This document shows positions 1-64,000 of a DNA stretch of 64,000 nt, one piece after another. How positions within the stretch are numbered: position 1 is the first letter of the stretch; each line of letters starts with the position of its first letter. This DNA comes from Chloroflexota bacterium (GTDB lineage: Bacteria > Chloroflexota > UBA6077 > FW602-bin22 > JACPRP01), in assembly GCA_023480885.1 (NCBI GenBank), contig JAMCWX010000072.1, positions 10,628 through 74,627 of the forward strand, in the 5' to 3' direction. Below the pieces are notes generated by a model that saw nothing but the letters and a program-made list of their open reading frames with translations, was not told where the DNA came from and made no database searches. Position numbers and translations under genes: made by a program.

Positions 1-719
1 ACTTAATGGCAGCGGTCGTGCAAAACGGCGCGGCCATTGGTCTGGCAACAGATGGGGATTCGGACCGGCTGGGTGTCGTCGACGACAAAGGTGAGTATGT
101 CGATCAGTTGCGTGTGTTTGGCTTGCTCGCCCTGTATCTGCTGGATATACGCGGCTGGCGAGGGCCTTTGGTGAAATCCATCTCGACCACGTCGATGATC
201 GACAAGATGGGCAAGCTGTATGGCGTGCCTGTTATCGAGACCCCTGTCGGATTCAAGTACATTGGACCCAAGATGATGGAGGCTAACGCCCTCATCGGCG
301 GGGAGGAGAGTGGCGGTTTCGGTTTCCGTGGACACATTCCCGAGCGCGATGGAATCCTGGCCGGTCTCTTCTTGCTGGACATGATGGGCAAGCTAGGCAA
401 ACCATCATCTCAACTGGTTGATTACTTGTTCTCGAAAGTCGGCCCTCACTACTACGATCGAATTGATCTTGAGTTCCCCGCGGAGAAGAGGGAGGAGATA
501 CTGCAGCGGGTCCGAAACACCCCCCCAAGAGTCATCGATGGCGAAGATGTCGTGAGGATCCAGACGGAGGATGGGTTCAAGTATCATACGGCCGATGGTA
601 GCTGGTTGTTGATTCGCTTCAGCGGGACCGAGCCTGTGCTGCGCGTCTACACCGAGACTCACTCGCCCTTACGCGTGAAGCGCATACTGGAAGCCGGCCG
701 CCAGCTCGTGGGAGTGTAA
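1..719 (+). CDS. Phosphoglucomutase/phosphomannomutase family protein, 5'-truncated by the window edge
   Basis: Metal loop DGDSDR, sugar-binding GGEESGG, C-terminal RFSGTEPVLRVY. Confidence 0.93.
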   Translation, partial: LMAAVVQNGAAIGLATDGDSDRLGVVDDKGEYVDQLRVFGLLALYLLDIRGWRGPLVKSISTTSMIDKMGKLYGVPVIETPVGFKYIGPKMMEANALIGGEESGGFGFRGHIPERDGILAGLFLLDMMGKLGKPSSQLVDYLFSKVGPHYYDRIDLEFPAEKREEILQRVRNTPPRVIDGEDVVRIQTEDGFKYHTADGSWLLIRFSGTEPVLRVYTETHSPLRVKRILEAGRQLVGV

Positions 720-770
720 CGTTTTGCGCACCTCGCACGTGCGCACTATCCAGGAATAGGTGATGGAACG

Positions 771-1829
771 ATGATTCAGCTTGATGCCCCTGATCAACTC
801 CGCCAGATCGATCGGGAAGGGATGATTGACCGCATCGCCGAGTTGCCCAGGCAGTGCCTTGACGCGTGGAACATAGCCCAGAAAGTCACACTGCCTGCGG
901 ATTACTCCGTAGTGGACGGCGTTGTCGTGTTGGGGATGGGGGGCTCTGCCATTGGCGGTGATCTAGTTCGGACCTTGATAGCCGACGAGCTCAAGGTGCC
1001 GATGCAGGTCGTGAGAGATTACGATCTGCCAGCATTCGTTGGCCCCAATACGCTCGTCGTTGCGTCGAGCTATTCGGGGAGCACCGAGGAAACCATCACG
1101 GCCTTCAACGGAGCGATCGCCAGAAAATCCAAAGTCCTCGCCATCACAACGGGTGGCAAGATCAAGGATATGGCACAGCGGATGAGTTTTCCTCTGGTCG
1201 TTTTCGACTACAAGGCGCAGCCACGGGCGGCGCTTGGGTTCTCTTTTGTCCTGCTTCTGGGAGTGCTCCAGAAGCTTGGCTTGGTATCCGAGGTTCGTGG
1301 ACTTGACGAGGCTGTTCAGGTGATGGAGAGATCGCGCGCCAGAATGGAGCCTGCCCAACCTGCCGCGAGCAATCCTGCCAAGCAGATGGCCCAGAGAATT
1401 CACGGAAGGTTGCCGATTGTCTACGGAGGCGGTCTTCTGTCCGAGGTAGCCAGGCGCTGGAAGGGCCAGATGAACGAGAACAGCAAGGCCTGGTCGTATT
1501 TCGAGGTGATGCCAGAACTGAACCATAACGCGGTAGTCGGCTACGAATTCCCCAAAGACCTGGCGAGCAAGCTCGTGGTGATCTTCTTGGATTCCAACCT
1601 GATTCACCCACGAACACGTCTACGTTACAGGATTACACAGGATATCCTGACAAAGCGTGGCGTGTCGTTCGAGGTAGTTGAGGCAGAGGGCACGAGTCCT
1701 CTTGCGCAGATGATGTCAAGCATCTACGTTGGGGACTACGTAAGCTACTACCTGGCGATACTCAACCGAGTGGATCCCACTCCCGTCGACGTTATCAGCT
1801 ACCTGAAGCAGGAGTTGGCACGCGCGTAG
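771..1829 (+). CDS. Bifunctional phosphoglucose/phosphomannose isomerase (SIS fold)
   Basis: GMGGSAIGG, SSYSGSTEET, QPRAA, RRWKGQMNENSK and PELNHN motifs; follows the PMM gene. Confidence 0.92.
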   Translation: MIQLDAPDQLRQIDREGMIDRIAELPRQCLDAWNIAQKVTLPADYSVVDGVVVLGMGGSAIGGDLVRTLIADELKVPMQVVRDYDLPAFVGPNTLVVASSYSGSTEETITAFNGAIARKSKVLAITTGGKIKDMAQRMSFPLVVFDYKAQPRAALGFSFVLLLGVLQKLGLVSEVRGLDEAVQVMERSRARMEPAQPAASNPAKQMAQRIHGRLPIVYGGGLLSEVARRWKGQMNENSKAWSYFEVMPELNHNAVVGYEFPKDLASKLVVIFLDSNLIHPRTRLRYRITQDILTKRGVSFEVVEAEGTSPLAQMMSSIYVGDYVSYYLAILNRVDPTPVDVISYLKQELARA

Positions 1830-1917
1830 GTCTGCGGCGGTTGTGATTATGCTGAACTAGATGAGGGGCGAGATGACCTCACCCCTATAGACTTTCAGCA
1901 AAGTTGGAAACCGCTCT

Positions 1918-4900
1918 TTGCACGCGACGAGACTCAGAATAGCGCTAATTGCGATAATCGTCGGGGTGCTCTTCCTGGCAGGATTCCGCCTGTCACGGGT
2001 GAGCGTTGTTCGAATTCTGCCGCCAGTTGCCATCGGCCAGACAGTGTATCTAAGCGATCTCCCCTGGGCATTAGCTACCACAGGCTGGCTCGCCATCGCC
2101 AACGATGGCCTTCCTGCCAAAGACACGTCGTTTTCTGGCAAGCCCATCAGTTTGCGCGGGACAACCTACGACAAAGGCATCGGAACTTATCCTGTTTCGG
2201 AGATAGTCTACAGCCTCGATGGCGAGTACTTGACTTTCGAGAGCGACGTGGGGCTGGACGACGAGGTGCCTGCTGGTCTCGGCGGTGTAGAGTTTCTGGT
2301 CTTCGCCGACGAAGTCTTAGTCTACCGCAGCGGCGAGGTGCGCGGAGAGGATCCAGTTCGCCGTGTGGAACTGAGGGTGGAAGGCGTGCAAGAGCTGCGT
2401 CTGGCAGTAGTGGACATAACAGAAGGTGCCACGGTCAACTACGCGGATTGGGCCGATGCCAGGGTTGTGCGTCCGCTTATCGGCGGCGGGTCGGACAGCG
2501 CGGCGGTCGCCGTGCCTGACACAACCGTCCGGGCTCGAGTACGCCAGGAGGCGCGAGCGCAGGACGCCATCTTAGCGCAGGCGCTGGCGAAGAACGAGAT
2601 GCGTTTCCTCGAAACCGCGTCTCGCAAGACATCGTTCCCCGCGGCGACCTCTTCCCCTGAGCAGACGACCAGAGCATTCGACGAAGGCAACGGTCGGCTT
2701 TGGCTGAAGAACAACTACCTGGCCATCAGCCTTGGGTATGGTGGTGACCATAATGGTGAGCTGAGCGTCTTATATCTTCCAACCCAAAGCCTCATCGTGT
2801 ATCGGGCTACTTCAGAGGTGAAGCTTGCCTCGGGAAAGGCTTTCAGGCTGGCCGGCAACACGCGCCCCGGAGGCTTTCAGTTCGCCAGCGAATCGCAGAC
2901 AGGACTTGGCGTTGGCCAGAGCGTAAGGGCAAAGTACCTGGCCTCCGGAAGTGAAGAGCAGCTTACAGCCAATCTGACGCTCTTCGACAACTCGCCGTAC
3001 TTCGTTTTCGAGATTAGCGTGGAAAGGTTTTCTGGATATGCCGAGCCTGTAGAGTTCGACTTGTTCTCCTTTGACAGTGACACCTTTAACCTGGGCGAAT
3101 CTGTCGAGTACGTTACCGATCATAGCCGCTTGCGGAAGGGCATCGTGCGAGATGACGGCGTTGTGCGCAAGGACGTGTCGGGCTTTGGCAAGCCCCTGCT
3201 CATCTGGGGAAAGTCGAGGCCGCAAGCCTTCCTCCTCGCGGCTATCGACGAAAGCGAAGGACCAACTTACTTCAGAACAGTGATCGATCCTGGCAGGGTT
3301 ATGGGCAAGGTAGGTCTGACGGCAAGCAATGCGAAGTATGGAGAGGCCGCTGGCATCATCTCCTCGCCTCGGCTCTACTTCGAAGTGACCGACACTTCTG
3401 ATGCTCGGCGTGCGTTCGATAACTACAAGCGCATTATGGGAACTCTATATCCGCCGCTGCCGATGCCGTCCTGGGTGAAGTATCAATGGCTTAGCTGGTA
3501 CGTCTATTATATGGATATCAACGAAGACGAGATAAAGCGCCAGATCGATTATATCGCGGCGAACTTGTCGGATCTGGGATCATGGAGCGTTCTTGTCGAC
3601 GCGGGCTGGTACGTCTCTGAGGGCAGGGAAGGAAGCGATTGGCGGAACGTGGACGCGGCGAAATTCCCCTCCGGCCTGCGTGCGCTGGTGGATTACGCCC
3701 ACGCCAAAGGCGTCAAGATCGTCCTTTACTTCTCTGCCCCCTATCTCGACAGCCGCAAGAGAGAAGGCGACTGGCTGGGACTTGGGAGCATTATCGCGAA
3801 GCACCCCGACTGGCTGATTTTGCTCGGCGAGGACGAATCTCGCCAAAGCTTCGTCTACGATTTCTCAAATCCCGAGCTGCGCCAGTACATGCTCGACGTG
3901 CTGAAGGACTACTTCGTGAAATATGACGTGGACGGCATAAAGGTGGATGGGCTGGGCAACGCCGAGGGAGCTACCTTGAGCAAGGAAAAACTGGACACGT
4001 TCGGGCTGGTCAACAGTTTGGCCGGACAAACGATGGACATCTACAGGTTCATTTATGAGAACGGAAGCCAGTTGAAGCAAGACATATACGTCGAGAGCGG
4101 CTGGCAGAACCCCATCTTTGCCAGTAGCTATGCCCATACTTTTCGCTACGGGGATGAGACCAATGCCTTTAGCAATCCGTATCCTCAGCCTGGCTTGTTG
4201 GAGCACATCGACTACGCGGCGTTGCAGAAGATGGCGCTGGGCCAGCGTCCGAATATGGGTGCGGTGAATGGGGACCCAAACCTATCGATTGTGAATCAGT
4301 GGTGGCTCGAAGCTGGCCTCGCCCTGGGAACGCAGGTGGTTCTCAGCTTCGATCTGCCGTCGATGTCGAACGAGTTTCTAAGCGACTATCGAAGCTTGCT
4401 GATGCACTACGACGCGTTCGCCGACGAAACCCGCTTCGGCGGTTCACTGTTTCCCGATTCCTTTGCGACCGCTGTGGGGGACATTACCTATCTGGGCGTC
4501 TTGAATCGGGGCCCAGACGAGAAGAGGGTGCAATTACGCCTGTCTGATTATGGGCTGGACGGGGACGGCCCATACTCCGTCTACGATGTGGGCCTCCGAC
4601 GATTCACGCGAAGCAGCGGTAGAATCAGGGCTCAGATGCATGGCGAAAGTTTTCGTCTCTTTGTCATCAGGAAGTCACCAGGCGTGATGTGGACGAACAG
4701 TTCCGTGCACGACCTGAAGCAAACCGCGTCATCGCTAGAACTCACCGTGAAGGGGCCGAGGTCGATCCAAGGATTTATTAACCTACATGCTCCAGAGCCT
4801 AAGGCGGTGTTCATAGACGGTCGACAGCTCACGCTCTCAGAAGTGCATCACGCTGGCAGAAACACCTACTGGTACGACGCTCAAACAAGCATCCTGACCC

Positions 4901-4947
4901 TGCGATACAACCACGAAAGGGCGCACCAGATCAAAGTCGAGTACTAG
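1918..4947 (+). CDS. Membrane-anchored or secreted NPCBM/NEW2-domain clan GH-D (GH27/GH36-like) glycosidase
   Basis: N-terminal hydrophobic helix; NPCBM-like VYLSDL...YDKGIG...DWADAR; TIM-barrel motifs WLSWY, VDAGWY, DGIKVD, FRYGDE. Confidence 0.78.
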   Translation: MHATRLRIALIAIIVGVLFLAGFRLSRVSVVRILPPVAIGQTVYLSDLPWALATTGWLAIANDGLPAKDTSFSGKPISLRGTTYDKGIGTYPVSEIVYSLDGEYLTFESDVGLDDEVPAGLGGVEFLVFADEVLVYRSGEVRGEDPVRRVELRVEGVQELRLAVVDITEGATVNYADWADARVVRPLIGGGSDSAAVAVPDTTVRARVRQEARAQDAILAQALAKNEMRFLETASRKTSFPAATSSPEQTTRAFDEGNGRLWLKNNYLAISLGYGGDHNGELSVLYLPTQSLIVYRATSEVKLASGKAFRLAGNTRPGGFQFASESQTGLGVGQSVRAKYLASGSEEQLTANLTLFDNSPYFVFEISVERFSGYAEPVEFDLFSFDSDTFNLGESVEYVTDHSRLRKGIVRDDGVVRKDVSGFGKPLLIWGKSRPQAFLLAAIDESEGPTYFRTVIDPGRVMGKVGLTASNAKYGEAAGIISSPRLYFEVTDTSDARRAFDNYKRIMGTLYPPLPMPSWVKYQWLSWYVYYMDINEDEIKRQIDYIAANLSDLGSWSVLVDAGWYVSEGREGSDWRNVDAAKFPSGLRALVDYAHAKGVKIVLYFSAPYLDSRKREGDWLGLGSIIAKHPDWLILLGEDESRQSFVYDFSNPELRQYMLDVLKDYFVKYDVDGIKVDGLGNAEGATLSKEKLDTFGLVNSLAGQTMDIYRFIYENGSQLKQDIYVESGWQNPIFASSYAHTFRYGDETNAFSNPYPQPGLLEHIDYAALQKMALGQRPNMGAVNGDPNLSIVNQWWLEAGLALGTQVVLSFDLPSMSNEFLSDYRSLLMHYDAFADETRFGGSLFPDSFATAVGDITYLGVLNRGPDEKRVQLRLSDYGLDGDGPYSVYDVGLRRFTRSSGRIRAQMHGESFRLFVIRKSPGVMWTNSSVHDLKQTASSLELTVKGPRSIQGFINLHAPEPKAVFIDGRQLTLSEVHHAGRNTYWYDAQTSILTLRYNHERAHQIKVEY

Positions 4948-5288
4948 GCCAGGTTTATTCGCTTCGTAGTTGCCGACTTGAAGCCCGCTCTACACGATGC
5001 CAACGATTTCGGGCTCAGACGTGCGTGCGCCCAACGCTGCCATCTGCCTGTTGGACCATCAGTTGAAGGTGACACGCTGGACGATCGAGGAAGCCCTGGA
5101 GACGGTCACGGAGTCCGCAGGCGGACTCCGTGACCGTTGCCGCGGTTTCAACCGCCAGGCACGCGAAGACATCGGAGCCCGCAAAAATGCATCCTGCTCA
5201 TCTCAATATCTCTCCGTGTCTCCGTGCCTCCGTGGTGCAAGCGCACCCAACATCAGCATTGGCATATGAGATCGACACCTCGTTTTTG

Positions 5289-5317
5289 TTGACAATACCC
5301 ACTTGGGGTGCTATAGT
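5289..5317 (+). promoter_or_regulatory. Sigma70-type promoter of the pantothenate operon
   Basis: TTGACA (5289-5294), 17 bp spacer, TATAGT (5312-5317), with extended TG. Confidence 0.8.
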
Positions 5318-5324
5318 AAACGCA

Positions 5325-5472
5325 GGTTGCGTACGCGTTGAGCGACGCGAGCCAGGTGTCAGTTGTCTCGTGGTTGGCGATAAAGCTACCGCTTGGATCA
5401 GGTTTGACCGAGACGGGAGAAGAGGGATTTCGAATGCCCTTCGGATCATTCCTGAAGGGCATTTTTCGTTTT
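5325..5472 (+). ncRNA. Structured cis-regulatory leader, probably a pan RNA motif with attenuator
   Basis: Lies between the promoter and the pan genes; stem GTCTCG/CGAGAC, inner hairpin, repeated GAGCCAGG/GATCAGG, ends in an intrinsic terminator. Confidence 0.65.
5433..5472 (+). terminator. Intrinsic terminator within the pan leader
   Basis: AATGCCCTTC...GAAGGGCATT stem running into a T-rich tail (TTTCGTTTT). Confidence 0.8.
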
Positions 5473-5531
5473 CGGGGTCCCATCAGCTATCTGCGCGGCT
5501 CGAATAGAGCCGGCTTTGTCGAGGAGAGACA

Positions 5532-6413
5532 GTGGTCAAGATCGGGTTCATTGGCGCAGGAACGGTTGGCACCGCTCTGGCTGTGACGCTGGCAGACAGG
5601 GGGTATCCGATTACCGCGGTGGCGAGCAGGAGCGTTGCTTCGGCAGAACGACTCGCCAGTGTCGTCGGAGGCCCGCGCGTATGTGCCACAGGGCAGGAAG
5701 TGACCAATTTCGCCGAACTCATCTTCGTTACCACCCCCGACGATGTTATCTCCACAGCCGTTGCTCAGGTGACGTGGAGGCCAGGCCTGTCGGTCGTTCA
5801 CTGCAGCGGAGCGGCTTCCACGGATATCCTGGAGCGTGCGGCGAAACAGGGGGCGAGCGTGGGGGCCTTTCACCCGCTTCAGAGCTTCGCCAACGTCGAG
5901 CGAGCCATAGAGAATATCCCAGGCTCGACCTTTGCGCTTGAGGGGGAGGAGCCTCTGCTCGGTCTATTGAAGCAGTTGGCTCTGGCGCTGAATGGCGTTC
6001 CTGTCGTGCTGGGACCAGGGGACAAAGTGCTGTACCACGCCGCGGCGGTCATCGTCTCCAACTACACCGTCGCCCTGGCCAAGATGGCCACAGACCTGTG
6101 GCGCGTCTTTGGCGTCGATACGCCAGAGGCAACCAGGGCGTTGATGCCTCTACTTCAAGGCACGGTTAACAACATTTCCAATGTCGGCTTACCCAATTGC
6201 TTGACTGGCCCTATCGCACGAGGCGACATCGGGACGATAGAGAAACACTTGCGGGCGCTTGAAGAACAGGCCCCATCAATCCTGCCGACCTACTGCGAGC
6301 TTGGGCTGCAGACTATTCCAGTTGCCCTGGGCAAGGGCAAGATCGACGAGAGCAGGGCGAGTGAGCTAAGACAGCTACTCTCGAACAATGCCTCGCGGAT
6401 TCCACTTGAATAA
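5532..6413 (+). CDS. Rossmann-like DUF2520 oxidoreductase (PanG-type ketopantoate reductase)
   Basis: GAGTVG, HCSGA, FHPLQSF, YHAAAV, LTGPIARGD; first gene of the pan operon. Confidence 0.85.
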   Translation: MVKIGFIGAGTVGTALAVTLADRGYPITAVASRSVASAERLASVVGGPRVCATGQEVTNFAELIFVTTPDDVISTAVAQVTWRPGLSVVHCSGAASTDILERAAKQGASVGAFHPLQSFANVERAIENIPGSTFALEGEEPLLGLLKQLALALNGVPVVLGPGDKVLYHAAAVIVSNYTVALAKMATDLWRVFGVDTPEATRALMPLLQGTVNNISNVGLPNCLTGPIARGDIGTIEKHLRALEEQAPSILPTYCELGLQTIPVALGKGKIDESRASELRQLLSNNASRIPLE

Positions 6414-6428
6414 AGGGGGAATGGGATA

Positions 6429-6791
6429 ATGTTTCGCATCATGATGAAAGGGAAAATCCATCGCGCGCGCGTCACGGAAGCAAACGTTGATTACGAAGGA
6501 AGCATTACGATAGATAGCGACCTGATGAAGGCCGCGGATATTCTGCCCTACGAGCTGGTTCACGTCGTCGATATCGACAATGGCGCGAGGCTTGAAACCT
6601 ACGCCATCGAGGGCGAGCCTGGATCTGGGACGATATGCGTGAATGGCGCTGCGGCAAGGCTTATCCACGAGGGAGACCTGGTTATTATCATTTCTTATTG
6701 TCACGCGGCCGACGAAGAAGCGCGGTCCATCACGCCCAAAGTCGTCAAGGTTAACGCGGCAAACCGCCAGGTCGCGCACGCTTTAGCATAG
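6429..6791 (+). CDS. panD: Aspartate 1-decarboxylase
   Basis: [16 protein letters not shown] (G-S cleavage site), RLETYAI, NGAAAR. Confidence 0.97.
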
Positions 6792-6824
6792 TTCTTCTGT
6801 CGGGTTTGTCAAAGGAGGAAGACC

Positions 6825-7676
6825 ATGAGAGTGTCCATTACGGAATTGAAGCAGATGAAACAGAAAGGCGAGAAGATCGCCATGCTCACCGCCTACGACT
6901 ATTCGACGGCCAAGCTGCTCGACGAGGCCGGAGTGCCGATGCTGCTGGTCGGGGACAGCCTTGGGATGGTCGTGCTGGGTTACGAATCGACCGTGTCCGT
7001 GACTATGGACGAGATGATTCACCACACCAAGGCTGTGGTGCGGGGAACCAAGAGAGCATTGGTGGTTGGCGATATGCCTTTTATGACTTACCACACCAGC
7101 GTCGAGGATGCCTTGAGGAACGCCGCGAGATTCATTCAAGAAGCCGGCGCTCAGGCAATCAAGCTGGAAGGTGGCGTGACTGTCGCGGATACAGTGAAGC
7201 GTGTGGTTGACTGCGGCATTCCAGTGATGGGACACATCGGTCTGACGCCTCAGTCGGTGAACCAACTGGGCGGGTTCAAGGTGCAGGGGCGCAGCCTGTC
7301 GGCGGCTCTAAGGCTTATCGAGGACGCGAAGGCGTTGGAGCAGGCCGGAGCCTTCGCCATAGTGCTGGAGACGATACCTGCGCCTCTCGCAAAGATTATT
7401 ACAGAGCAGGTCAATATCCCGACCATTGGCATTGGCGCTGGAGCTCATTGTGACGGCCAGGTGCAGGTAGTCCATGACTTGCTCGGGCTATTCTCCGATT
7501 TCGTGCCGAAGCACGCGAAGCAGTACGCGAAACTCAGCGAACCAATAAGAGGCGCGGCTGCCGATTACGTCGCCGAAGTCGTCGCGGGCGCATTCCCCAC
7601 CGCAAAAGAGAGCTTCACGATGGACGAGGCTCTGATCGAGGAACTCACCGCTCAACTCGGATCGAGTGCGAGGTAG
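6825..7676 (+). CDS. panB: 3-methyl-2-oxobutanoate hydroxymethyltransferase
   Basis: [33 protein letters not shown]. Confidence 0.97.
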
Positions 7677-7683
7677 CTCTTCC

Positions 7684-8517
7684 GTGCGCGTCATCAAGAC
7701 TGTTGCCGATTTTAGGGAAGCTCGTCGGCAGGTTGCCGGCTCATTGGGATTCGTGCCGACGATGGGATATCTGCACGATGGACACCTGTCCCTCGTGCGG
7801 GCGGCTAGGGCGGGCAATGATTGCGTGTCTGCCAGCATCTTCGTGAATCCGACACAGTTCGGACCGAACGAAGACCTCAGTCGATATCCACGCGACCTTG
7901 AGCGCGACCTGGCGATGCTGCGAGCAGAAGGGACTGATCTGGTTTTCGCTCCGGGTGTGGAAGACATGTATCCCCAGGGTTTCGCGACTCACGTCGACGT
8001 GACGGGACCGCTCACTGCCAGGCTTGAAGGAGCGGCTCGCCCCGGACACTTCAAGGGCGTGGCTACCGTCGTGACCAAGCTGTTCAACATCGTTCAGCCG
8101 ACCCGTGCGTACTTCGGCCAGAAGGATGCGCAGCAGGCTCTGGTCATCAAGAAGATTGTTGCCGACCTGGACATGAACCTGGAAGTGATCGTGATGCCGA
8201 CCGTGCGTGAGGAAGATGGCCTGGCAATGAGCAGTCGAAACGTCTATTTGAAGGCGAAAGAGCGTGAGGCCGCGCTCGTGCTGTCGAGGTCTCTAGCCCT
8301 CGCCCGCGACAAGTGGTCTCGTGGTGAAAAGGATGCCGAACGCATCCGCGAGGATATGCGGAAGCTCATCGAAAGCGAACCCCTTGCGAAAATCGATTAT
8401 GTGAGCATCGCCGATGCCAGCACGCTTGAGGAGCTCGAGACTCTCGACAAGCTGGCCCTGATCTCCCTGGCAGTAAGGGTAGGGAACACGAGGCTCATCG
8501 ATAATATCCTGCTGTGA
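7684..8517 (+). CDS. panC: Pantoate--beta-alanine ligase
   Basis: VPTMGYLHDGH, FVNPTQF, FGQKDAQQ, AMSSRN, RLIDN; GTG start at 7684 preferred. Confidence 0.97.
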   Translation: MRVIKTVADFREARRQVAGSLGFVPTMGYLHDGHLSLVRAARAGNDCVSASIFVNPTQFGPNEDLSRYPRDLERDLAMLRAEGTDLVFAPGVEDMYPQGFATHVDVTGPLTARLEGAARPGHFKGVATVVTKLFNIVQPTRAYFGQKDAQQALVIKKIVADLDMNLEVIVMPTVREEDGLAMSSRNVYLKAKEREAALVLSRSLALARDKWSRGEKDAERIREDMRKLIESEPLAKIDYVSIADASTLEELETLDKLALISLAVRVGNTRLIDNILL

Positions 8518-8569
8518 AACAGAGCCGGCTCGCAGTGGTCGCAGAAATCGAGCGCGGGTAATTGCCTGG

Positions 8570-9712
8570 CTAGCCTTGTTCGCCACTCTTGATTCTGACG
8601 TCGAAGGCAGTAGCCAGACTGGCAAAATAACCGTCTTGGGGGAGGCCTGATTCGGTTCCATACCGAAAGCTGGAGATGTTAACGTCGACGTGCAGGTTGC
8701 CGGTGTCCAGGACGATTCGCATTCCTGGATTGGCGACCACGACCTCGTTCATCTTACCATTGCCTGCCCAACGCACGAGGTCTGGTGGCGCTTTTGACTT
8801 GGCCCACTTGCTGACTATTCCAATGCGCTTGAACCTATCGCCTCCAACGTAATCGTGGGCCCAGACCGAGAAGGCATAGAAGCGTCCCGGATTCTCCTCA
8901 GACATCTTGAGCTCGGAGCTGAAGCCGCAAGCGCCGATCAAGGAACCAGAAGCTCTGTCCACAATGGGGTGAACCTCGTCGTAGGGGTCTTCACCAAATT
9001 GATAGTGCGACTGAAAACGAAATTCCGCACGAGGCGAAGACAACACGGATACCTGCTCCGGCGCATCGTCGTCAGCGCTTTCCCTTGCCATCTCCTGGCG
9101 AGCGTAGTTCAATGTGCGGATTGAAGGTGGCGAGGCTGTTGGTCTTCTCTGCGGCCTGCTTTCCAAGGACAAAGTGTAGCGTGATTTCCGCCCAAACGAT
9201 GGTGACAGTCGTCGCCTGGTTGGATCGACGAGCCGTAGAACCATGGGCCCGCCGACCCCGAGCGAAGAAACGAACAGAAGCGCGATGCCGAGCCAGAGCC
9301 ACATGCCGTCAAAGCCCCCACCCGATTTCGTTTCGCCTGATGGGGTTCGCGTAGGCTGGCTGCTGGCGCTGTCTTTGTTCAGAGCGCTTGCCAGTTGCCT
9401 GATTGCTCGCGATTCCGTCTGCGCCTCAGGATGAGCCTTAGGATAAGCGTCGGCGAGGACGGTGATGCTGTGGGCGCTATTGCCGTTCTCCAGAAGCGCC
9501 AGCCTGTCCAGCGCGTTGGGGACGCTTCGTTCCCTATCGTACAGAAGGCTCACCATCACAACATAAGCATCTTCAGGAACGCCTTCCTGCCCGATCCTCG
9601 ACCATATCGCGCCTATGACCAGGCCAGCGAATAGCCCCGCGACCAGAACGGCTGCGAGGCCCAGGACTGGTCCGCTCGGCTTGGATACTGGCAGATTCGC
9701 TCGCCTATACAT
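8570..9712 (-). CDS. Hypothetical two-TM membrane protein with a C-terminal beta-rich domain
   Basis: 380-aa ORF with two hydrophobic helices; N-terminal domain paralogous to the upstream gene. Confidence 0.75.
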   Translation of the reverse strand: MYRRANLPVSKPSGPVLGLAAVLVAGLFAGLVIGAIWSRIGQEGVPEDAYVVMVSLLYDRERSVPNALDRLALLENGNSAHSITVLADAYPKAHPEAQTESRAIRQLASALNKDSASSQPTRTPSGETKSGGGFDGMWLWLGIALLFVSSLGVGGPMVLRLVDPTRRRLSPSFGRKSRYTLSLESRPQRRPTASPPSIRTLNYARQEMARESADDDAPEQVSVLSSPRAEFRFQSHYQFGEDPYDEVHPIVDRASGSLIGACGFSSELKMSEENPGRFYAFSVWAHDYVGGDRFKRIGIVSKWAKSKAPPDLVRWAGNGKMNEVVVANPGMRIVLDTGNLHVDVNISSFRYGTESGLPQDGYFASLATAFDVRIKSGEQG

Positions 9713-9718
9713 CGAAGA

Positions 9719-10486
9719 CTACTCCGCGGGACCAATAAGCTTGAAATATACGTACCCTGTCTTGTTCTCGAACTTAACCTCGTACCACCGCGACTCGGCG
9801 GGATCAACCGCTTCGCCCTTAACGACCCTGATGATCTCCACTTTGGTACCGTTGGGCAGGCTGCCCACCCACGCGGACTTCGTATTCGGCTGCTGGCGTA
9901 TTATCGCGCCACCGCTGCCGCTAGGCCTTGCCACAGCCCTGCCCGATAGAGCGGGTGATGTTGGGCCGGGTCCAGTAGTGGGAGTTGGCGGTGGGGGCGT
10001 GACCACAGAACTGGCAGCGGGCGCTCCAGCGGCGGGAGATGGGACGGACAGTTGCGTCGCGGTGGTTGTTGTCGGCGACACGCCGGGTGCGATGTTGGAC
10101 GCTACCGTGGGGCGTGAGGCCGCGGGCTCTCGTCCCAGCTTCAATGCCTCGCCCAGTTGCCTGAGATCCTTGGCTTGTTGCTGCTTCTTGCGGTCGCTGC
10201 TCTTCTCGTACCTGTCCGCCAGTTGAAGCATCGCCGAGGCAGGATCGCGGGGAGCGTACGAGTTGAGGTAGACCTTCATCGCTTCGAGGCTTTCTCCCTC
10301 GCCATAAAGCGTGGCGGCTAGAACAAGGTAGCTATCTTCTCGACTGCCTCGCAAAACGCCAGAAGGACTGCAACTATATAACGTGATGACGAGACCTATG
10401 ATTAGGCCGCCCAGCAAGGCACCGCCTAGGAGGGCAAACGGCCTCCAACTGTCGACATAGGTCACGGCCTGCTTTTCCCACTTCAT
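9719..10486 (-). CDS. Membrane-anchored protein with Pro/Thr linker and C-terminal bacterial SH3 domain
   Basis: TM helix, PT-rich linker, SH3b-like IRQQPNTKS...LPNGTKVEI...WYEV...GYV. Confidence 0.8.
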   Translation of the reverse strand: MKWEKQAVTYVDSWRPFALLGGALLGGLIIGLVITLYSCSPSGVLRGSREDSYLVLAATLYGEGESLEAMKVYLNSYAPRDPASAMLQLADRYEKSSDRKKQQQAKDLRQLGEALKLGREPAASRPTVASNIAPGVSPTTTTATQLSVPSPAAGAPAASSVVTPPPPTPTTGPGPTSPALSGRAVARPSGSGGAIIRQQPNTKSAWVGSLPNGTKVEIIRVVKGEAVDPAESRWYEVKFENKTGYVYFKLIGPAE

Positions 10487-10576
10487 TACCCTTCCCCTTC
10501 GAAGCAAGCCTGCAATTCGGTCGCGTTATTCTAACACAAAAAGGGGGAAAGGGGAAAGGCTATTTGTTCGATATAT

Positions 10577-11437
10577 CTACGACTTAAGGTGCAATGATTT
10601 CCACGGAATCAGAATGCGTTCGAGTTCGTCCAAAACCAGGGATGAGATATACCCGAGCACAGAGATAATGATCAATCCAACGTACATGGCCTCGACAGAG
10701 AATGTCTGCCAGGACTGCCAGATCAGATAGCCAATCCCTGATTTGGCGCCGACGAACTCCGCGGCCACTATAAGGAGCAGAGCCACGCCCCAGCCCAGAC
10801 GCAAGCCCGCGAAGATGAGTGGCAGGGCTCCTGGAAAGGCAATGGTCAGATACATATCCTTACGGCTGGCGCCGAAGTTCTTGCCCACGTCGAGATAGAT
10901 TTGCTCGATATTCATCACACCTGCCATCGTGTTGATTAGCACCAGGAAGAACACGCCGATGGCCACGATTACGTACTTCGACATTTCGCCCAGGCCAAAA
11001 ATGAGCATGATCAGAGGCAGAATGGCTATCTTCGGAATCGGATACGTGGCTGCGATCATCGGGTTGATGGCTGCGCGGATTATTGGCGATAGACCCATTA
11101 TGAGTCCAAGGATCAATGCCGGTGTCGATCCCAGGGCGAATCCCCAAAGTATTCGCACGATGCTTGCGCTCAGATGATTCCATAGCTCACCAGAGGCGAC
11201 CAGGGAGCCGAATGTACTGACAATGCCGGTGGGTGGTGGGAAGAATCGTGCGTCGAGCAAGCTTGTTCGAACCAGAACTTCCCAGAGCACTAGAAGGAGT
11301 AGTGGCGAGAAGATCGACAACAAACGTTCGGCAACATCTCCCCTGATGTGGACGCGTTGCTGCTTGGGCGCGCCCAGTGAGATTTCTCCTGGGTGGACTG
11401 CCACAACGTCGCCCTCGGCCAAACCCTGCATACTCAT
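10577..11437 (-). CDS. NitT/TauT-family ABC transporter permease
   Basis: FFPPP, PIPKIAILPL, FPGALPLIFAGLR, VAAEF...GIGYLI; start overlaps the ATPase stop (ATGA). Confidence 0.92.
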   Translation of the reverse strand: MSMQGLAEGDVVAVHPGEISLGAPKQQRVHIRGDVAERLLSIFSPLLLLVLWEVLVRTSLLDARFFPPPTGIVSTFGSLVASGELWNHLSASIVRILWGFALGSTPALILGLIMGLSPIIRAAINPMIAATYPIPKIAILPLIMLIFGLGEMSKYVIVAIGVFFLVLINTMAGVMNIEQIYLDVGKNFGASRKDMYLTIAFPGALPLIFAGLRLGWGVALLLIVAAEFVGAKSGIGYLIWQSWQTFSVEAMYVGLIIISVLGYISSLVLDELERILIPWKSLHLKS

Positions 11438-12294
11438 TCTGTCCCCTCCTCTCTCTTGGCCTTCAGAACTTCGTCTCGCAAAAGGTCCCATATCTTATAA
11501 GCTAACTCGCCGTACTTAGGTTGTGCTCTGAGTTCGTACACCTTTCTCGGACGTGGAAAATCGACTCTAACGTCAGCCTTTACCCTACCGGGGTGGGCTG
11601 TCATAACGATTACACGATCTCCGAGAACGATCGCTTCGTCGATACTATGGGTGATGAAGATAACTGTCTTGCGCGTTTCTTCCCAAATGCGCAGGAGTTC
11701 TTCCTGCAGCAGGACCTTGTTCTGCTCGTCCAGAGCCGCAAATGGCTCGTCCATCAAGAGAACCTCTGGGTCGTTGGCGAAAGCCCTTGCCACGCTCACC
11801 CTTTGCTTCATCCCGCCTGATAACTGATGCGGATATGCTTTGGCGAACTTCAGCAATCCGATCTTTCTGACGTAAAAATCTACCTTTTCTGCGCTCTCTT
11901 TCCTGTCGACGCCTCGCATTCGCAACCCATAGGCGATGTTGTCCTGAACTGTCATCCACGGGAATACCGACTGCTCCTGGAAAATCATGGAGTTCATCGG
12001 CTTGCTCTTGTCTCTCTGTGTCATAATGATATTGCCCTCGCTGGCTGTCTCAAGTCCGGCGAGGATACGCAGCAGAGTTGTCTTGCCGCAGCCGCTGGGG
12101 CCCACTATGCAGAGGAACTCGCCATCGGGGATGGTTATGTTCACATTGTCCAGCGCGGTCACCTTGCCGTGGCCGACATCGAAAATCTTGTACAGCCCTT
12201 CGATACGAACCTTTGCTGGTGCCCTGGTCACAGCCGTTGCTTTGGTGCCTTCGCTCGTTTTTCCGTTGGCCTGGGTCATTTTCGCTTGCTTCAC
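11434..12294 (-). CDS. NitT/TauT-family ABC transporter ATP-binding protein
   Basis: GPSGCGKT, LSGGMKQR, LLMDEPF, THSIDEA, FPRPR. Confidence 0.93.
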   Translation of the reverse strand: MKQAKMTQANGKTSEGTKATAVTRAPAKVRIEGLYKIFDVGHGKVTALDNVNITIPDGEFLCIVGPSGCGKTTLLRILAGLETASEGNIIMTQRDKSKPMNSMIFQEQSVFPWMTVQDNIAYGLRMRGVDRKESAEKVDFYVRKIGLLKFAKAYPHQLSGGMKQRVSVARAFANDPEVLLMDEPFAALDEQNKVLLQEELLRIWEETRKTVIFITHSIDEAIVLGDRVIVMTAHPGRVKADVRVDFPRPRKVYELRAQPKYGELAYKIWDLLRDEVLKAKREEGTE

Positions 12295-12577
12295 TCCTTC
12301 CTGCTAAAGGGCGTCTTGGCCGAAGTTCACTGGCCAAGACCCTAGTTACGAGAAAACCTGGTGAAAACCGATTTCTGATCAGGGCGATTCTGAGTTGTTT
12401 GAGCCCCCTGCTACAGCAATGGGTAGGGGAGTCTGGATGGTTATCGCGAAAGTATACTCAGCAGCGGTGCGGACAACAGAGCGAAGACCTGGCCACGTAG
12501 GCAGGCAACTGGCTGCCGTCTCTGGGCTTTACGTCATCAGGGCAGCGGCAAGTGGTCGACGATGACCACGTGGCCTC

Positions 12578-12606
12578 AGATTAGCACGAAACGCTACATT
12601 AGTCAA
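12578..12606 (-). promoter_or_regulatory. Probable sigma70 promoter giving a ~280-nt leader to the ABC genes
   Basis: Minus strand TTGACT, 17 bp spacer, TAATCT, with extended TG. Confidence 0.55.
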
Positions 12607-12662
12607 GGTTCAGGGGATCGGGGTACTGTACGCAAGACTGCGGAAATACGATTGGATCCGCG

Positions 12663-12792
12663 CGCGCCGCTTCGCCCGCCCCATCCCATGTGCATCACCT
12701 GCGCCCATCTCATTGTGCATCAGGCGGCCCCGTCTCACGTGCAAAAGGGGCCGCCTATCCCGGAGGGGAAAGGGGGCGGGCGAAGCGGCGCG
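12663..12792. repeat. 130-bp element bounded by a perfect 20-bp inverted repeat, with an internal 10-bp hairpin
   Basis: CGCGCCGCTTCGCCCGCCCC (12663-82) / GGGGCGGGCGAAGCGGCGCG (12773-92); AGGCGGCCCC/GGGGCCGCCT inside. Confidence 0.8.
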
Positions 12793-12872
12793 ATCCGACC
12801 TGCGTGCGAACTTCCATTGGTTGACGCCTGTGCTAGAATGTATTCATCACAGCGTTTGAGCGAGGTAAGAGA

Positions 12873-13409
12873 ATGCCCATTTATGAATTCGAAGGCAAGA
12901 GGCCAGCTATCGGCGCGAGGTCGTTCGTCCATCCCGAAGCCGTGATGATAGGGGATGTTGTGATTGGCGAGGGGTGTTATATCGCCGCCGGCGCCGTTCT
13001 CAGAGGCGATTGGTGCCGAATCCGAGTCGGCAATCGCTGCAACATTCAGGATAACTGCGTTATCCACGCAGCTCCCGACAGGGAGGCAGTGCTCGGCGAC
13101 AATTGCCACATCGGCCATGGCGCTATAGTCCACGAAGCTTTGCTAGGAAACCACGTTCTTGTAGGAATGGGTGCTGTCGTCCAGGACGGAGCCCGCGTGG
13201 GCGATGACGCAATCGTCGGCGCTGGCTGTGTCATACTTGTCGGCAAGGAGATTCCACCTAGAAAAGTGGTCGTCGGCGTGCCAGGCGAAGTCGTCGGGGA
13301 TGTGAGCGAAGAACGGGCGAAAGCCTCCTGGGCGGGCACCCAACTGTACCAGGCATTACCGTCCCGCTACCAGAAGGCTTTCCGAGAGATTAAGCCTGAT
13401 GAGCTTTAG
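12873..13409 (+). CDS. Gamma-class carbonic anhydrase family protein (CaiE/PaaY/YrdA-like)
   Basis: Hexapeptide repeats, LRGD, NIQDNCVIH, IGHGAIVH (three metal-binding His). Confidence 0.9.
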   Translation: MPIYEFEGKRPAIGARSFVHPEAVMIGDVVIGEGCYIAAGAVLRGDWCRIRVGNRCNIQDNCVIHAAPDREAVLGDNCHIGHGAIVHEALLGNHVLVGMGAVVQDGARVGDDAIVGAGCVILVGKEIPPRKVVVGVPGEVVGDVSEERAKASWAGTQLYQALPSRYQKAFREIKPDEL

Positions 13410-13561
13410 AACCAGCGGTCATCAATCTCTTTGGCGTCTGCCACTTTGAAGGATTGCTGGCAGAACGGGCAAATCAACTCGACGTCGGTGAAGCGAAGAC
13501 CGTAGTCAGCGTAGAATCTGCCGCTGCAGTCAGGGCATTTGACCCAAAAGATCCTTTCCAA
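13406..13561 (-). CDS. Small 51-aa zinc-ribbon protein, absent from the ORF track
   Basis: TTG start after AAGGAG; MERIFWVKCPDCSGRFYADYGLRFTDVELICPFCQQSFKVADAKEIDDRWF; two CxxC; 30 bp downstream of UbiD on the same strand. Confidence 0.8.
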   Translation of the reverse strand: MERIFWVKCPDCSGRFYADYGLRFTDVELICPFCQQSFKVADAKEIDDRWF

Positions 13562-13591
13562 CTTGCTGTCTCCTTGATCGAAAAGTAAGGG

Positions 13592-14986
13592 CTAGCTGAG
13601 CCATTCTTCCAGCTTAATTCTCGCCATCGCCTCTTCGGGCACCCTCAGGCGCTCGGGGAACGCAATGTCCAGCGGACGCGTGGCGTCGATGATCACTTTC
13701 CCGTGTCCCATCGCCGTTGTAAAGAAGTTGTGAGCATTGTCTATGAAATCGACATCGCGTCTCGGGTTTGTCGAGGTGAGCACAGCCCAGACGACATCGC
13801 CCTCGTTGAAAACGTCGATATCGTCGTCGACGACTATGACCCACTGGAGAAGCTTGGTGTGCGTTAGGGCTTCCATCGCAACCATCTTCGCTTGTCCTTC
13901 ATGCTGCTTCTTGATCGAGATGTAACAGGCGAAGCGACCGCAACCTGAGTGAGGCAAATGCACCGCCTTGACGTTTCCAAACTTCGTCTCTATGGCGTTG
14001 TAGATGCTTCCCTCTTTGGGAATGCCGCCGAGATTCCAATGCCCCTGGTGGCCCGAGAAGATATCTTGCATCTTTGCCTTCTGGCGATACGTCATCGCCG
14101 TGACGTTCATTATGGGTCTGAGACACTGGGCCTGATAATGGCGGGTGACCTCGCCAAAGGGATTCAAGATCTCGCGCACTCCAGGGGGAATCTCTCCTTC
14201 GATGATGATCTCGGCGTCGGCAGGCACCAGAAAGTCCCTGCCCCACGTTTCCGAAGGTGTTAAGCGCAGGGGCTCGCCCATAAAGGAACTAAGGGCCGCG
14301 TAATCATCCGTACCCCACGGAGCTAGGCTGAGAGAGCCGAGATAGAACGCGGGGTGATGGCCAAGTATATTGATGATGGGAGCGGGCTGCCCGCGCTTCT
14401 CGTACTTGGCCAGCATGCGCTCGAGATGCGGCGAGTGTATGGCTACGCCTAGCTTGCGAGCCTCCTTGTATGGCGTCTTGACGAAAGAAATGTCGTAGGC
14501 ACCCGTGTCGGGATCCTTCATGGCGCATACCATCGTCATCACCGGTTCGAGATCCATTTCAAAATGGCGAACTATAGGCAGCTTGCGCACGTCGACTCGA
14601 TCTCCGACATCGACCACTTCCTTGACGGGCGCGTTTTCCCTGGCAATAGTAATGGTCCCCGCCTTGCCCTCTATTGCCAGACGTTCTTTTTTCGCGAACT
14701 CAAGGCTCAGCGGCATCTTATACTGATCGCGCGGGAAGTCGAGGATAGTCGCGCAGCGCTCTCGGGTGCCGAAAACGTTAGAAACGATAGAGAACTGCGA
14801 CTTGTCGCCGAGCAGATTCTCGGCGGAGTCGAAGACTACCAGAGGGTATCGGTTCGCCTGAGTTAGATGTTCGAGAATAGCGGTCACATCATAATTCGAA
14901 GGTTTGACCGTGCGATTCACTTCCACTACGTCATCGGGAAAGGACTCCTTGAGCCTGTTGATGAAGCTGCTAAGATCCTTGGCCAT
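13592..14986 (-). CDS. UbiD-family prFMN-dependent (de)carboxylase with atypical catalytic residues
   Basis: KDPDTG, VPADAEIIIEG, PFGE, VVDDDID, IIDATRP. Confidence 0.9.
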   Translation of the reverse strand: MAKDLSSFINRLKESFPDDVVEVNRTVKPSNYDVTAILEHLTQANRYPLVVFDSAENLLGDKSQFSIVSNVFGTRERCATILDFPRDQYKMPLSLEFAKKERLAIEGKAGTITIARENAPVKEVVDVGDRVDVRKLPIVRHFEMDLEPVMTMVCAMKDPDTGAYDISFVKTPYKEARKLGVAIHSPHLERMLAKYEKRGQPAPIINILGHHPAFYLGSLSLAPWGTDDYAALSSFMGEPLRLTPSETWGRDFLVPADAEIIIEGEIPPGVREILNPFGEVTRHYQAQCLRPIMNVTAMTYRQKAKMQDIFSGHQGHWNLGGIPKEGSIYNAIETKFGNVKAVHLPHSGCGRFACYISIKKQHEGQAKMVAMEALTHTKLLQWVIVVDDDIDVFNEGDVVWAVLTSTNPRRDVDFIDNAHNFFTTAMGHGKVIIDATRPLDIAFPERLRVPEEAMARIKLEEWLS

Positions 14987-15139
14987 TTCCGAGCGTTCTA
15001 CCTCCTTAATGCCGAGATACGATGAAGCTTAACCGGAGCGGCCTGAAGATGGGGTTATAATCGAAGATCGTGAATGCAGTATAAGCTTAGGGCAGAGCCG
15101 CTGTCAATGGCCGAGTGATGACGTAAGGGAAACGACACT

Positions 15140-15892
15140 CTAGCCGATCAACGCTCGCAGGCGTTCTGGGTAGTTGGTCCCGATGCCATCCACGACCAGG
15201 CTCAGGACGTATTGCATGTCGGTGACTTCATTCACAACCCACGTGTGCACGGCGAGGTTGCTCTGGTGAGCTCTTGCCACTATGTCGGGGGTCACATAGG
15301 CCCACGCCGGCAAGATAACGTTTGCGTTAGCAGCCACTGCCATCGCGACGATGTCGATAGGCCGCGCGGCCAGGAGAATGCCCGTCGCTACAGTCGGCTC
15401 GATTTCCTTCACCCTTCGCACGCTAAAGTGGTCGAAAGATATCACCACTGCCGTGTCGATCATTTGGGAACCACGCAGCGCGTCGACGACGCGCTCTTCT
15501 ATCCCCGGGTAATATATCGGCCCGTTCTTGATCTCTATGGCTATCCTCGTCTTGCCTTTCGCCCATTCCAGCACCTCGTTCAACGTGGGAATGACCTCTC
15601 CGGCGAAGCCCCTTCCGAACCAGGAGCCTGCGTCGAGGGACTTGAGTTCTTTGAGCGTTTTGTCTCTTATGAGGCCTGTGCCGTTGGTCGTTCGATTCAC
15701 AGCGTGGTCGTGCATCACAATCACGTGGCCGTCTTTGCTGAGGTGCACGTCGAATTCTATGATGTCAGCCCCCAACTCCAGACCTTTGCGGAAAGAGGCC
15801 ATGGTGTTCTCAGGTGCGTGCCCCATCGCACCCCTGTGCCCAATGATCGATACCTTTCCAGTTGGAGACCAGGCATTTTGACTATATGTCAC
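15140..15892 (-). CDS. Glycerophosphodiester phosphodiesterase
   Basis: IGHRGA, PENT, IEFDVHLSKDG, HD, IEIK, IGTNYP; GTG start inferred. Confidence 0.93.
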   Translation of the reverse strand: MTYSQNAWSPTGKVSIIGHRGAMGHAPENTMASFRKGLELGADIIEFDVHLSKDGHVIVMHDHAVNRTTNGTGLIRDKTLKELKSLDAGSWFGRGFAGEVIPTLNEVLEWAKGKTRIAIEIKNGPIYYPGIEERVVDALRGSQMIDTAVVISFDHFSVRRVKEIEPTVATGILLAARPIDIVAMAVAANANVILPAWAYVTPDIVARAHQSNLAVHTWVVNEVTDMQYVLSLVVDGIGTNYPERLRALIG

Positions 15893-16123
15893 TATGCATC
15901 TCCCGCGTCGCAATCTTGACCTTGTGTCCGGCAAGGCTCGGCCGTCTTGGCGCCCCGAAGAGGGCAGCGTTTCCAATGGCGAACCTTGTGTTCGCTCTTG
16001 TGCGACTGACTCTGTTACGGCGATTATATACCTATACGGTCGGTTGCAAAAGTAACAGTTGTGTCATACAATCGAAGTATAGGGGTCTTGGTGGTCGTGG
16101 AGTAGTGCCAGAGGTGAAAGGCT

Positions 16124-16555
16124 ATGGCTCAAATGCCGAAGATTCTGGTGATCGACGACGATCCTGATCTCGTCGAATCGTGGCGGCTGGTTCTCGAAGC
16201 CAGTTCCTACAGCGTTGTCTCCGCAGGCTCTAGCGAAGAGGGGATGCAGAAAACCGAGCGCGAGAAGCCGGATCTTGTTCTGCTGGACGTGATGATGCCG
16301 GAAGGCACCGAAGGGTTCCATTTCGTTTGGAAGCTGCGAAACCATCGTCAGGCGGCGCTCCGCCAGATACCCATCATCGTTGTTACCTCCATCCATCGCA
16401 CTACCGATATCCGCCTCCATCCCGACCAGCCGGACGCGGCTTACGAACCGGGCGAGTTCCTTCCCGTGCAAGGTTTTCTCGACAAGCCGGTCGAGCCCAG
16501 CGAGCTTGTTAAGTGGGTTGGCGAGGTTATTTCCAAGGGATGGAAGCCGAGCTAG
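16124..16555 (+). CDS. Single-domain response regulator (receiver only)
   Basis: ILVIDDD, LLDVMMP (phospho-acceptor Asp), VTS, LDKP; no output domain. Confidence 0.9.
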   Translation: MAQMPKILVIDDDPDLVESWRLVLEASSYSVVSAGSSEEGMQKTEREKPDLVLLDVMMPEGTEGFHFVWKLRNHRQAALRQIPIIVVTSIHRTTDIRLHPDQPDAAYEPGEFLPVQGFLDKPVEPSELVKWVGEVISKGWKPS

Positions 16556-18030
16556 GGCTATCCGACTCGGTGGAGAGGCTGCGGTGGTTCATAAAGTTGC
16601 GCTGGTTGGCAGCGGTGGGAATTGCCGTTGCTGCCTTGCCTGCGCGCGTCATCGGCATTGATTTGAACCCTTTGCCTTTGCTTGCCATAGCCGCTTTTAT
16701 TGTCGGCTACAACCTGGCGCTCTGGTTGCTTGTCCGTCGCCTCGCCCCAAGTTCGTCTAAGACAAAGCAGTTGCACCTGGGAACTGCGGGCCTCGGAGTG
16801 GTTGGAACTGCCACGAATGCGCAGATCGCGCTGGATCTCATCGCTCTTACCGTGGTTTTGCATTTCACTGGCGGCGTGACGAATCCGTTCTATCTCTACT
16901 ACACTTTTCATATCATCACGGCCAGCATCCTCTTGTCGGCAACCTCCACGTTCCTGCAAACAGGGTTAGCAGTGGCTTTGTTCACGGCGATGGCGCTGGC
17001 AGAGCTAGCCGGGACAATTCCTCACGTGCCGCTGCGAAATGCCTTCGATGGGCAGGAATACCGCCAGCCTGGCTACGTTGGCATCGTAGTGCTTGCCCTT
17101 GCCAGCACCTTGATTCTGGCCGCGGCGCTAGCCACCTCGATCGTCGGCAAATTGAGGGCAAGGGAAAGAGAGACGTTTCAGCTCAAGGAGAAGCTAGAAC
17201 GGGAGATGTTGGAGACACAACGCTCTTGCGAGCGCCTCAGGGAGGTGGAGAAGCTCAAGTCTCAGTATATGCGGAAAGCAAGCCACGAGTTGAAGGCGCC
17301 ACTGGATACTGTCGAAAGCCAGCTTTCGGTTATCGTCGAAGGGTTCGCTGGCGATCTGCCAGATAAGCCTCGCGAGCTCCTGCGGAGGGCGATTTCCAGG
17401 TTGCGAGAACTCAGAGCGCTCGTCAACGATCTGCTCACGCTTTCGCGGTCGCAGCGGCCAGTTGTATACGACGCGAGAGAGCCGATCGATGTCGAGCGCG
17501 AAATCCGCGATGTCCTTGCTTCATTCGCAGAGCAGGTCAAAGAGAGGGGCATAGGTCTCAGTTGCAGCGTTGATGCTTCAGTGTCTGAATTCTATGGCGA
17601 CCCCGAGGGCATAAGAAATCTGTTGTCGAACCTCGTCTCAAACGCGGTGCGATATACCGGGGCCGATGGAAGGGTGCTGGTGTGTGCCGACGCCGATGCC
17701 AAGCATCTGCACCTGACCGTCTCCGATACGGGCATAGGCATCAGCCCTGAGGGTAAAGCGCGGATTTTCGATGAATTTTTTCGTGCGAAAGAGGCTCGAG
17801 AGATGGTCAAAGATGGTAGTGGCCTGGGTCTTGCAATAGTTAAGGCTATCGTCGACGCGCACGGGGGCTCGATTCGCGTGGACAGTGAGCCTGGCAAAGG
17901 CACGGTCTTTGCCGTACGGTTGCCGCTTCGGCGTGCGGCGACTGATGAATTCAGGGATTCGATGGCTATTGAAATTGCGGATACAGCGTCGAGTTTACAG
18001 GTGGGGAATCAAGCTCAGGGAGCGCACTGA
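16540..18030 (+). CDS. Multi-TM sensor histidine kinase with a RegB-like membrane domain
   Basis: About 6 TM helices, GGVTNPF, H-box SHELKAPL, N-box NLVSNAVRY, DTGIGI, GSGLGL. Confidence 0.9.
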   Translation: MEAELGLSDSVERLRWFIKLRWLAAVGIAVAALPARVIGIDLNPLPLLAIAAFIVGYNLALWLLVRRLAPSSSKTKQLHLGTAGLGVVGTATNAQIALDLIALTVVLHFTGGVTNPFYLYYTFHIITASILLSATSTFLQTGLAVALFTAMALAELAGTIPHVPLRNAFDGQEYRQPGYVGIVVLALASTLILAAALATSIVGKLRARERETFQLKEKLEREMLETQRSCERLREVEKLKSQYMRKASHELKAPLDTVESQLSVIVEGFAGDLPDKPRELLRRAISRLRELRALVNDLLTLSRSQRPVVYDAREPIDVEREIRDVLASFAEQVKERGIGLSCSVDASVSEFYGDPEGIRNLLSNLVSNAVRYTGADGRVLVCADADAKHLHLTVSDTGIGISPEGKARIFDEFFRAKEAREMVKDGSGLGLAIVKAIVDAHGGSIRVDSEPGKGTVFAVRLPLRRAATDEFRDSMAIEIADTASSLQVGNQAQGAH

Positions 18031-18049
18031 ATCGTGAGGGAGTAAGCAC

Positions 18050-19189
18050 GTGAAAACAAGAAAAGCCGTCCTGGCGAAACCAGCAAAATTCGTCTTCAAA
18101 CCGGGTGCAGCCACGCTTCGGAAGGACGATTTGCCAGTTATGATCGAAAGATTGACCGCTGAGTACGATGTAGTTGCACCCGTTGTGAGAGATTTCTCAA
18201 TTGCTCTGGAGAAAATCAAGTCCGCGAACGAGTTGGCCAGAGGATATCGAGACGTCCAGTCGCCAGGGCGGTACGTCCTGGAGAAGACTGACGAGCCGAT
18301 GATCTTCACGTACGCCAATGGCCAGGAATCGCCGAAGAAGTTTATTCATCCCTCTCGACTGCTCATGTTCAAAGGCGCCAGGAAGGATGGCTTGTTCGAC
18401 GTAATCGAGGAAGATGAGCCGGAAAGAAAGCTCGCCTTTTTCGGCATACGTCCCTGCGACCGGCAATCGATCCTGGTGCTGGATCGGACGTACATCACGG
18501 ACCATCCTGACCCTTACTATCTGAGGCGGAGAGGAGACGCGTTTGTTGCCGTCGTCAACTGTACACGACCAGGAGCCACGTGCTTTTGTGCGTCGATGGG
18601 CACCGGACCCAAAGCAGATCGCGGCTTTGACATCGCGCTGACGGAGCTGGCGGACGCGTTTTTGATCGAGCCTGGCAGCCCGAAGGGAATGGCGATGATG
18701 AGCAAGTTGCCAACAAAGCCAGCTACCCAGGCTGAACTGAGTCAGGCAGGATTCTGGATCGAAGACGCCTTGCTTCATATGGGCCGGACATTGAATACGA
18801 CTGACCTGCCACAGATTCTGCTGCGCGAGCTGGACCATCCGCACTGGGACATCATGAAGGATTGGTGTGTGGGATGCACCAACTGCACGATTGTTTGCCC
18901 CACGTGCTTCTGCTATACGATTGCCGACAAGGTAGACCTTAGCCTGCAGTCGTTCAAACGCGAGCGTTACTGGGATTCGTGTTTCTCCTGGCAATTCACC
19001 GAGGTTCACGGCTGCAACTTCCGCGAGAACCTCAGGCAGCGCTATCGCCACTGGGTATGCCACAAGCTCAGTTACTGGGTTGAACAGTACGGAGTCTTTG
19101 GCTGTGTCGGCTGTGGGCGCTGCATCACCTGGTGCCCAGTGGGAATCGACATCGTCGACGTCGCTACCACCGTTCGGGGAGGTGTCTAA
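18050..19189 (+). CDS. hydB: Group 3b [NiFe]-hydrogenase (sulfhydrogenase) beta subunit, 4Fe-4S
   Basis: [40 protein letters not shown]. Confidence 0.88.
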
Positions 19190-20022
19190 TGGCAAACCCT
19201 CTAATGCCCTTGCCTGCGCAAATCATCGACGTTGAGACAGAAGGAAAAGACACACTGACCTACACTCTCGCTTTCAAAGACAAGGAAGTTCAGAGGCAAT
19301 ACCGTTACAAGGCTGGCCAGTTCAACATGGTTGGCTTTTGGGGCGAGGGGGAAGCGCCTATCTCGATGAGCTCGGACCCGGCGGAACACGGTTACTTCCA
19401 ACACACCGTGAAGGTGCTGGGGAACATAACTAGATCGATGGGCCGTCTGAAGGAGGGCGACATCATAGGCGTGCGCGGCCCGTACGGAACTTGCTGGCCT
19501 TTGGAGGAAGCCGCCGCAAGAGACATCTTGATCGTAGCTGGCGGCATAGGCTTTGCCCCACTGCGACCTGTCATCGAACACATAATTGGCAATCCTAGCG
19601 TCTACGGCAAGTTGACCGTGCTTTTCGGTGCAAAGACGCCGCAGGACATCCTGTTCACGCGAGACTTTGATCGGTGGCGGTCGAGGCCTAACGTCGAGCT
19701 CGTGCTGACAGTCGACCGGGTTGACGGGCAGAAATGGGAACACAACATAGGCGTGGTACCAACCTTGTTCGAAAAAATCAAGCTGGATGCCAAGAACACT
19801 GTCGCTATGCTTTGCGGCCCCGAGATAATGCTGCGCTTTTGTCTCGTCGATCTGATCAAGCGCGGCTTTCCGATGAATCAGTTGTTCATTTCGATGGAAA
19901 GGCGGATGAGCTGTGGCACGGCACAATGCGGCCACTGCTTCTTTGGACCAAAGTTCGTCTGCCGTGACGGGCCAGTGTTTCGGTTCGCCGAAGTCTACGA
20001 CTTGATGGGAAAGGGGGTATGA
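19189..20022 (+). CDS. hydG: Sulfhydrogenase gamma subunit, FAD/NAD(P)-binding with 2Fe-2S
   Basis: GQFNM, RGPYG, AGGIGFAPLR, CGPEIM, MSCGTAQCGHC...VCRDGPVF. Confidence 0.9.
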   Translation: MANPLMPLPAQIIDVETEGKDTLTYTLAFKDKEVQRQYRYKAGQFNMVGFWGEGEAPISMSSDPAEHGYFQHTVKVLGNITRSMGRLKEGDIIGVRGPYGTCWPLEEAAARDILIVAGGIGFAPLRPVIEHIIGNPSVYGKLTVLFGAKTPQDILFTRDFDRWRSRPNVELVLTVDRVDGQKWEHNIGVVPTLFEKIKLDAKNTVAMLCGPEIMLRFCLVDLIKRGFPMNQLFISMERRMSCGTAQCGHCFFGPKFVCRDGPVFRFAEVYDLMGKGV

Positions 20023-20026
20023 ACTG

Positions 20027-20809
20027 ATGTCAGCCAAACCTAAGCTTGCGGTATGGAAATTCTCCTCCTGCGACGGCTGCCAGTTGTCGATTCTCGACTG
20101 TGAGGAAGAGCTGCTCGACCTGGTTGGCTCGTACGAGGTTTCGTACTTCCTCGAGGCCAGGAGGGGTTTCGACCCCGGCCCGTATGATGTTTCACTGGTC
20201 GAGGGATCGGTGAGCACGCCCGAGGAAGTCGAACGGATCAAGATGGTTCGCCAGCAGACGAAGTACCTCATTCCTTTCGGCGTCTGCGCCACGTGGGGAG
20301 GCATCCAGGCGCTGCGCAATTGGTCCGATGCGGAGAAGATGAAAGCGATGGTCTATCCCAAAGCTGAGCACGTGAAGGCGCTGCCTACCTCGACTCCCAT
20401 CTGGGCTCACGTCCCGATTGAATATGAGCTTCAGGGCTGTCCTCCCAATCGCCACCAGTTGGTCGACCTCTTGGGGAAGTTACTGTTGGGGCAGCAGCCG
20501 CGTTTGCCGACGAACAGCGTGTGTCTCGAATGCAAGCGCAAGGGGAATATATGCGTGCTCGTTGCCCAGAACATGCCCTGCATGGGACCAGTTACGCACG
20601 ACGGCTGTGGCGCCCTTTGTCCCACGTATAACACTGGATGCTACGGTTGCTTTGGCCCGATGGACGACCCGAAGCCTGAGCGATTTGCCAGGGAACTAGA
20701 AGTGCGGGGGATGCGCGGGCCAGACATAGTCAGGGAGTTTAAGCGCATTACCAGCTATGCTGATGGCTACAGGAAGGGAGCAGAGCTTTATGAGCGAGCG
20801 GCGCATTAA
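20027..20809 (+). CDS. hydD: Sulfhydrogenase delta (small) subunit
   Basis: KFSSCDGCQL, EGSV, GVCATWGG, GCPP, SVCLECK...CMGPVT..GCGALCP...CYGCFGP. Confidence 0.9.
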   Translation: MSAKPKLAVWKFSSCDGCQLSILDCEEELLDLVGSYEVSYFLEARRGFDPGPYDVSLVEGSVSTPEEVERIKMVRQQTKYLIPFGVCATWGGIQALRNWSDAEKMKAMVYPKAEHVKALPTSTPIWAHVPIEYELQGCPPNRHQLVDLLGKLLLGQQPRLPTNSVCLECKRKGNICVLVAQNMPCMGPVTHDGCGALCPTYNTGCYGCFGPMDDPKPERFARELEVRGMRGPDIVREFKRITSYADGYRKGAELYERAAH

Positions 20810-22091
20810 GATTGATTACCTGGCCAGAGTGGAGGGAGAGGGCGCTCTAGACATCAAGGTATCGGACGGCAAAGTCGAGGATGTCAAGCTGGCCATCTTC
20901 GAGCCGCCGCGATTGTTCGAAGCGTTTCTGGTCGACAGATCCTATGACGAGTTGCCCGACCTGACCGCGCGCATCTGCGGCATATGCCCGGTCGCGTACC
21001 AGATGAGCGCGGTGCACGCCGCGGAAAAGGCATTTGGCGTAAAAGTTGGGGGTTCAGTGCGGCAATTGCGCCGGCTGTTCTACTGTGGTGAGTGGATTGA
21101 AAGCCATACGCTGCACATCTATATGCTGGCGGCTCCGGACTTCCTGGGCTACGACAGCATCATCTCGATGGCCAAGGACTTCCCCGAAGAAGTGAAGCGC
21201 GGCTTGCGGCTGAAGCGAGTCGGCAACGAAATCGTCGCCACGCTTGGAGGCAGAGAGATTCATCCCATTTCGGCGTGCGTCGGCGGGTTTCATAAGACAC
21301 CTTCGCAGGAGGCTCTCGCTCCATTAGCTGAGAAACTGAGACAGGCCAAGCAGGACGCCTGGGACACCGTTCTATGGGCGGGTTCGTTGGATGCCCCTGA
21401 TTTCACTCGCGACATCGAGTTTGTCGCGCTGTCGCACCCTGACGAATATCCTATGAACGAGGGTCGGCTAGTGTCGAGCCGGGGCTTGAACGTTGAGCAG
21501 GAGGAGTTCGAGCAATACTTCCAGGAATACCAGGTGCCGCATTCCAATTCGCTGCAGTCGGTAGCTTTGGGCAACCGCGCTTACTTTGTCGGTCCGTTGG
21601 CCAGGGTGAATCTTAACTTCGACCGGCTATCGCCAGTGGCCCAGGACGCTGCGCATAGGAGCGGGGTTAAGTTCCCTAACAAGAATCCCTTCGCGAGCAT
21701 CGTCGGCAGGGCAATCGAGGTTCTGCACTGCGTGGACGAGGCGCTGTCCATTATCGAGTCCTACAAGCCTCCCAAGAAATCCATAGCTGATTTCAAGCTC
21801 CGAGCGGGCATTGGCGCAGCCATCACCGAGGCGCCCAGAGGCATTCTTTATCATCGCTACCGATTCGACGATCAAGGATTGATCCGTGAGGCCAAGATCG
21901 TGCCCCCAACCGCGCAGAACCAGCGCCAGATCGAGGAGGATTTGCGGGAGTTCGTGCCCACGCTCTTGCACCTCCCGCAAGACGAGATGACGCGCCGGTG
22001 CGAGTGGGAGGTGCGCAACTACGATCCCTGCATTTCGTGCTCGACGCACACGCTCAAAGTGAGAATAAATAGGGATGGAGAGGCGAGGTAA
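20790..22091 (+). CDS. hydA: Group 3b [NiFe]-hydrogenase large (alpha) subunit
   Basis: ARVEGEG, L1 motif RICGICPVAY, EAPRG, L2 motif DPCISCSTH followed by a C-terminal extension. Confidence 0.93.
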   Translation: MSERRIKIDYLARVEGEGALDIKVSDGKVEDVKLAIFEPPRLFEAFLVDRSYDELPDLTARICGICPVAYQMSAVHAAEKAFGVKVGGSVRQLRRLFYCGEWIESHTLHIYMLAAPDFLGYDSIISMAKDFPEEVKRGLRLKRVGNEIVATLGGREIHPISACVGGFHKTPSQEALAPLAEKLRQAKQDAWDTVLWAGSLDAPDFTRDIEFVALSHPDEYPMNEGRLVSSRGLNVEQEEFEQYFQEYQVPHSNSLQSVALGNRAYFVGPLARVNLNFDRLSPVAQDAAHRSGVKFPNKNPFASIVGRAIEVLHCVDEALSIIESYKPPKKSIADFKLRAGIGAAITEAPRGILYHRYRFDDQGLIREAKIVPPTAQNQRQIEEDLREFVPTLLHLPQDEMTRRCEWEVRNYDPCISCSTHTLKVRINRDGEAR

Positions 22092-22114
22092 CGAGGGCGA
22101 TTCTGCCGCTTGGC

Positions 22115-22180
22115 GGGCGCAATTCATTGCGCCCCTACACGAAGGACGCCAATAATGTAGGGGCGCGATTTATCGCGCCC
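22115..22180. repeat. Inverted pair of GTAG-family REP palindromes (REPIN-like)
   Basis: GGGCGCAATTCATTGCGCCCCTAC (22115-38) and GTAGGGGCGCGATTTATCGCGCCC (22157-80). Confidence 0.75.
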
Positions 22181-22220
22181 GAGAGCCCGGGCGAGTGACT
22201 AAAGCTCAATGCCTGCTGCG

Positions 22221-23522
22221 CTAGGGCTCATTTATTTTGCACCAACGCAAGTCAACCTTAGATTCAGCAAACGTCGGCACAAACTCGGCTCTCGAGTTCA
22301 CGATGCGGTTCCCGAGACGTGAATAACAGCCCGCCCATTTCTCGCTTGCGACGTAGCCCCCCACTGTGGCCAGCCGCATCCTCTGCACCGGGCGTCCCTG
22401 CCAGTCCCATCCGACTGAGGTGAGCGGTGCGGTCTCCACAAACTGTTGGACGATGAAAGTGCCCCATTTCCTGCACTGCTCCCAATCGGCATCAGACATA
22501 GCGTCGCCGAAGTATACCTCGTCGCCTTCGCGGCCGAACACCTGCTTCACGACCGTCTTGTTGAGATCGACGTCTCCTGGCAAATCCCGAACCCACCAGG
22601 TCGGTGGCAAGTGCCGCTTGATGGCCTCTTGCTCTTCAGGCGAGAACAACGGCTCGTCTCGCCGTGCCCAAATCCAGGCGAGCAGACCTTTGTTTTGGAG
22701 AAGCATTCCGCGTAGCCCGTTCAAGAGCGTCAATCGTCCAGAGGTGACGGCTTCAACTATCGTATAGAACTGTGGCAGCGCCAGCATCGCCTCGTAAGTA
22801 ACGTAGCGGTAGAGAGCGTCGATGGGTTGCCCGACAAGCGATACCCTTCCGCCACGAGATTCACGAAGGTTGTCGATGTCTCCCAAAACGGTTTCGACGC
22901 CATCGGCAGCCAATGTGGTGCGAATAAGCCGCTCGGTGTAAGCCATGTGGCCAGTGTCTTCCTTGTCAGAGGCATCGGTGAGCAGTCCGAGGCGGACCGG
23001 GCGCCTGTCGGACTGCAAAGCGGCGCCGATAGCGGCTAGCCTCCGTGCTGCTAGATCGCCGTTGACGCGTGCCCCCTTGAAGTAGGGCCGAAGCAGTTCA
23101 AACGCCACCTCGTCAACCGCCGTCGCTTCACGAAAGCCCGCGGGTGTATCGCAATTGTACTCTAAGAGCTGCCAGCGGCTTGAGCTATCGAGCAGAAAAT
23201 CGAAACGCCCGAAGACGACTGGCCTTGGTGGTTCCTGGTGCAGTAGCTCGGCGAAGCTCCACGGAAAGCCGAAAGCCAGCAGCGTGTCCACATCTTCCGC
23301 GACGTGCTGGCCGGCGATGGCGAAGACGCGGGCCAGACGGGTTGAAAGCTCTGCCAGTGAGGCCAGCTCGGATTGGCTGAGAATCAACGCGTTCAAGCTC
23401 AGATAAGGCCCGTCGCTGCTCACTGTTGTGCCAGCCATACAGCCGCGGAAAAGGGCGCGACGAAAGAAGCGTCGGTACAAAGAAGGCGATATCTCGTTCG
23501 GCCGGTCAAACAGCACTTTCAT
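22221..23522 (-). CDS. Glutathionylspermidine-synthase-like ATP-grasp ligase (YgiC/YjfC-like)
   Basis: GRFDFL, LLEYNCDTP, QNKGLLAWIW, VKQVFGREG, IVQQF; ATG at 23522 avoids overlap with the upstream gene. Confidence 0.88.
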   Translation of the reverse strand: MKVLFDRPNEISPSLYRRFFRRALFRGCMAGTTVSSDGPYLSLNALILSQSELASLAELSTRLARVFAIAGQHVAEDVDTLLAFGFPWSFAELLHQEPPRPVVFGRFDFLLDSSSRWQLLEYNCDTPAGFREATAVDEVAFELLRPYFKGARVNGDLAARRLAAIGAALQSDRRPVRLGLLTDASDKEDTGHMAYTERLIRTTLAADGVETVLGDIDNLRESRGGRVSLVGQPIDALYRYVTYEAMLALPQFYTIVEAVTSGRLTLLNGLRGMLLQNKGLLAWIWARRDEPLFSPEEQEAIKRHLPPTWWVRDLPGDVDLNKTVVKQVFGREGDEVYFGDAMSDADWEQCRKWGTFIVQQFVETAPLTSVGWDWQGRPVQRMRLATVGGYVASEKWAGCYSRLGNRIVNSRAEFVPTFAESKVDLRWCKINEP

Positions 23523-23542
23523 TAAGCGATCCCACTGTCCCC

Positions 23543-24169
23543 CTATATCGGCGGCACCCACACGCGTGTAACTGCCAACCCTGCTCGCGATAGCTCTCCT
23601 GTGATGTACTCCACGTCTTCTGGCGCATGATGGTAGTGAGCCGCGACACCTACCGCTTCGACTCCCCATTCCAGCAGCATCCTGGCCGATGGCAAATCAT
23701 CCGTCGAATACACATAACGATTGTCGAACTTGTGCTCGACGGCGTCGGGGTGTGGCAAAGTCTGCCGCTCGGCGTCGAGCAGGAACACTATGCCGCGAGG
23801 CTCGGCTGGCGGGCGGAGTTCGGCGGATAACCAGATGAGTTGGGCCAGAAGAGAGTCAACTGGCAGAGCAGGCCGCTCCGTTGGCCAACGAGACATAACT
23901 GGGACCACCAGCCAGCGTTCCTCGTGGAATGCTAGCGTAGTAGCCAGTCCCAGGTCCGGTGGAAGGTCGAGCAACAAAGCGACCCTGCCTCGCGCCGAAT
24001 CGAAGAACGGCAGGATCGATCGCTCGATGGCTGTTCTTGCTGCGTCGAGTGGCAGGGGAGCGCGGTGGCGTGAGGTGTGCACGAGGAAGGGCATCGCGGC
24101 TACGTATTGCCAGAATGGACCGGCGGCCCTCGTCCAGGCGAGGTACGCCCTCAACTCAGCGCGGGACAT
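23543..24169 (-). CDS. Hypothetical alpha/beta protein
   Basis: 208-aa ORF inside the operon; LLDLP, FLLDAER, FDNRY...DDLPS. Confidence 0.75.
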   Translation of the reverse strand: MSRAELRAYLAWTRAAGPFWQYVAAMPFLVHTSRHRAPLPLDAARTAIERSILPFFDSARGRVALLLDLPPDLGLATTLAFHEERWLVVPVMSRWPTERPALPVDSLLAQLIWLSAELRPPAEPRGIVFLLDAERQTLPHPDAVEHKFDNRYVYSTDDLPSARMLLEWGVEAVGVAAHYHHAPEDVEYITGELSRAGLAVTRVWVPPI

Positions 24170-24368
24170 CGGATCGGGAATCCAACTGGTCTAGTTGCTT
24201 CTCGCTTTCGGTCAAGATCGACCAGAGCTCGCGTCGTTCCACGTCTCGCATGTGGGGCAGCAGAGTCAACCAGCGCTTCTTCAGCACTGGATCGAGAAAC
24301 CGAGTCTTGCGAACAGCCTCGGCGATGGTCTTGGTATCCAGTTGGTCTCGGTTTGCTCCTTGTGACAT
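24156..24368 (-). CDS. Small helical hypothetical protein (70 aa)
   Basis: Fills the operon gap, overlaps the next gene by 14 bp, amphipathic composition. Confidence 0.65.
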   Translation of the reverse strand: MSQGANRDQLDTKTIAEAVRKTRFLDPVLKKRWLTLLPHMRDVERRELWSILTESEKQLDQLDSRSDVPR

Positions 24369-24400
24369 GGCAACGCCTTCACGCGGTCAATTATATCCGA

Positions 24401-25486
24401 TTACGACGAGCTTTTGCTCGAGCTTCCACCCTTCCCTGATGAGAACCCACTCGAACTCGGGGCTTTGACCCCAGACGATCCGCCTGACTTGCCGGTTGCT
24501 GCCGAGCCAGACCCTGTGCCACTGCTCATTCCAGAGGTAGCGCGGCCCGATTTGCCAGACACCGCGGATCCTGAGCCGGTGCCGCGATTCATCCCCGAAA
24601 CGGCGCTGATAGTCCGCTCGCCGAAGGGCTTCGGCGAGTCCGAGGGCACGCTCCCGCGTAAGGGCTGGTTTGCGGCGATGTCTGATCCGCTCGGCGGATC
24701 GCGAAAGGCAGGACGAGAGGCCGTGGGGTCGGTCCTGGGCGCGGAGTTAGTCCAGATTACCATCGGGTACCATGGCGAGTGATAATAGCCGAAGTACCCC
24801 GGATAATAGCTGTGGTAGACGTAGCGGTTGCTGGAGTCTGGCGTTGGCGTGGGCGTTCCTGTGCCCGACGTTTGGCCCGATGTAGTCTGCTCGCCAGGCC
24901 AGACGAGCGAGACTGGAACGTCAGGAGGCAGCGCCAGCACCGGCTCGCCTTTATCCGTGATCGAAAGCTCGGTTTGATCGCCTGTAGCCTGAACGAGTCG
25001 CAGCCCTGTGACTGAGGCCGTTTGGTAATTATTGCTTTGCGGATCGAACCAGTCGAAGGAGTAAATGCCCCGGTGGTCGCGGGTGACGCTTTCTGGCTTG
25101 ACCTTATACTTCTGTGAGCTGTCCTTGGGCAGCCCCTCGGATATCTCTGCCGTTAGCTCAGGGGTTTGGTCGACCACGATTTGGTCGCCGTCCGGCGGAG
25201 ATGAGTCGGTTTGGCTATCGACGTCGTCGCAGGCCACCGTAAAGAGCGCCAGCATTCCGACGACGACCAACGATGCGACCAGGCGTATCTGTTGGGCGGC
25301 CTTATGTCTCAAGGAGTTTCCGACGCGGTTGCTGAGGTCGTGAAGCCTGCTGAGCGCGTTTTTGGCAAGGGCTCGATGGGCAGGACTCTTCTGGACGATA
25401 TCCTTGATAAAGGCTAATGACCGGTTGCGCCGGGAGGCGGCACGCCGTGAAGCCTGCCTTGCTCGCTGTCTCTTCCCGTTACCCAT
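24401..25486 (-). CDS. Putative lipoprotein with a Gly/Ser/Lys-rich repeated tail (DUF1190/YgiB-like architecture)
   Basis: GGAGG RBS, long basic N-region, hydrophobic stretch, lipobox-like TVA-C, Tyr-rich segment, tail SSSGFSSGKGG. Confidence 0.78.
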   Translation of the reverse strand: MGNGKRQRARQASRRAASRRNRSLAFIKDIVQKSPAHRALAKNALSRLHDLSNRVGNSLRHKAAQQIRLVASLVVVGMLALFTVACDDVDSQTDSSPPDGDQIVVDQTPELTAEISEGLPKDSSQKYKVKPESVTRDHRGIYSFDWFDPQSNNYQTASVTGLRLVQATGDQTELSITDKGEPVLALPPDVPVSLVWPGEQTTSGQTSGTGTPTPTPDSSNRYVYHSYYPGYFGYYHSPWYPMVIWTNSAPRTDPTASRPAFRDPPSGSDIAANQPLRGSVPSDSPKPFGERTISAVSGMNRGTGSGSAVSGKSGRATSGMSSGTGSGSAATGKSGGSSGVKAPSSSGFSSGKGGSSSKSSS

Positions 25487-25636
25487 CTTTGTCCTCCGCA
25501 ACAGCCTGCGATTGCCGCTCGGTAAGTCGCCGGTGGCGCCAGGAGCGCCGCGCTTGGACCATAGTATAGCTTATTTCGTGCCTGGATGCTAGAGGGTTGG
25601 GCGCTTAGAGTTACCCAAGACGCGGCATCTGCATCC

Positions 25637-25665
25637 TTGACTTTTCCTGGCTTAATTACTATCCT
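25637..25665 (+). promoter_or_regulatory. Probable sigma70 promoter of the tlyA-nadK-recN operon
   Basis: TTGACT, 17 bp spacer, TATCCT. Confidence 0.5.
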
Positions 25666-25689
25666 ATGTCTTGGAGAGGCATACAGGCA

Positions 25690-26460
25690 ATGGGCAAGGC
25701 GCGCTTGGACGTTGCGCTCGTCGAGAAGGGACTGGCCGAGAATCGATCGAAGGCCCAGGCGCTCATTCTGGCTGGCAGCGTCCTCGTGAACGGGCAACCC
25801 GCGGATAAATCAGGAACGATGGTGCAGGACGATGCACAAATCGAGGTTCGGCCTGCGCCGCCCTATGTGAGCCGTGGTGGCGTCAAGTTGCAGAGGGCGC
25901 TCGACCACTTCAATCTGGTGGTGAGCGGCCTTGTTGTGATTGACGTTGGGGCGTCAACCGGCGGCTTCACGGACCTCCTGCTCAAACGTGGTGCCGGGCG
26001 AGTCTACGCTATAGATGTGGGATACGGCCAGCTCGACTGGCGTCTGAGAAATGATCCTCGTGTCGTGGTAATGGAGCGTACCAATATTCGCTACCTGGAA
26101 AGTCTGCCCGAGGTTGCGGACGCTGCCACTGTTGACGTATCATTCATTTCGCTTGCCGTCGTGCTGCCTGCTGTCATCCGCCTTATCAAGCCTGACGGCT
26201 GGATAGTGGCTCTGGTCAAACCTCAGTTCGAGGCGGGGCGCGAACAGGTTGGCAAAGGTGGCGTTGTAAGAGATCCCGAAGTCCATCGCCAGGTGCTCGA
26301 GAAGCTGGTCGATTGGGCGCAGATCAACGAGATCAAAGTTCTTGGCCTCACGCCTTCGCCTATCAAGGGGCCTGCGGGAAACAAGGAATTCCTCCTGCTC
26401 CTGTCGAAGGTCGGCAAGGAGATCGATGTCGATAGGGCTGTGAAAGAGGCAGTGTTGTAA
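25690..26460 (+). CDS. tlyA: TlyA-family rRNA 2'-O-methyltransferase
   Basis: S4 domain [38 protein letters not shown]. Confidence 0.95.
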
Positions 26461-27441
26461 GTGAGCAAGATAGTTTTCTTGTACAATCCTAGACTTCCGG
26501 ACGCAGAGCCTTTCGCCCACGATTTGGCCGGGCATCTTTCGCCTCTTGGTTTAGACATTCCAATCGTCTCTGTGTGGGAAGAAGCCGCTGCCAGAGAGAT
26601 GGTCAGCGGGGCGATGTTCGCGGTCACATTGGGCGGGGATGGCACTGTCCTGCGGGCGACGCGCATCGTCGCCCCGCTCGACGTGCCTGTCGTGGGCGTT
26701 AATCTTGGCAAGCTGGGATTCCTCACAGAGATGGATCGTGGTGAGGCCGCGCGCAAGCTGCCGGAGTTCGTCGCCGAGCATTTCTGGGTCGAGGAACGAG
26801 TGATGCTCTCGATTGAAATCGAGCGCCAGGCGCATCCTGCTCAGGGCGACTGGGTAGCTCCCCGCGCAGCAGTCGAGCATCTCTTCGCCGTAAACGACAT
26901 CGTGGCTGGCCGAGCTGGTCTTGCCAGGGCCGTAGATATAAGTATTTGGATCGATGGCATATTCGTAAGCAGGTATACCGCCGACGGTGTCATCGTCGCT
27001 ACGCCGACTGGCTCGACAGCATACTCGCTCGCCGCCGGGGGTCCTGTGCTGCATCCGCAGTTGGAGAACCTGCTTCTCACGCCTATTCTGCCGCATTTGA
27101 GCAATGCCTACCCGCTGATATGCCCGCCAGGTGCGAGCATTCAACTCGAAGTGTGCACCGGCCATCAGGCTGGAGTCACCGTCGACGGGCAGATCGATAT
27201 GCCGCTCTATAACGGCGATATGGTCAAGGCTTTTGCAGCCCCTCAAAAGGCCCGATTCCTGCGGGCACAGTCGCCATCGTATTTCTACTTTTCACTTGCC
27301 AAGAGGCTGCGAAGGGATTTGCGAGTGGATAGTTGCGAGCTTGCAGAAGGGAACTGCGACAACTCACGGCGAAATGCTGCGCAGGTCCTGGCAAAGGCGA
27401 CTGGCCCTTCCAAGGGAAGGGCTCGCTCGAAGAGAAGATAG
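26461..27441 (+). CDS. nadK: NAD kinase
   Basis: LGGDGT, GVNLGKLGFL, ND, DGVIVATPTGSTAYSLAAGGP. Confidence 0.95.
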   Translation: MSKIVFLYNPRLPDAEPFAHDLAGHLSPLGLDIPIVSVWEEAAAREMVSGAMFAVTLGGDGTVLRATRIVAPLDVPVVGVNLGKLGFLTEMDRGEAARKLPEFVAEHFWVEERVMLSIEIERQAHPAQGDWVAPRAAVEHLFAVNDIVAGRAGLARAVDISIWIDGIFVSRYTADGVIVATPTGSTAYSLAAGGPVLHPQLENLLLTPILPHLSNAYPLICPPGASIQLEVCTGHQAGVTVDGQIDMPLYNGDMVKAFAAPQKARFLRAQSPSYFYFSLAKRLRRDLRVDSCELAEGNCDNSRRNAAQVLAKATGPSKGRARSKRR

Positions 27442-27473
27442 GCCTCGGATTTTTTGGTGAGGTAGAACGGCCC

Positions 27474-29258
27474 TTGCTACTTGAGCTCACTATCGGCAAT
27501 TTTGCCATTGTCGACCACCTTCAGATTTCATTCTCTCACGGCTTCAATGCCTTGACCGGCGAGACGGGCGCTGGCAAATCCATCGTCATCGACGCCGTCG
27601 GCGCTCTCTTGGGCGAGAAGCTTGGCGCCGAATACGTGCGGAGTGGCTCGGACCAGGCCCGCGTGGAGGGAATTTTCGCCCTGCCTCAGGAAAGGGAACT
27701 GACCTATGGGGCGCTGCTGTCGACGCTCGAAGAGTACGGCCTCGACAACGGCGAAGGAACGCTGATTCTCAGCCGAGAAATCAATGCCTCCGGGCGCAGC
27801 GTATCGCGCGTGAACGGCCGGGCAGTGCCGGTGGCAGTGCTGCAGCAAATTGGCGCTTCCTTGATCGACATTCACGGCCAGAGCGAGCACCTTTCGTTGC
27901 TGCGCGTCTCGCAGCACGTCGATTTGCTCGACGAGTATGCCGGCCTTGGCGACCTTCGTGCTCAGATCGTCGCCAAAGTTGCTGCCCTGCGCCAGATAAG
28001 GCGAGAGCTGCAAGCGCTCTTGCGAGATGAGCGTGAACTGGCCCGCCGCACGGATTTGCTGCGCTTTCAGGCCAATGAGATCAACGCTGCTTCCCTCACG
28101 ATCGGCGAAGAAGACGAGCTGGAAGCTGAGCGTAGGATTCTGGCCAACGCCGAGACGCTGAGCGCTCTGGCGGATGGGGCTTACAAGCATCTCTACGATG
28201 GGCTGGAGGATCAACGCTCTGTTTCTGATCTTCTTGGGGATGTGAGCCTGAAGCTGGGCGACATCGTCAGGCTGGATCCCTCGCTGCAAGACGAGGCTGC
28301 TGTCTGCGAGGGCGCTTTGTACCAGATCGAAGAGCTGGCACGTTCTTTGCGAGCCTACCGTGATGGCATCGAGTACGATCCCGAGCGCCTCCTGGAAATC
28401 GAGGAAAGAATCGACCTGATCCGCACGCTGAAGCGGAAATACGGCAGCACGATCGAGGAAGTGCTCAGGTTCGGCGAAGAGGCGGCAGCCGAATTGGAGA
28501 TGCTGGGGCATAGCGAAGAGAGGGTCGCCGAGCTGCAGGATCAGGAAGGCAGCTTATTGCGCGAAATCGCTGTCCTGGGCGAGGAGATATCAGCGGCCCG
28601 AAAAAAGGCAGGTGAGGCGCTGGCTAAGGCAATGGAAGCGGAACTCGCCGACCTGAACATGCCCAAGGCCCGATTCATGATCTCTATGGAGCGTACCGAG
28701 GCGGTGGATGGCGTGACGCTGTCGGATGGGAAGACTTACGCCTTCGACGGGTCGGGGGTAGACAAAGTCGAGTTCTTGATCTCACCAAACCCGGGTGAGC
28801 CTCTCAAGCCGTTGGCGAAGATTGCCTCAGGCGGCGAGACTGCTCGTCTTATGCTTGCGCTGAAAACGATTCTCTCGAAGGCCGATCCAGTTCCTACCCT
28901 CATCTTCGACGAGATAGATCAGGGCATTGGGGGCCGAAGCGGCCAGATCGTCGGCAAAAAGCTCTGGAACCTCACTGGCAGGCATCAAGTCATTTGTGTC
29001 ACACACCTGCCTCAGATTGCTTGTTTTGGCGATTCACACTTCAGCGTCGCCAAGCGCGTCGTCGACGAGAGAACCACGACGACCGTGCGTACGCTATCGC
29101 GTGAGGATCGCGTTGAAGAGATAATGGCTATGCTCGGTAGTGTCTCTGGAAGCGAAGTGGCTCGCCGCAATGCGGAGGAGATATTGTTGGAGGCGGATCT
29201 GTGGAAATACAAGAGCGGGCCAAATGTGTCAAACACGCGGCTAGAAGCGGAGTGTTAG
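27474..29258 (+). CDS. recN: DNA repair protein RecN
   Basis: LTGETGAGKS, DIHGQ, coiled coil, ASGGE, FDEID, CVTHLPQIA. Confidence 0.96.
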   Translation: MLLELTIGNFAIVDHLQISFSHGFNALTGETGAGKSIVIDAVGALLGEKLGAEYVRSGSDQARVEGIFALPQERELTYGALLSTLEEYGLDNGEGTLILSREINASGRSVSRVNGRAVPVAVLQQIGASLIDIHGQSEHLSLLRVSQHVDLLDEYAGLGDLRAQIVAKVAALRQIRRELQALLRDERELARRTDLLRFQANEINAASLTIGEEDELEAERRILANAETLSALADGAYKHLYDGLEDQRSVSDLLGDVSLKLGDIVRLDPSLQDEAAVCEGALYQIEELARSLRAYRDGIEYDPERLLEIEERIDLIRTLKRKYGSTIEEVLRFGEEAAAELEMLGHSEERVAELQDQEGSLLREIAVLGEEISAARKKAGEALAKAMEAELADLNMPKARFMISMERTEAVDGVTLSDGKTYAFDGSGVDKVEFLISPNPGEPLKPLAKIASGGETARLMLALKTILSKADPVPTLIFDEIDQGIGGRSGQIVGKKLWNLTGRHQVICVTHLPQIACFGDSHFSVAKRVVDERTTTTVRTLSREDRVEEIMAMLGSVSGSEVARRNAEEILLEADLWKYKSGPNVSNTRLEAEC

Positions 29259-29308
29259 AGAAGTCTGGCGGGAAAACCGCTGCCGTAGATGCTCCGTGCC
29301 CAGGTGTG

Positions 29309-29788
29309 ATGATTAGAAAAGCCAGAATCCCTGACGTTGGCGCCATACAGCAGTTGGTGAATCATTTCGCCGATAACGGTGAGATGCTTCATCGTCCGCT
29401 GAGCGAGATATACGAAAATCTGCGCGACTATTTCGTCGCAGTCGAAGGCGATAACCTCCTGGCAAGCTGCGCTCTCCACATCAACTGGGAAGACCTGGTC
29501 GAAATAAAGGCGCTGGCGGTTGCCGACAAATGGCAACGCAAAGGTCTCGGCAAGCAGTTGATCGACGCTTGCTTGAAAGAAGCGAGAGAGCTAGGATTGA
29601 CGACCGTCTATGCCCTCACCTCGAAGCCCGAGTTCTTCGAGAAACTGGGCTTCCGTCGAGTGCAAGTTAGCGAGCTGCCGAACAAAGTCTGGGGGGAGTG
29701 CTTTCGCTGTGTCAAGTTCCCCAATTGCGATGAGGTAGCTGTGGTCTACAGCGCCGATTCTGCGGAGGATGTCAACCGTGCTGGTTAA
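29309..29788 (+). CDS. Short GNAT amino-acid N-acetyltransferase (ArgA-like)
   Basis: MLHRPLSEIYENLRDY, EIKALAV, QRKGLG, LPNKVWGECFRC.KFPNCDE. Confidence 0.85.
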   Translation: MIRKARIPDVGAIQQLVNHFADNGEMLHRPLSEIYENLRDYFVAVEGDNLLASCALHINWEDLVEIKALAVADKWQRKGLGKQLIDACLKEARELGLTTVYALTSKPEFFEKLGFRRVQVSELPNKVWGECFRCVKFPNCDEVAVVYSADSAEDVNRAG

Positions 29789-30857
29789 CAAGGATCGTCT
29801 AATAGCTACTTTCCGAGCGCTGGTCGAGATTCAAAGTCCAACCGGGCAGGAAGCGAACCTGATCTCCTACGTGGTGCCGAGGCTGGAAAGCGCCGGAGCG
29901 CGTGTCTCGGTCGATTCTGGAGGGAACGTCATCGCCAAGATCGATGGCGCAGGCGAGCCGATTCTGGTTTGTTCGCACCTGGACACTGTTATGCCCACTG
30001 CCGGGCTGAAGATAGTCGAGCGCAATGGCGTGTTCTACAGCGATGGTACGACGATCCTCGGCGCCGATGACAAGTCCGGCATCGCGGTTATCCTCGAGGC
30101 GGTCGAAAGTCTACGGGAGCAGCAGGTGCCACATCTTCCTGTCGAAGTGGTGCTCACTGTCGCGGAAGAAGTAGGGCTGGTCGGCGCCAAGACGCTTGAT
30201 TACAGCCAGATCGTGGCTAAGAGAGGCCTGTGTCTGGACACAAAGGGGCCGATAGGGACCATTATCGTGGAGGGACCTTCTCAGGTGTGTCTGGATGTCA
30301 CCATCGTGGGCAAGGCCGCACATGCGGGGATGTCACCCGAGAAGGGGATCAGTTCGATCGTCGTGGCCGCCGAGGCCATTTCATCGATGCCTCTGGGGCG
30401 CATCGACGAGGAGACGACGGCGAACGTGGGCATGATTCAGGGAGGCACGGCGACAAACATAATCCCCGAGAAGACGACTGTGGCAGGCGAGGCGAGGAGC
30501 CGAGATGAGCAGAAGCTAGAGGCGCAGGTCGATTGTATGGTCAGAGCCTTCCAGGTGGCGGGGGATCGTCATGGCGCGACAGTTCACGTGAATGTCGAGC
30601 ATGTTTACCGCGCGTTTCATCTCGGTCCAAACGATGAGATCGTTCGTATGATGTCCGAGGCAGCACGAAAGCTGGGCCTGCCTGCCAGGATGGAGGCGGG
30701 TGGAGGCGGGAGTGATACCAATATATTCAACGAGCGCGGCATACAGAGCGTCAACGTCAGCGTTGGCTACGAGGACCCTCATTCGACCAGCGAGCACATT
30801 GCCGTAGATGACCTGGTTAGGGCGGCGGAGTTGCTGGTTGCGGTGTTGAAGGGCTAG
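29769..30857 (+). CDS. M20B peptidase T-like metallopeptidase
   Basis: HLDTV, LGADDKSG, AEEVG, AHAG..PEKG, GGGSD, H. Confidence 0.9.
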   Translation: MSTVLVNKDRLIATFRALVEIQSPTGQEANLISYVVPRLESAGARVSVDSGGNVIAKIDGAGEPILVCSHLDTVMPTAGLKIVERNGVFYSDGTTILGADDKSGIAVILEAVESLREQQVPHLPVEVVLTVAEEVGLVGAKTLDYSQIVAKRGLCLDTKGPIGTIIVEGPSQVCLDVTIVGKAAHAGMSPEKGISSIVVAAEAISSMPLGRIDEETTANVGMIQGGTATNIIPEKTTVAGEARSRDEQKLEAQVDCMVRAFQVAGDRHGATVHVNVEHVYRAFHLGPNDEIVRMMSEAARKLGLPARMEAGGGGSDTNIFNERGIQSVNVSVGYEDPHSTSEHIAVDDLVRAAELLVAVLKG

Positions 30858-30888
30858 GCTGGCTCAGACTAACAAGGGGGACGAAGAG

Positions 30889-31422
30889 TTGGGCACCGAG
30901 ATTACTCTGTCAAGTGATCGTGTCTACGAAGGGCGTGTCATCCACCTGCGAGTGGATACAGTGCGGCTCGCCGATGGTGGCTTGACCAAGCGAGAGATAG
31001 TAGAGCATCGAGGAGCGGTTGCGCTGGTCGCGGTTGGCCAGGACGACAACGTGCTTCTCGTCAAGCAATATCGAAAGGCCGCCGGGAAAGACCTGCTGGA
31101 GATTCCAGCGGGGACGCTGGAACTCGGCGAGAACCCTCTCGATTGCGCGCAGCGGGAACTGCAGGAAGAAACTGGCCACAAGGCGGCTAGAATCGAGCCT
31201 CTCACTGGATTCTATCCCTGCCCAGGCTACAGCACCGAGTTCATTCACGTCTACGTCGCCACCGGATTGCAGCCGAGCGTGGCCGAGCACGACGACGATG
31301 AGGATATCGAGGTAGTGCCTGTGCCTTTCCCTGAGGCATTGAAGATGGTCGGCAGCGGCGAGATTTGTGACGCGAAGAGCATTATCGGGTTGCTCGCGTA
31401 CGCCAGGCGCAAAGGAATGTAG
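30889..31422 (+). CDS. NUDIX hydrolase, ADP-ribose pyrophosphatase-like
   Basis: KQYR, EIPAG, Nudix box AQRELQEETG, DAKS. Confidence 0.9.
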   Translation: MGTEITLSSDRVYEGRVIHLRVDTVRLADGGLTKREIVEHRGAVALVAVGQDDNVLLVKQYRKAAGKDLLEIPAGTLELGENPLDCAQRELQEETGHKAARIEPLTGFYPCPGYSTEFIHVYVATGLQPSVAEHDDDEDIEVVPVPFPEALKMVGSGEICDAKSIIGLLAYARRKGM

Positions 31423-31558
31423 ACGGCGACGTATTGTGTTGCGGAGGAGGATAGATGGTAAAAAGGGGTAAACGCCAACGCGGGGCACATAACTTACCCA
31501 GCGGTGGCGCAGGCATGCCGTACAGACCGCTAAGTCAGCTTTTGTAGGAGATGGAAAA

Positions 31559-32230
31559 GTGGATTGTCGTCAACTGGCTAAGCTGATCGACCATTCCCTG
31601 TTACAGGCGAATACCAGTGATAGCGATTTGCAGCTCGCCTGTGACATAGCTCGAAGATATTCCGTTGCCTGTCTGATCGTCAAGCCGTATCACGTGGCGA
31701 AGGCCCTGGAGTTGATGCGTGGCTCTGGAGTTCCCGTCGGCACCACGGTTGGCTTCCCTCACGGCTGTAATGCCTCGCTAGTGAAGGCTTTCGAGGCCGA
31801 AACCGCTCTGAAGGACGGCGCGGTCGAGGTGGATATGGTGGCGAACATCGGCGCGGTGAAATCCGGCGACTGGCGCTTCGTCGAGCAGGATATCGCCGGC
31901 GTCGTGGCGGTGGCGCGGCCGCAGCGGGCCATCGTCAAGGTTATCATCGAAGCCTGCTATCTGACGAACGAGGAGAAGGTCCGCGTCTGCGAAGTGGTGC
32001 AGGCTGCTGGCGCTGACTTCGTGAAGAGCACGACCGGCTACGGCCCGTCTGGTGCGCAGCCAGATGACATCAGGCTAATGCGCCAGGTTGTCGGGCCGGC
32101 GATGGGCGTCAAAGCATCAGGCGGGATACGCACGCTCAAGCAGACTTTGGAACTGATCGAGGCGGGGGCAAACAGAATCGGCACGTCCTCGACACAGGCG
32201 ATTTTGGAGGAATGCGCTCAGCGGGGATGA
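31559..32230 (+). CDS. deoC: Deoxyribose-phosphate aldolase
   Basis: IDHSLL, GFPHG, EVDMV, KVIIE, FVKSTTG, VKASGGIR, RIGTS. Confidence 0.95.
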   Translation: MDCRQLAKLIDHSLLQANTSDSDLQLACDIARRYSVACLIVKPYHVAKALELMRGSGVPVGTTVGFPHGCNASLVKAFEAETALKDGAVEVDMVANIGAVKSGDWRFVEQDIAGVVAVARPQRAIVKVIIEACYLTNEEKVRVCEVVQAAGADFVKSTTGYGPSGAQPDDIRLMRQVVGPAMGVKASGGIRTLKQTLELIEAGANRIGTSSTQAILEECAQRG

Positions 32231-32877
32231 AATGCGTTTCATCCCAAGGAGATACAACATTGTACGTCGACGGCGAGATCATCAAAGAGGCGGAAGCCAG
32301 GTTTGGCATTCCCAAAGATATATCCCTTCAGTTCGAGATAGATGATCGTGAGCTAGCCATTGTTCGCGGCAGCAGGAAGAACCAGCGTTCGCACGATATC
32401 ACTATGTTCATCTTCCTTGATGGTCGGGGAAATGGAAATGTGCGGACGAAGGACGCTCGGCTCGCGGTCATCAGGAAGCGCAGCTTCCCCCCAGGAGCGT
32501 ACAGAGCGCCTAGCGGTGGCCTCAAGCCCGGCGAGCCCCTGGAAGCAGGAGCAATGCGCGAGGCCCACGAGGAGACGGGGCTGGAGGTCGAGCTGGAAAG
32601 GTACCTGGTTCGGATTCACGCTACGTTTACTCATGGTAACGAGATCGAAAAGTGGGTCAGCCACGTCTTCAGCGCTCGCGTCGTGGGAGGCGATCTTGAG
32701 CCGATCGATACCGATGAGATAGAAGGCGCCACGTTCGTGAATCTGCGGGAGCTACAGGGGCCTATCAGGGATATCCTGCTGGGCTCGAAACGGGGCCTCT
32801 TGGCCTATCGCGTGGCGCTTACAGACTTCACCGTCAAGACACTTGTCGAGAATGGAGATATCGATCTTGGGGATTAG
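32227..32877 (+). CDS. NUDIX hydrolase
   Basis: PSGG...GAMREAHEETGL; start codon uncertain. Confidence 0.85.
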   Translation: MKCVSSQGDTTLYVDGEIIKEAEARFGIPKDISLQFEIDDRELAIVRGSRKNQRSHDITMFIFLDGRGNGNVRTKDARLAVIRKRSFPPGAYRAPSGGLKPGEPLEAGAMREAHEETGLEVELERYLVRIHATFTHGNEIEKWVSHVFSARVVGGDLEPIDTDEIEGATFVNLRELQGPIRDILLGSKRGLLAYRVALTDFTVKTLVENGDIDLGD

Positions 32878-32910
32878 ACGAGGGAATATGAATTGCACAA
32901 AGGCGTGATA

Positions 32911-34299
32911 ATGATTGATTTATTGGCTACCCATGAAAAACTGAAGAAGCTCATCGCCTCTTTTTCTCGGCGTAGCAAGCAAATATATGTCGTCGGCGGC
33001 TCTGTCCGCGACACGATACTTCAGCGCGAGCATATCGACATCGACTTTGCCACCGACGCGCGCCCTGAGCTCGTTAAGACTCTCGTGGCCGAGATTGAGC
33101 CAGAGGCGATCTACACTGTCGGCGAGAGGTTTGGCACGATAGGCGCCATAGTCGATGGTCGCGTATTGGAGATTACCACGTTCCGCTCGGAGCGCTACAA
33201 ACCGTACTCTCGCAAGCCTGACGTGAGCTTTGGCACTTCGCTCGAGGGGGACCTGTCGCGCCGGGATTTCACCATCAACGCCATCGCGCAGAATCCGCTT
33301 ACAGGCGAGATGATCGACCCGTACAATGGACTGAAGGACATCAAAGCGCGAGTGATTCGCGCCGTGGGAAATGCCGACGAACGGTTTACAGAAGACCCTT
33401 TGCGCATGATGCGCGCCGTGCGTTTCGCGGCCCAACTCGGCTTCGACATCGAATCTGGAACGGCTCAGGCGATTCTTCGCAATCATCGAGAGCTGCGTCT
33501 GGTCAGCCAGGAGCGCATCACAGATGAGATGAACAAGATTCTCTTGTCTCCGAATCCCGGCCAAGGGGTGCGCCGGCTCTGCGACCTGGGTATGATGGAG
33601 TTCATCGTGCCCGAGTTCCTGGAATTGCGGGGGACGGAGCAGGATGAGTATCATCACAAGGATGTCTTCGAGCACACGCTGATCGTGCTTGACAGGGTAG
33701 CTCCCGATTTGCGTTTACGCTGGGCGGCGTTGCTTCACGACATTGCCAAGCCGGTCACCAAGGTGATCGCCAATGGTGAGGTCCATTTCTATGGCCACGA
33801 CATTGTGGGGGCAGAGATGGCGCGGAGCATTATGCTACGGCTGCGGCTCGACAGAAGCACCATCGATGTGGTGCACAAGCTGGTTTCGATGCACCAGAGA
33901 ACGAATTTGTACGAGAGCTCGTGGACGGAGGGCGCGATTAGGCGCCTCATCCGCGATGCCGGCGACGAACTGGGTTTTCTTCTGGCGCTATCTCGCGCAG
34001 ATATCACCAGTCGAAGGCCGCGGAAAGTCGAGTACGCCCTCTCGCAGCTAGCCGAGCTTGAGGAGCGCATAAATCGCCTGATCGAACAGGAAGAGGTCAA
34101 GGCGCTGAAGAGCCCGCTCGACGGCAACGAATTGATGGCGATTTTCAATCGCCCGCCTGGTCCCTGGATCAAAGGGGTGAAAGAGTATCTGCTGTCGAAA
34201 GTGCTGGACGGTGAGCTTGCCCCTGACGACAAGGAAACAGCACGCAAGATGGCGGAGGAGTTTGTGACGAGGGAACGGGGAATAGGGAAGAAGGAATAG
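32911..34299 (+). CDS. cca: CCA tRNA nucleotidyltransferase with HD domain
   Basis: VGGSVRD, DIDF, RRDFTINA, EDPLRMMRA, LLHDIAKP. Confidence 0.9.
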   Translation: MIDLLATHEKLKKLIASFSRRSKQIYVVGGSVRDTILQREHIDIDFATDARPELVKTLVAEIEPEAIYTVGERFGTIGAIVDGRVLEITTFRSERYKPYSRKPDVSFGTSLEGDLSRRDFTINAIAQNPLTGEMIDPYNGLKDIKARVIRAVGNADERFTEDPLRMMRAVRFAAQLGFDIESGTAQAILRNHRELRLVSQERITDEMNKILLSPNPGQGVRRLCDLGMMEFIVPEFLELRGTEQDEYHHKDVFEHTLIVLDRVAPDLRLRWAALLHDIAKPVTKVIANGEVHFYGHDIVGAEMARSIMLRLRLDRSTIDVVHKLVSMHQRTNLYESSWTEGAIRRLIRDAGDELGFLLALSRADITSRRPRKVEYALSQLAELEERINRLIEQEEVKALKSPLDGNELMAIFNRPPGPWIKGVKEYLLSKVLDGELAPDDKETARKMAEEFVTRERGIGKKE

Positions 34300-34467
34300 G
34301 GAATAGGGATTAGGGGACAGGGACAGGGAATAGGGGGAAAGGAACTGAACCGTGGCATAGTCAAACCGGAGGCCAGGAACCACATGTCAGGACCTCCGCC
34401 CTGATCCCTAATCCCCATTCCCTAATCCTCATTCCCCAATCCCTGCTTGCTATTCCCTGTCTCCCCC
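34270..34467. repeat. Two oppositely oriented arrays of degenerate 7-nt tandem repeats (AGGGAAT / CCCTAAT type)
   Basis: About 11 G-rich units at 34270-34345 and about 10 C-rich units at 34399-34467. Confidence 0.8.
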
Positions 34468-35900
34468 CTTACTGCTGACAAGAGAATGCCGGCCACTGCG
34501 ATGGCCGTAATTACGAGAAAGGTATCCTGGATTGCGCCAAAGAAGGCCAATTGTGGAGGTATGTGAGCGGTAGTGCGCTGTGCGACCTGGACGCTGAAAA
34601 TAGCCCCGGCGGCGGCGACGCCGAAGACCATGCCTAGATTCCGCGCGGTTGCGACAACGCCTGACGCAATGCCTTGCCGCTGGCGCGGTGCGGAGCCCAG
34701 GATGGCGCTATTGTTGGGCGTAACGAAGATGCCGACCCCGAGCCCGATCAGCACAAGGCGCAAGATGATGTCTCTGGCGCTTGTCTGAGCGTTCAGGTCG
34801 CGGAGGCTGAACAACCCGGCGGCCAGAAGGGCCATGCCTATGGTCGAAGGCAGGCGAGAGCCAACGCGATCTGACAAATACCCGCTGATGGGAGCCACCA
34901 CGGCCATTACAATTGGTTGAGCAGTCAAGAGCAAACCGGCGAAGCCGGCGGGAAAGCCGCGGCCCTGCACCAGATAGAAGGGCATCAGGAAGATGATGGA
35001 GTAGACACACACATAGTTGATAAAAGAGCTCAGCGTGGCGGCAGAGAAAAGCTGATCGCGGAAGAGGCTCAGGTCCAGCATCGGGTGGGGCATCGTGCGC
35101 TCGAGCCACAGGAACACTGCGAGAAAAACCACAGCCCCGATGAACAGGCTCATTATGACCGGCGATGTCCATGTCATGTCCTGGCCCTTGGAGAGCGCCA
35201 GCATCAGAGCTCCCAGGCCGATCATCAGCGCGCTGGCTCCGGCCAAATCGAACGGCTCGCGCCTTCGTCCAGATGTCGAACGAGGAATAACCAGGAATGC
35301 CAGGGCCGTCGCCACGACGCCGATAGGGAGATTGACGTAGAAAATAGAGCGCCAGCCGAGATGGTCGGCGAGAAATCCACCAAGGGAAGGACCCACGGTC
35401 AAACCGAGATAGGTCATCGTGCCCTGCATACCGAGCACCTGGCCACGCTGTCTGGCCGGAAACGACCCAGTCAGAATGGCTGGTGAGGTGGAGGACAGCA
35501 TTGCCGCTCCCAATGCCTGGAAGATACGGGAGGCAACCAGGAGCCACTCGGTTGGGGAGAGGCCACAGAGGACTGAGCCAGCCGTGAAAACGATGAAGCC
35601 GCTATTATAGATGCGCTTGTGGCCCACAATGTCACCCAAGCGGCCGAAACTGAGGAGAAGGATGCTGAGCGTCAAGAGATAAGCAATGACCACCCATTCG
35701 ATCGTCGAGAGATCGGCTCCGAAGGATTGGCGAATGACTGGCAAGACCGTGTTGACGATGCTGCCATCCAGGGCGGCCATGAAGGTGCCAGTGCCAACCG
35801 TTATTAGAATCCACCATTTCCGCGGTAAGCTCAGCCACCATTTGCTCTCGAGAGACGTGCTGCCTGGTGCGGGTGCTGAATAGGGGGAGTCCTGGTTCAA
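34422..35900 (-). CDS. MFS DHA2 (EmrB/QacA-like) efflux transporter
   Basis: About 14 TM helices, LDGSIVN, GRLGDIVG, GPSLGG, WRSIFYVNLPIG. Confidence 0.92.
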   Translation of the reverse strand: MNQDSPYSAPAPGSTSLESKWWLSLPRKWWILITVGTGTFMAALDGSIVNTVLPVIRQSFGADLSTIEWVVIAYLLTLSILLLSFGRLGDIVGHKRIYNSGFIVFTAGSVLCGLSPTEWLLVASRIFQALGAAMLSSTSPAILTGSFPARQRGQVLGMQGTMTYLGLTVGPSLGGFLADHLGWRSIFYVNLPIGVVATALAFLVIPRSTSGRRREPFDLAGASALMIGLGALMLALSKGQDMTWTSPVIMSLFIGAVVFLAVFLWLERTMPHPMLDLSLFRDQLFSAATLSSFINYVCVYSIIFLMPFYLVQGRGFPAGFAGLLLTAQPIVMAVVAPISGYLSDRVGSRLPSTIGMALLAAGLFSLRDLNAQTSARDIILRLVLIGLGVGIFVTPNNSAILGSAPRQRQGIASGVVATARNLGMVFGVAAAGAIFSVQVAQRTTAHIPPQLAFFGAIQDTFLVITAIAVAGILLSAVRGETGNSKQGLGNED

Positions 35901-36025
35901 GCCCTGTTTCTCCTTTGGTCTCGCCAGCGTTCGAGAAAGTCTAGCACACCATCGTTTTCGGCGTCAATTGAACGCATCGTGTGTTCGACAAATAATTCGG
36001 GATGGCGAAACCGTGGAATCCGCTA

Positions 36026-36338
36026 CTACTGTCCTTTGAGCGTGACCGATGTCGACGTCGAGGTAGCTTCCTTGATGCTGGCAGGAACCTCAATGTTTGC
36101 CACTTCGATTAGACGGTTCACAAGCCCTGTGGTTATCTGCTCCGGAACCTGCCCGACCTGGACTGAGTCCACTACAACGCGCTCTGGTTATTGCGATGGC
36201 CCCATCAGCGCACGATGGCTTCGGAGTCTCCATTAGGGATAGCCCAACCAGCGCCCCGCCAGCCACCACCCCAGTGCCGACGATCCCACCTGCTACCCAG
36301 AGAAATCCACTCGCTTCTCCATTCTCCTTTTCTGCCAT
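36026..36338 (-). pseudogene. Probable frameshifted or internally deleted membrane-anchored protein remnant
   Basis: N-terminal TM segment in one frame; protein-like C-terminus VVVDSVQVGQVPEQ...SVTLKGQ* in another. Confidence 0.4.
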
Positions 36339-36813
36339 ACAATTTGAGTTACTGCGCGATCCAAGGTAGGCGCGTTCGAGAGTTACGCACCAATTGGCCG
36401 CTACATTTTCCGACGCAAGTGTCTTTGCACATTATACAAGTTGGCCGCCAGGCTCGCAAGTCTGACAGTTTGCTTCAAGACCTACGCCCGGCTAGCTGCT
36501 GTCTTGCCTGACCTATCGTGGAGAACTGCTTGTCACGTTTCTTGCGTGCGCTGTTGGCCTATCCCTCTGTCCTCATCCTTCGCTTTGACAAGTCCGGGCT
36601 GTGCTTGAACAGATAGATCACCACAAACTGATTAACTCACTCGTGCGAAACGAGCGGCGATCGCTTGCGCACAGGCTGCAGTCTGCCAACAAGTCTACCG
36701 CAAAACAGATTGAATCGCGCTTTGGTATCTGATATAATGGCGCTCGCACCTCGACCGGGATACCTGTGCCCAATGCAGCGAATACGCGAAATTCTGGGAG
36801 AAAAGGAGAAGAG

Positions 36814-38193
36814 ATGGTTACTCGGAGGACTCCTTGGTTTCTGTCGATTGGCGTTTGCCTTGCCCTGGTGATGGGGATCGTCGGTTGCGCGCCGGCGGCT
36901 GCTCCCCCAACCGCCACGCCGAAGGCTGCTGCGCCCACTGCCCCGACAGCAGCACCCGCTTCCCCAGCGCCTGCGACCAGTGTCCCCTCAGGCCAGGCGC
37001 CCTCGCAACCTGTCGCTGGCACCAAGAAAATCGTCATCGGTTTCACCACGTCCGCGACTGGATCCATGAATCTGCCATCGAAGAAGCAGATCGAGGGGCT
37101 GCGGTTGTGGCTCGACAACGTCACCAAGGCGGGTGGCATCAAGCTGAAAGACGGCACGGTGCTAATGCCGGAGATCAAGTACTACGACGACGAGAGCAAG
37201 ACCGACCGGGTACAGGCCCTGTATACGAAGCTTATCAACGAAGACAAGGTTGATTTCCTTATCAGCCCCTACAGCAGCGGCCTGGCGCGAGCGGCTGCGG
37301 TCGTGTCGGAGCAGAACGGCAAGGTCATGATCACCACTGGCGCCGCCGACGATTCGACTATGGAGCAGGGCTTCAAGAACATCTATCAAATGTACACTCC
37401 TGGCAGTCGCTACCTCATCGGCGCCATAGACATGTTTAAGGAACTCGATCCAACAGCTAAGAAAATCGCGATCGTATACGAGAAGGACTCGTTCTCGACC
37501 GCCGTGGCGAAAGCGGCTGAGCCATACGCAAAATCTAAAGGCTACGAAGTGACTGTGTACGATGGTTACGACAGCGGTACCACGGATTTCGCGCCCTTCA
37601 TCAATAAGATCATCGCCACATCTCCCGACGCCATTCTAGGTGGAGGGCACTTCCAGGACGGCACTACCTTCGCCAAACAACTCTACGAGAAGAAGATCCA
37701 GACTAAGTTCGTAGCCCTCCTGGTGGCTCCGCCCGAGCCGACCTTTAGCGAAATCGGAGACGCTGCCCAGTATATTGTGGGTCCCAGCCAGTGGGAGCCA
37801 GACGCGACCTACAGTCCCGATTCCGCCAAGAAAGCCAATCTGCCCTGGTATGGTATTACCGTCAAGGATTTCGTAGACGGGTATAAGGCCAAGTTCAACA
37901 GCATGCCTTCTTATCACTCTGCCGGCGGATACGCCGCGGCCCTGATGCTACAAAAGGCCATCGAGGACAGCGATAGTGTCGATCGGGCGAAAGTAGTGGC
38001 GGCGCTCGACAAGTTGAACCTTATGACCTTCTACGGACACGTCCAGTTCGGCACGGACGCCAAGACCCATGGCAAGCAAGTGGCTCACGATATGATCTAC
38101 ATTCAATGGCAAAAGGATTCGGCGGGCAAGCTGGGTACGAAGATCGTGTGGCCACCGGCTGCACAATCGGCAAGCCCTCAGCTTCGCAAGTAG
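36814..38193 (+). CDS. Liv-type ABC substrate-binding lipoprotein
   Basis: Lipobox IVG-C, AP-rich linker, YYDDES, SPYSS. Confidence 0.9.
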   Translation: MVTRRTPWFLSIGVCLALVMGIVGCAPAAAPPTATPKAAAPTAPTAAPASPAPATSVPSGQAPSQPVAGTKKIVIGFTTSATGSMNLPSKKQIEGLRLWLDNVTKAGGIKLKDGTVLMPEIKYYDDESKTDRVQALYTKLINEDKVDFLISPYSSGLARAAAVVSEQNGKVMITTGAADDSTMEQGFKNIYQMYTPGSRYLIGAIDMFKELDPTAKKIAIVYEKDSFSTAVAKAAEPYAKSKGYEVTVYDGYDSGTTDFAPFINKIIATSPDAILGGGHFQDGTTFAKQLYEKKIQTKFVALLVAPPEPTFSEIGDAAQYIVGPSQWEPDATYSPDSAKKANLPWYGITVKDFVDGYKAKFNSMPSYHSAGGYAAALMLQKAIEDSDSVDRAKVVAALDKLNLMTFYGHVQFGTDAKTHGKQVAHDMIYIQWQKDSAGKLGTKIVWPPAAQSASPQLRK

Positions 38194-38268
38194 GGGCTTG
38201 AAGAATCCAGCCTGGGGCCATCTAGTTGCCATAGAAACCGGTGTAGACGCAGCCTTGAAGTTGCAGAG

Positions 38269-39141
38269 GTGGCGGCAGTGAATATCGATGCCTTATCCGC
38301 GTCTGCCGTTGATGGACTGATGATCGGGTTCATCTACGGCCTGGCGGCAATGGGCCTGACTCTGATTTTTGGCGTGATGCGGGTGATAAACCTGGCCCAC
38401 GGTCCGGTCATTGCTGTTGGGATGTTCGCCGTGCTGCTCCTGGGCCAGAACCTGGGGCTAAATCCCTATATAGCGTTGCCAATCGTTTTGCTTCTTGGTC
38501 TGGCCTCGGGGATCGCAATGTATTTCATTGCCGTCCACCGCGTGATCAACGCCCCTGAGTTGACGACTCTTCTGGCGACATTCTCGGTCAACTTGATGAT
38601 CGTCGGCATCGGGACGGTGCTGTTCACGACTAGCCCCCGCGCCCTGAGTGTGGACCTGGGCAGCGTTCAGGCGGGGGCGGTTACAGTACTCGGCACAAAG
38701 GCGGTGGCGGTCTTGATCGCGATAGTCGCCACCGCTGGCCTCTACTATTTCCTCTACCGCACCCGTGCGGGGAAATCCATTCGCGCCGTCGCAAACAATC
38801 GTTCCGCCGCCGAGCTAATGGGGATCGATTCCACCTGGGTCCTCGCCTTGAGCTTTGGGATCGGCATCGCGCTGGCTATGGGCTCCGGGTCGCTGCTGGC
38901 AACTATGTTCTCGTTCACCATACTCTCGGGCACGGTTTATGAGGTGAAGAGCTTCATCATCGTGGTCCTTGGCGGGTTGGGGAATCCTTTTGGAGCGTTG
39001 CTGGGAGGGATTGTAATCGGATTGCTGGAAGGCATAGCGACGATCTCCCCTTTGCCTGTTGGTTGGGTCCCAGTCATCGAGTTTGGCGTCTTTGTCCTGA
39101 TACTGCTGGTCCGTCCGACGGGCCTGTTTGGAGCTCGCTGA
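38269..39141 (+). CDS. LivH-like ABC permease
   Basis: GLTLIFGVMRVINLAHG, GKSIRAVA, VLGGLG, VRPTGLFG. Confidence 0.92.
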   Translation: MAAVNIDALSASAVDGLMIGFIYGLAAMGLTLIFGVMRVINLAHGPVIAVGMFAVLLLGQNLGLNPYIALPIVLLLGLASGIAMYFIAVHRVINAPELTTLLATFSVNLMIVGIGTVLFTTSPRALSVDLGSVQAGAVTVLGTKAVAVLIAIVATAGLYYFLYRTRAGKSIRAVANNRSAAELMGIDSTWVLALSFGIGIALAMGSGSLLATMFSFTILSGTVYEVKSFIIVVLGGLGNPFGALLGGIVIGLLEGIATISPLPVGWVPVIEFGVFVLILLVRPTGLFGAR

Positions 39142-39142
39142 T

Positions 39143-40111
39143 ATGAGCGCACTTCGTGCCCCTTTCTTCTGGGTCCTCCTGGTCGTCGTCGGCGGCGTTG
39201 GTCTTCTCCCCATTCTAACCGGCTCGGATGGGACGCGGGAAGACGTCTTTCTCGTCCTAATGCTGGTGATCCTGGCGTCAAGCATCAACATCATCATGGG
39301 CTACACCGGATACGTTAGCTTCGGACACATCGTTTTCTTCGGCTTGGGAGGCTACGTTGCCTTCTATCTGATGCTGAACCACCAGGTTCACTTCGTCGCC
39401 GCCGCCCTGGTCGGCGGCATCGTCTCCAGTCTAATCGCTTTCCTGCTGGGAATACCTGTGCTTCGGCTGCGCGGCGCTTACTTTGCCCTGGCGACGATCG
39501 GCATTAATGAAGTCGTGCGCTCCTTCGTCACCAACTTCGATCCCTTCGGCGGCGCCACTGGCATGTTCTTCAACTACCAGGTCTACGATAGCTATGGCGG
39601 GGCTAAGAATGCGCTATGGTTCGCCTATGATGCTATCCTCATCGTCGCCCTCTTATGCACCATTACCAGCTTGTTAATCAAGAAATCCAAGTTTGGCCTT
39701 GGCCTGTTGGCTATACGCGAAGACCAGGATGCGTCGCAGGTCCTTGGGATCGATCCGTCGCGCTCCAAGGTAGTTGTCTATACCATCTCCGCCTTCTTCC
39801 CTGGGCTCGCGGGCGCCATCTTTTTCTTCAAGAACGGCATTATCGAGCCTGGGCCCGCGTTCGATTTGCTTCGCTCCATCGAGGCGCTCGTAATGGTCAT
39901 GCTGGGCGGTTATGGCACCGTCGCCGGACCGATTGTCGGGGCGGCAGTTTACGAACAGCTGAGGGCTTTTCTCATAACCAATCCTACGTTTAGCAGCCTG
40001 CATCTCTTCGTCGCGGGCTTCTTGTTGCTGCTCATCGTTCTCTTCGTCACCAATGGCCTTGTCGGCTGGCTGCGGCAAAGGACGCCGCAACTGCGGAGGT
40101 ATTTGGAGTGA
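39143..40111 (+). CDS. LivM-like ABC permease
   Basis: GYTGYVSFGH, LRLRGAYFALAT, AIREDQ, LGGYGT. Confidence 0.92.
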   Translation: MSALRAPFFWVLLVVVGGVGLLPILTGSDGTREDVFLVLMLVILASSINIIMGYTGYVSFGHIVFFGLGGYVAFYLMLNHQVHFVAAALVGGIVSSLIAFLLGIPVLRLRGAYFALATIGINEVVRSFVTNFDPFGGATGMFFNYQVYDSYGGAKNALWFAYDAILIVALLCTITSLLIKKSKFGLGLLAIREDQDASQVLGIDPSRSKVVVYTISAFFPGLAGAIFFFKNGIIEPGPAFDLLRSIEALVMVMLGGYGTVAGPIVGAAVYEQLRAFLITNPTFSSLHLFVAGFLLLLIVLFVTNGLVGWLRQRTPQLRRYLE

Positions 40112-40857
40112 TACTCCAGGTTCAGAACGTCTCCAAACGATTTGGGGGGCTGGTTGCCCTGGACAGTGTTTCTCTTGAGGTGCAAGAGGGCGAGATCCTC
40201 GGCGTTATCGGACCGAACGGAGCGGGCAAGACGACCCTGTTCAATGTGATTAACGGCGTGTACGCGCCGCAAGAGGGACTGATCCTCTTTCGGGGTGAGA
40301 ACATCACGGGGCTTCCCCCCTTCAAGGTTGCGCGGCGTGGCATCGCGCGCACTCATCAGATCGTGCGTCCTTTGGGCGAGCTTTCGGTGAAGGAGAACGT
40401 GACCGTGGGCGCGTGCTTTGGACGCGAGAACCTGTCGCTGAAGGCAGCCGCTCGCGTGGCTGACGAGGTGTTGGCGTTCGTCGGGCTGGCAGCCAAAACC
40501 GACCTGCTCGCCGGTAAGCTCAACGTGGCCGAAAAGAAGAGGCTCGAGCTAGCCCGCGCCCTGGCCATGCGGCCGGCATTGCTCCTCCTCGACGAAGTGC
40601 TCGCCGGGCTGAACCCGAACGAGGTCTCGGAAATGATATCTTCGATTCGCCGGATTCGCGATCAGGGGGTGAGCATCATCATGATCGAGCACTTGATGCA
40701 CGCGGTGATGAAGTTGTCGGATCGAGTCTTCGTGTTGGATCACGGCGCTCAGATTGCCGAAGGCACGCCGGAAGTCGTTTCGAGCCATCCCAAGGTCGTC
40801 GAAGCGTATTTGGGTGATCCCCAAGCGGCCCTGCGTTTGCTGGAGGGATCGGCATGA
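40108..40857 (+). CDS. LivG-like ABC ATP-binding protein
   Basis: GPNGAGKT, LELARAL, LLLDE, IEH, VEAYLG. Confidence 0.93.
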   Translation: MILQVQNVSKRFGGLVALDSVSLEVQEGEILGVIGPNGAGKTTLFNVINGVYAPQEGLILFRGENITGLPPFKVARRGIARTHQIVRPLGELSVKENVTVGACFGRENLSLKAAARVADEVLAFVGLAAKTDLLAGKLNVAEKKRLELARALAMRPALLLLDEVLAGLNPNEVSEMISSIRRIRDQGVSIIMIEHLMHAVMKLSDRVFVLDHGAQIAEGTPEVVSSHPKVVEAYLGDPQAALRLLEGSA

Positions 40858-41564
40858 TCGCGCTGGATGTGAAAGGGATCGAGTCTGGCTACGGAGAGGT
40901 ACAGATCCTGTGGGGAGTCTCGCTGGGGTTGGAAGAGGGACGCCTGACCACGATCGTGGGCTCTAATGGCAGCGGCAAGACCACGCTGCTGCGCACCGTT
41001 ATGGGACTTATTCCTACCTGGAAGGGCAGCGTTACATTCGATGGCAGTGACATAACGCGTCTTTCCCCTCACAAGAAGGCCCAGATGGGCCTCGTGCTTA
41101 TCCCTGAAGCGCGTCAGTTATTCACGGACATGACCGTGCTGGAGAACCTGGAGATGGGGGCAACGCCCGCCCGTGCCCGTGGCGATTACCGGCAGACCTT
41201 GGACTGGGTATTTGACCTTCTTCCGCGATTGGCAGAGCGAAGGAATCAGATCGCCGGCACACTCAGCGGCGGCGAACAGCAGATGCTGGCCATCGCCAGG
41301 GGCTTGATGAGCAAGCCAAAGGCGTTGATGTTCGATGAGCCATCTCTGGGCCTATCGCCGGTGATGGTGACGAACCTGTTTGAAGTTATCCTCAAGCTGA
41401 AGCAGCAAGAAATCACCATGCTTCTGGTCGAGCAGAACGTGCAGCTTGCGCTGGCCGTGAGCGACTATGCCTACGTGCTGAGCAACGGGCGCATAGAGTT
41501 CGAGGGCGAAGCCAGGCAGGTGCGCGAGATGGAGGCTGTGCGTAGAACGTACCTGGGGTTATAA
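40854..41564 (+). CDS. LivF-like ABC ATP-binding protein
   Basis: GSNGSGKT, LSGGEQQM, DEPSLGL, LLVEQN. Confidence 0.93.
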   Translation: MIALDVKGIESGYGEVQILWGVSLGLEEGRLTTIVGSNGSGKTTLLRTVMGLIPTWKGSVTFDGSDITRLSPHKKAQMGLVLIPEARQLFTDMTVLENLEMGATPARARGDYRQTLDWVFDLLPRLAERRNQIAGTLSGGEQQMLAIARGLMSKPKALMFDEPSLGLSPVMVTNLFEVILKLKQQEITMLLVEQNVQLALAVSDYAYVLSNGRIEFEGEARQVREMEAVRRTYLGL

Positions 41565-41596
41565 GCCGTCGATCCCTGACGACACAGTCGTGACGC

Positions 41597-41633
41597 TTGA
41601 CAATGCGTAGTACCTTTGCTAGTATAGTACTAC
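41597..41633 (+). promoter_or_regulatory. TA promoter with overlapping palindromic operator
   Basis: TTGACA, 17 bp spacer, TAGTAT; GTAGTAC (41607-13) / GTACTAC (41627-33). Confidence 0.75.
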
Positions 41634-41671
41634 ATGAACTGGCTTAGTAGTACTAATAGAGGTAATGTACT

Positions 41672-41971
41672 ATGAAGGAATTCTTCATAGTGATGACACG
41701 TAAAGGACAAATTACCGTTCCGGCGGAAATCCGCAGAACTTTGAAGTTGAAACAGGGCGATAAGATTGGGCTGTCGGTTAGGAGAACTGACAAAGACAAG
41801 ATCCAAGTGACATTGAGGCCTGTGCAATCGGTCGCTGAGATGACCTTTGGCTCGGTGGCGCCCCGCAAGCGTCCTGAGGACTTTGACGAGCTCAGACGGA
41901 TGTTTGAAGAAAGCGTAGCCGAGGAGGCAGTGATGGAGGACGCGGCCCCCAGGGCCGCAGATGAAGACTAG
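41672..41971 (+). CDS. AbrB/MazE/SpoVT-family antitoxin
   Basis: MTRKGQITVPAEIRRTLKLKQGD; directly upstream of a PIN gene. Confidence 0.88.
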   Translation: MKEFFIVMTRKGQITVPAEIRRTLKLKQGDKIGLSVRRTDKDKIQVTLRPVQSVAEMTFGSVAPRKRPEDFDELRRMFEESVAEEAVMEDAAPRAADED

Positions 41972-41973
41972 CT

Positions 41974-42387
41974 GTGGTCAATCGATTTCTGGACACTAAC
42001 GTGATCCTTCGCCATCTCCTGAACGACGATCCTGCCAGGTCTCCCGCGTGTTTTGCCCTGATGCTGGCGATTGAGCAAGGTAAAGTCGAAGCTTGGACCT
42101 CGCATCTGGTGATCGCTGAAGCTGTCTTTGTCCTCTCCAACAAGAAGACCTACAATCTGAGCCGCGAGGAGGTCCGGGATCTTCTGCTGCCATTAATAGG
42201 CCTGCCTGGCCTTAGAATCGAAAGGAAGCGGCTCTTCAACCGCGTGTTCGAGATTTACACGAGCCTTCCCCTTGACTACATTGACTGCTACCATGCGGCC
42301 CTGATCGAGCAGCACCAGAAATCCGAGATAATAAGCTACAATCTCCACTTTGACAAGATTCCCAGTGTCCGCCGAATTGAGCCGTAA
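41974..42387 (+). CDS. PIN-domain (VapC-like) toxin
   Basis: FLDTNVI, IAE, DYIDC, SYNLHFD. Confidence 0.88.
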   Translation: MVNRFLDTNVILRHLLNDDPARSPACFALMLAIEQGKVEAWTSHLVIAEAVFVLSNKKTYNLSREEVRDLLLPLIGLPGLRIERKRLFNRVFEIYTSLPLDYIDCYHAALIEQHQKSEIISYNLHFDKIPSVRRIEP

Positions 42388-42573
42388 CCAGGCGCTGGCC
42401 CGCCGACGATACCATCTCACCGCGTGCTTTCACGCTGGCACCAGAGGCGCAGTTTTCAAGGTTATTGCGAACGGGCCCGTCTGCTATCCGATATGTCTGA
42501 ACGTGAAAATCGATGCGCCGTTTCGTTGGCGTTTCAAATCCCATCGGGAGAGCCTTCTCGCTGGGGAATCAGG

Positions 42574-42602
42574 TTGACTTAGCTAAGCGCCTTAGCTAGA
42601 AT
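42574..42602 (+). promoter_or_regulatory. TA promoter with two TTAGCTA(A/G) operator boxes
   Basis: TTGACT, 17 bp spacer, TAGAAT; TTAGCTAA at 42579-86 and TTAGCTAG at 42592-99. Confidence 0.75.
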
Positions 42603-42620
42603 TCTGTCAGGAGGTGCGAA

Positions 42621-42848
42621 ATGGCAACACGAGTCAACATGCACCAGGCCAAGACTGACTTGTCACGACTCGTAGCCGAGGCGCTGCACGGCGAAGATGT
42701 CGTCATAATGCGATCTGGCAAGCCAGTCGCGAGGCTGGTGCCTATCTATGACGAGCGCGTGCCTGGCCTTGCCCACGGTCGTGTCCATATCGGCGATGAT
42801 TTCGATTCCCCGCTGCCGAATGACATCCTCGGCACCTTCGAGGAATAA
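42621..42848 (+). CDS. Phd/YefM-family antitoxin
   Basis: VNMHQAKTDLSRLV...GKPVARLVP...DDFDSPLP. Confidence 0.9.
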   Translation: MATRVNMHQAKTDLSRLVAEALHGEDVVIMRSGKPVARLVPIYDERVPGLAHGRVHIGDDFDSPLPNDILGTFEE

Positions 42849-43008
42849 CCGTTCCGAAGTGAACACGCCCTGCACGTGTCAACATTGCCCCTGCTCCACC
42901 GCGACCCCTTTCGATCGACTTCTCGTTGTTCAGGCATTGACTGAGAAGATGGCGCTACTGACTGACGACCAGGCAATTGCCGGGTACGACGTGGAAGTGG
43001 TTTGGTAA
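42849..43008 (+). pseudogene. VapC/PIN toxin remnant (N-terminal part lost, +1 frameshift)
   Basis: EHALHVSTLPLLHRDP, frameshift, then FDRLLVVQALTE..LLTDD..YDVEVVW*. Confidence 0.85.
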
Positions 43009-43040
43009 CGACAGCCCGGATCAAGCCAGGGCTGCACGCT

Positions 43041-44408
43041 TCAAGGCAAATCGTAGGCGTACAGATTGAGGTTATCCATAATCCGTATCAGCTTGTCGGC
43101 GTAAGTCGGGTCGGTGGCCCAGCCAGCGGCCTGAAGGCGACGAGCGAACTCTTTGGGGTCCTTGGTCTCGAAACAGCGGCGATAGCGATCGCTTCCCTTG
43201 ATATATCGGCTGCTATCGTCGAACGACTCCGCCATTGTGTTGTAGGCTCGGAAGGCTGCGTTGATCCTGCTCCATCGGCCGTTCACGAACTCCGGCGTAT
43301 TAATCCACGTGATGCCCGCTGTACCGGGACCTCGGTGAGCCTTGATGCCGAAGTAGTTCTTGCCCTTGATAGCTAATTCGCTGGTGCCCCAGCCCGTTTC
43401 GAGAATCGCCTGCGCAAGCTTCAAGGAAGCAGGCACGCCATAAGCGCGCTGCGAGGCCTGGGCCAGGGGGACAGCTGCGGCCAAAAACTGAGTCTTGTCC
43501 GCTTCAGTGGGAGGCCGGCCCCCTCGATTCGATAGAGTGGCGCGCTCCGACTCGAAGGCGCTGGTGAGATCGCTGTTGGGAAGGTCGCTCGGCCTGGCGA
43601 TCCAGCCTGGCTTGGTGGGGTCGTACTGTTTGTACAGAGGACTGTTCCTGGCCTGGGACTCGAGGTCAGACGGCAAGTTGGCGCCGATCATAATGGCCTT
43701 GAGGTAGTCGGCTAGAAGCAGACCCTGCGTTGTGCCACTCGTCTTGTCGTAATGCATAATCCCGCGCTGGAATCGCTGATAGACGAAGTTGTGGTTGCCC
43801 GGGTCGAAGGTCGGAGCGCTGGTCGGGACTCCCCACAACTCTAGATCGAAGCCCGGCAACAAAGCTGGATTGCCATTGCCGTCACGGAATGCATCCCTGG
43901 CGGTGACGGTATTCAAGAAAGTGCGGTAGAAGCCCACCGGGATGGACTGCCACGAGTCGGGCGCAGTAGCTTTGACGTAGGACAGGATGGCACTGTCATA
44001 TCCTGGTGAACCCGCCGCCGGAGCCCTGGCCAATACCGCTGGATCGGCAGCGGGGAAAACCGATTGATTGATCTGGGCGTAAGACATCAACCCGGCGTCA
44101 AGGAAATTCAGGGTCGCCACCGAGCCGTCCTGGCGGAGCTGCATAATCGCTCGCTGGAAGAATTGCACCCTGAAGCCGTATAGAGTGAACTCGTTAGAGA
44201 CAGGGTAGCCGAACGTGCGCAGTCCGCCGCGATGATCGAAGAAGTCGAGGAAGGCGGCGTTCCGAATCCGGAAGCCCGTCTCCGGGTAGTAGCGAGCTTC
44301 TGCGGCGTGCGACGTCTTCGTGTCAATTGGCGAGAGAGTCAGCGACAGCAGAATACCAACCAGTAGGCTGATGCAGCCGATTCTTCGTAGTAGACCCATT
44401 CTCATCAT
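43041..44408 (-). CDS. Secreted protein: Chloroflexota-type surface domain plus GH73 glucosaminidase/muramidase
   Basis: Signal peptide, YYPETGF...FGYPVS...QFFQR; AQAILETGWG, NYFGIK, WATDPTY. Confidence 0.85.
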   Translation of the reverse strand: MMRMGLLRRIGCISLLVGILLSLTLSPIDTKTSHAAEARYYPETGFRIRNAAFLDFFDHRGGLRTFGYPVSNEFTLYGFRVQFFQRAIMQLRQDGSVATLNFLDAGLMSYAQINQSVFPAADPAVLARAPAAGSPGYDSAILSYVKATAPDSWQSIPVGFYRTFLNTVTARDAFRDGNGNPALLPGFDLELWGVPTSAPTFDPGNHNFVYQRFQRGIMHYDKTSGTTQGLLLADYLKAIMIGANLPSDLESQARNSPLYKQYDPTKPGWIARPSDLPNSDLTSAFESERATLSNRGGRPPTEADKTQFLAAAVPLAQASQRAYGVPASLKLAQAILETGWGTSELAIKGKNYFGIKAHRGPGTAGITWINTPEFVNGRWSRINAAFRAYNTMAESFDDSSRYIKGSDRYRRCFETKDPKEFARRLQAAGWATDPTYADKLIRIMDNLNLYAYDLP

Positions 44409-44515
44409 CCAAGTTTGTCTTCACGGCCTTAGTGTGCCGCCAGAGGTCCAGGCGCTCTACCGCAGAGTGATACTATCACAATACCTGCGATTAAGCAAGC
44501 AATCCGATTGAGACC

Positions 44516-44577
44516 TTGACGATTGTCGTGTTTGGAACTAGAATGTGACTAGAATAACGAATCTGGTCATCTAGTCA
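44516..44577 (+). promoter_or_regulatory. Promoter and probable TetR operator
   Basis: TTGACG, 17 bp spacer, TAGAAT; inverted repeat TGACTAGA (44546-53) / TCTAGTCA (44570-77). Confidence 0.7.
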
Positions 44578-44611
44578 TCCTGTCACAATCGGACGACAGC
44601 GAAAGGAATTT

Positions 44612-45364
44612 ATGCCAGACAGTCGACTGGGTAGCGGTGAGACGGAAGGGAGCAAAAGCTCGCCCTTGCAGCAGGGTGAGCGCCAGGCTTGGCCCGACAG
44701 CCGCCAGCAGCGCGAGGAGCACATTCTCGATGCGGCTGCCACACTGCTGATCCGCTGGGGCTATCGCAAGACTACCATCGATGACGTGGCCCGCGAGGCG
44801 GGCGTCGGCAAGGGCACCATCTATCTCCATTGGAGGGACAAGAACAGATCGGAAGAGCACACCATCTTTCGGGCGAGTCAGCACGCCACCGAAGACACGT
44901 TGCGGCGGCTTGCCGCCGATCCAGACGGAGGGCTATTTCACCGTCTTTGGTCGCACGGGATGCTCGCGATCCTCGCCGATCCGCTCTTGTCAGCCCTCAT
45001 ACAAGGCAAGCAAGAGATCTTTCAGGGTCTGATTGATGCGTTGCCTCCTGAGACCCTCAAGCAACTCATAGGCAATGCCGAAGAGCACATCGTCCAGTTG
45101 CAGGCCGCCGGACTGATTCGCGCCGATCTTCCGGTTCCCATCATCGCCTTTTTGATGGGCGCCTTGAAAATAGGGATCATCAGCACATCTGACGTTCTGG
45201 ACAAGGAACACGCGATATCGATGGAGCAACTGACGGAGGCGCTCAGTGACCTCATGCGCCGCTGGCTGGAGCCTGAACATCTCCCCAGTGATAGTGCGGT
45301 GGGGAAGCGCATTTTCGCCCAATGGTTGAAGACAACCAACGAAATAGAGAAACAACATCACTAG
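44612..45364 (+). CDS. TetR/AcrR-family transcriptional regulator
   Basis: ILDAA...GYRKTTIDDVAREAGVGKGTIYLHW. Confidence 0.92.
   Translation: MPDSRLGSGETEGSKSSPLQQGERQAWPDSRQQREEHILDAAATLLIRWGYRKTTIDDVAREAGVGKGTIYLHWRDKNRSEEHTIFRASQHATEDTLRRLAADPDGGLFHRLWSHGMLAILADPLLSALIQGKQEIFQGLIDALPPETLKQLIGNAEEHIVQLQAAGLIRADLPVPIIAFLMGALKIGIISTSDVLDKEHAISMEQLTEALSDLMRRWLEPEHLPSDSAVGKRIFAQWLKTTNEIEKQHH
44846..44862 (+). other. Illumina TruSeq adapter sequence embedded in the assembly
   Basis: Exact AGATCGGAAGAGCACAC, translated as RSEEHT. Confidence 0.9.
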
Positions 45365-45380
45365 AGGAGTGAGGTAGATC

Positions 45381-46310
45381 ATGGCGGCTATTATCGAGGT
45401 CGAAGGGCTGACCAAGAGCTACGGCAACAAGCGTGGGATTATCGACGTAGCTTTCCAGGTTGAGGAAGGCGAGGTGTTTGGCTTCCTCGGTCCCAATGGC
45501 GCCGGTAAAACGACCACGATCCGCGTTCTGATGGCGCTACTGCGCGCCGACGCGGGGCTCACGCGGATCGCCGGGTTGGATTGCTGGGAGCAATCGGTCG
45601 CCATCAAACGTCTGGCAGGATATCTGCCCGGCGAGCTGTCGTTGGATCCTGGCTTGACCGGAGGGCAGATTCTGGAATACTTTGGGCATCTGCGGGGAGG
45701 CGTCGATCAAGCTTATCTTAAGCAGCTCATCAAGCGGCTGGATCTTGACCCCAGCCGCAAATTCCGCCAGTATTCCAGTGGCAATAAGCGCAAGATCGGT
45801 ATCATTCAGGCGTTTATGCACCGCCCGCGCCTGCTGATTCTTGATGAGCCAACCAACGGCCTGGACCCGCTCAACCAGCAAGAGTTCGGCCGTCTGGTAA
45901 AGGAGGTGCGCGACGAAGGGGGCACGGTGTTTCTTTCCTCGCACATCTTGACTGAGATAGAGCAGACCTGCGGCCGTGTCGCTATTATCCGCGAGGGGCG
46001 CATGGTGCGCGTCGGCGGCGTGGCCGAGCTGAAGGACATCAAGCGCCACGAAGTTACCATCACCTTTGCCGATACCGTGCCAGCCAAGTCGTTCCAAGCG
46101 TTGGCTGGCGTGGAGCAAGTGGAAATGCTGTCTGGCGGACATACGTTGCGTCTGGCCGTGTCTGGTGGACTGGACGCGGTTGTCAAGGAAGCGGCACAGC
46201 ATCAGGTCGTTACCCTGACCAGTCACGAACCAAGTCTGGAAGACATCTTCCTGCGCTACTATGAGGGCGATGGCCTCGTCCCCAGGGAGGACGGCAATGT
46301 GGTTCACTAG
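45381..46310 (+). CDS. ABC-2 exporter ATP-binding protein
   Basis: GPNGAGKT, YSSGNKRK, LDEPTNGLDP, SSH. Confidence 0.93.
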   Translation: MAAIIEVEGLTKSYGNKRGIIDVAFQVEEGEVFGFLGPNGAGKTTTIRVLMALLRADAGLTRIAGLDCWEQSVAIKRLAGYLPGELSLDPGLTGGQILEYFGHLRGGVDQAYLKQLIKRLDLDPSRKFRQYSSGNKRKIGIIQAFMHRPRLLILDEPTNGLDPLNQQEFGRLVKEVRDEGGTVFLSSHILTEIEQTCGRVAIIREGRMVRVGGVAELKDIKRHEVTITFADTVPAKSFQALAGVEQVEMLSGGHTLRLAVSGGLDAVVKEAAQHQVVTLTSHEPSLEDIFLRYYEGDGLVPREDGNVVH

Positions 46311-47943
46311 CGTGTATCTGAAAACCCTGCGTGATTTCCGCGTCGGCATCTTGGGGTGGGGCCTCGGTGTAGGCTTGCTGATGGTCGCGGTACTGTCCGC
46401 TTTCCCCTCTCTGGTGGAGACACCGGAGGCCCGAGACGCTCTCGTCGGCCTGGCCGGCTCCTTCTCGTGGATTGCCGAGCCAGTAGCGATTGATACGCCG
46501 GGCGGCTACGCGACCTTTAAGTACGGGTTCACGATCTTGGTGATTGTCCTCTGGCCGCTGCTAGTCGGGAGCCGGATGCTGCGCGGCGAGGAGGAGAGCG
46601 GGTCCCTGGATGCACTGCTCTCGCTGCCCCGTAGCCGGGCCCGGGTGGCGCTGGAAAAGCTGGCGGCGATGTGGACGGCGCTGCTGGCGATGGGCCTGCT
46701 GATCGGACTACTGGCGTTTGCGGGCGGCAGCAGCGCGGGCGCTGACTTTGGCCTGGGCGGCGGATTGCTCTTCGGCCTGAATCTCGCGCTGATCGCCGGG
46801 ATGTTTGGGGCCGTTGCCCTGCTGCTCTCGCAGTTCACCCAGGCTAGCGCAGCGGCAGGCGCGACGGGCGGCTTGTTGCTGCTCTCTATCGTGGTGGACA
46901 TGGTCCATCGGGTTGTCTCCAACACCGAGTGGCTGTCACGCCTATCACCGGTTTACTACTACAACCTGAGCAAACCCTTGGTGACAAGTTACGGCTACAA
47001 TTCAGGTGCCATGCTAGTCCTCCTCGGCGTCGGCATTCTATTGAGCGCCTGGGCGCTGGTCCTCTTCGTTCGGCGCGACGTCGGTGGGACAGCGGCGATC
47101 CCTGCCTGGCTGCGTTTGCCCCAGCGAGCAGTGAGGCCCGGGGAGGCATTGCCGGTGAACGCCTGGTCGCTGCGCTCGATCTACACGCGCAGTCTGGCAA
47201 CGATTGCGATGCCCACGTTCTGGTGGACGCTGATCATCGCCGGATTTGCCGGATGGATGGTTATCATCGTCAAGCAAACTGAGGAGAAACTGGCTGTGCT
47301 TAGGGAAGGCTCGCCGCTCCTATCGGAAGTGATCGCCAAAGTTGGCGGGGGCGATGCGACGACCAATGCCTCCCTGCTGAGCTTCCTGTTTGTCTTTCTG
47401 CCGCTGTTGTTGATGGCCTTTGCCGTCACTCAGGCCAGTCGGTGGGCTGCCGATGAGGAGAATGGCCGGCAAGAGCTGGTGCTGGCTACCCCGCAGCCGC
47501 GCTCCACCGTGATTCTAGCCCGCTTTGGCGCGCTGGCCACGTCAATGGTGGTGGTCGGCGCCACGACCCTGGCCGCCACGGCGCTGAGTTCAGCGGTTAC
47601 CGGCCTAAAGCTCGACCAGGGGAACCTGGCGGCGGCGGCGCTGGGCATGATTCCGCTGGGGCTGTTGGTAGGTGCTCTCGGCTATCTCTTCTCAGGGTGG
47701 CTGCGCACAGCCGTGGACACGGGACTCCTGAGCTTCTTGCTGTTGATCTGGTTCTTCATCAGCTTTATTGGACCGGAGTTGAACTGGCCTGATGGGGCGT
47801 TGCGACTCTCCGCGTTCTATTACTATGGCACGCCGTTGCTGAATGGCTTACCGCTGCTTAGCACGCTAGGCACACTGGCCGTCACAGCGGTGGCGCTGGC
47901 GCTCGCCTCAGTGCGCTTTGCGCGCAAGGACATTGGGCGATAG
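46297..47943 (+). CDS. ABC-2 exporter permease, internally duplicated (about 12 TM)
   Basis: Two halves: GEEESGSLDALLSLP/DEENGRQELVLATP, SPVYYY/SAFYYY, FVRRDV/FARKDI. Confidence 0.88.
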   Translation: MWFTSVYLKTLRDFRVGILGWGLGVGLLMVAVLSAFPSLVETPEARDALVGLAGSFSWIAEPVAIDTPGGYATFKYGFTILVIVLWPLLVGSRMLRGEEESGSLDALLSLPRSRARVALEKLAAMWTALLAMGLLIGLLAFAGGSSAGADFGLGGGLLFGLNLALIAGMFGAVALLLSQFTQASAAAGATGGLLLLSIVVDMVHRVVSNTEWLSRLSPVYYYNLSKPLVTSYGYNSGAMLVLLGVGILLSAWALVLFVRRDVGGTAAIPAWLRLPQRAVRPGEALPVNAWSLRSIYTRSLATIAMPTFWWTLIIAGFAGWMVIIVKQTEEKLAVLREGSPLLSEVIAKVGGGDATTNASLLSFLFVFLPLLLMAFAVTQASRWAADEENGRQELVLATPQPRSTVILARFGALATSMVVVGATTLAATALSSAVTGLKLDQGNLAAAALGMIPLGLLVGALGYLFSGWLRTAVDTGLLSFLLLIWFFISFIGPELNWPDGALRLSAFYYYGTPLLNGLPLLSTLGTLAVTAVALALASVRFARKDIGR

Positions 47944-48168
47944 ATGGAGAGCAACTTCCGCTCTTCGATGCGCAAGCCATTCAGTTCGTGCTTAAGATGG
48001 CCCGAGAGGTGAGTACCTCTCGTTTGGCCCGATTTGTGCTATTCGGTAGACACACAGGTTATCATCCTTTGGAGGGTGACGTGCCTGATTCTACAACGAT
48101 GGATTATTAAATGGACAGTCATTCATGATTCATCCCGTTGTAGTAATAACAGAAACGGGGGTACAGCA

Positions 48169-49011
48169 ATGTCGAGACTCTGGTTATCCATCGCCGGATT
48201 TGCGTTAGTCTTCGCCGGGCTGCTCCAGACTGCGGCGGCGGCGCCGGATGTGCAGGGTAGCTGCCAGTTCGTGCTCGGTTTCAAGACGCTCCATGACCTG
48301 ATACCGAACGTTGTCGGCAATTGCCTCACCGACGTGCAGTACGCGGCGAACGGAGACGCGCTTCAAACAACTACTAACGGCCTGATGGTCTGGCGTAAGG
48401 CAGACAACTACACCGCGTTTACCGACGGCTACCGGACCTGGGTCAATGGCCCACTGGGTCTGCAAGAGCGGTTGAACACGCAGCGATTTGCCTGGGAGAA
48501 GGCCGCCACCGTCGACAAAACCCAGGTTATCGAGTTCGTTCCGCCACAAACGACGGCCAAGCAGGCCTCCGGCGAGTGCTTCGCTTCGTCTGCGGCCGCC
48601 ACGCGCTCCGATGCCTGGCGCTGCATGGTCGGCAACAGCATCTACGACCCGTGCTTCGGCTCGCAGGGCAGCTCTGAGGTGGTCTGCGTCGACAATCCAC
48701 TTGACAGTAACACCTACGTCACGCTAAACCTGACGAAGCCGCTGCCGGCCCCATCGCCAGTCACGGAAACGCACCCGTGGTTCCTCCAGCTTGCCGACGG
48801 TACCGTCTGCGGATTCCTTACCGGTGCGACTGGCGGTGTTGATGGCGAGCGGATCAACTACGGCTGCTCCGATGGTTGGGTAGTCGTCGGCTTGCCTCAA
48901 AAAGACACGGTTTGGACCGTTCACGAGGTGCTCCTCGGACCACTTTCAGAAAGCGGTGTTCCTGAGGTCAAGGAGTCAGCCATAGCCAATATAGCAATCG
49001 CCTGGGAGTAG
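48169..49011 (+). CDS. Secreted hypothetical protein: Chloroflexota-type N-terminal domain plus Cys-rich C-terminal domain
   Basis: Signal peptide; CQFVLGF...QTTTNGLMVWRKADN...FTDGYRTW; DAWRC...YDPCF...C. Confidence 0.75.
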   Translation: MSRLWLSIAGFALVFAGLLQTAAAAPDVQGSCQFVLGFKTLHDLIPNVVGNCLTDVQYAANGDALQTTTNGLMVWRKADNYTAFTDGYRTWVNGPLGLQERLNTQRFAWEKAATVDKTQVIEFVPPQTTAKQASGECFASSAAATRSDAWRCMVGNSIYDPCFGSQGSSEVVCVDNPLDSNTYVTLNLTKPLPAPSPVTETHPWFLQLADGTVCGFLTGATGGVDGERINYGCSDGWVVVGLPQKDTVWTVHEVLLGPLSESGVPEVKESAIANIAIAWE

Positions 49012-49127
49012 TGAGTCCGCACGTAGATTTCGTAGGAATAGAAAGGGGTCATGCCAAACGTGGACTGGGATATGCTTAGCATCTGAGCTATAATACTTAG
49101 CAAACACATTTTGGAGGATTCATAACG

Positions 49128-49367
49128 GTGGCTGCCAGGGTCAAGGTAAGCCAGAAGTATCGAGTGTCGGTTCCATCGGCAGCAAGGAAGAAGCTGCATA
49201 TCGAAAAGGGTGATCATCTGCTGGTCGATGTCCGCGATGGCTACATTGTGCTGATGCGTGAACCGCAGGATTATAGCCGGCACCTGCGTGGTCTGCATCG
49301 ACAAATATGGGAGAACGTGGAGCCGCAAGAATACGTGCGCAAAGAGCGTGAGGATTGGCAGGGATAG
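49128..49367 (+). CDS. AbrB/MazE-family antitoxin
   Basis: VSQKYRVSVPSAARKKLHIEKGD...YVRKEREDW. Confidence 0.88.
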   Translation: MAARVKVSQKYRVSVPSAARKKLHIEKGDHLLVDVRDGYIVLMREPQDYSRHLRGLHRQIWENVEPQEYVRKEREDWQG

Positions 49368-49807
49368 CAGCGCTCTTAAAGGGACATCGGGTGGTCGGGT
49401 TGGATACTTCAGCGTTCATTTACCATCTTGAAGGCGCGTCGCCATACGCGGAGTGTACCAGCTCAGTGTTCGACGAGTTGGCTTGCGGCTCGTTTCGGGG
49501 TGTGACATCGGTTCTCACGCTTATGGAGCTATCAGTGAAACCGCTGCAGATGGGGCGATCAGACGTGGCCGACGAATATGAGGTGCTCTTAGTGAACTTC
49601 CCCAACCTGTTAATCGTCGATCTCAATAGGGATACGGTACGTAGCGCGGCTGAACTCAGGGCCAACTATCGACTGTGGCCAGCCGATGCCCTTCAGATAG
49701 CAGCTTGCCCTGAAGCCGGCGCCACGGCGTTCTTGACGAATGACCGTGTCCTCAGACGAGTGGCGGAGTTGGAAGTTGTGCTCTTGGAGGATTTGTTACT
49801 ACGCTGA
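49355..49807 (+). CDS. PIN-domain (VapC-like) toxin
   Basis: LDTSAFIY, LME, DALQIA, FLTND. Confidence 0.88.
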   Translation: MAGIAALLKGHRVVGLDTSAFIYHLEGASPYAECTSSVFDELACGSFRGVTSVLTLMELSVKPLQMGRSDVADEYEVLLVNFPNLLIVDLNRDTVRSAAELRANYRLWPADALQIAACPEAGATAFLTNDRVLRRVAELEVVLLEDLLLR

Positions 49808-49890
49808 TCACGATGCCGCTGTGTAAGCCAAACATGCCTGTGCGATGCGCGCTCGGCAGGCCTCTCGGTTGCGGAGCGGTCGCGCGTGCG

Positions 49891-50100
49891 CTAAACCCCC
49901 TTTAGCTGACCAGTTCTGTTGCCGCCTTCCTGAATTCCTAACTCGCTTTGCACCAAATCCCCAACTTGCTGGTGACAATCTTTCCAGGCTTCCCAAACAG
50001 AAACACACCACTTGTGGATCATTTCGTCTCTCTTTTGACCTGGAGGCGTCGACAAGACATCGGAGACGGTAGTATCAGCTCTATCCTCTGGTGCTACGAT
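49891..50100 (-). pseudogene. 3' remnant of a hypothetical-protein gene, DUF5946-like from recall
   Basis: TVSDVLSTPPGQKRDEMIHKWCVSVWEAWKDCHQQV, preceded by an in-frame stop. Confidence 0.45.
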
Positions 50101-50328
50101 ATATTAATGGATAAACGAAGGGGCGAGTTGAGAAAGGGTATAATACGAAAGTTCGTGGTATGCTTCTTGGGTCGAAACATCGGACAGGCAACGGAAGCCT
50201 GCGCTCGGTCAAGCATCACTTCTTTCAGTCCGCACAAAAGCGCTCTCGTTGCAAGCCGCTTCCCAGTATGCTAAACTTGATGCCGTCTGACTGCTAATCT
50301 TAATGCCTTGTTCGTGGAGGACGTGGGG

Positions 50329-51846
50329 ATGCTTGCCAAGACTCTTACCTGCGCCGTGGTCGGGCTGGAAGGCGCCATCGTCGAGGTTGAGGTCGATATC
50401 TCCCTGGGACTCCCCGCGATGAACATCGTCGGGCTTCCCGATACAGCTGTGCAGGAGGCGCGGGAGCGCGTCAGGGCCGCGATCAAGAACTCTGGCTGCT
50501 TCTTTCCGCAGAAGCGCATCACCGTCAACCTCGCGCCGGCTGATCTCAAGAAAGAGGGACCCGCCTACGACCTGCCGATAGCCGTTGGCACATTGCTGGC
50601 CTCCGAGCAGATTCCCCCGGTCGATCCCGATCACCTTTTTCTGGGCGAGCTTTCCCTGGATGGCAGCTTGCGTCATACGAATGGGATTCTGCCGATGGTG
50701 TCCCTTGCTAGGGACAGGAATATGCGCGTCGTCTTCGTCCCGTCATTTGACGCTCCTGAGGCGGCTATCGTGGAAGGACTGGAGATAATCCCCGTCGGCT
50801 CGCTGGCGGAGTTGGTGAACCACTTGCGCGGGCATCGCCAGATACCTGTTTTCGCGAAAAACGGCCTTTACGACGTGCAGGATTACCCGTCAGGCCCCGA
50901 CATGGTCCACGTGCGCGGCCAGGAGCACGTGAAGCGGGCGCTGGAGGTGGCCGCGGCCGGGGGCCATAACGTTTTGATGAGCGGGCCCCCTGGCGCGGGC
51001 AAGACGCTGATGGCTCGTTCGATGCCCTCTATTCTACCGCGTATGACGAACGAGGAGTCCCTCGAAGTCACGAAGATTTACAGCGTCAGCGGCATGTTGC
51101 CGAGTGAGACTCCCCTGATAGTTCAGCGGCCGTTTCGTGCGCCGCACCACACGATCAGCCACGCCGGGCTGGTGGGCGGAGGACGCTGGCCGCGGCCAGG
51201 CGAGATCACGCTGGCGCACCGTGGTGTGCTCTTCCTGGACGAGCTGCCAGAGTTCGGCCAGCACGTGCTGGAAGTGATGCGCCAGCCCATCGAGGACGGC
51301 ATAGTCACGATCAGCCGGGCGCAAGGCTCCGTCACCTTTCCAGCCAAGTTCGCGCTGGTCGCCGCGATGAATCCGTGCCCCTGCGGCTATTATGGCGACA
51401 GTGTAAAGGAATGCACCTGCTCCGATGTGATGATTTCCCGCTACCAGAAGCGCATCTCAGGTCCGCTGCTGGATCGCATCGACATCCACGTCGAGGTACC
51501 GCGAGTGCAGTACGAGAAGTTGTCTGACGACAGAGTAGGCGAGACCTCGGCGCAAATACGCGCCAGGGTGGAGGCAGCGCGGGAGCGCCAGCGGCGGCGC
51601 TTTGTCGGAACGAAGCTGACGTGCAACGCGGAGATGGGACCTGGCGAGGTGCGTGGGTATTGTCAGGTCGATGCCGTGGCCCAGGGGCTGATGAAGGCCG
51701 CGATGATCCAGTTGCACCTGTCGGCGCGTGGGTTCCATCGCGTCCTGAAGCTGGCACGGACGATAGCGGACCTGGCCGGCGCCGACGTCATCGGCGCGGC
51801 TCACGTGGCCGAGGCGGTGCAGTATCGGCCGCGGGGGAGAGGATGA
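50329..51846 (+). CDS. comM: YifB/ComM Mg-chelatase-like AAA+ ATPase
   Basis: VGLPD, NLAPADLKKEG, GPPGAGKT, RPFRAPHH, FLDELPEF, MNPCPCG, GPLLDRID. Confidence 0.93.
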   Translation: MLAKTLTCAVVGLEGAIVEVEVDISLGLPAMNIVGLPDTAVQEARERVRAAIKNSGCFFPQKRITVNLAPADLKKEGPAYDLPIAVGTLLASEQIPPVDPDHLFLGELSLDGSLRHTNGILPMVSLARDRNMRVVFVPSFDAPEAAIVEGLEIIPVGSLAELVNHLRGHRQIPVFAKNGLYDVQDYPSGPDMVHVRGQEHVKRALEVAAAGGHNVLMSGPPGAGKTLMARSMPSILPRMTNEESLEVTKIYSVSGMLPSETPLIVQRPFRAPHHTISHAGLVGGGRWPRPGEITLAHRGVLFLDELPEFGQHVLEVMRQPIEDGIVTISRAQGSVTFPAKFALVAAMNPCPCGYYGDSVKECTCSDVMISRYQKRISGPLLDRIDIHVEVPRVQYEKLSDDRVGETSAQIRARVEAARERQRRRFVGTKLTCNAEMGPGEVRGYCQVDAVAQGLMKAAMIQLHLSARGFHRVLKLARTIADLAGADVIGAAHVAEAVQYRPRGRG

Positions 51847-51906
51847 AAGGTGATTTAATTGAGGCGAATGCTTTGTATTTCAAGGATTGTACTCGGGAGG
51901 GATTGT

Positions 51907-52727
51907 TCACAGATGGTTGGGACTCGTCGGCGCAAGGGTGGCGTTAAACGTAGTCGTCCTGCCGTCGGTGGCAAAGAGCGTGATCGTCGCGTTTACCTGG
52001 GAAGTATTTGTGTTCTCCAGCAATAGGAACGTATCTGCTCGTAGACCTCTGAATGAGGTGCGCCCTTCGGAGAAGAACCAGTCTTGAGACGGCGCGTTGA
52101 CGCCGCTGTTAACCGTTGCGGCGTTGCCGGGGAAGCGGTACATAGCTCTTTCGGCGATGATTGGCTGGTTGCTGTCCACGCGGCTGGAGAAAGCAGCGTT
52201 CGGCAACACCTGATTCACGAAGATGCTGGTGCGCGAGTTGGGTGGCAGAGTCAAGCTTTGAGTCGGGGTCTGTCCGCTTTCCAACAGATAAGTGATGGTG
52301 GTCGTAGCCGGCACGTTGTTAGGGTTCTGGAGTAGCAGCCAGGTGTGAAAAGGTGGGGTGGTGGCGCCCTCGGCGAAGAGCCACGTCTTGTTGGTCGCTG
52401 GAATGCCAGTTACTACGTCGCCATCGTAGCTCACGTACATCGCGCGCTCGGCGAAGACGGCGACGTTGCTGTCGATGCGCGTGCTGAAAGCCTGGTTCGG
52501 CAGGGCTTGATTAGCGAAGAGGCTGAAGCGCGAGGTTGGGACGACGGCGTAGTTCTGAACCACTGTTCCTGTCGGTTGCAGGAAGAAAGTGAACGTCACA
52601 CTGGCGGTTTGGCCAGTCCTATGGTAGCGATGACGGTCTGAGCGTCCGACGTCGTGCTAGTCTGAAGAATTATGGTCAACGCGAGAAGCGCCGAAAAAAT
52701 CACGTGTACGATAGCGCGGCTGATCAT
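51907..52727 (-). pseudogene. Fragmented secreted protein with DUF5719-like repeats
   Basis: Signal peptide in one frame joined out of frame to repeats WLFAEG/LLLQNP/AERAMY; third repeat truncated. Confidence 0.6.
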
Positions 52728-53030
52728 TTGGGTTGCCTCCTTTGTTGGCTTGCCAGTCCAGGAGCCCAACTTGTGGCTACGAAGCAAAAGTGCAGTAATA
52801 TCTATACCACTGCCTTAGCGCTCCCTTGCCAGTACCAACTCCCTCACTCCCTGCGTCGACCGCTCTGCGCAGTTAGTGGAACAACTCTTGCAGTGGAATT
52901 TGCAGGTCGACGCGGGTGGTGAAGGACGAATGAAGGGCCAGCGCCTTTTCAGTTTACGGTTCCGCCCTGGCAGTTCACCTTGGAAGCCCGCGAACGCGCG
53001 TAAACGAAAACGCTGTAGGAGAGTGTACAT

Positions 53031-53570
53031 ATGCAGTATCCGACCACAACTCCCGGTACGGAATGGTGGCTCCTGTCCTTTGGCGGGGTCGTTTCCATAC
53101 TTTTTGGCCTGGCTCTGCTCTTCTGGCCGGGAATCAGTCTGATCGTTCTAATCTGGGTGTTTGGAATCTACGCGATCATCTATGGCATCGTGCGACTGGT
53201 TGGCATGTTCAGGGAAATTGGCGCGAATGTTACCTGGTGGCCATCGCTGCTGATCGGGGTAGTAAGCGTCTTTGCCGGAATAGCCGTTTTCGCGTGGCCT
53301 CTTATCACGTTGTTGGTAGTGATTTTCATCATTGCGGTCTGGGCAATTGCTTTAGGTATCGTTGAGATCGTGGGTGGCCTGGGCAAAGGCCAGTGGCTTC
53401 TGGCAATCGCAGGCGTAGTTTCGATCATGCTTGGATTCATCCTGCTGGCGAATCCAGTGTTGGGGGTAGACATAGTCGTTAGAGTTATCGGCGCTTTTGC
53501 CATAGTTAGCGGCATCTTGCAGATCATCGAAGGCACGCGAATACCTACGGTTACTGGCACACCTACATAG
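53031..53570 (+). CDS. HdeD/DUF308-family membrane protein
   Basis: Repeated G..SI..G...L.(W/N)P helices, about 6 TM. Confidence 0.85.
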   Translation: MQYPTTTPGTEWWLLSFGGVVSILFGLALLFWPGISLIVLIWVFGIYAIIYGIVRLVGMFREIGANVTWWPSLLIGVVSVFAGIAVFAWPLITLLVVIFIIAVWAIALGIVEIVGGLGKGQWLLAIAGVVSIMLGFILLANPVLGVDIVVRVIGAFAIVSGILQIIEGTRIPTVTGTPT

Positions 53571-53853
53571 CTGTAAACAACCGAGACAACTTAGTGTCTG
53601 GTGCCCCTCTGCAATCACAGCACGAGGGGCACTTTTCTCGATCCATCACGGAGCTATTCCCTTGCAATAGTCTCTCTGATTAGTGGGGCAACATCTCAGA
53701 GGGCCCGAAGCAATCAAAGCAAGGGGAGAATGCCAGAGCACCCTCCCCTTGAAATTCCAAAATCGCAACTCCAGCGGATCAGTCATCGTGCGCGACTATG
53801 AGCGAAATGTGAACTCGGGTCACCTCGATGTGCTGAGTGCTGACTCTACCGAG

Positions 53854-54363
53854 CTACGCAGCCTTCTTCATCTTGCCGACGATCAACGTCCTGCCAATCT
53901 CGCGAATGATTTCGTCGGTCTGCTCGACGAAGGCCACCTTGTCCTCGAGGTTGCGCTCCAGAAGCGTGGCGACTGGGAAATTGCCCATCAACTGCGCCAT
54001 ATTCTCCAGCGCAGCGTACTCCGCGATGTGCATTTCCTGGATCTGACGGACCTTATGAATGGTATAGAGGGCTTTTAGCGCGGGTGCCTGGATCTCGTTC
54101 AGTTCTTTGAGGAAGTCCTCCATCCATACGTCTTGAAAGCGCGAGCTGACTTTCATCGGCTGTTTGCCCAGAAGCCTGAAGCACTCTTCTATGTTGCTAA
54201 TTGCCTGCTTGGAAAGGTACACTCTCAGTTCGAGAGCCTCCTTGATGTCCTTGTCGTGGGCTGCTTTGCTCATCTCCTGCACCGTCCGCAACAAGTGGTT
54301 CTCGGAATTGTGCAGGTGGCTGAGGGTGTACAGGAACAGTTCCTCCGCTTTCTGAATTGTCAT
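53854..54363 (-). CDS. DUF892/YciF-like ferritin-fold protein
   Basis: AGGAGG RBS; EELF...L.....SE, IEECFRLLG, HIAEY, LERNLEDK. Confidence 0.72.
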   Translation of the reverse strand: MTIQKAEELFLYTLSHLHNSENHLLRTVQEMSKAAHDKDIKEALELRVYLSKQAISNIEECFRLLGKQPMKVSSRFQDVWMEDFLKELNEIQAPALKALYTIHKVRQIQEMHIAEYAALENMAQLMGNFPVATLLERNLEDKVAFVEQTDEIIREIGRTLIVGKMKKAA

Positions 54364-54668
54364 AGTCTCTATGTCCTCCTCACACAGGCTCAGACACGTT
54401 TGAAGCGTGTCGAGGAGAGTCCGCAAGTTGCATGCCACACAACTGAAAATCCTCGTTGGGGAGAAAACGACAACGAACCTAGTTGACAAACTGGCTTCGT
54501 AATGAGATAATCTGCCGCACTAAGCGTGTGGCTGCCTCCTAGTCATTTTGGTGCTCGGCATTTTGGCGAGTAGCATCGTCTGTTCGCCGTTGGACTTGAA
54601 TCTTGGAATATTCGCGTTACCAGACGTGCAACGGTAGTTGCATTTGTTGGAAGCAGGGAGGAAGAGTA

Positions 54669-55025
54669 GTGATCGAATGCAACTCCTGCGACGCCTCGGT
54701 CCCCAAGGGCAGCAAGTTCTGCCCCTCGTGCGGCAATAGGCTTGACCATGAAATGCCCGCAACGTGCAGCAAATGCGGACAGTACGTCAACCAAGGGCAG
54801 AAGCTCTGTGAATCGTGCGGGGCTCCAGTTGCGCCAATAGCCGCAGTTGGTGGTTCCGTTCAAAATGATTCCGTCGACGGGCCAACGCAGACTGTCGACG
54901 ACGACGCTCGGGTGGGATTCAGTTTGAGCAAGCCGACCAATGGCTGGCCTGTGGGCCAGTACAAAGCCGTGGTCTTCTTGAACGGCAAGGAGGTCGGTAA
55001 CATGGGCTTCTCAGTTCAGCCCTAA
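54669..55025 (+). CDS. Double zinc-ribbon protein with a partial Ig-like C-terminus, possibly internally deleted
   Basis: Four CxxC pairs, then FSLSKPTNGWPVGQYK. Confidence 0.65.
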   Translation: MIECNSCDASVPKGSKFCPSCGNRLDHEMPATCSKCGQYVNQGQKLCESCGAPVAPIAAVGGSVQNDSVDGPTQTVDDDARVGFSLSKPTNGWPVGQYKAVVFLNGKEVGNMGFSVQP

Positions 55026-55052
55026 CCATTATCAATTTGTTGGAGGTGTACG

Positions 55053-55808
55053 ATGAAATGCGCCAGTTGCGGTGCAGAAGTGGGCGCGGGACAAAAATTC
55101 TGCGCTAGCTGCGGGAGTCCTGTGGTTACCAAGCGCTATTGCGCTAGTTGTGGTTCTGAGGTCCCGTCAGGCAGTTCGTTTTGCGCCAATTGCGGAGCGC
55201 CACAGGGATCCAGTATACCGGCAGCCAGTGTGTCGAATCCTCAGCCGAACCTTCAGCCAGTAACGCTAATGTCTGATGGCCCAGCGGTGGATGCGTCGGC
55301 TCCACCAACGCCGCGGCCGACCTATCAGCCTGCACCCGCGCCGGCCATTCCGCCAGCCGTCGCTCCTGCGGTGGAATACAAAGGCATCGGGCTCCGTATC
55401 GTGGCCACCATAATCGATACGATCATCTACTTCATTTTTTCATGGGTGGTGGCGGCCCAGACTGGCAATACCACCAGCGCCGGATTCGAGATGACAGGGG
55501 CCCCTGCCTTCTTGACATTCGCCGTGTGGCTCCTGTACTACATCCTGCTGGAAGGCTTCGTGGGTGGCACTGTCGGCAAGCTGGTCTTGGGTATGCGTAT
55601 TGTAAACGATCGGGGCAAGGCGCCGGGCATCGTCGCGGCAATCGTTCGCAACTTGCTGCGTATCGTCGATTTCCTACCATTTGCCTACATATTGGGCATG
55701 GTTTTGATCGCCACCTCGAAAAAGAAGCAGCGGCTGGGCGACCGCGCCGCCGGAACTCTTGTAGTTGCCAGCAAGTCGGTTAAGGCTATGAAATCTGCCG
55801 CCGCGTGA
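55053..55808 (+). CDS. Double zinc-ribbon plus RDD-family membrane protein
   Basis: Four CxxC, Pro-rich linker, RIVATIID, TVGKLVLG, RN..R.VD, QRLGD..AGT.VV. Confidence 0.88.
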   Translation: MKCASCGAEVGAGQKFCASCGSPVVTKRYCASCGSEVPSGSSFCANCGAPQGSSIPAASVSNPQPNLQPVTLMSDGPAVDASAPPTPRPTYQPAPAPAIPPAVAPAVEYKGIGLRIVATIIDTIIYFIFSWVVAAQTGNTTSAGFEMTGAPAFLTFAVWLLYYILLEGFVGGTVGKLVLGMRIVNDRGKAPGIVAAIVRNLLRIVDFLPFAYILGMVLIATSKKKQRLGDRAAGTLVVASKSVKAMKSAAA

Positions 55809-55848
55809 CAGGTTGAGCCGCGAAACTGTAACTCTCCTTCTATGAAGA

Positions 55849-55893
55849 CGACTGTGGCACCGGGGGAGGACTTCCACTCTGGTGCCACTGTCG
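55849..55893. terminator. Strong hairpin downstream of the RDD gene, no U-tract
   Basis: CGACTGTGGCACCGG / CTGGTGCCACTGTCG, about 15 bp stem. Confidence 0.4.
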
Positions 55894-56145
55894 CGTGAAC
55901 AGTGAACCAATCCCGTACCACTCGCCCCGTTTAACTGTGTGGCGGCAAAGGCCGGTGATGTCGCGTCTTTCAGTCTGCTCGCCGGTTCCTCTTCTTGCTT
56001 CAAGGCTGCGTGTCGATCTCTGTAAGTTTTTCTGCTTCTTGTTCGTCTTAAGAATCAGAAACCTTAGACACTTCTGCTGGTTAGCAGCAGGCGCCTGGCA
56101 ACTGCTGAAGGACAAAATTTGCAAACGTGAGGTGATCTTGGGAAG

Positions 56146-57321
56146 ATGAAGAGACTGTCGTTTATCTGTGTACTATCCCTTCTCATGTCGTTGGTTGTGG
56201 CTGCCCTGACACCGCTGTCGATGTGGGCCGCCGACCCTGATGTCGTGCTCTCGACCACGTATCCCAGTATCACGGCTGGCAAAGGTCAGGACATCACGTT
56301 CCCCATCGACGTCATCAACAGAGGCAAATCGGATGAGCGTTTGGACCTTTCAGTTGTGTCAGCTCCCAAAGGATGGGAGACAACGCTCAAGGACCGAGGA
56401 TACGGCGTCCGCAGCCTCTATCTCTTGGCTGGGAAAACGCAGTCTTTTACCTTACAGGTGAAGCCATCTGAAGACGCGGCAGTGGGCAATCAGAAGATAG
56501 TGCTTCAAGCAGCTAGCAGCGATGGCTCGGTCAAATCTACCCTGGAGCTCAATGTTGGACTCGAGGCCAAGCCTTTGGGAGGAGTGAAATTGGCCACCAT
56601 CTATCCTGTGCTGCGTGGCCCCTCGACGTCTAAGTTCCAGTTCCAGGTGGATGTGACTAACCAGGGCGATGATGAGCGGACCGTTGGCCTGGCCACGGCG
56701 CAGCCGCAGGATTGGCAGGTTACCGTGCAGCCTTCATACGATCAGAAGCAGATATCTTCGATGCGCCTGAAGGGCGGGGAGACCAAGAGCGTAGACGTGC
56801 AGATAACCCCCTCTGCCAAGGCACAGCCAGGAGAGTACAATATCGATTTGCAGGCCACCGCTGGCAACGCAAAAGACGCCTTACGGCTGAAAGTTGCCTT
56901 GATCGGAACCACCGAGCTCTCGCTGGAAACTTCCACTGGCAGACTCAACATGGACGCCACTGCCGGCCAGCCATCCCCAATTTCTGTAGTAGTGACCAAC
57001 AAGGGATCGGCAGACCTTCGTAACATCACGTTCTCGTCGAGCAAGGCTGACGGCTGGGAGGTGACGTTCAATCCTAACAAAATCGATACCCTCGCCGCAG
57101 GTCAATCGCAGGAGGTAAACGTCACTGTCAAGCCATCTGGCAAGGCGATCGCCGGAGACTATGCTGTGTCGCTCACGGCTTCGAGCGGTTCAGCTTCAGA
57201 TAAAGCGCAGTTACGAGTGACAGTTGAGACGTCTACGCTCTGGGGATGGACTGGCATCGCCCTTGTTGTCATCGTGATCGGTGGTCTGGGAGGGCTCTTC
57301 CTGCGTCTAGGTAGGAGGTAA
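56146..57321 (+). CDS. COG1470/NEW3 Ig-like repeat membrane-anchored protein
   Basis: Signal peptide, three Ig-like repeats (N.G...P.GW...GEY/GDY), C-terminal TM. Confidence 0.85.
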   Translation: MKRLSFICVLSLLMSLVVAALTPLSMWAADPDVVLSTTYPSITAGKGQDITFPIDVINRGKSDERLDLSVVSAPKGWETTLKDRGYGVRSLYLLAGKTQSFTLQVKPSEDAAVGNQKIVLQAASSDGSVKSTLELNVGLEAKPLGGVKLATIYPVLRGPSTSKFQFQVDVTNQGDDERTVGLATAQPQDWQVTVQPSYDQKQISSMRLKGGETKSVDVQITPSAKAQPGEYNIDLQATAGNAKDALRLKVALIGTTELSLETSTGRLNMDATAGQPSPISVVVTNKGSADLRNITFSSSKADGWEVTFNPNKIDTLAAGQSQEVNVTVKPSGKAIAGDYAVSLTASSGSASDKAQLRVTVETSTLWGWTGIALVVIVIGGLGGLFLRLGRR

Positions 57322-57324
57322 CCC

Positions 57325-58326
57325 ATGGCCGAAACGTATGCACAGGAGAGAACCGATTCGGTCGCAGGCAGTAATAGCACCGGAGGGCAAAGCGACTCGT
57401 TCATCGTCGAGACTGCCGATCTGACCAAGATGTATGGCGCGTTCACCGCGGTGGACCGCCTGAACCTGCGAGTTCGCGAAGGCGAGATTTTTGGAGTGCT
57501 CGGCCCAAACGGAGCTGGCAAGACGACCAGCATTCTGATGCTGCTTGGCCTGACCGAGCCAACCTCTGGCGCTGTGCGGGTCTGCGGTCATAACTCCACT
57601 AGAGAGCCGCTCAAAGTCAAGCGCCTCGTTGGCTACCTTCCAGAGAACGTGGGTTTCTACGGGGACCTGACTGCCAGGCAGAACTTGCGATATACGGCGC
57701 ATCTGAACGGTCTGACGGACAGGGAAAGCGACGCCAGAATAGACGAGGTTCTGGAGGTAGTTGGGCTATCGGACGTTGCCGACAAGAAGGCGGGACAGTT
57801 CTCACGAGGCATGCGCCAGCGCCTGGGCATAGCGGATGTGCTCGTCAAATCCCCAAGGCTGGTGGTCCTTGACGAGCCGACGCTGGGTATCGACCCCGAA
57901 GGCGTGAATCAACTGCTCGAACTCATCGTGAAGATGAGCCGGGAGCAGAACATGACCGTGATGCTCTCTTCGCACCAGCTCCAGCAGGTACAACAGATAT
58001 GCGATCGCATCTGCATCTTCTTCAAAGGACGCATTGTAGCCGAAGGGCGCATCGAGGAACTCGGCACCCGCGCGCTGGCAGGCGCGCAACTGACAACAGA
58101 GGTGCAGGTGGCGAGGATGGCAGACGAGTTCGTCGGCTCGCTGGGCCGCCTGGAAGGCGTTGCGGGTGTAGAGCGAAGCGGGGACCTTCTACTGGTCCAT
58201 TCGGACCAGGATATCAGGGAGGGCATCTCTGGTCTGACAGCAAAGCTCGGCGCGCCATTGCTTCACCTGCGCATGAGGGGATACGGCTTGGAGGAAATAT
58301 ACTTGAAGTATTTCAAGGAGGGATAA
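57325..58326 (+). CDS. ABC transporter ATP-binding protein
   Basis: GPNGAGKT, FSRGMRQR, LDEPTLGIDP, SSH. Confidence 0.93.
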   Translation: MAETYAQERTDSVAGSNSTGGQSDSFIVETADLTKMYGAFTAVDRLNLRVREGEIFGVLGPNGAGKTTSILMLLGLTEPTSGAVRVCGHNSTREPLKVKRLVGYLPENVGFYGDLTARQNLRYTAHLNGLTDRESDARIDEVLEVVGLSDVADKKAGQFSRGMRQRLGIADVLVKSPRLVVLDEPTLGIDPEGVNQLLELIVKMSREQNMTVMLSSHQLQQVQQICDRICIFFKGRIVAEGRIEELGTRALAGAQLTTEVQVARMADEFVGSLGRLEGVAGVERSGDLLLVHSDQDIREGISGLTAKLGAPLLHLRMRGYGLEEIYLKYFKEG

Positions 58327-58330
58327 GGCT

Positions 58331-59272
58331 ATGCAGGGGCTAATGGCCGTTTTCCAGAAGGAGTTCGCTGACCATTTCAGCAGCAAGCGGTTTGTTATCC
58401 TCTTCACGCTCATTTGCCTGGCAGGCCTTTCGGCTACCTACGTTGCCGCCCAATCGATACGTGGGGAGTTACTGGACAAGCCGGATCAGCAGTTCGTGTT
58501 TCTCCAGTTGTTCACCGCATCGAGCGGCGTCCTTCCCCCGTTCATCAGCTTCATCGGCTTCCTCGGTCCGTTGGTGGGAATTGCTCTAGGGTTCGACGCG
58601 ATCAACAGCGAGAAATCCAATGGAACGTTGAGCCGGGTGCTCTCTCAGCCGATATTCCGGGACTCGGTGATCAACGGCAAGTTCCTGGCGGGTCTGGCAA
58701 CGATATCGCTTATGCTGCTCAGCATAGTGTTGATCGTCGCTGGCCTGGGCCTGCGCACCATCGGTGTTGCCCCCAGCGTGGACGAGGCGGCGCGCATCCT
58801 GGTTTTCCTGGTGGTTTGTATTGTCTACGTGGCTTTCTGGATGGCGCTCTCTATCCTGTTCTCGGTGTTGTTCCGGCAGACGGCTACCTCGGCTCTGGCG
58901 GGCATTGCCGCGTGGATTTTCTTCGTTTTCTTCATTTCGATGATCTCCGGGATTCTGGCGAATACCCTGGTGCCACTGGGGCAGGACCCTGACGCGAACA
59001 CGGCGATCGCCCACGAGCAGGTCGACCAGATGGTGAGTCGAATTTCCCCAAGCACGCTTTTCCAGGAGGCTACGGTGACGATACTTACTCCAGGCGTGCG
59101 AACGCTGGGACCAGTCCTGGTTCGCGATGTAGTGGGAATGATCCCTAATCCTCTGTCTGTATCTCAGAGCCTGCTGGTCATATGGCCCCAGATCGTGGGA
59201 CTCATCGCCCTGACGAGCATCTGCTTCGCCATATCGTACGCCAAGTTCCTGCGCGAAGAGATAAGAGCGTAA
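58331..59272 (+). CDS. ABC-2/NosY-like permease
   Basis: KEFADH, GFDAINSE..GTL..LSQPI.RD. Confidence 0.9.
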   Translation: MQGLMAVFQKEFADHFSSKRFVILFTLICLAGLSATYVAAQSIRGELLDKPDQQFVFLQLFTASSGVLPPFISFIGFLGPLVGIALGFDAINSEKSNGTLSRVLSQPIFRDSVINGKFLAGLATISLMLLSIVLIVAGLGLRTIGVAPSVDEAARILVFLVVCIVYVAFWMALSILFSVLFRQTATSALAGIAAWIFFVFFISMISGILANTLVPLGQDPDANTAIAHEQVDQMVSRISPSTLFQEATVTILTPGVRTLGPVLVRDVVGMIPNPLSVSQSLLVIWPQIVGLIALTSICFAISYAKFLREEIRA

Positions 59273-59415
59273 ACGAGCAGCTTCCTCTTAAATCGGTTGC
59301 GGAAGGATCGAGCCGTGACAATGTAGCGCGAGATCTCTGCCAGTGCGAACAAGACAGGGGGCAGATTCAAAGCCTGCCCCCTGTGTGCGAGTTACCGATG
59401 CCCGCTGCCAATCTC

Positions 59416-60825
59416 CTAACCCGCGTACCCTGTTCCGAAGTACTTCGCCCAGTTGCTCTTCACTACTCTTACCATCTCGTCAGAGAGCTTCACTTCCTCT
59501 TCGTAGCTGTCCCACTCGTAGGGCCTCGTGGCGTCGATGATCACGCGCGATGTGAAGCCTTTTCGTTGTGGTTCGACGGACGGGTCCAGCGGCGAGCCAG
59601 TGCCGATCTCCAGAATTTCTGTGCCACGCTTTGGCTGATATCTGGTTCCCACAGCCCACCAGACGGCATCCATATCCGATGGATCGATGTCGTCATCTAC
59701 CACGATAACAATCTTATTCGCGTAGTTGCCGGACGGAGTGCTGTAGACCGCGCGCCCTACCTGCATCGCGTGGCCGGGATATCGTTGCTTGACTGATACG
59801 ACAGTGACGAAGTAGTTCGCGGCGGCTTCTGGGCAGTACACTCCAACCACGCCGGGCATCTGCATTCGTTTCAGTTCCATCCAGATCGCCGCAGAGCGGT
59901 TTACCGTCTGGATAGCATGGATGTCGGTGATTGGGCGGCCTACAGTGCAACCCCAAAGAATGGGATTATCCCTGTATGTGATGCACTTGATGTTGATGAA
60001 TGGCTTGGGCGTGGGATAGCCATAGTAGCCTGTGTACTCGCCGAATGGTCCCTCCATTCGGCGCTCGCCCGGTGGAATTTCGCCCTCGATGACCATTTCG
60101 GCGTGCGCCGGCACTGGCAGTTCGCACGTCTCGGCCTTTACCACCTCCGTGGGCACGCCATTCAACGCGCCAATGTAGTCATACTCATTTTCGAAGGGAG
60201 GTGTTGGAGTCGTGGAGACGACGAAAGTCGTCGGATCTACGCCGATTGCTATGGCAATCGGCATAGGCTCATTCATCGCCTCGTATCTCTGATAATGAAG
60301 GGCTATGTGCTTGCTTGGTATCACGTAAATGCCCAGCGTCCGCTCCTCGTGGCAAAGGACGCGATACGTGCCGATGTTGACCCAGCCGCTGTCGGGGTCC
60401 TTAGTAATGATACATCCATTAGTAATGTAGCGCCCCCCATCCATTGGGTACCAGTGTGGTATGGGAAACTTGAAGATGCTTACTTTCTCGCCCTTATCGA
60501 TATTCTCCTTGCAGGGACCGGAGGAGACCACTTTGGGAGGAATTCTGTTGTTGATTCGTTCCTGCCAGGTCGAGATAATATCCATAAGGGAGTTTGCGCC
60601 AGGCACGTTCATCGCGATGCCGAATCGTCTGGGCGTCGTGAGAGCGCCGGTCAGAACTGGGGTGTTATACCCCTTGACGTTCTCGAAGAGCAAGGCTGGG
60701 CCGCGCTTCTGCTCGCTGAGCTTAGCTACACATCCAAGTTCCTTGTTCCAATCCACCTCTGCGGTGACGCGTTTGAGTTCCCCTTGCTCGTCCAAGGCGG
60801 AAATGAATTCTCTGAGATCGCGCAC
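59416..60825 (-). CDS. UbiD-family (de)carboxylase, phenylphosphate carboxylase beta-like
   Basis: DLREFI, GPALLFEN, NIGTYR, PAHAEMVIEG, EGPFGEYTGYY, LDPS, IIDAT. Confidence 0.9.
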   Translation of the reverse strand: MRDLREFISALDEQGELKRVTAEVDWNKELGCVAKLSEQKRGPALLFENVKGYNTPVLTGALTTPRRFGIAMNVPGANSLMDIISTWQERINNRIPPKVVSSGPCKENIDKGEKVSIFKFPIPHWYPMDGGRYITNGCIITKDPDSGWVNIGTYRVLCHEERTLGIYVIPSKHIALHYQRYEAMNEPMPIAIAIGVDPTTFVVSTTPTPPFENEYDYIGALNGVPTEVVKAETCELPVPAHAEMVIEGEIPPGERRMEGPFGEYTGYYGYPTPKPFINIKCITYRDNPILWGCTVGRPITDIHAIQTVNRSAAIWMELKRMQMPGVVGVYCPEAAANYFVTVVSVKQRYPGHAMQVGRAVYSTPSGNYANKIVIVVDDDIDPSDMDAVWWAVGTRYQPKRGTEILEIGTGSPLDPSVEPQRKGFTSRVIIDATRPYEWDSYEEEVKLSDEMVRVVKSNWAKYFGTGYAG

Positions 60826-60855
60826 GTTTTACTCCTGTCTTCGTATCTACTTGTT

Positions 60856-61587
60856 CTACTTTGCCAGCTTCCACTTGCGGTCTATAATTTCGATCATTAC
60901 AAAACCTCCCTTGGTTAGTCCATTGTGATCGCTGGGAGACATGTTGAAGATGCCGTTGATACCGACCATGTTCTTGACGCTCTCAATTCCGTCCCTGATT
61001 TTTGCGCGCGTAGGGCCATTGCTCTCAATAGCCTTTGCGATGAGGTGAAACGCGTCGAAGGCATTCCCTGCAAAGGTATCTGGGGCGGTCCCGTATTTCG
61101 CTTTGTAGGTGTCGCGGAATTGCGTCAGGACGGACTTTTGTGGATCGCTCGCTGGAAGTTCATCGACGATCAGCATCTTGCTTGTCGGTAGTATTACGCC
61201 ATTGGCAGCATCGCCGGCAAGCTCGATAAATGCCTCATTCGCGACCCCAGCGCTTTGCAGGATAGGGATACCAAGATTCAACTGCCGAGCATTCTTGGTT
61301 ATGATCGCCGGTCCAGGATTTGACCCCCAGACGATCAGAGCCTGAGCACCGCTACCTTTGATCTTCGTCAATTGAGTGGACATATCAGTGTCCTTGCTGC
61401 CATACGACTCCTTGGCAACTATCGTCATGCCCTCACTTGGAGCCAGATCCTCTAACTGCTCTTTGCCGCTCACGCCATAAGCATTGCTATCGTTAAAGAC
61501 GGCGACCTTCGTCAAGCCCTTTTCTTTCAAGTAGTCGTAAAGCCGCGAGGCCACGGCGCAAAACTGGCGTTCGCTGGCTTTTCTCAT
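60856..61587 (-). pseudogene. N-terminally truncated Liv-type substrate-binding protein
   Basis: C-terminal two-thirds only (NAYGVSG, DTDMSTQL, GDAANG, FNMSPSDHNG); no signal peptide or N-terminal lobe. Confidence 0.72.
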
Positions 61588-61827
61588 AGATCACCGACAA
61601 ACTCGTGATTGCTCTCATAGCTTATCATTTGTTTCACTTGTTTTCAAAAGGCTGTAGCCCCCGTTTACGACAGACGAGCACCCCACTACTCCTCTGTGCT
61701 CTCCATCAAGCCTCGGGCCAGCGCAGCCTCCCCTAGCAAAAACAAGGACACCTACAAGCCTCTATCCTCTCGCTGGGGTTGATTCTCAAGCCCTTGATCT
61801 ACTTCGAATGCCCGTGAATGCGGAGGC

Positions 61828-61856
61828 TTGACAGGATGCGATTGGTTGACTACGAT
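61828..61856 (+). promoter_or_regulatory. Probable sigma70 promoter
   Basis: TTGACA, 17 bp spacer, TACGAT. Confidence 0.6.
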
Positions 61857-61864
61857 TAGGATAC

Positions 61865-63841
61865 TTGAGATCGCGGAGTGCCTTGCTCATGCCTGTAGAT
61901 TCGGTCGGCTCTGATGCTCCTGTAGCTGAACGCAACTGCGCCATTCCGTTGCCGATGCCCAGGTCTCTTGCCTGGCCGAAGCTTGCATTTGGCGCGGCAC
62001 TTGTAGCTTGCGTTGGCTTGGCGATTGGGGTGCGGGTTGCCTTCGGCCCACATGTCCGCGAGGATGCCTTCATCACGCTGCGGTACGCCGAGAACATCGC
62101 TGCGGGGCAAGGGTTTGTGTTTAACCTGGGGGAACGCGTACTGGGAACCACTACCCCGCTATTTGCTCTCCTGCTAGCTGCCTTGGCACGGCTGGGGCTC
62201 GACCCTGCATTTGCTGCCATTGCCATTGGAATTCTCTCAGATGCCGGGGCAATGGTTATCCTCAGCCTGATAGCTGCAAGGTTCCTGAAACCCCTCGCCG
62301 TAGTGTTCGTGCTGATGCTTTACGCTCTATTGTCTCCGATTGTCTCATACGCAGTCTCCGGAATGGAAACCTCCCTGTATGTGCTTCTCATACTCTCTTC
62401 CGTGTTGGCTTACGCAAGCGGGAAGATGAGGTTCGCGGGACTGCTGTGTGCCTTGTTGGTGTTCACGCGACCGGACGGTCTTATCCTGCCCACAGTATTC
62501 TTCTTTCACGCGCTAGTCTATAAGCGCAACGGACTGCTGGATGCACTGGTAGTATTCGTGATAGTGCTTGCTCCCTGGGTAGCGTTTGCGACGACCTATT
62601 TCGGCTCACCGATTCCTCAGTCTATGATCGCCAAGGCATCTGTCGATTTCGCACCTGACTCCGCTCTAAGCCTGCGGAACTTCTTATGGTATTTCTCTGA
62701 TGTTGACAACCGCTGGTTCCTGCCTCTCAGCCCCGTTTTCATACTGGGCATTCTACAGTTGAAGCGCGAGCGAGCTCCTGCGTTGCTGATGGCCTGGGCT
62801 CTGGCCTATTCAGCGGCATTCATCGCCTCAAACAAGTTCCTCTTTCCACTGACTCCCTTCGAGTGGTACTTCGTGCCACTGTTAGCGCCATTTGTATTGG
62901 GCATCGGGGCAGGACTAGAAAACGTGGTCTCGTTCATCGCACGACTTGCTGGGGCGGCTAGGGGCTGGCTGTACGTTGGCGCGGCATTCACAGTCGGAGC
63001 TGTGCTTCTGATAGGCTACGGCGCGGTGCTGCGATACCAACATTCCGAGTTGGGGAAAGCGGTGGGCGGGAGAGAGACGGTTTACGCCAAGTTAGCCAGT
63101 CAGATGGCCGAAATGGGCGTGCAAGATGAGCCAGTGGCGGCCTACGAGATCGGCGCTTTCGCCTACCGCTACCCGGGTCCGATTCTTGACTTATGGGGGC
63201 TTGTATCGCCAAAGGTCGTGGGAATCGACAGCTACAACATTCTCTACCAAGCTCGTCCCCCGTGGATAATGACCTATGCGGACATGTTGCCTGACGAGGT
63301 AACCAATTCAACGTGGTTCCAGCGCGAGTATAAGCCAGTCTACGCTTTGGGGACCTGGGAGGGGCGCCGAGCGACTTTGTTTCGCAGGTACTCCGAGACG
63401 ACGAATGCGGCAGAGGGAGCGGCATTAGGCGTGCTTGGGGAGAGCATGGAACTCCTCAAAGTGGACGTTAAAGTCCAGCCATTGCAACCCGATAGGGAGG
63501 CCCTCCACGTGACCCTCGTCTGGAAAGCTCTGCGGAGGATCGACCAGCGCTACACAGTTTTCACACACCTGAGAGACGGTTCGAACAGGCTGATCGGTCA
63601 GCACGACGGCGAGCCACAGGGCAACGAGCATTCAACAACTCTCTGGCAAGCTGGGGAAACGGTGGTAGATAAGCACGATCTGGTTGTGGATAACCGCCGT
63701 CTCGGTAGCGATGCCTTACTGGTCGTCGGCGCCTACAAGACGGGCGCAGTCGAACAACTCCTGCGGTGGTCTAAGCCCACGGTGCCAGTGTGGCCTCACG
63801 AGTTGCGAATACGCTTGTCCTCTCTCGACGTCCAGCGCTAA
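61865..63841 (+). CDS. GT-C-like multi-TM glycosyltransferase with a C-terminal Ig-like domain
   Basis: EDAFITLRYAEN...G.TTPL, SGMET, TRPDG, LDLWGL; C-terminal YTVFTHL...QHDG.P...W..GE.V.D; true start may be 61889 or later. Confidence 0.78.
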   Translation: MRSRSALLMPVDSVGSDAPVAERNCAIPLPMPRSLAWPKLAFGAALVACVGLAIGVRVAFGPHVREDAFITLRYAENIAAGQGFVFNLGERVLGTTTPLFALLLAALARLGLDPAFAAIAIGILSDAGAMVILSLIAARFLKPLAVVFVLMLYALLSPIVSYAVSGMETSLYVLLILSSVLAYASGKMRFAGLLCALLVFTRPDGLILPTVFFFHALVYKRNGLLDALVVFVIVLAPWVAFATTYFGSPIPQSMIAKASVDFAPDSALSLRNFLWYFSDVDNRWFLPLSPVFILGILQLKRERAPALLMAWALAYSAAFIASNKFLFPLTPFEWYFVPLLAPFVLGIGAGLENVVSFIARLAGAARGWLYVGAAFTVGAVLLIGYGAVLRYQHSELGKAVGGRETVYAKLASQMAEMGVQDEPVAAYEIGAFAYRYPGPILDLWGLVSPKVVGIDSYNILYQARPPWIMTYADMLPDEVTNSTWFQREYKPVYALGTWEGRRATLFRRYSETTNAAEGAALGVLGESMELLKVDVKVQPLQPDREALHVTLVWKALRRIDQRYTVFTHLRDGSNRLIGQHDGEPQGNEHSTTLWQAGETVVDKHDLVVDNRRLGSDALLVVGAYKTGAVEQLLRWSKPTVPVWPHELRIRLSSLDVQR

Positions 63842-64000
63842 TGTGACTGGGAAACATACCTACCATTGGGGAAATGGGGGATCGTAGCGCTGGCGTCTTT
63901 GGACCCAGCGGGGAGGGACGGGTCTGAAGACACCGCTGCCACGTTGACGAGAATTTCCCCAATCAATCGTACGTTATCTGTGACTGCGGCATACTCCCGC

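Follow-up and report, generated by a model that had tools for sequence, protein, structure and literature searches.

The lysine-type UbiD gene and its surroundings

The window, meaning the whole 64-kb stretch of DNA that was analyzed, carries on its minus strand an open reading frame at 13592-14986 whose translation is an intact 464-residue protein of the UbiD family (P0001). The AlphaFold2 model of this protein (mean pLDDT 94.5) aligns with solved UbiDs across the entire chain (Z 37-49), with HmfF as the best fold match. Pfam families PF20695, PF01977 and PF20696 are all listed for its 99% identical twin (P0002), and a search of the ESM Atlas returned UbiD clusters only. The TIGR00148 score was 223.9, under the cut-off of 244.85, and no curated UbiD cut-off was reached. 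By fold and by descent, the protein is a UbiD. Nearest named homologues are from Chloroflexota, and the 15 pattern matches in viral contigs included no relative.

The active site departs from the motif RXnEX4(E/D), which is called highly conserved in the accessible text of PMC5818171 and PMC10176493: the Arg and the first Glu are missing from P0001 and its clade, and the acid-base Glu/Asp is present. Lys170 (14477-14479, minus strand) takes the position of Fdc1 Arg173, HmfF Arg152 and ShVdcC Arg168, and we refer to the protein and its relatives as Lys-type. The usual EGPFGE is replaced by Leu274-Asn275-Pro-Phe-Gly-Glu279 (14150-14167, minus strand), in which the first Glu is gone (Leu274, 14165-14167), the Gly has become Asn (Asn275, 14162-14164) and the acid-base Glu is retained (Glu279, 14150-14152). 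A phmmer alignment to HmfF (6h6v, residues counted on the printed chain) is gap-free over query residues 153 to about 248 and about 251 to 418; it places Lys170 on Arg152 and Leu274, Asn275 and Glu279 on Glu254, Gly255 and Glu259. In the clade profile alignment, Lys170 falls on ShVdcC Arg168, which the available part of PMC8379154 equates with Fdc1 Arg173. Judged from these alignments, the register at Lys170 and at 274-279 is unambiguous.

The original prediction had described an Arg-to-Lys change at about 14477, an Asn-to-Asp change and LNPFGE for EGPFGE, read against a second UbiD in the window (59416-60825) that has the canonical Arg and EGPFGE. The codons and the gap-free alignment bear out all three, the Asp being Asp165 (14492-14494, minus strand) with HmfF Asn147 as its counterpart. 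Its statement that HmfF has Leu at the first Glu is not supported by the solved Pelotomaculum thermopropionicum HmfF, which has Glu there in the alignment and in the accessible text of PMC8988006.

Upstream of the UbiD gene (15000-15107, minus strand) lie a sigma-70-like promoter, TTGACA-18-TATACT, that matches the consensus at 11 of 12 positions, and a ribosome-binding site, AAGGAGGT. Promoter-like sites numbered five against 1.9 ± 1.4 in shuffled sequence, a count based on consensus matching only. A 51-residue zinc-ribbon protein of the CxxC...CPxC type is encoded on the same strand at 13406-13561, beginning 30 bases past the UbiD stop with a TTG start and AAGGAG at 13575-13570; this gene is absent from the supplied list of open reading frames. 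Its model (pLDDT 90.3) gave only generic zinc-ribbon fold matches, the best with Z 5.5, and VdcD was recovered neither by sequence nor among the listed fold matches, though the two may still be kin. We consider the protein a likely small subunit of the Lys-type UbiD.

Farther downstream, an ABC ATPase and permease of the sulfonate/nitrate type (10577-12294, minus strand) are 58-70% identical to the ABC genes adjoining Lys-type UbiD genes at two other loci (L008, L017). The pair is possibly the importer of the UbiD unit; no binding-protein gene lies beside it. The pair is separated from the UbiD and zinc-ribbon genes by a convergent gene resembling gamma-carbonic anhydrase and PaaY (12873-13409, plus strand), and the stop codons of this gene and the zinc-ribbon gene overlap. 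Neither this gene nor a glycerophosphodiesterase neighbor has a match at the other loci among 86; we count neither as belonging to the UbiD unit, and the carbonic-anhydrase-like gene is probably a local insertion. The Lys-type gene has no catabolic neighbor and no adjacent UbiX in the 64-kb window; the sole UbiX of the host genome is at C71:17585-18184.

Several other genes in the window and the host are worth recording. The second UbiD (59416-60825, minus strand) has a canonical triad, lies 44 kb away and is 25% identical to the Lys-type gene; its best NCBIfam match is phenylphosphate carboxylase beta (410.7 vs. a cut-off of 468.95). Four genes at 18050-22091 (plus strand), judged from their translations, look like an operon for a NiFe hydrogenase of the sulfhydrogenase type (group 3b). 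They are followed at 22221-25501 (minus strand) by a glutathionylspermidine-synthase-like gene, an unknown gene and a long membrane protein with a Gly/Ser tail; a gene of the Pfam GSP_synth family is also found near the Lys-type UbiD at one other locus (L001). The host genome (G000) contains about ten UbiD genes, 14 matches to molybdo-hydroxylase large subunits, 13 to the aldehyde-ferredoxin-oxidoreductase family and one UbiX, a predicted repertoire that is that of an aromatic-acid specialist.

Conservation, descent and gene context of the Lys-type clade

The original prediction had proposed a phylogeny and a residue census of the clade, and both were carried out. The census used two sets: 121 homologues, comprising the best 120 of 2099 plus the query and including its 99% twin, and 80 GTDB loci, the best of 406 confirmed loci, of which the other 326 may include Arg-type relatives. 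The scan patterns used to gather the GTDB loci do not contain the trait positions. Lys was found at position 170 in 121/121 homologues and 80/80 loci, encoded in the latter by AAG (56) and AAA (24). Position 274 is variable and never acidic: the residues seen were V95/A15/C6/L5 in the homologues and V44, Q16, A11, C8 and L1 at the loci, with acids in 0/121 and 0/80. Position 275 is Asp or Asn in all 121 homologues (D108/N13) and in 79 of the 80 loci (D54/N25/Q1; L036 and L029 are examples with Asp), and the acid-base position 279 is E119/D2 and E64/D16, respectively. The query's exact combination of K/L/N/E occurs in 5 of the 121 homologues, and ten phyla are named in the titles of 78 of the 80 loci (labels as deposited). 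The Lys/Leu/Glu triad originally described captured a real and clade-wide swap and was incomplete: its Leu stands at a variable, non-acidic position, and the conserved gain of Asp/Asn at 275 was missed.

Background rates were taken from related UbiDs. Among the best 150 cluster representatives, 127 had Arg or Lys at 170 together with residues at 274-275, the other 23 being fragments or carrying another residue. These 127 comprised 111 with Arg and an acid at 274, 8 with Arg and no acid, 7 with Lys plus Asp or Asn at 275, and a single Lys fragment whose sequence diverges past residue 269. Asp/Asn at 275 was seen in no Arg-type member, and an acid at 274 in no Lys-type member. A further background of 60 UbiD domains was drawn from two genomes (51 of the 62 matches in G076 and 9 of the 12 in G079), and 3 that did not align were dropped. 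Fifty-five of the remaining 57 were canonical, 2 showed other losses and none had Lys. Two matches in G076, L155 (C124:3454-4056) and L160 (C9:2109-2645), have the Arg replaced differently, by Ser and Asn in the alignment, together with altered Glu motifs. In the host genome of the query, the 8 other aligned UbiDs were all canonical, having the Arg and an acid in place of the first Glu or that Glu itself; three further partial matches were left out of that alignment.

Lys-type proteins form one clade nested in canonical HmfF-like proteins, with 34/34 tips together among 148 rows (FastTree support 1.0). When the 16 trait columns were removed, 22/22 Lys-type tips still grouped among 61 rows (SH-aLRT 96.7, fast IQ-TREE search). 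Because all of the trait changes trace to this one branch, their co-occurrence reflects a single event and is no proof of coupling. Asn at 275 is found on the deepest branches of the clade, where supports are low, so Asp at this position probably arose later, after Asn. The dN/dS ratio was 0.04-0.19 in 13/13 pairs tried and 0.10 between the query and its nearest locus, L019; by this measure the clade is under purifying selection. Contigs from 4/4 sequencing runs (3 studies) span both sites, and no letter differed at the trait codons.

Elsewhere in the active site, Asp165, His187 and Asp228 (14303-14494, minus strand), at positions that are canonically Asn, His and Glu, are predicted ligands of what we take to be the metal that holds the prFMN phosphate. 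Across the 80 loci, these positions are D41/N32/E7, H64/D16 and D65/E15, changed from the canonical set and, as far as residue identity tells, metal-capable in every case. His316, Lys324 and Arg351 (13934-14041, minus strand) are basic substrate-pocket residues common to HmfF, aligning with His296, Arg304 and Arg331 of its printed chain; the two arginines presumably serve the pocket there. The accessible text of PMC7976604 reports that H297 sets the furan specificity of HmfF, and His296 of the printed chain is taken to be this residue with a one-residue offset. The loci have His316 in 77/80, Lys or Arg at 324 in 78/80 and Arg351 in 75/80. Since the same residues are common in Arg-type relatives too (74, 59 and 45 of 116), they are inherited, and His316 is not diagnostic for HmfF. 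The closing Leu (ShVdcC L425) is Phe422 in the query. We also considered Arg282 as a compensating Arg within the chain and rejected it, as HmfF has Arg at the same position and many clade members have Gly.

Using a profile made from 36 of these small genes, we searched the 80 loci for the partner and found zinc-ribbon homologues in 59, directly downstream of the UbiD gene in 57. An adjacent zinc-ribbon gene is absent at 21 of the 80: all 16 basal loci with K/Q/N/E, four others and one truncated locus. Canonical Arg/Glu/Glu sister enzymes (L096, L101, L102) also adjoin partners of this kind, and a canonical Arg/Glu/Glu paralogue on a related branch in the host (G000:C7:38872-40477) has a small zinc-ribbon gene after it as well. 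The partner therefore predates the Lys swap.

Neighbors were counted by six-frame HMM searches, as a codon-scored gene caller missed some genes and read seven of the UbiD loci in antisense. Only 35 of the 80 loci reach 15 kb, and kinship among the loci means that the following counts are not independent: UbiX within the fetched flank at 18, TAXI-type binding proteins at 18, TctC at 13, molybdo-hydroxylase large subunits at 17, aldehyde dehydrogenase at 23 and NicX-like dioxygenase (E 7e-66 against 7cn3) at 5. Two clusters (L036, L040) combine the NicX-like gene with a decarboxylative-hydroxylase-type flavin monooxygenase, amidases, UbiD, the small gene and UbiX, and another locus (L029) has UbiX, TAXI-TRAP, a phthalate-dioxygenase-like Rieske gene and a zinc dehydrogenase. 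Neighbors of Lys-type genes thus point to hydroxypyridine- or phthalate-type acids; for the copy in the window, no neighbor names one. No single substrate is indicated across the clade, because neighbors differ between subclades and NicX occurs at only 5/80 loci. The actinomycete clusters (L036, L040, L037, L042, L046), which join NicX-like genes and UbiX to the Lys-type UbiD, several with flavin monooxygenase or amidases, are by gene content a candidate for an undescribed pyridine-carboxylate pathway. A UbiD-type pyridine-dicarboxylate pathway is reportedly present in Agrobacterium and might involve the Lys-type or another clade.

Pairing with UbiX is exclusive in some genomes. Ten genomes were picked because UbiX lay near the Lys-type gene, and in 6 of them (genome completeness not stated), two being cultured isolates, that gene was the only PF01977 match. 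All 5 of these sole-UbiD genomes that were retested had a single UbiX, located in the cluster of the Lys-type gene. In Mycolicibacterium vaccae NBRC 14118, the Lys-type gene is the sole UbiD and lies beside UbiX and a NicX-like gene. Five further genomes, chosen otherwise, had 4-62 UbiD matches each, and among these hosts the Binatia-like G076 (L069), G077 (L075) and G078 (L072) show an extreme expansion: their genomes are smaller than 5 Mb and have 62, 43 and 41 matches to the UbiD domain. At the level of the locus, a second full-length UbiD was absent in 75/80 cases and present in 5/80.

Proposed reaction and alternative readings

We propose that the Lys-type UbiD is an active prFMN-dependent decarboxylase of (hetero)aromatic acids that uses a Lys/(Asp,Asn)/Glu network, and we give this reading a probability of roughly 0.7. 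What is observed is the fold, the residues and their conservation throughout the clade, and the gene context; the chemical steps, geometry and partner binding described here are our interpretation. The UbiX at C71:17585-18184 would supply prFMNH2, whose phosphate would be held by the metal on Asp165, His187 and Asp228. Lys170 would act in place of the Arg: it would bind the departing carboxylate or CO2 and depress the pKa of Glu279. Asn275 (Asp in most members) would stand in for the lost Glu by positioning Lys170. A ring carbon of the substrate would add to C1' of prFMN, CO2 would leave and Glu279 would protonate the adduct. His316, Lys324 and Arg351 would bind another group of the substrate, polar or anionic, which would make a hydroxylated pyridine or benzene dicarboxylate the most likely class, an assignment that we hold tentatively and at rather less than even odds. 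The zinc ribbon may steady the catalytic loops in the way that VdcD braces those of VdcC. Taken together, the enzyme probably works with the adjoining zinc-ribbon protein on an imported (hetero)aromatic acid.

Several observations count against this reading: Arg-to-Lys inactivates Fdc1, Asn275 is neutral here and in 25/80 loci, the closing Leu is Phe422, neighbors differ between subclades, the window has neither a catabolic neighbor nor an adjacent UbiX, and 21/80 loci have no zinc-ribbon gene beside the UbiD. According to the accessible text of PMC5818171, Fdc1 R173K and yeast R175K gave no detectable decarboxylation, and R173K gave no H/D exchange. The same text reports that R173K retains the mature prFMN mass and that yeast E280Q has a kcat of 0.09 vs. 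10.5 per s (about 1%). Based on this mature mass and residual turnover, neither Arg-to-Lys nor loss of the Glu need block cofactor maturation, a point in favor of an active enzyme.

A different outcome, which we judge unlikely, is that the enzyme runs another prFMN reaction or a route new to UbiD, with a leaving group other than CO2 or with decarboxylation beside a pyridine nitrogen, such that Lys/(Asp,Asn)/Glu is a proton relay and not a carboxylate clamp. In the accessible part of that work, it is precisely the bidentate Arg that Fdc1 cannot do without, and many further positions are near-invariant and clade-specific (M152, Y164, F168, H184, Q285). NicX-like and molybdo-hydroxylase neighbors suggest N-heterocycles, and the one-to-one pairing with UbiX implies that prFMN is used. 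However, the clade retains its acid-base Glu/Asp and a pocket like that of HmfF, and the neighbors are compatible with ordinary ring decarboxylation and give no positive sign of another leaving group. The broader suggestion in the original prediction, that the clade serves a new substrate class or chemistry, is plausible because the rewired triad is real and clade-wide.

That prediction had also raised a non-catalytic subunit, and a related thought is that the protein carries prFMN for a canonical UbiD. Such a role would suit the R173K variant of Fdc1, which holds the mature cofactor and is inactive (PMC5818171, accessible text), as well as the 8 Arg-type UbiDs with an acidic first position in the host genome, the second UbiD at 5/80 loci and the basal-subclade hosts with 41-62 UbiD matches. 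It fits poorly with the 6 of 10 genomes, two of them cultured isolates, in which the Lys-type protein is the sole UbiD, with an acid-base residue retained in every member examined (Glu/Asp at 80/80 loci) and with the importers and catabolic genes that accompany the gene. Where the only UbiD is kept beside the only UbiX, as in five genomes, there is no canonical enzyme for it to assist, and the simplest account is that it uses prFMN on its own behalf. The UbiD-UbiX pairing therefore argues against a non-catalytic subunit, which we regard as improbable.

It is more doubtful still that Arg23 of the zinc-ribbon partner acts in trans for the missing Arg. Across 32 aligned partners this residue is conserved in at least 90%, and it is lacking in the partner of the canonical C7 paralogue, yet the same Arg is found in partners of the canonical enzymes in L096, L101 and L102, and all 16 basal K/Q/N/E loci are without an adjacent partner. 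The arginines of VdcD, moreover, form surface salt bridges, and VdcD itself has no direct part in catalysis, in the available text of PMC8379154. Decay or sequencing error in a single copy, which the original prediction had allowed for, found no point in its favor and can be dismissed, given the same codons in independent assemblies, an invariant Lys across ten named phyla and a dN/dS of 0.10 against L019.

A large natural clade with a fixed Arg-to-Lys change means that the Arg-Glu-Glu/Asp motif is not universal in the UbiD family. It offers a direct test of whether the Arg acts in substrate binding, pKa tuning or cofactor maturation, and the Lys-type is readily testable in those cultured strains that have one UbiD-UbiX pair only. 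If the substrates proposed here are right, these enzymes would be new biocatalysts for pyridine and benzene dicarboxylates, either fixing or releasing CO2, and would fill gaps in the catabolic pathways of these acids. If the chemistry is a new one for UbiD, the clade would represent an unrecognized entry step to the breakdown of pyridine- and phthalate-type acids in ten phyla, in aerobes and anaerobes. We found no natural Lys-type UbiD in the accessible portions of the open full-text literature (including PMC5818171, PMC8988006, PMC8379154, PMC7976604, PMC8252502, PMC10865409, PMC10176493 and PMC6644310) and no activity data for any clade member in the literature searched.

Comparison with characterized UbiD systems

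HmfF, the 2,5-furandicarboxylate decarboxylase of P. thermopropionicum (PDB 6H6V/6H6X), is the closest characterized system both in sequence (E 1e-57) and in fold (TM 0.86-0.88, Z 49, rmsd 2.2 over 426 residues, 31-32% identity). Its acid-base Glu, its pocket of the His/Arg/Arg type and the predicted metal site all map onto P0001. It differs in having Arg/Glu/Gly/Glu (152, 254, 255 and 259) where P0001 has Lys/Leu/Asn/Glu, Asn147 and Glu210 where P0001 has Asp165 and Asp228, and a closing Leu in place of Phe. The accessible text of PMC8988006 counts PtHmfF among the structures with an E(D)-R-E triad. Identity is far too low for the HmfF substrate to be transferred. The indole-3-carboxylate decarboxylase AnInD and the protocatechuate decarboxylase AroY belong to the same HmfF cluster in that text and match the model with Z 45 and 43; unlike P0001 (22-25% identity), they keep the Arg.

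VdcCD (ShdCD/BsdCD; vanillate and 4-hydroxybenzoate; PDB 7AE4/7AE5/7AE7) resembles the present locus in pairing a UbiD with a small zinc ribbon of two CxxC motifs. The small subunit is required there and braces the ERE loops, according to the available text of PMC8379154. VdcC itself has a canonical triad and about 25% identity, and P0001 scores 195.4 on the VdcC equivalog NF041204, against a cut-off of 650.

Fdc1 of Aspergillus niger and yeast has the same fold (Z about 39), and its engineered R173K and R175K variants make the very change that the clade carries naturally. The combination of Lys, a lost Glu and Asp/Asn is not among the six Fdc1 variants, E277Q and E280Q included, in the accessible text of PMC5818171. 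The engineered Lys variants are inactive in that text, whereas the natural clade differs from them in also lacking the first Glu and in having Asp or Asn at the next position.

What the first reader, a model, noticed from the sequence alone, without database searches (positions are those of the whole stretch)
22221..25486. Four-gene operon: repeat-tailed lipoprotein, two unknown proteins and a GSP-synthetase-like ATP-grasp ligase
Seen: four co-directional, tightly spaced genes (32-bp gap, 14-bp overlap, 20-bp gap) ending in a ligase with intact R-x-D, E-x-N, Lys and GREG motifs and no amidase domain. Established: E. coli YgiC and YjfC of this family have ATPase activity but do not make glutathionylspermidine, and they pair with Gly/Ser-tailed DUF1190 lipoproteins; related loci often include PspA or DUF350. 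Those partners are absent here and two unrelated ORFs are present. Inference: an undescribed peptide- or protein-modification system that ligates an amine or amino acid to the lipoprotein tail or an envelope component. Best candidate for a novel system in this window.
Basis: partly seen in the sequence, partly recalled or inferred. Interest (0 to 1): 0.82.

Follow-up and report, generated by a model that had tools for sequence, protein, structure and literature searches.

The report
Tail-capping ligase operon with new domain
A soil-type Chloroflexota bacterium carries a conserved four-gene set in which an ATP-using ligase likely attaches a polyamine to the free end of a glycine/serine-tailed membrane lipoprotein, probably helped by a widespread protein domain that matched no family or solved structure searched here.

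Summary
The four genes are real, at the stated coordinates, and travel together. The 208-aa gene sits upstream of the ligase in 45 of 48 testable Chloroflexota loci. The ligase is a YgiC/YjfC-type ATP-grasp enzyme.

The new part is the 208-aa protein. It has no Pfam or PDB match but heads a family of 1,517 clusters. It fuses to the ligase in either order. In Myxococcota, Bacteroidota and Planctomycetota it lies inside a Tat-type protein carrying the Gly/Ser tail, in a DUF350-ligase-tail operon. Those tails often hold a motif a fixed distance from the C-terminus (22 of 37) and end in Gly (28 of 37), which points to the free C-terminus as substrate.

DUF350 is not truly absent: a half-DUF350 gene flanks 15 relatives' clusters and lies on another contig here. 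The host likely makes homospermidine.

Verdict: a new variant of the YgiB-YgiC / YjfL-M-C module; no modification has been shown. Earlier scan notes proposed the tail idea for phage YgiB-YgiC pairs; none matched these proteins.

The parts
24401..25486 (-). Gene A: predicted lipoprotein, 361 aa. Conserved helical leader (about residues 45-85), lipobox Cys86, a small beta-rich domain (about 111-200), an aromatic segment and a disordered Gly/Ser tail ending in Ser. Likely substrate of the ligase.
   Evidence: searches (Ala85/Cys86, Phe348/Ser349 invariant in 19 aligned; pLDDT 85-96 for residues 111-190, under 50 for most of the tail), no Pfam/NCBIfam hit (8, 9), no DUF1190 match in this genome (93)
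25229..25354 (-). Conserved leader hairpin plus hydrophobic stretch and lipobox of A (residues 45-86). In one genus a homologue of this leader is a separate small ORF between A and C.
24404..24598 (-). Gly/Ser tail of A (residues 297-361): two 20-aa repeats, then the conserved (S/G)GFS motif with Phe348 14 residues from the C-terminus
24156..24368 (-). Gene C: 70-aa small protein with a conserved 40-residue core (W33, L48, L52 invariant). Accessory: present in 26 of 45 testable Chloroflexota loci.
   Evidence: no family match (38); Atlas lead 0.85 to an unnamed Chloroflexota cluster only (96)
23543..24169 (-). Gene B: 208-aa alpha/beta domain of an unannotated family (conserved D68, R135, DNRY 149-152, P160). 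Found free, fused to the ligase, or inside the tailed exported protein.
22221..23522 (-). YgiC/YjfC-type circularly permuted ATP-grasp ligase, 433 aa, no amidase domain. The position matching GspS Ser337 is Ala128.
22114..22181 (.). 26-bp inverted repeat between the ligase stop and the convergent hydrogenase gene; possible terminator (inferred)
   Evidence: I1, 85% complementary; not called by the terminator scan

Best explanation
The operon encodes a YgiC/YjfC-type ATP-grasp ligase that likely caps the free C-terminal carboxylate of the co-encoded Gly/Ser-tailed lipoprotein with a polyamine (probably homospermidine in this host), with the 208-aa domain probably acting as a partner that presents the tail to the ligase before export. 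Shown: gene order and conservation, family assignment, conserved active-site residues, fusions of B to the ligase or to the tailed protein, and non-random tail ends. From family knowledge: ATP phosphorylates a peptide C-terminus to an acyl phosphate, which an amine then attacks (GspS mechanism, PMC6272389). Inferred: that the tail is the substrate, that the amine is homospermidine, that B is an adaptor, that capping happens in the cytoplasm before export, and that the capped tail then serves in the envelope.
For: (1) The ligase profile's best solved relatives are YgiC (7uk8, E 5e-19) and YjfC (2e-9), ahead of GspS (5e-8). E. coli K-12 annotates both as peptide--spermidine ligases beside DUF1190 lipoproteins whose tails end in GG. 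(2) GspS R316, D318, E330, N332, K498, K533, R538, R598 align to R106, D108, E121, N123, K278, K326, R331, R402 (their catalytic roles are recalled). The spermidine-binding E391 (PMC6272389 passage) aligns to E188, with D183 and D189 at the D387 and E392 positions. (3) The tails behave as if measured from the stop. In 37 distinct non-Chloroflexota tails, G[ST][FWYLV]xR sits at -12 to -8 in 22, and 28 end in Gly against 27% Gly in the preceding 19 residues. In Chloroflexota, 20 of 30 long-type and 12 of 13 short-type tails end in Ser, and Phe lies at -13 to -17 in 26 of 30. (4) The lipoprotein's folded domain is swapped or reduced to a short two-Cys peptide in different lineages, while lipobox and tail are kept. 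(5) B is tied to both partners: N-terminal fusion to the ligase in 6 of 119 homologues and in 3 of 8 long hits checked from the top 150, C-terminal fusion in L109/L110, and inside the tailed protein elsewhere. (6) 28 of 37 of those tailed proteins have a twin-arginine-like signal by a crude rule; Tat export of a folded protein would allow cytoplasmic capping first. This genome has TatC and Lgt. (7) The genome has a pyruvoyl arginine decarboxylase / DHS-like (SpeY) / ureohydrolase cluster, the arrangement described for Caldilinea aerophila, whose SpeY gave homospermidine in E. coli (PMC13625781 passages).
Against: No activity or modified protein has been observed. The position matching GspS Ser337, which helps the amine attack (PMC6272389), is Ala in this protein. 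Of 120 sequences examined, 115 have Ser, 2 have Ala (this one and its closest, 69% identical, relative) and 3 did not match the pattern; activity or amine choice may differ here. My recall of the Pederick 2023 abstract is that only spermidine worked among common polyamines for E. coli YgiC/YjfC, and no spermidine synthase (PF01564) or PF16653 was found in this 88.7%-complete genome. The window lipoprotein has no canonical Tat motif next to its hydrophobic stretch, so how a cytoplasmic ligase meets its tail is unresolved. Three of 48 Chloroflexota ligases lack B nearby (L077, L092, L108). Four of 20 Myxococcota B genes have no same-strand ligase directly upstream within 1.5 kb (one of these is a tandem copy). 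L109/L110 fuse ligase and B with no tail. Tail statistics come from related genomes, so they are not independent tests; the Tat rule had no control.
Confidence: 0.5

Rival explanations
1. The tail is the acyl donor but the acceptor is not a free polyamine. The ligase would join the lipoprotein C-terminus to an amino acid, a protein lysine (B, C or the DUF350 protein) or a cell-wall precursor, giving a covalent tether or crosslink.
For: The ruler-like tail fits any nucleophile. This ligase clade carries extra dedicated partners (B, C, a fifth gene, half-DUF350). No spermidine synthase was found, and the amine-assisting Ser is Ala here.
Against: The acidic residues at the GspS polyamine pocket are kept (E188 and D189 in all 20 aligned close relatives). 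The nearest solved relatives use spermidine. The host has a likely homospermidine pathway.
Confidence: 0.17
2. The ligase makes a small diffusible peptide-polyamine conjugate from a short peptide or metabolite, possibly supplied by B acting as an enzyme. The lipoprotein would only bind or display the product, and its tail would be a flexible linker.
For: B has a compact, confidently predicted alpha/beta fold with clustered-in-sequence invariant polar residues (D68, R135, D149, R151), which could be catalytic. Ligase-B fusions without a tail exist (L109, L110).
Against: A linker has no reason to keep a motif at a fixed distance from the stop codon, or a preferred last residue. In many phyla B is part of the exported tailed protein itself.
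Confidence: 0.17
3. The family works as in the best explanation, but this genome's copy is weakened or repurposed.
For: Ala128 stands in place of the near-universal Ser. The cluster has lost its fifth gene and half-DUF350 to another contig. The only same-family genome searched lacks a ligase match (G001, 86% complete).
Against: All four ORFs are intact, the other listed active-site residues are kept, and a 69%-identical homologue shares the Ala.
Confidence: 0.1
4. It is an ordinary glutathionylspermidine synthetase, as databases label the family.
For: Pfam GSP_synth hit and automated database names.
Against: It is closer to YgiC/YjfC than to GspS, and YgiC is reported to lack this activity (PMC11762307, PMC12506659 passages). 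It has no amidase domain, and the DTP motif follows YgiC rather than GspS.
Confidence: 0.03

Closest known systems
E. coli YgiB-YgiC (tolC operon) and YjfL-YjfM-YjfC (yjfIJKLMC); PDB 7UK8, 7UK6
   Same: Stand-alone GSP_synth-family ligase without amidase, encoded next to a lipoprotein with a long basic N-region and a Gly/Ser-rich tail carrying a GGF/GGY-type motif; DUF350 linked in relatives.
   Different: The lipoprotein is not DUF1190. There is an extra near-obligate 208-aa domain and an accessory 70-aa protein. Chloroflexota tails mostly end in Ser rather than Gly. DUF350 is a half-length gene, convergent or unlinked. The ligases form a separate clade from YgiC/YjfC (FastTree support 0.75). 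No PspA, DUF2170 or DUF2491 gene lies in the window's operon.
PspA / CesT-Tir / DUF350 / DUF1190 / GSP-synthetase-like ATP-grasp operons of Ravi et al. 2024 (PMC11237479)
   Same: Couples an ATP-grasp peptide ligase, DUF350 and a surface lipoprotein; the paper proposes a polyamine link to membrane function (passages).
   Different: The passages read list DUF1190, DUF2491, DUF4247, DUF2617 and band-7 partners. They do not describe a Tat-exported tailed domain like B or a Chloroflexota form. Supplementary tables were not read and could include such loci.
E. coli glutathionylspermidine synthetase/amidase GspS (Gss)
   Same: Same synthetase fold family and conserved ATP, metal and amine-pocket positions.
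   Different: No amidase domain, weaker profile match, different residues around the peptide site, and an operon context built around a tailed protein.

Membership tests
GSP_synth (PF03738) circularly permuted ATP-grasp ligases | Profile match above the curated cut-off across the domain | tested here: met
   105.2 bits against a cut-off of 29.3, profile positions 19-369 of 371
GSP_synth (PF03738) circularly permuted ATP-grasp ligases | R-x-D, E-x-N, two Lys and the GRxG loop | tested here: met
   R106, D108, E121, N123, K278, K326, R331 align to GspS 316, 318, 330, 332, 498, 533, 538; their roles are recalled
YgiC/YjfC peptide-spermidine ligases | Stand-alone synthetase domain, no CHAP amidase, closer to YgiC/YjfC than to GspS | tested here: met
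   433 aa, one domain; profile E 5e-19 YgiC, 2e-9 YjfC, 5e-8 GspS
YgiC/YjfC peptide-spermidine ligases | Polyamine pocket: acidic residues plus the Ser/Thr at the GspS Ser337 position | tested here: inconclusive
   E188, D189 and D183 are kept, but position 128 is Ala here against Ser in 115 of 120
YgiC/YjfC peptide-spermidine ligases | ATP-dependent peptide-spermidine ligation in vitro | not testable with these tools
   needs an enzyme assay
YgiB-YgiC / YjfL-M-C module | Adjacent DUF1190 (PF06693) lipoprotein | tested here: not met
   No Pfam hit for A at E<=1; no PF06693 match in the genome while the controls ring. It works like YgiB/YjfM by anatomy but is not a member.
YgiB-YgiC / YjfL-M-C module | Adjacent lipoprotein with a Gly/Ser-rich tail | tested here: met
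YgiB-YgiC / YjfL-M-C module | Linked DUF350 membrane protein | tested here: inconclusive
   None in the window. The half-length gene on C34 scores 24 bits against a cut-off of 26. Its homologues flank 15 relatives' loci. Full DUF350 lies upstream in 11 of 14 distant loci tested.
Glutathionylspermidine synthetase/amidase (GspS) | N-terminal CHAP amidase fused to the synthetase | tested here: not met
Known fold families for protein B | Sequence or structure match to a named family | tested here: inconclusive
   No consistent Pfam hit in 28 members; PDB profile best E 0.22; Foldseek none at E<=0.001; best Z 5.6, rmsd 3.8, 111 aligned

The most novel reading that the evidence does not exclude
This is a dedicated, multi-phylum protein C-terminal modification pathway. 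A GSP-type ligase and an undescribed recognition domain (B) read a motif a fixed distance from the stop and amidate the terminal Gly or Ser of an exported protein with a polyamine (homospermidine in Chloroflexota) before export. That would be a new bacterial post-translational modification, would install a cationic tip or a tether on a surface lipoprotein, and would explain the unknown substrate of the YgiC family.
Probability: 0.35. Interest if true: 0.82.

Novelty: new variant of a known kind. Interest (0 to 1): 0.58.

Why it matters
The physiological substrate of YgiC/YjfC-type ligases is an open question (PMC11762307 passage). This variant gives the sharpest sequence clue found here: a tail motif at a fixed distance from the C-terminus and a preferred last residue, seen in several phyla with unrelated folded domains in front. 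A short synthetic peptide and one purified enzyme could test it. It also defines an unannotated domain family of 1,517 clusters at 50% identity with a confident model and no clear solved relative. The genes are auto-labelled glutathionylspermidine synthase, probably wrongly. If confirmed, it would be C-terminal polyamine amidation of a bacterial surface protein and a possible site-specific labelling tool.

Tried and rejected
Complex prediction of ligase with B was not available, so physical binding is untested.

Fold searches gave no usable match. For B: Foldseek and VIA found only generic alpha/beta neighbours such as RNase J, helicase RecA domains and chelatases, all Z<=5.6. For A: rows cover only the N-terminal helices, so its beta domain was barely tested.

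The ESM Atlas gave nothing for B and only unnamed leads under 0.9 for C. Single-sequence phmmer of the ligase against PDB found nothing; the profile did. The search for related loci with the single ligase found nothing.

A second weak ligase hit in this contig lies antisense to an ABC ATPase gene and is rejected as noise. Two weak Myxococcota B hits (L153, L154) lie in unrelated genes and were dropped. L082 was dropped from the Chloroflexota tail count because an N-run breaks its gene.

I suspected the fifth gene was DUF4178 or YjfK/DUF2491; it has no Pfam hit and no match to YjfK. I considered HMM drift for the distant B hits; rejected because 15 of 23 non-Chloroflexota loci hit the un-iterated profile at E 1e-9 to 1e-20 and the hits lie beside or within the ligase. 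The promoter scan was uninformative.

Four papers were not held: Pederick 2023, Iyer 2009, Sui 2012, Pai 2006.
Full report
OBSERVATION. They lie between a convergent [NiFe]-hydrogenase gene and a divergent S4/FtsJ methyltransferase gene. Only the ligase has a family match: Pfam GSP_synth, 105 bits; NCBIfam gave nothing for any of the four. It is the genome's single PF03738 copy. The relatives' record titles are Chloroflexota.

CONSERVATION. The ligase was found in 24 of 60 related genomes, 23 of them strongly. I fetched wider loci for 20 of these: B was in 20 of 20, C in 19 and A in 19, in the same order; the miss is a contig edge. A separate GTDB-wide scan with the ligase alignment returned 78 loci (best 80 of 104 matches kept). 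In its 54 Chloroflexota-type loci, which overlap the first set, B lies upstream in 45 of 48 with enough sequence and C in 26 of 45. In an even sample of the phylum, B was found in 13 of 301 genomes, all in the window's class; Chloroflexia loci also have it, so that sample understates the range. The tailed lipoprotein comes in three forms: this one, a longer one with a different domain, and a short two-Cys peptide in Chloroflexia. All keep a lipobox and a Gly/Ser tail.

THE LIGASE. A profile of 20 close ligases matches YgiC best (7uk8, E 5e-19), then YjfC (2e-9) and GspS (5e-8). E. coli K-12 is annotated with ygiB-ygiC and yjfL-yjfM-yjfC, the ligases named peptide--spermidine ligase and the partners DUF1190 and DUF350 proteins. 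A review states that YgiC lacks GSP synthetase activity, has peptide-spermidine ligase activity, and has no known physiological substrate (PMC11762307, passages; also PMC12568646 and PMC12506659 passages). The primary paper (Pederick 2023) I saw only as a title in reference lists; its use of triglycine and its spermidine specificity are my recall. GspS phosphorylates the peptide C-terminus and spermidine N1 attacks; Glu391 binds spermidine and Ser337 assists (PMC6272389 passages). In my alignment the window enzyme keeps R106, D108, E121, N123, K278, K326, R331, R402, E188, D189 and D183, but has Ala128 at the Ser337 position. Ser is present in 115 of 120 sequences examined, Ala in 2, and 3 did not match the pattern. 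In a FastTree tree rooted on GspS, the Chloroflexota ligases (support 0.80) and a clade from other phyla (1.00) group together (0.75) apart from YgiC/YjfC; this is weak support and implies no donor.

PROTEIN B IS THE NEW PART. It has no consistent Pfam hit in 28 members and no PDB sequence match. Its profile finds 1,517 clusters at E<=0.001 among 1.84 billion representatives. AlphaFold gives a single alpha/beta domain, pLDDT 95, pTM 0.92, with no Foldseek match at E<=0.001 and best Z 5.6; that is inconclusive on fold novelty. B is fused in front of the ligase in 6 of 119 ligase homologues and in 3 of the 8 long hits I checked, and behind it in two Bacteroidota-labelled bins. One protein joins the leader of A, C and B, read by eye (P0156). 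Some fusions could be assembly read-throughs. In 15 of 23 non-Chloroflexota loci the un-iterated profile finds B beside or within the ligase. Sampling the phylum of one Myxococcales-labelled locus gave matches in 20 of 201 genomes, 18 of them real; 16 of the 20 real places have the ligase directly upstream. The phylum of one Bacteroidota-labelled locus gave 9 of 201, 8 with the ligase adjacent or fused. There B is usually the body of a larger protein with a signal peptide and the Gly/Ser/Arg tail; 28 of 37 such proteins have a twin-arginine-like signal and 12 a lipobox by a crude, uncontrolled rule. DUF350 lies upstream of the ligase in 11 of the 14 distant loci I tested.

THE TAIL. In the 37 distinct non-Chloroflexota tails, G[ST][FWYLV]xR occupies positions -12 to -8 in 22, and 28 end in Gly against 27% Gly just upstream. 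Chloroflexota tails end in Ser in 20 of 30 (background 38%) and 12 of 13 (36%), with Phe at -13 to -17 in 26 of the 30 long-type tails (L082 dropped). The window's A has Phe at -14 and ends in Ser. E. coli YjfM and YgiB end in GG with a GGY/GGF motif at -13 and -25. These sequences are related, so the binomial values overstate significance. A motif fixed relative to the stop is what an enzyme acting on the terminal carboxylate would read.

THE REST OF THE MODULE. An unannotated fifth gene follows the ligase in 16 loci, and a roughly 70-aa half-DUF350 gene lies convergent at the end of the cluster in 15. In this genome both sit together on contig C34 (L172:3812-4754; DUF350 24 bits, cut-off 26). 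DUF1190 was not found. TatC and Lgt are present. Spermidine synthase and PF16653 were not found in this 88.7%-complete genome, but a pyruvoyl arginine decarboxylase, DHS-like and arginase-family cluster is. PMC13625781 (abstract and passages) describes this arrangement in Caldilinea aerophila and shows its SpeY yields homospermidine with a ureohydrolase. Homospermidine is therefore the likeliest local polyamine (inference).

MECHANISM. Most likely (0.5): in the cytoplasm the ligase binds A's tail, probably with B's help, phosphorylates the terminal carboxylate with ATP and amidates it with a polyamine; A is then exported and lipidated. B must be able to act in the cytoplasm because it is free without a signal or fused to the ligase in Chloroflexota, while in other phyla it rides in the substrate; an adaptor role fits both, but an enzyme role is not excluded. 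Rivals: a non-polyamine acceptor or crosslink (0.17), a small-molecule product (0.17), a weakened local copy (0.1), true GSP synthesis (0.03). Open problems are the export route of the window's A, which lacks a canonical Tat motif, and the Ala128 change. Binding between ligase and B could not be modelled.

COMPARISON AND NOVELTY. It works like YgiB-YgiC and YjfL-M-C but fails the DUF1190 membership test and adds B, C and a fifth gene. Ravi et al. 2024 (PMC11237479, passages) describe DUF350/DUF1190/ligase operons but, in the passages read, not this form; its supplements were not read. Ten literature searches found no description of this architecture or of a modified YgiB-type tail. The library lacks most subscription papers, and Iyer 2009, which surveys such ligases, was seen only as a title. 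Earlier scan notes on three phage YgiB-YgiC pairs reach the same tail idea; they are unchecked notes, not support, and my reading was recorded before seeing them. Verdict: real, conserved, a new variant of a known but unsolved kind; interest 0.58.

Noticed in passing
G000:C34:79311-80253 (L172:3812-4754): The module's unannotated fifth gene (230 aa, predicted N-terminal membrane anchor by eye) and the half-DUF350 gene, which flank the ligase in relatives, sit together here on another contig and in the same direction.
   Followed up: partly
L034:4738-5196, L035-L039 equivalents; P0156: In one genus a homologue of the lipoprotein's N-terminal helical leader is a separate small ORF between A and C, and in P0156 it is fused to C and B. 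The leader may be a folded docking element rather than a plain signal peptide.
   Followed up: partly
L091-L107: In Chloroflexia-labelled loci the lipoprotein shrinks to about 110-190 aa with two cysteines and a Ser-rich tail, C is missing, and an APH/choline-kinase-like gene often follows the ligase (6 of those tested).
   Followed up: partly
L149-L152, L156: Some Myxococcota-sample B proteins have no detectable signal peptide and only a short GGFG...GG tail: a possible cytoplasmic version of the substrate.
   Followed up: no
G000:C23 (L171:882-3348): Pyruvoyl arginine decarboxylase, deoxyhypusine-synthase-like (SpeY) and ureohydrolase genes in a row: a likely homospermidine pathway.
   Followed up: partly
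window 18050-22091: Four-gene cytoplasmic [NiFe]-hydrogenase (sulfhydrogenase-like, by recall of the motifs) operon convergent on the ligase; the large subunit hits PF00374.
   Followed up: no
window 22114-22181: 26-bp inverted repeat in the convergent gap, possibly a bidirectional terminator or a REP-like element.
   Followed up: no
L077, L092, L108: Ligase orthologues without B, C or A nearby; L077 keeps the fifth gene and half-DUF350. The module appears to split across the genome in several lineages.
   Followed up: partly
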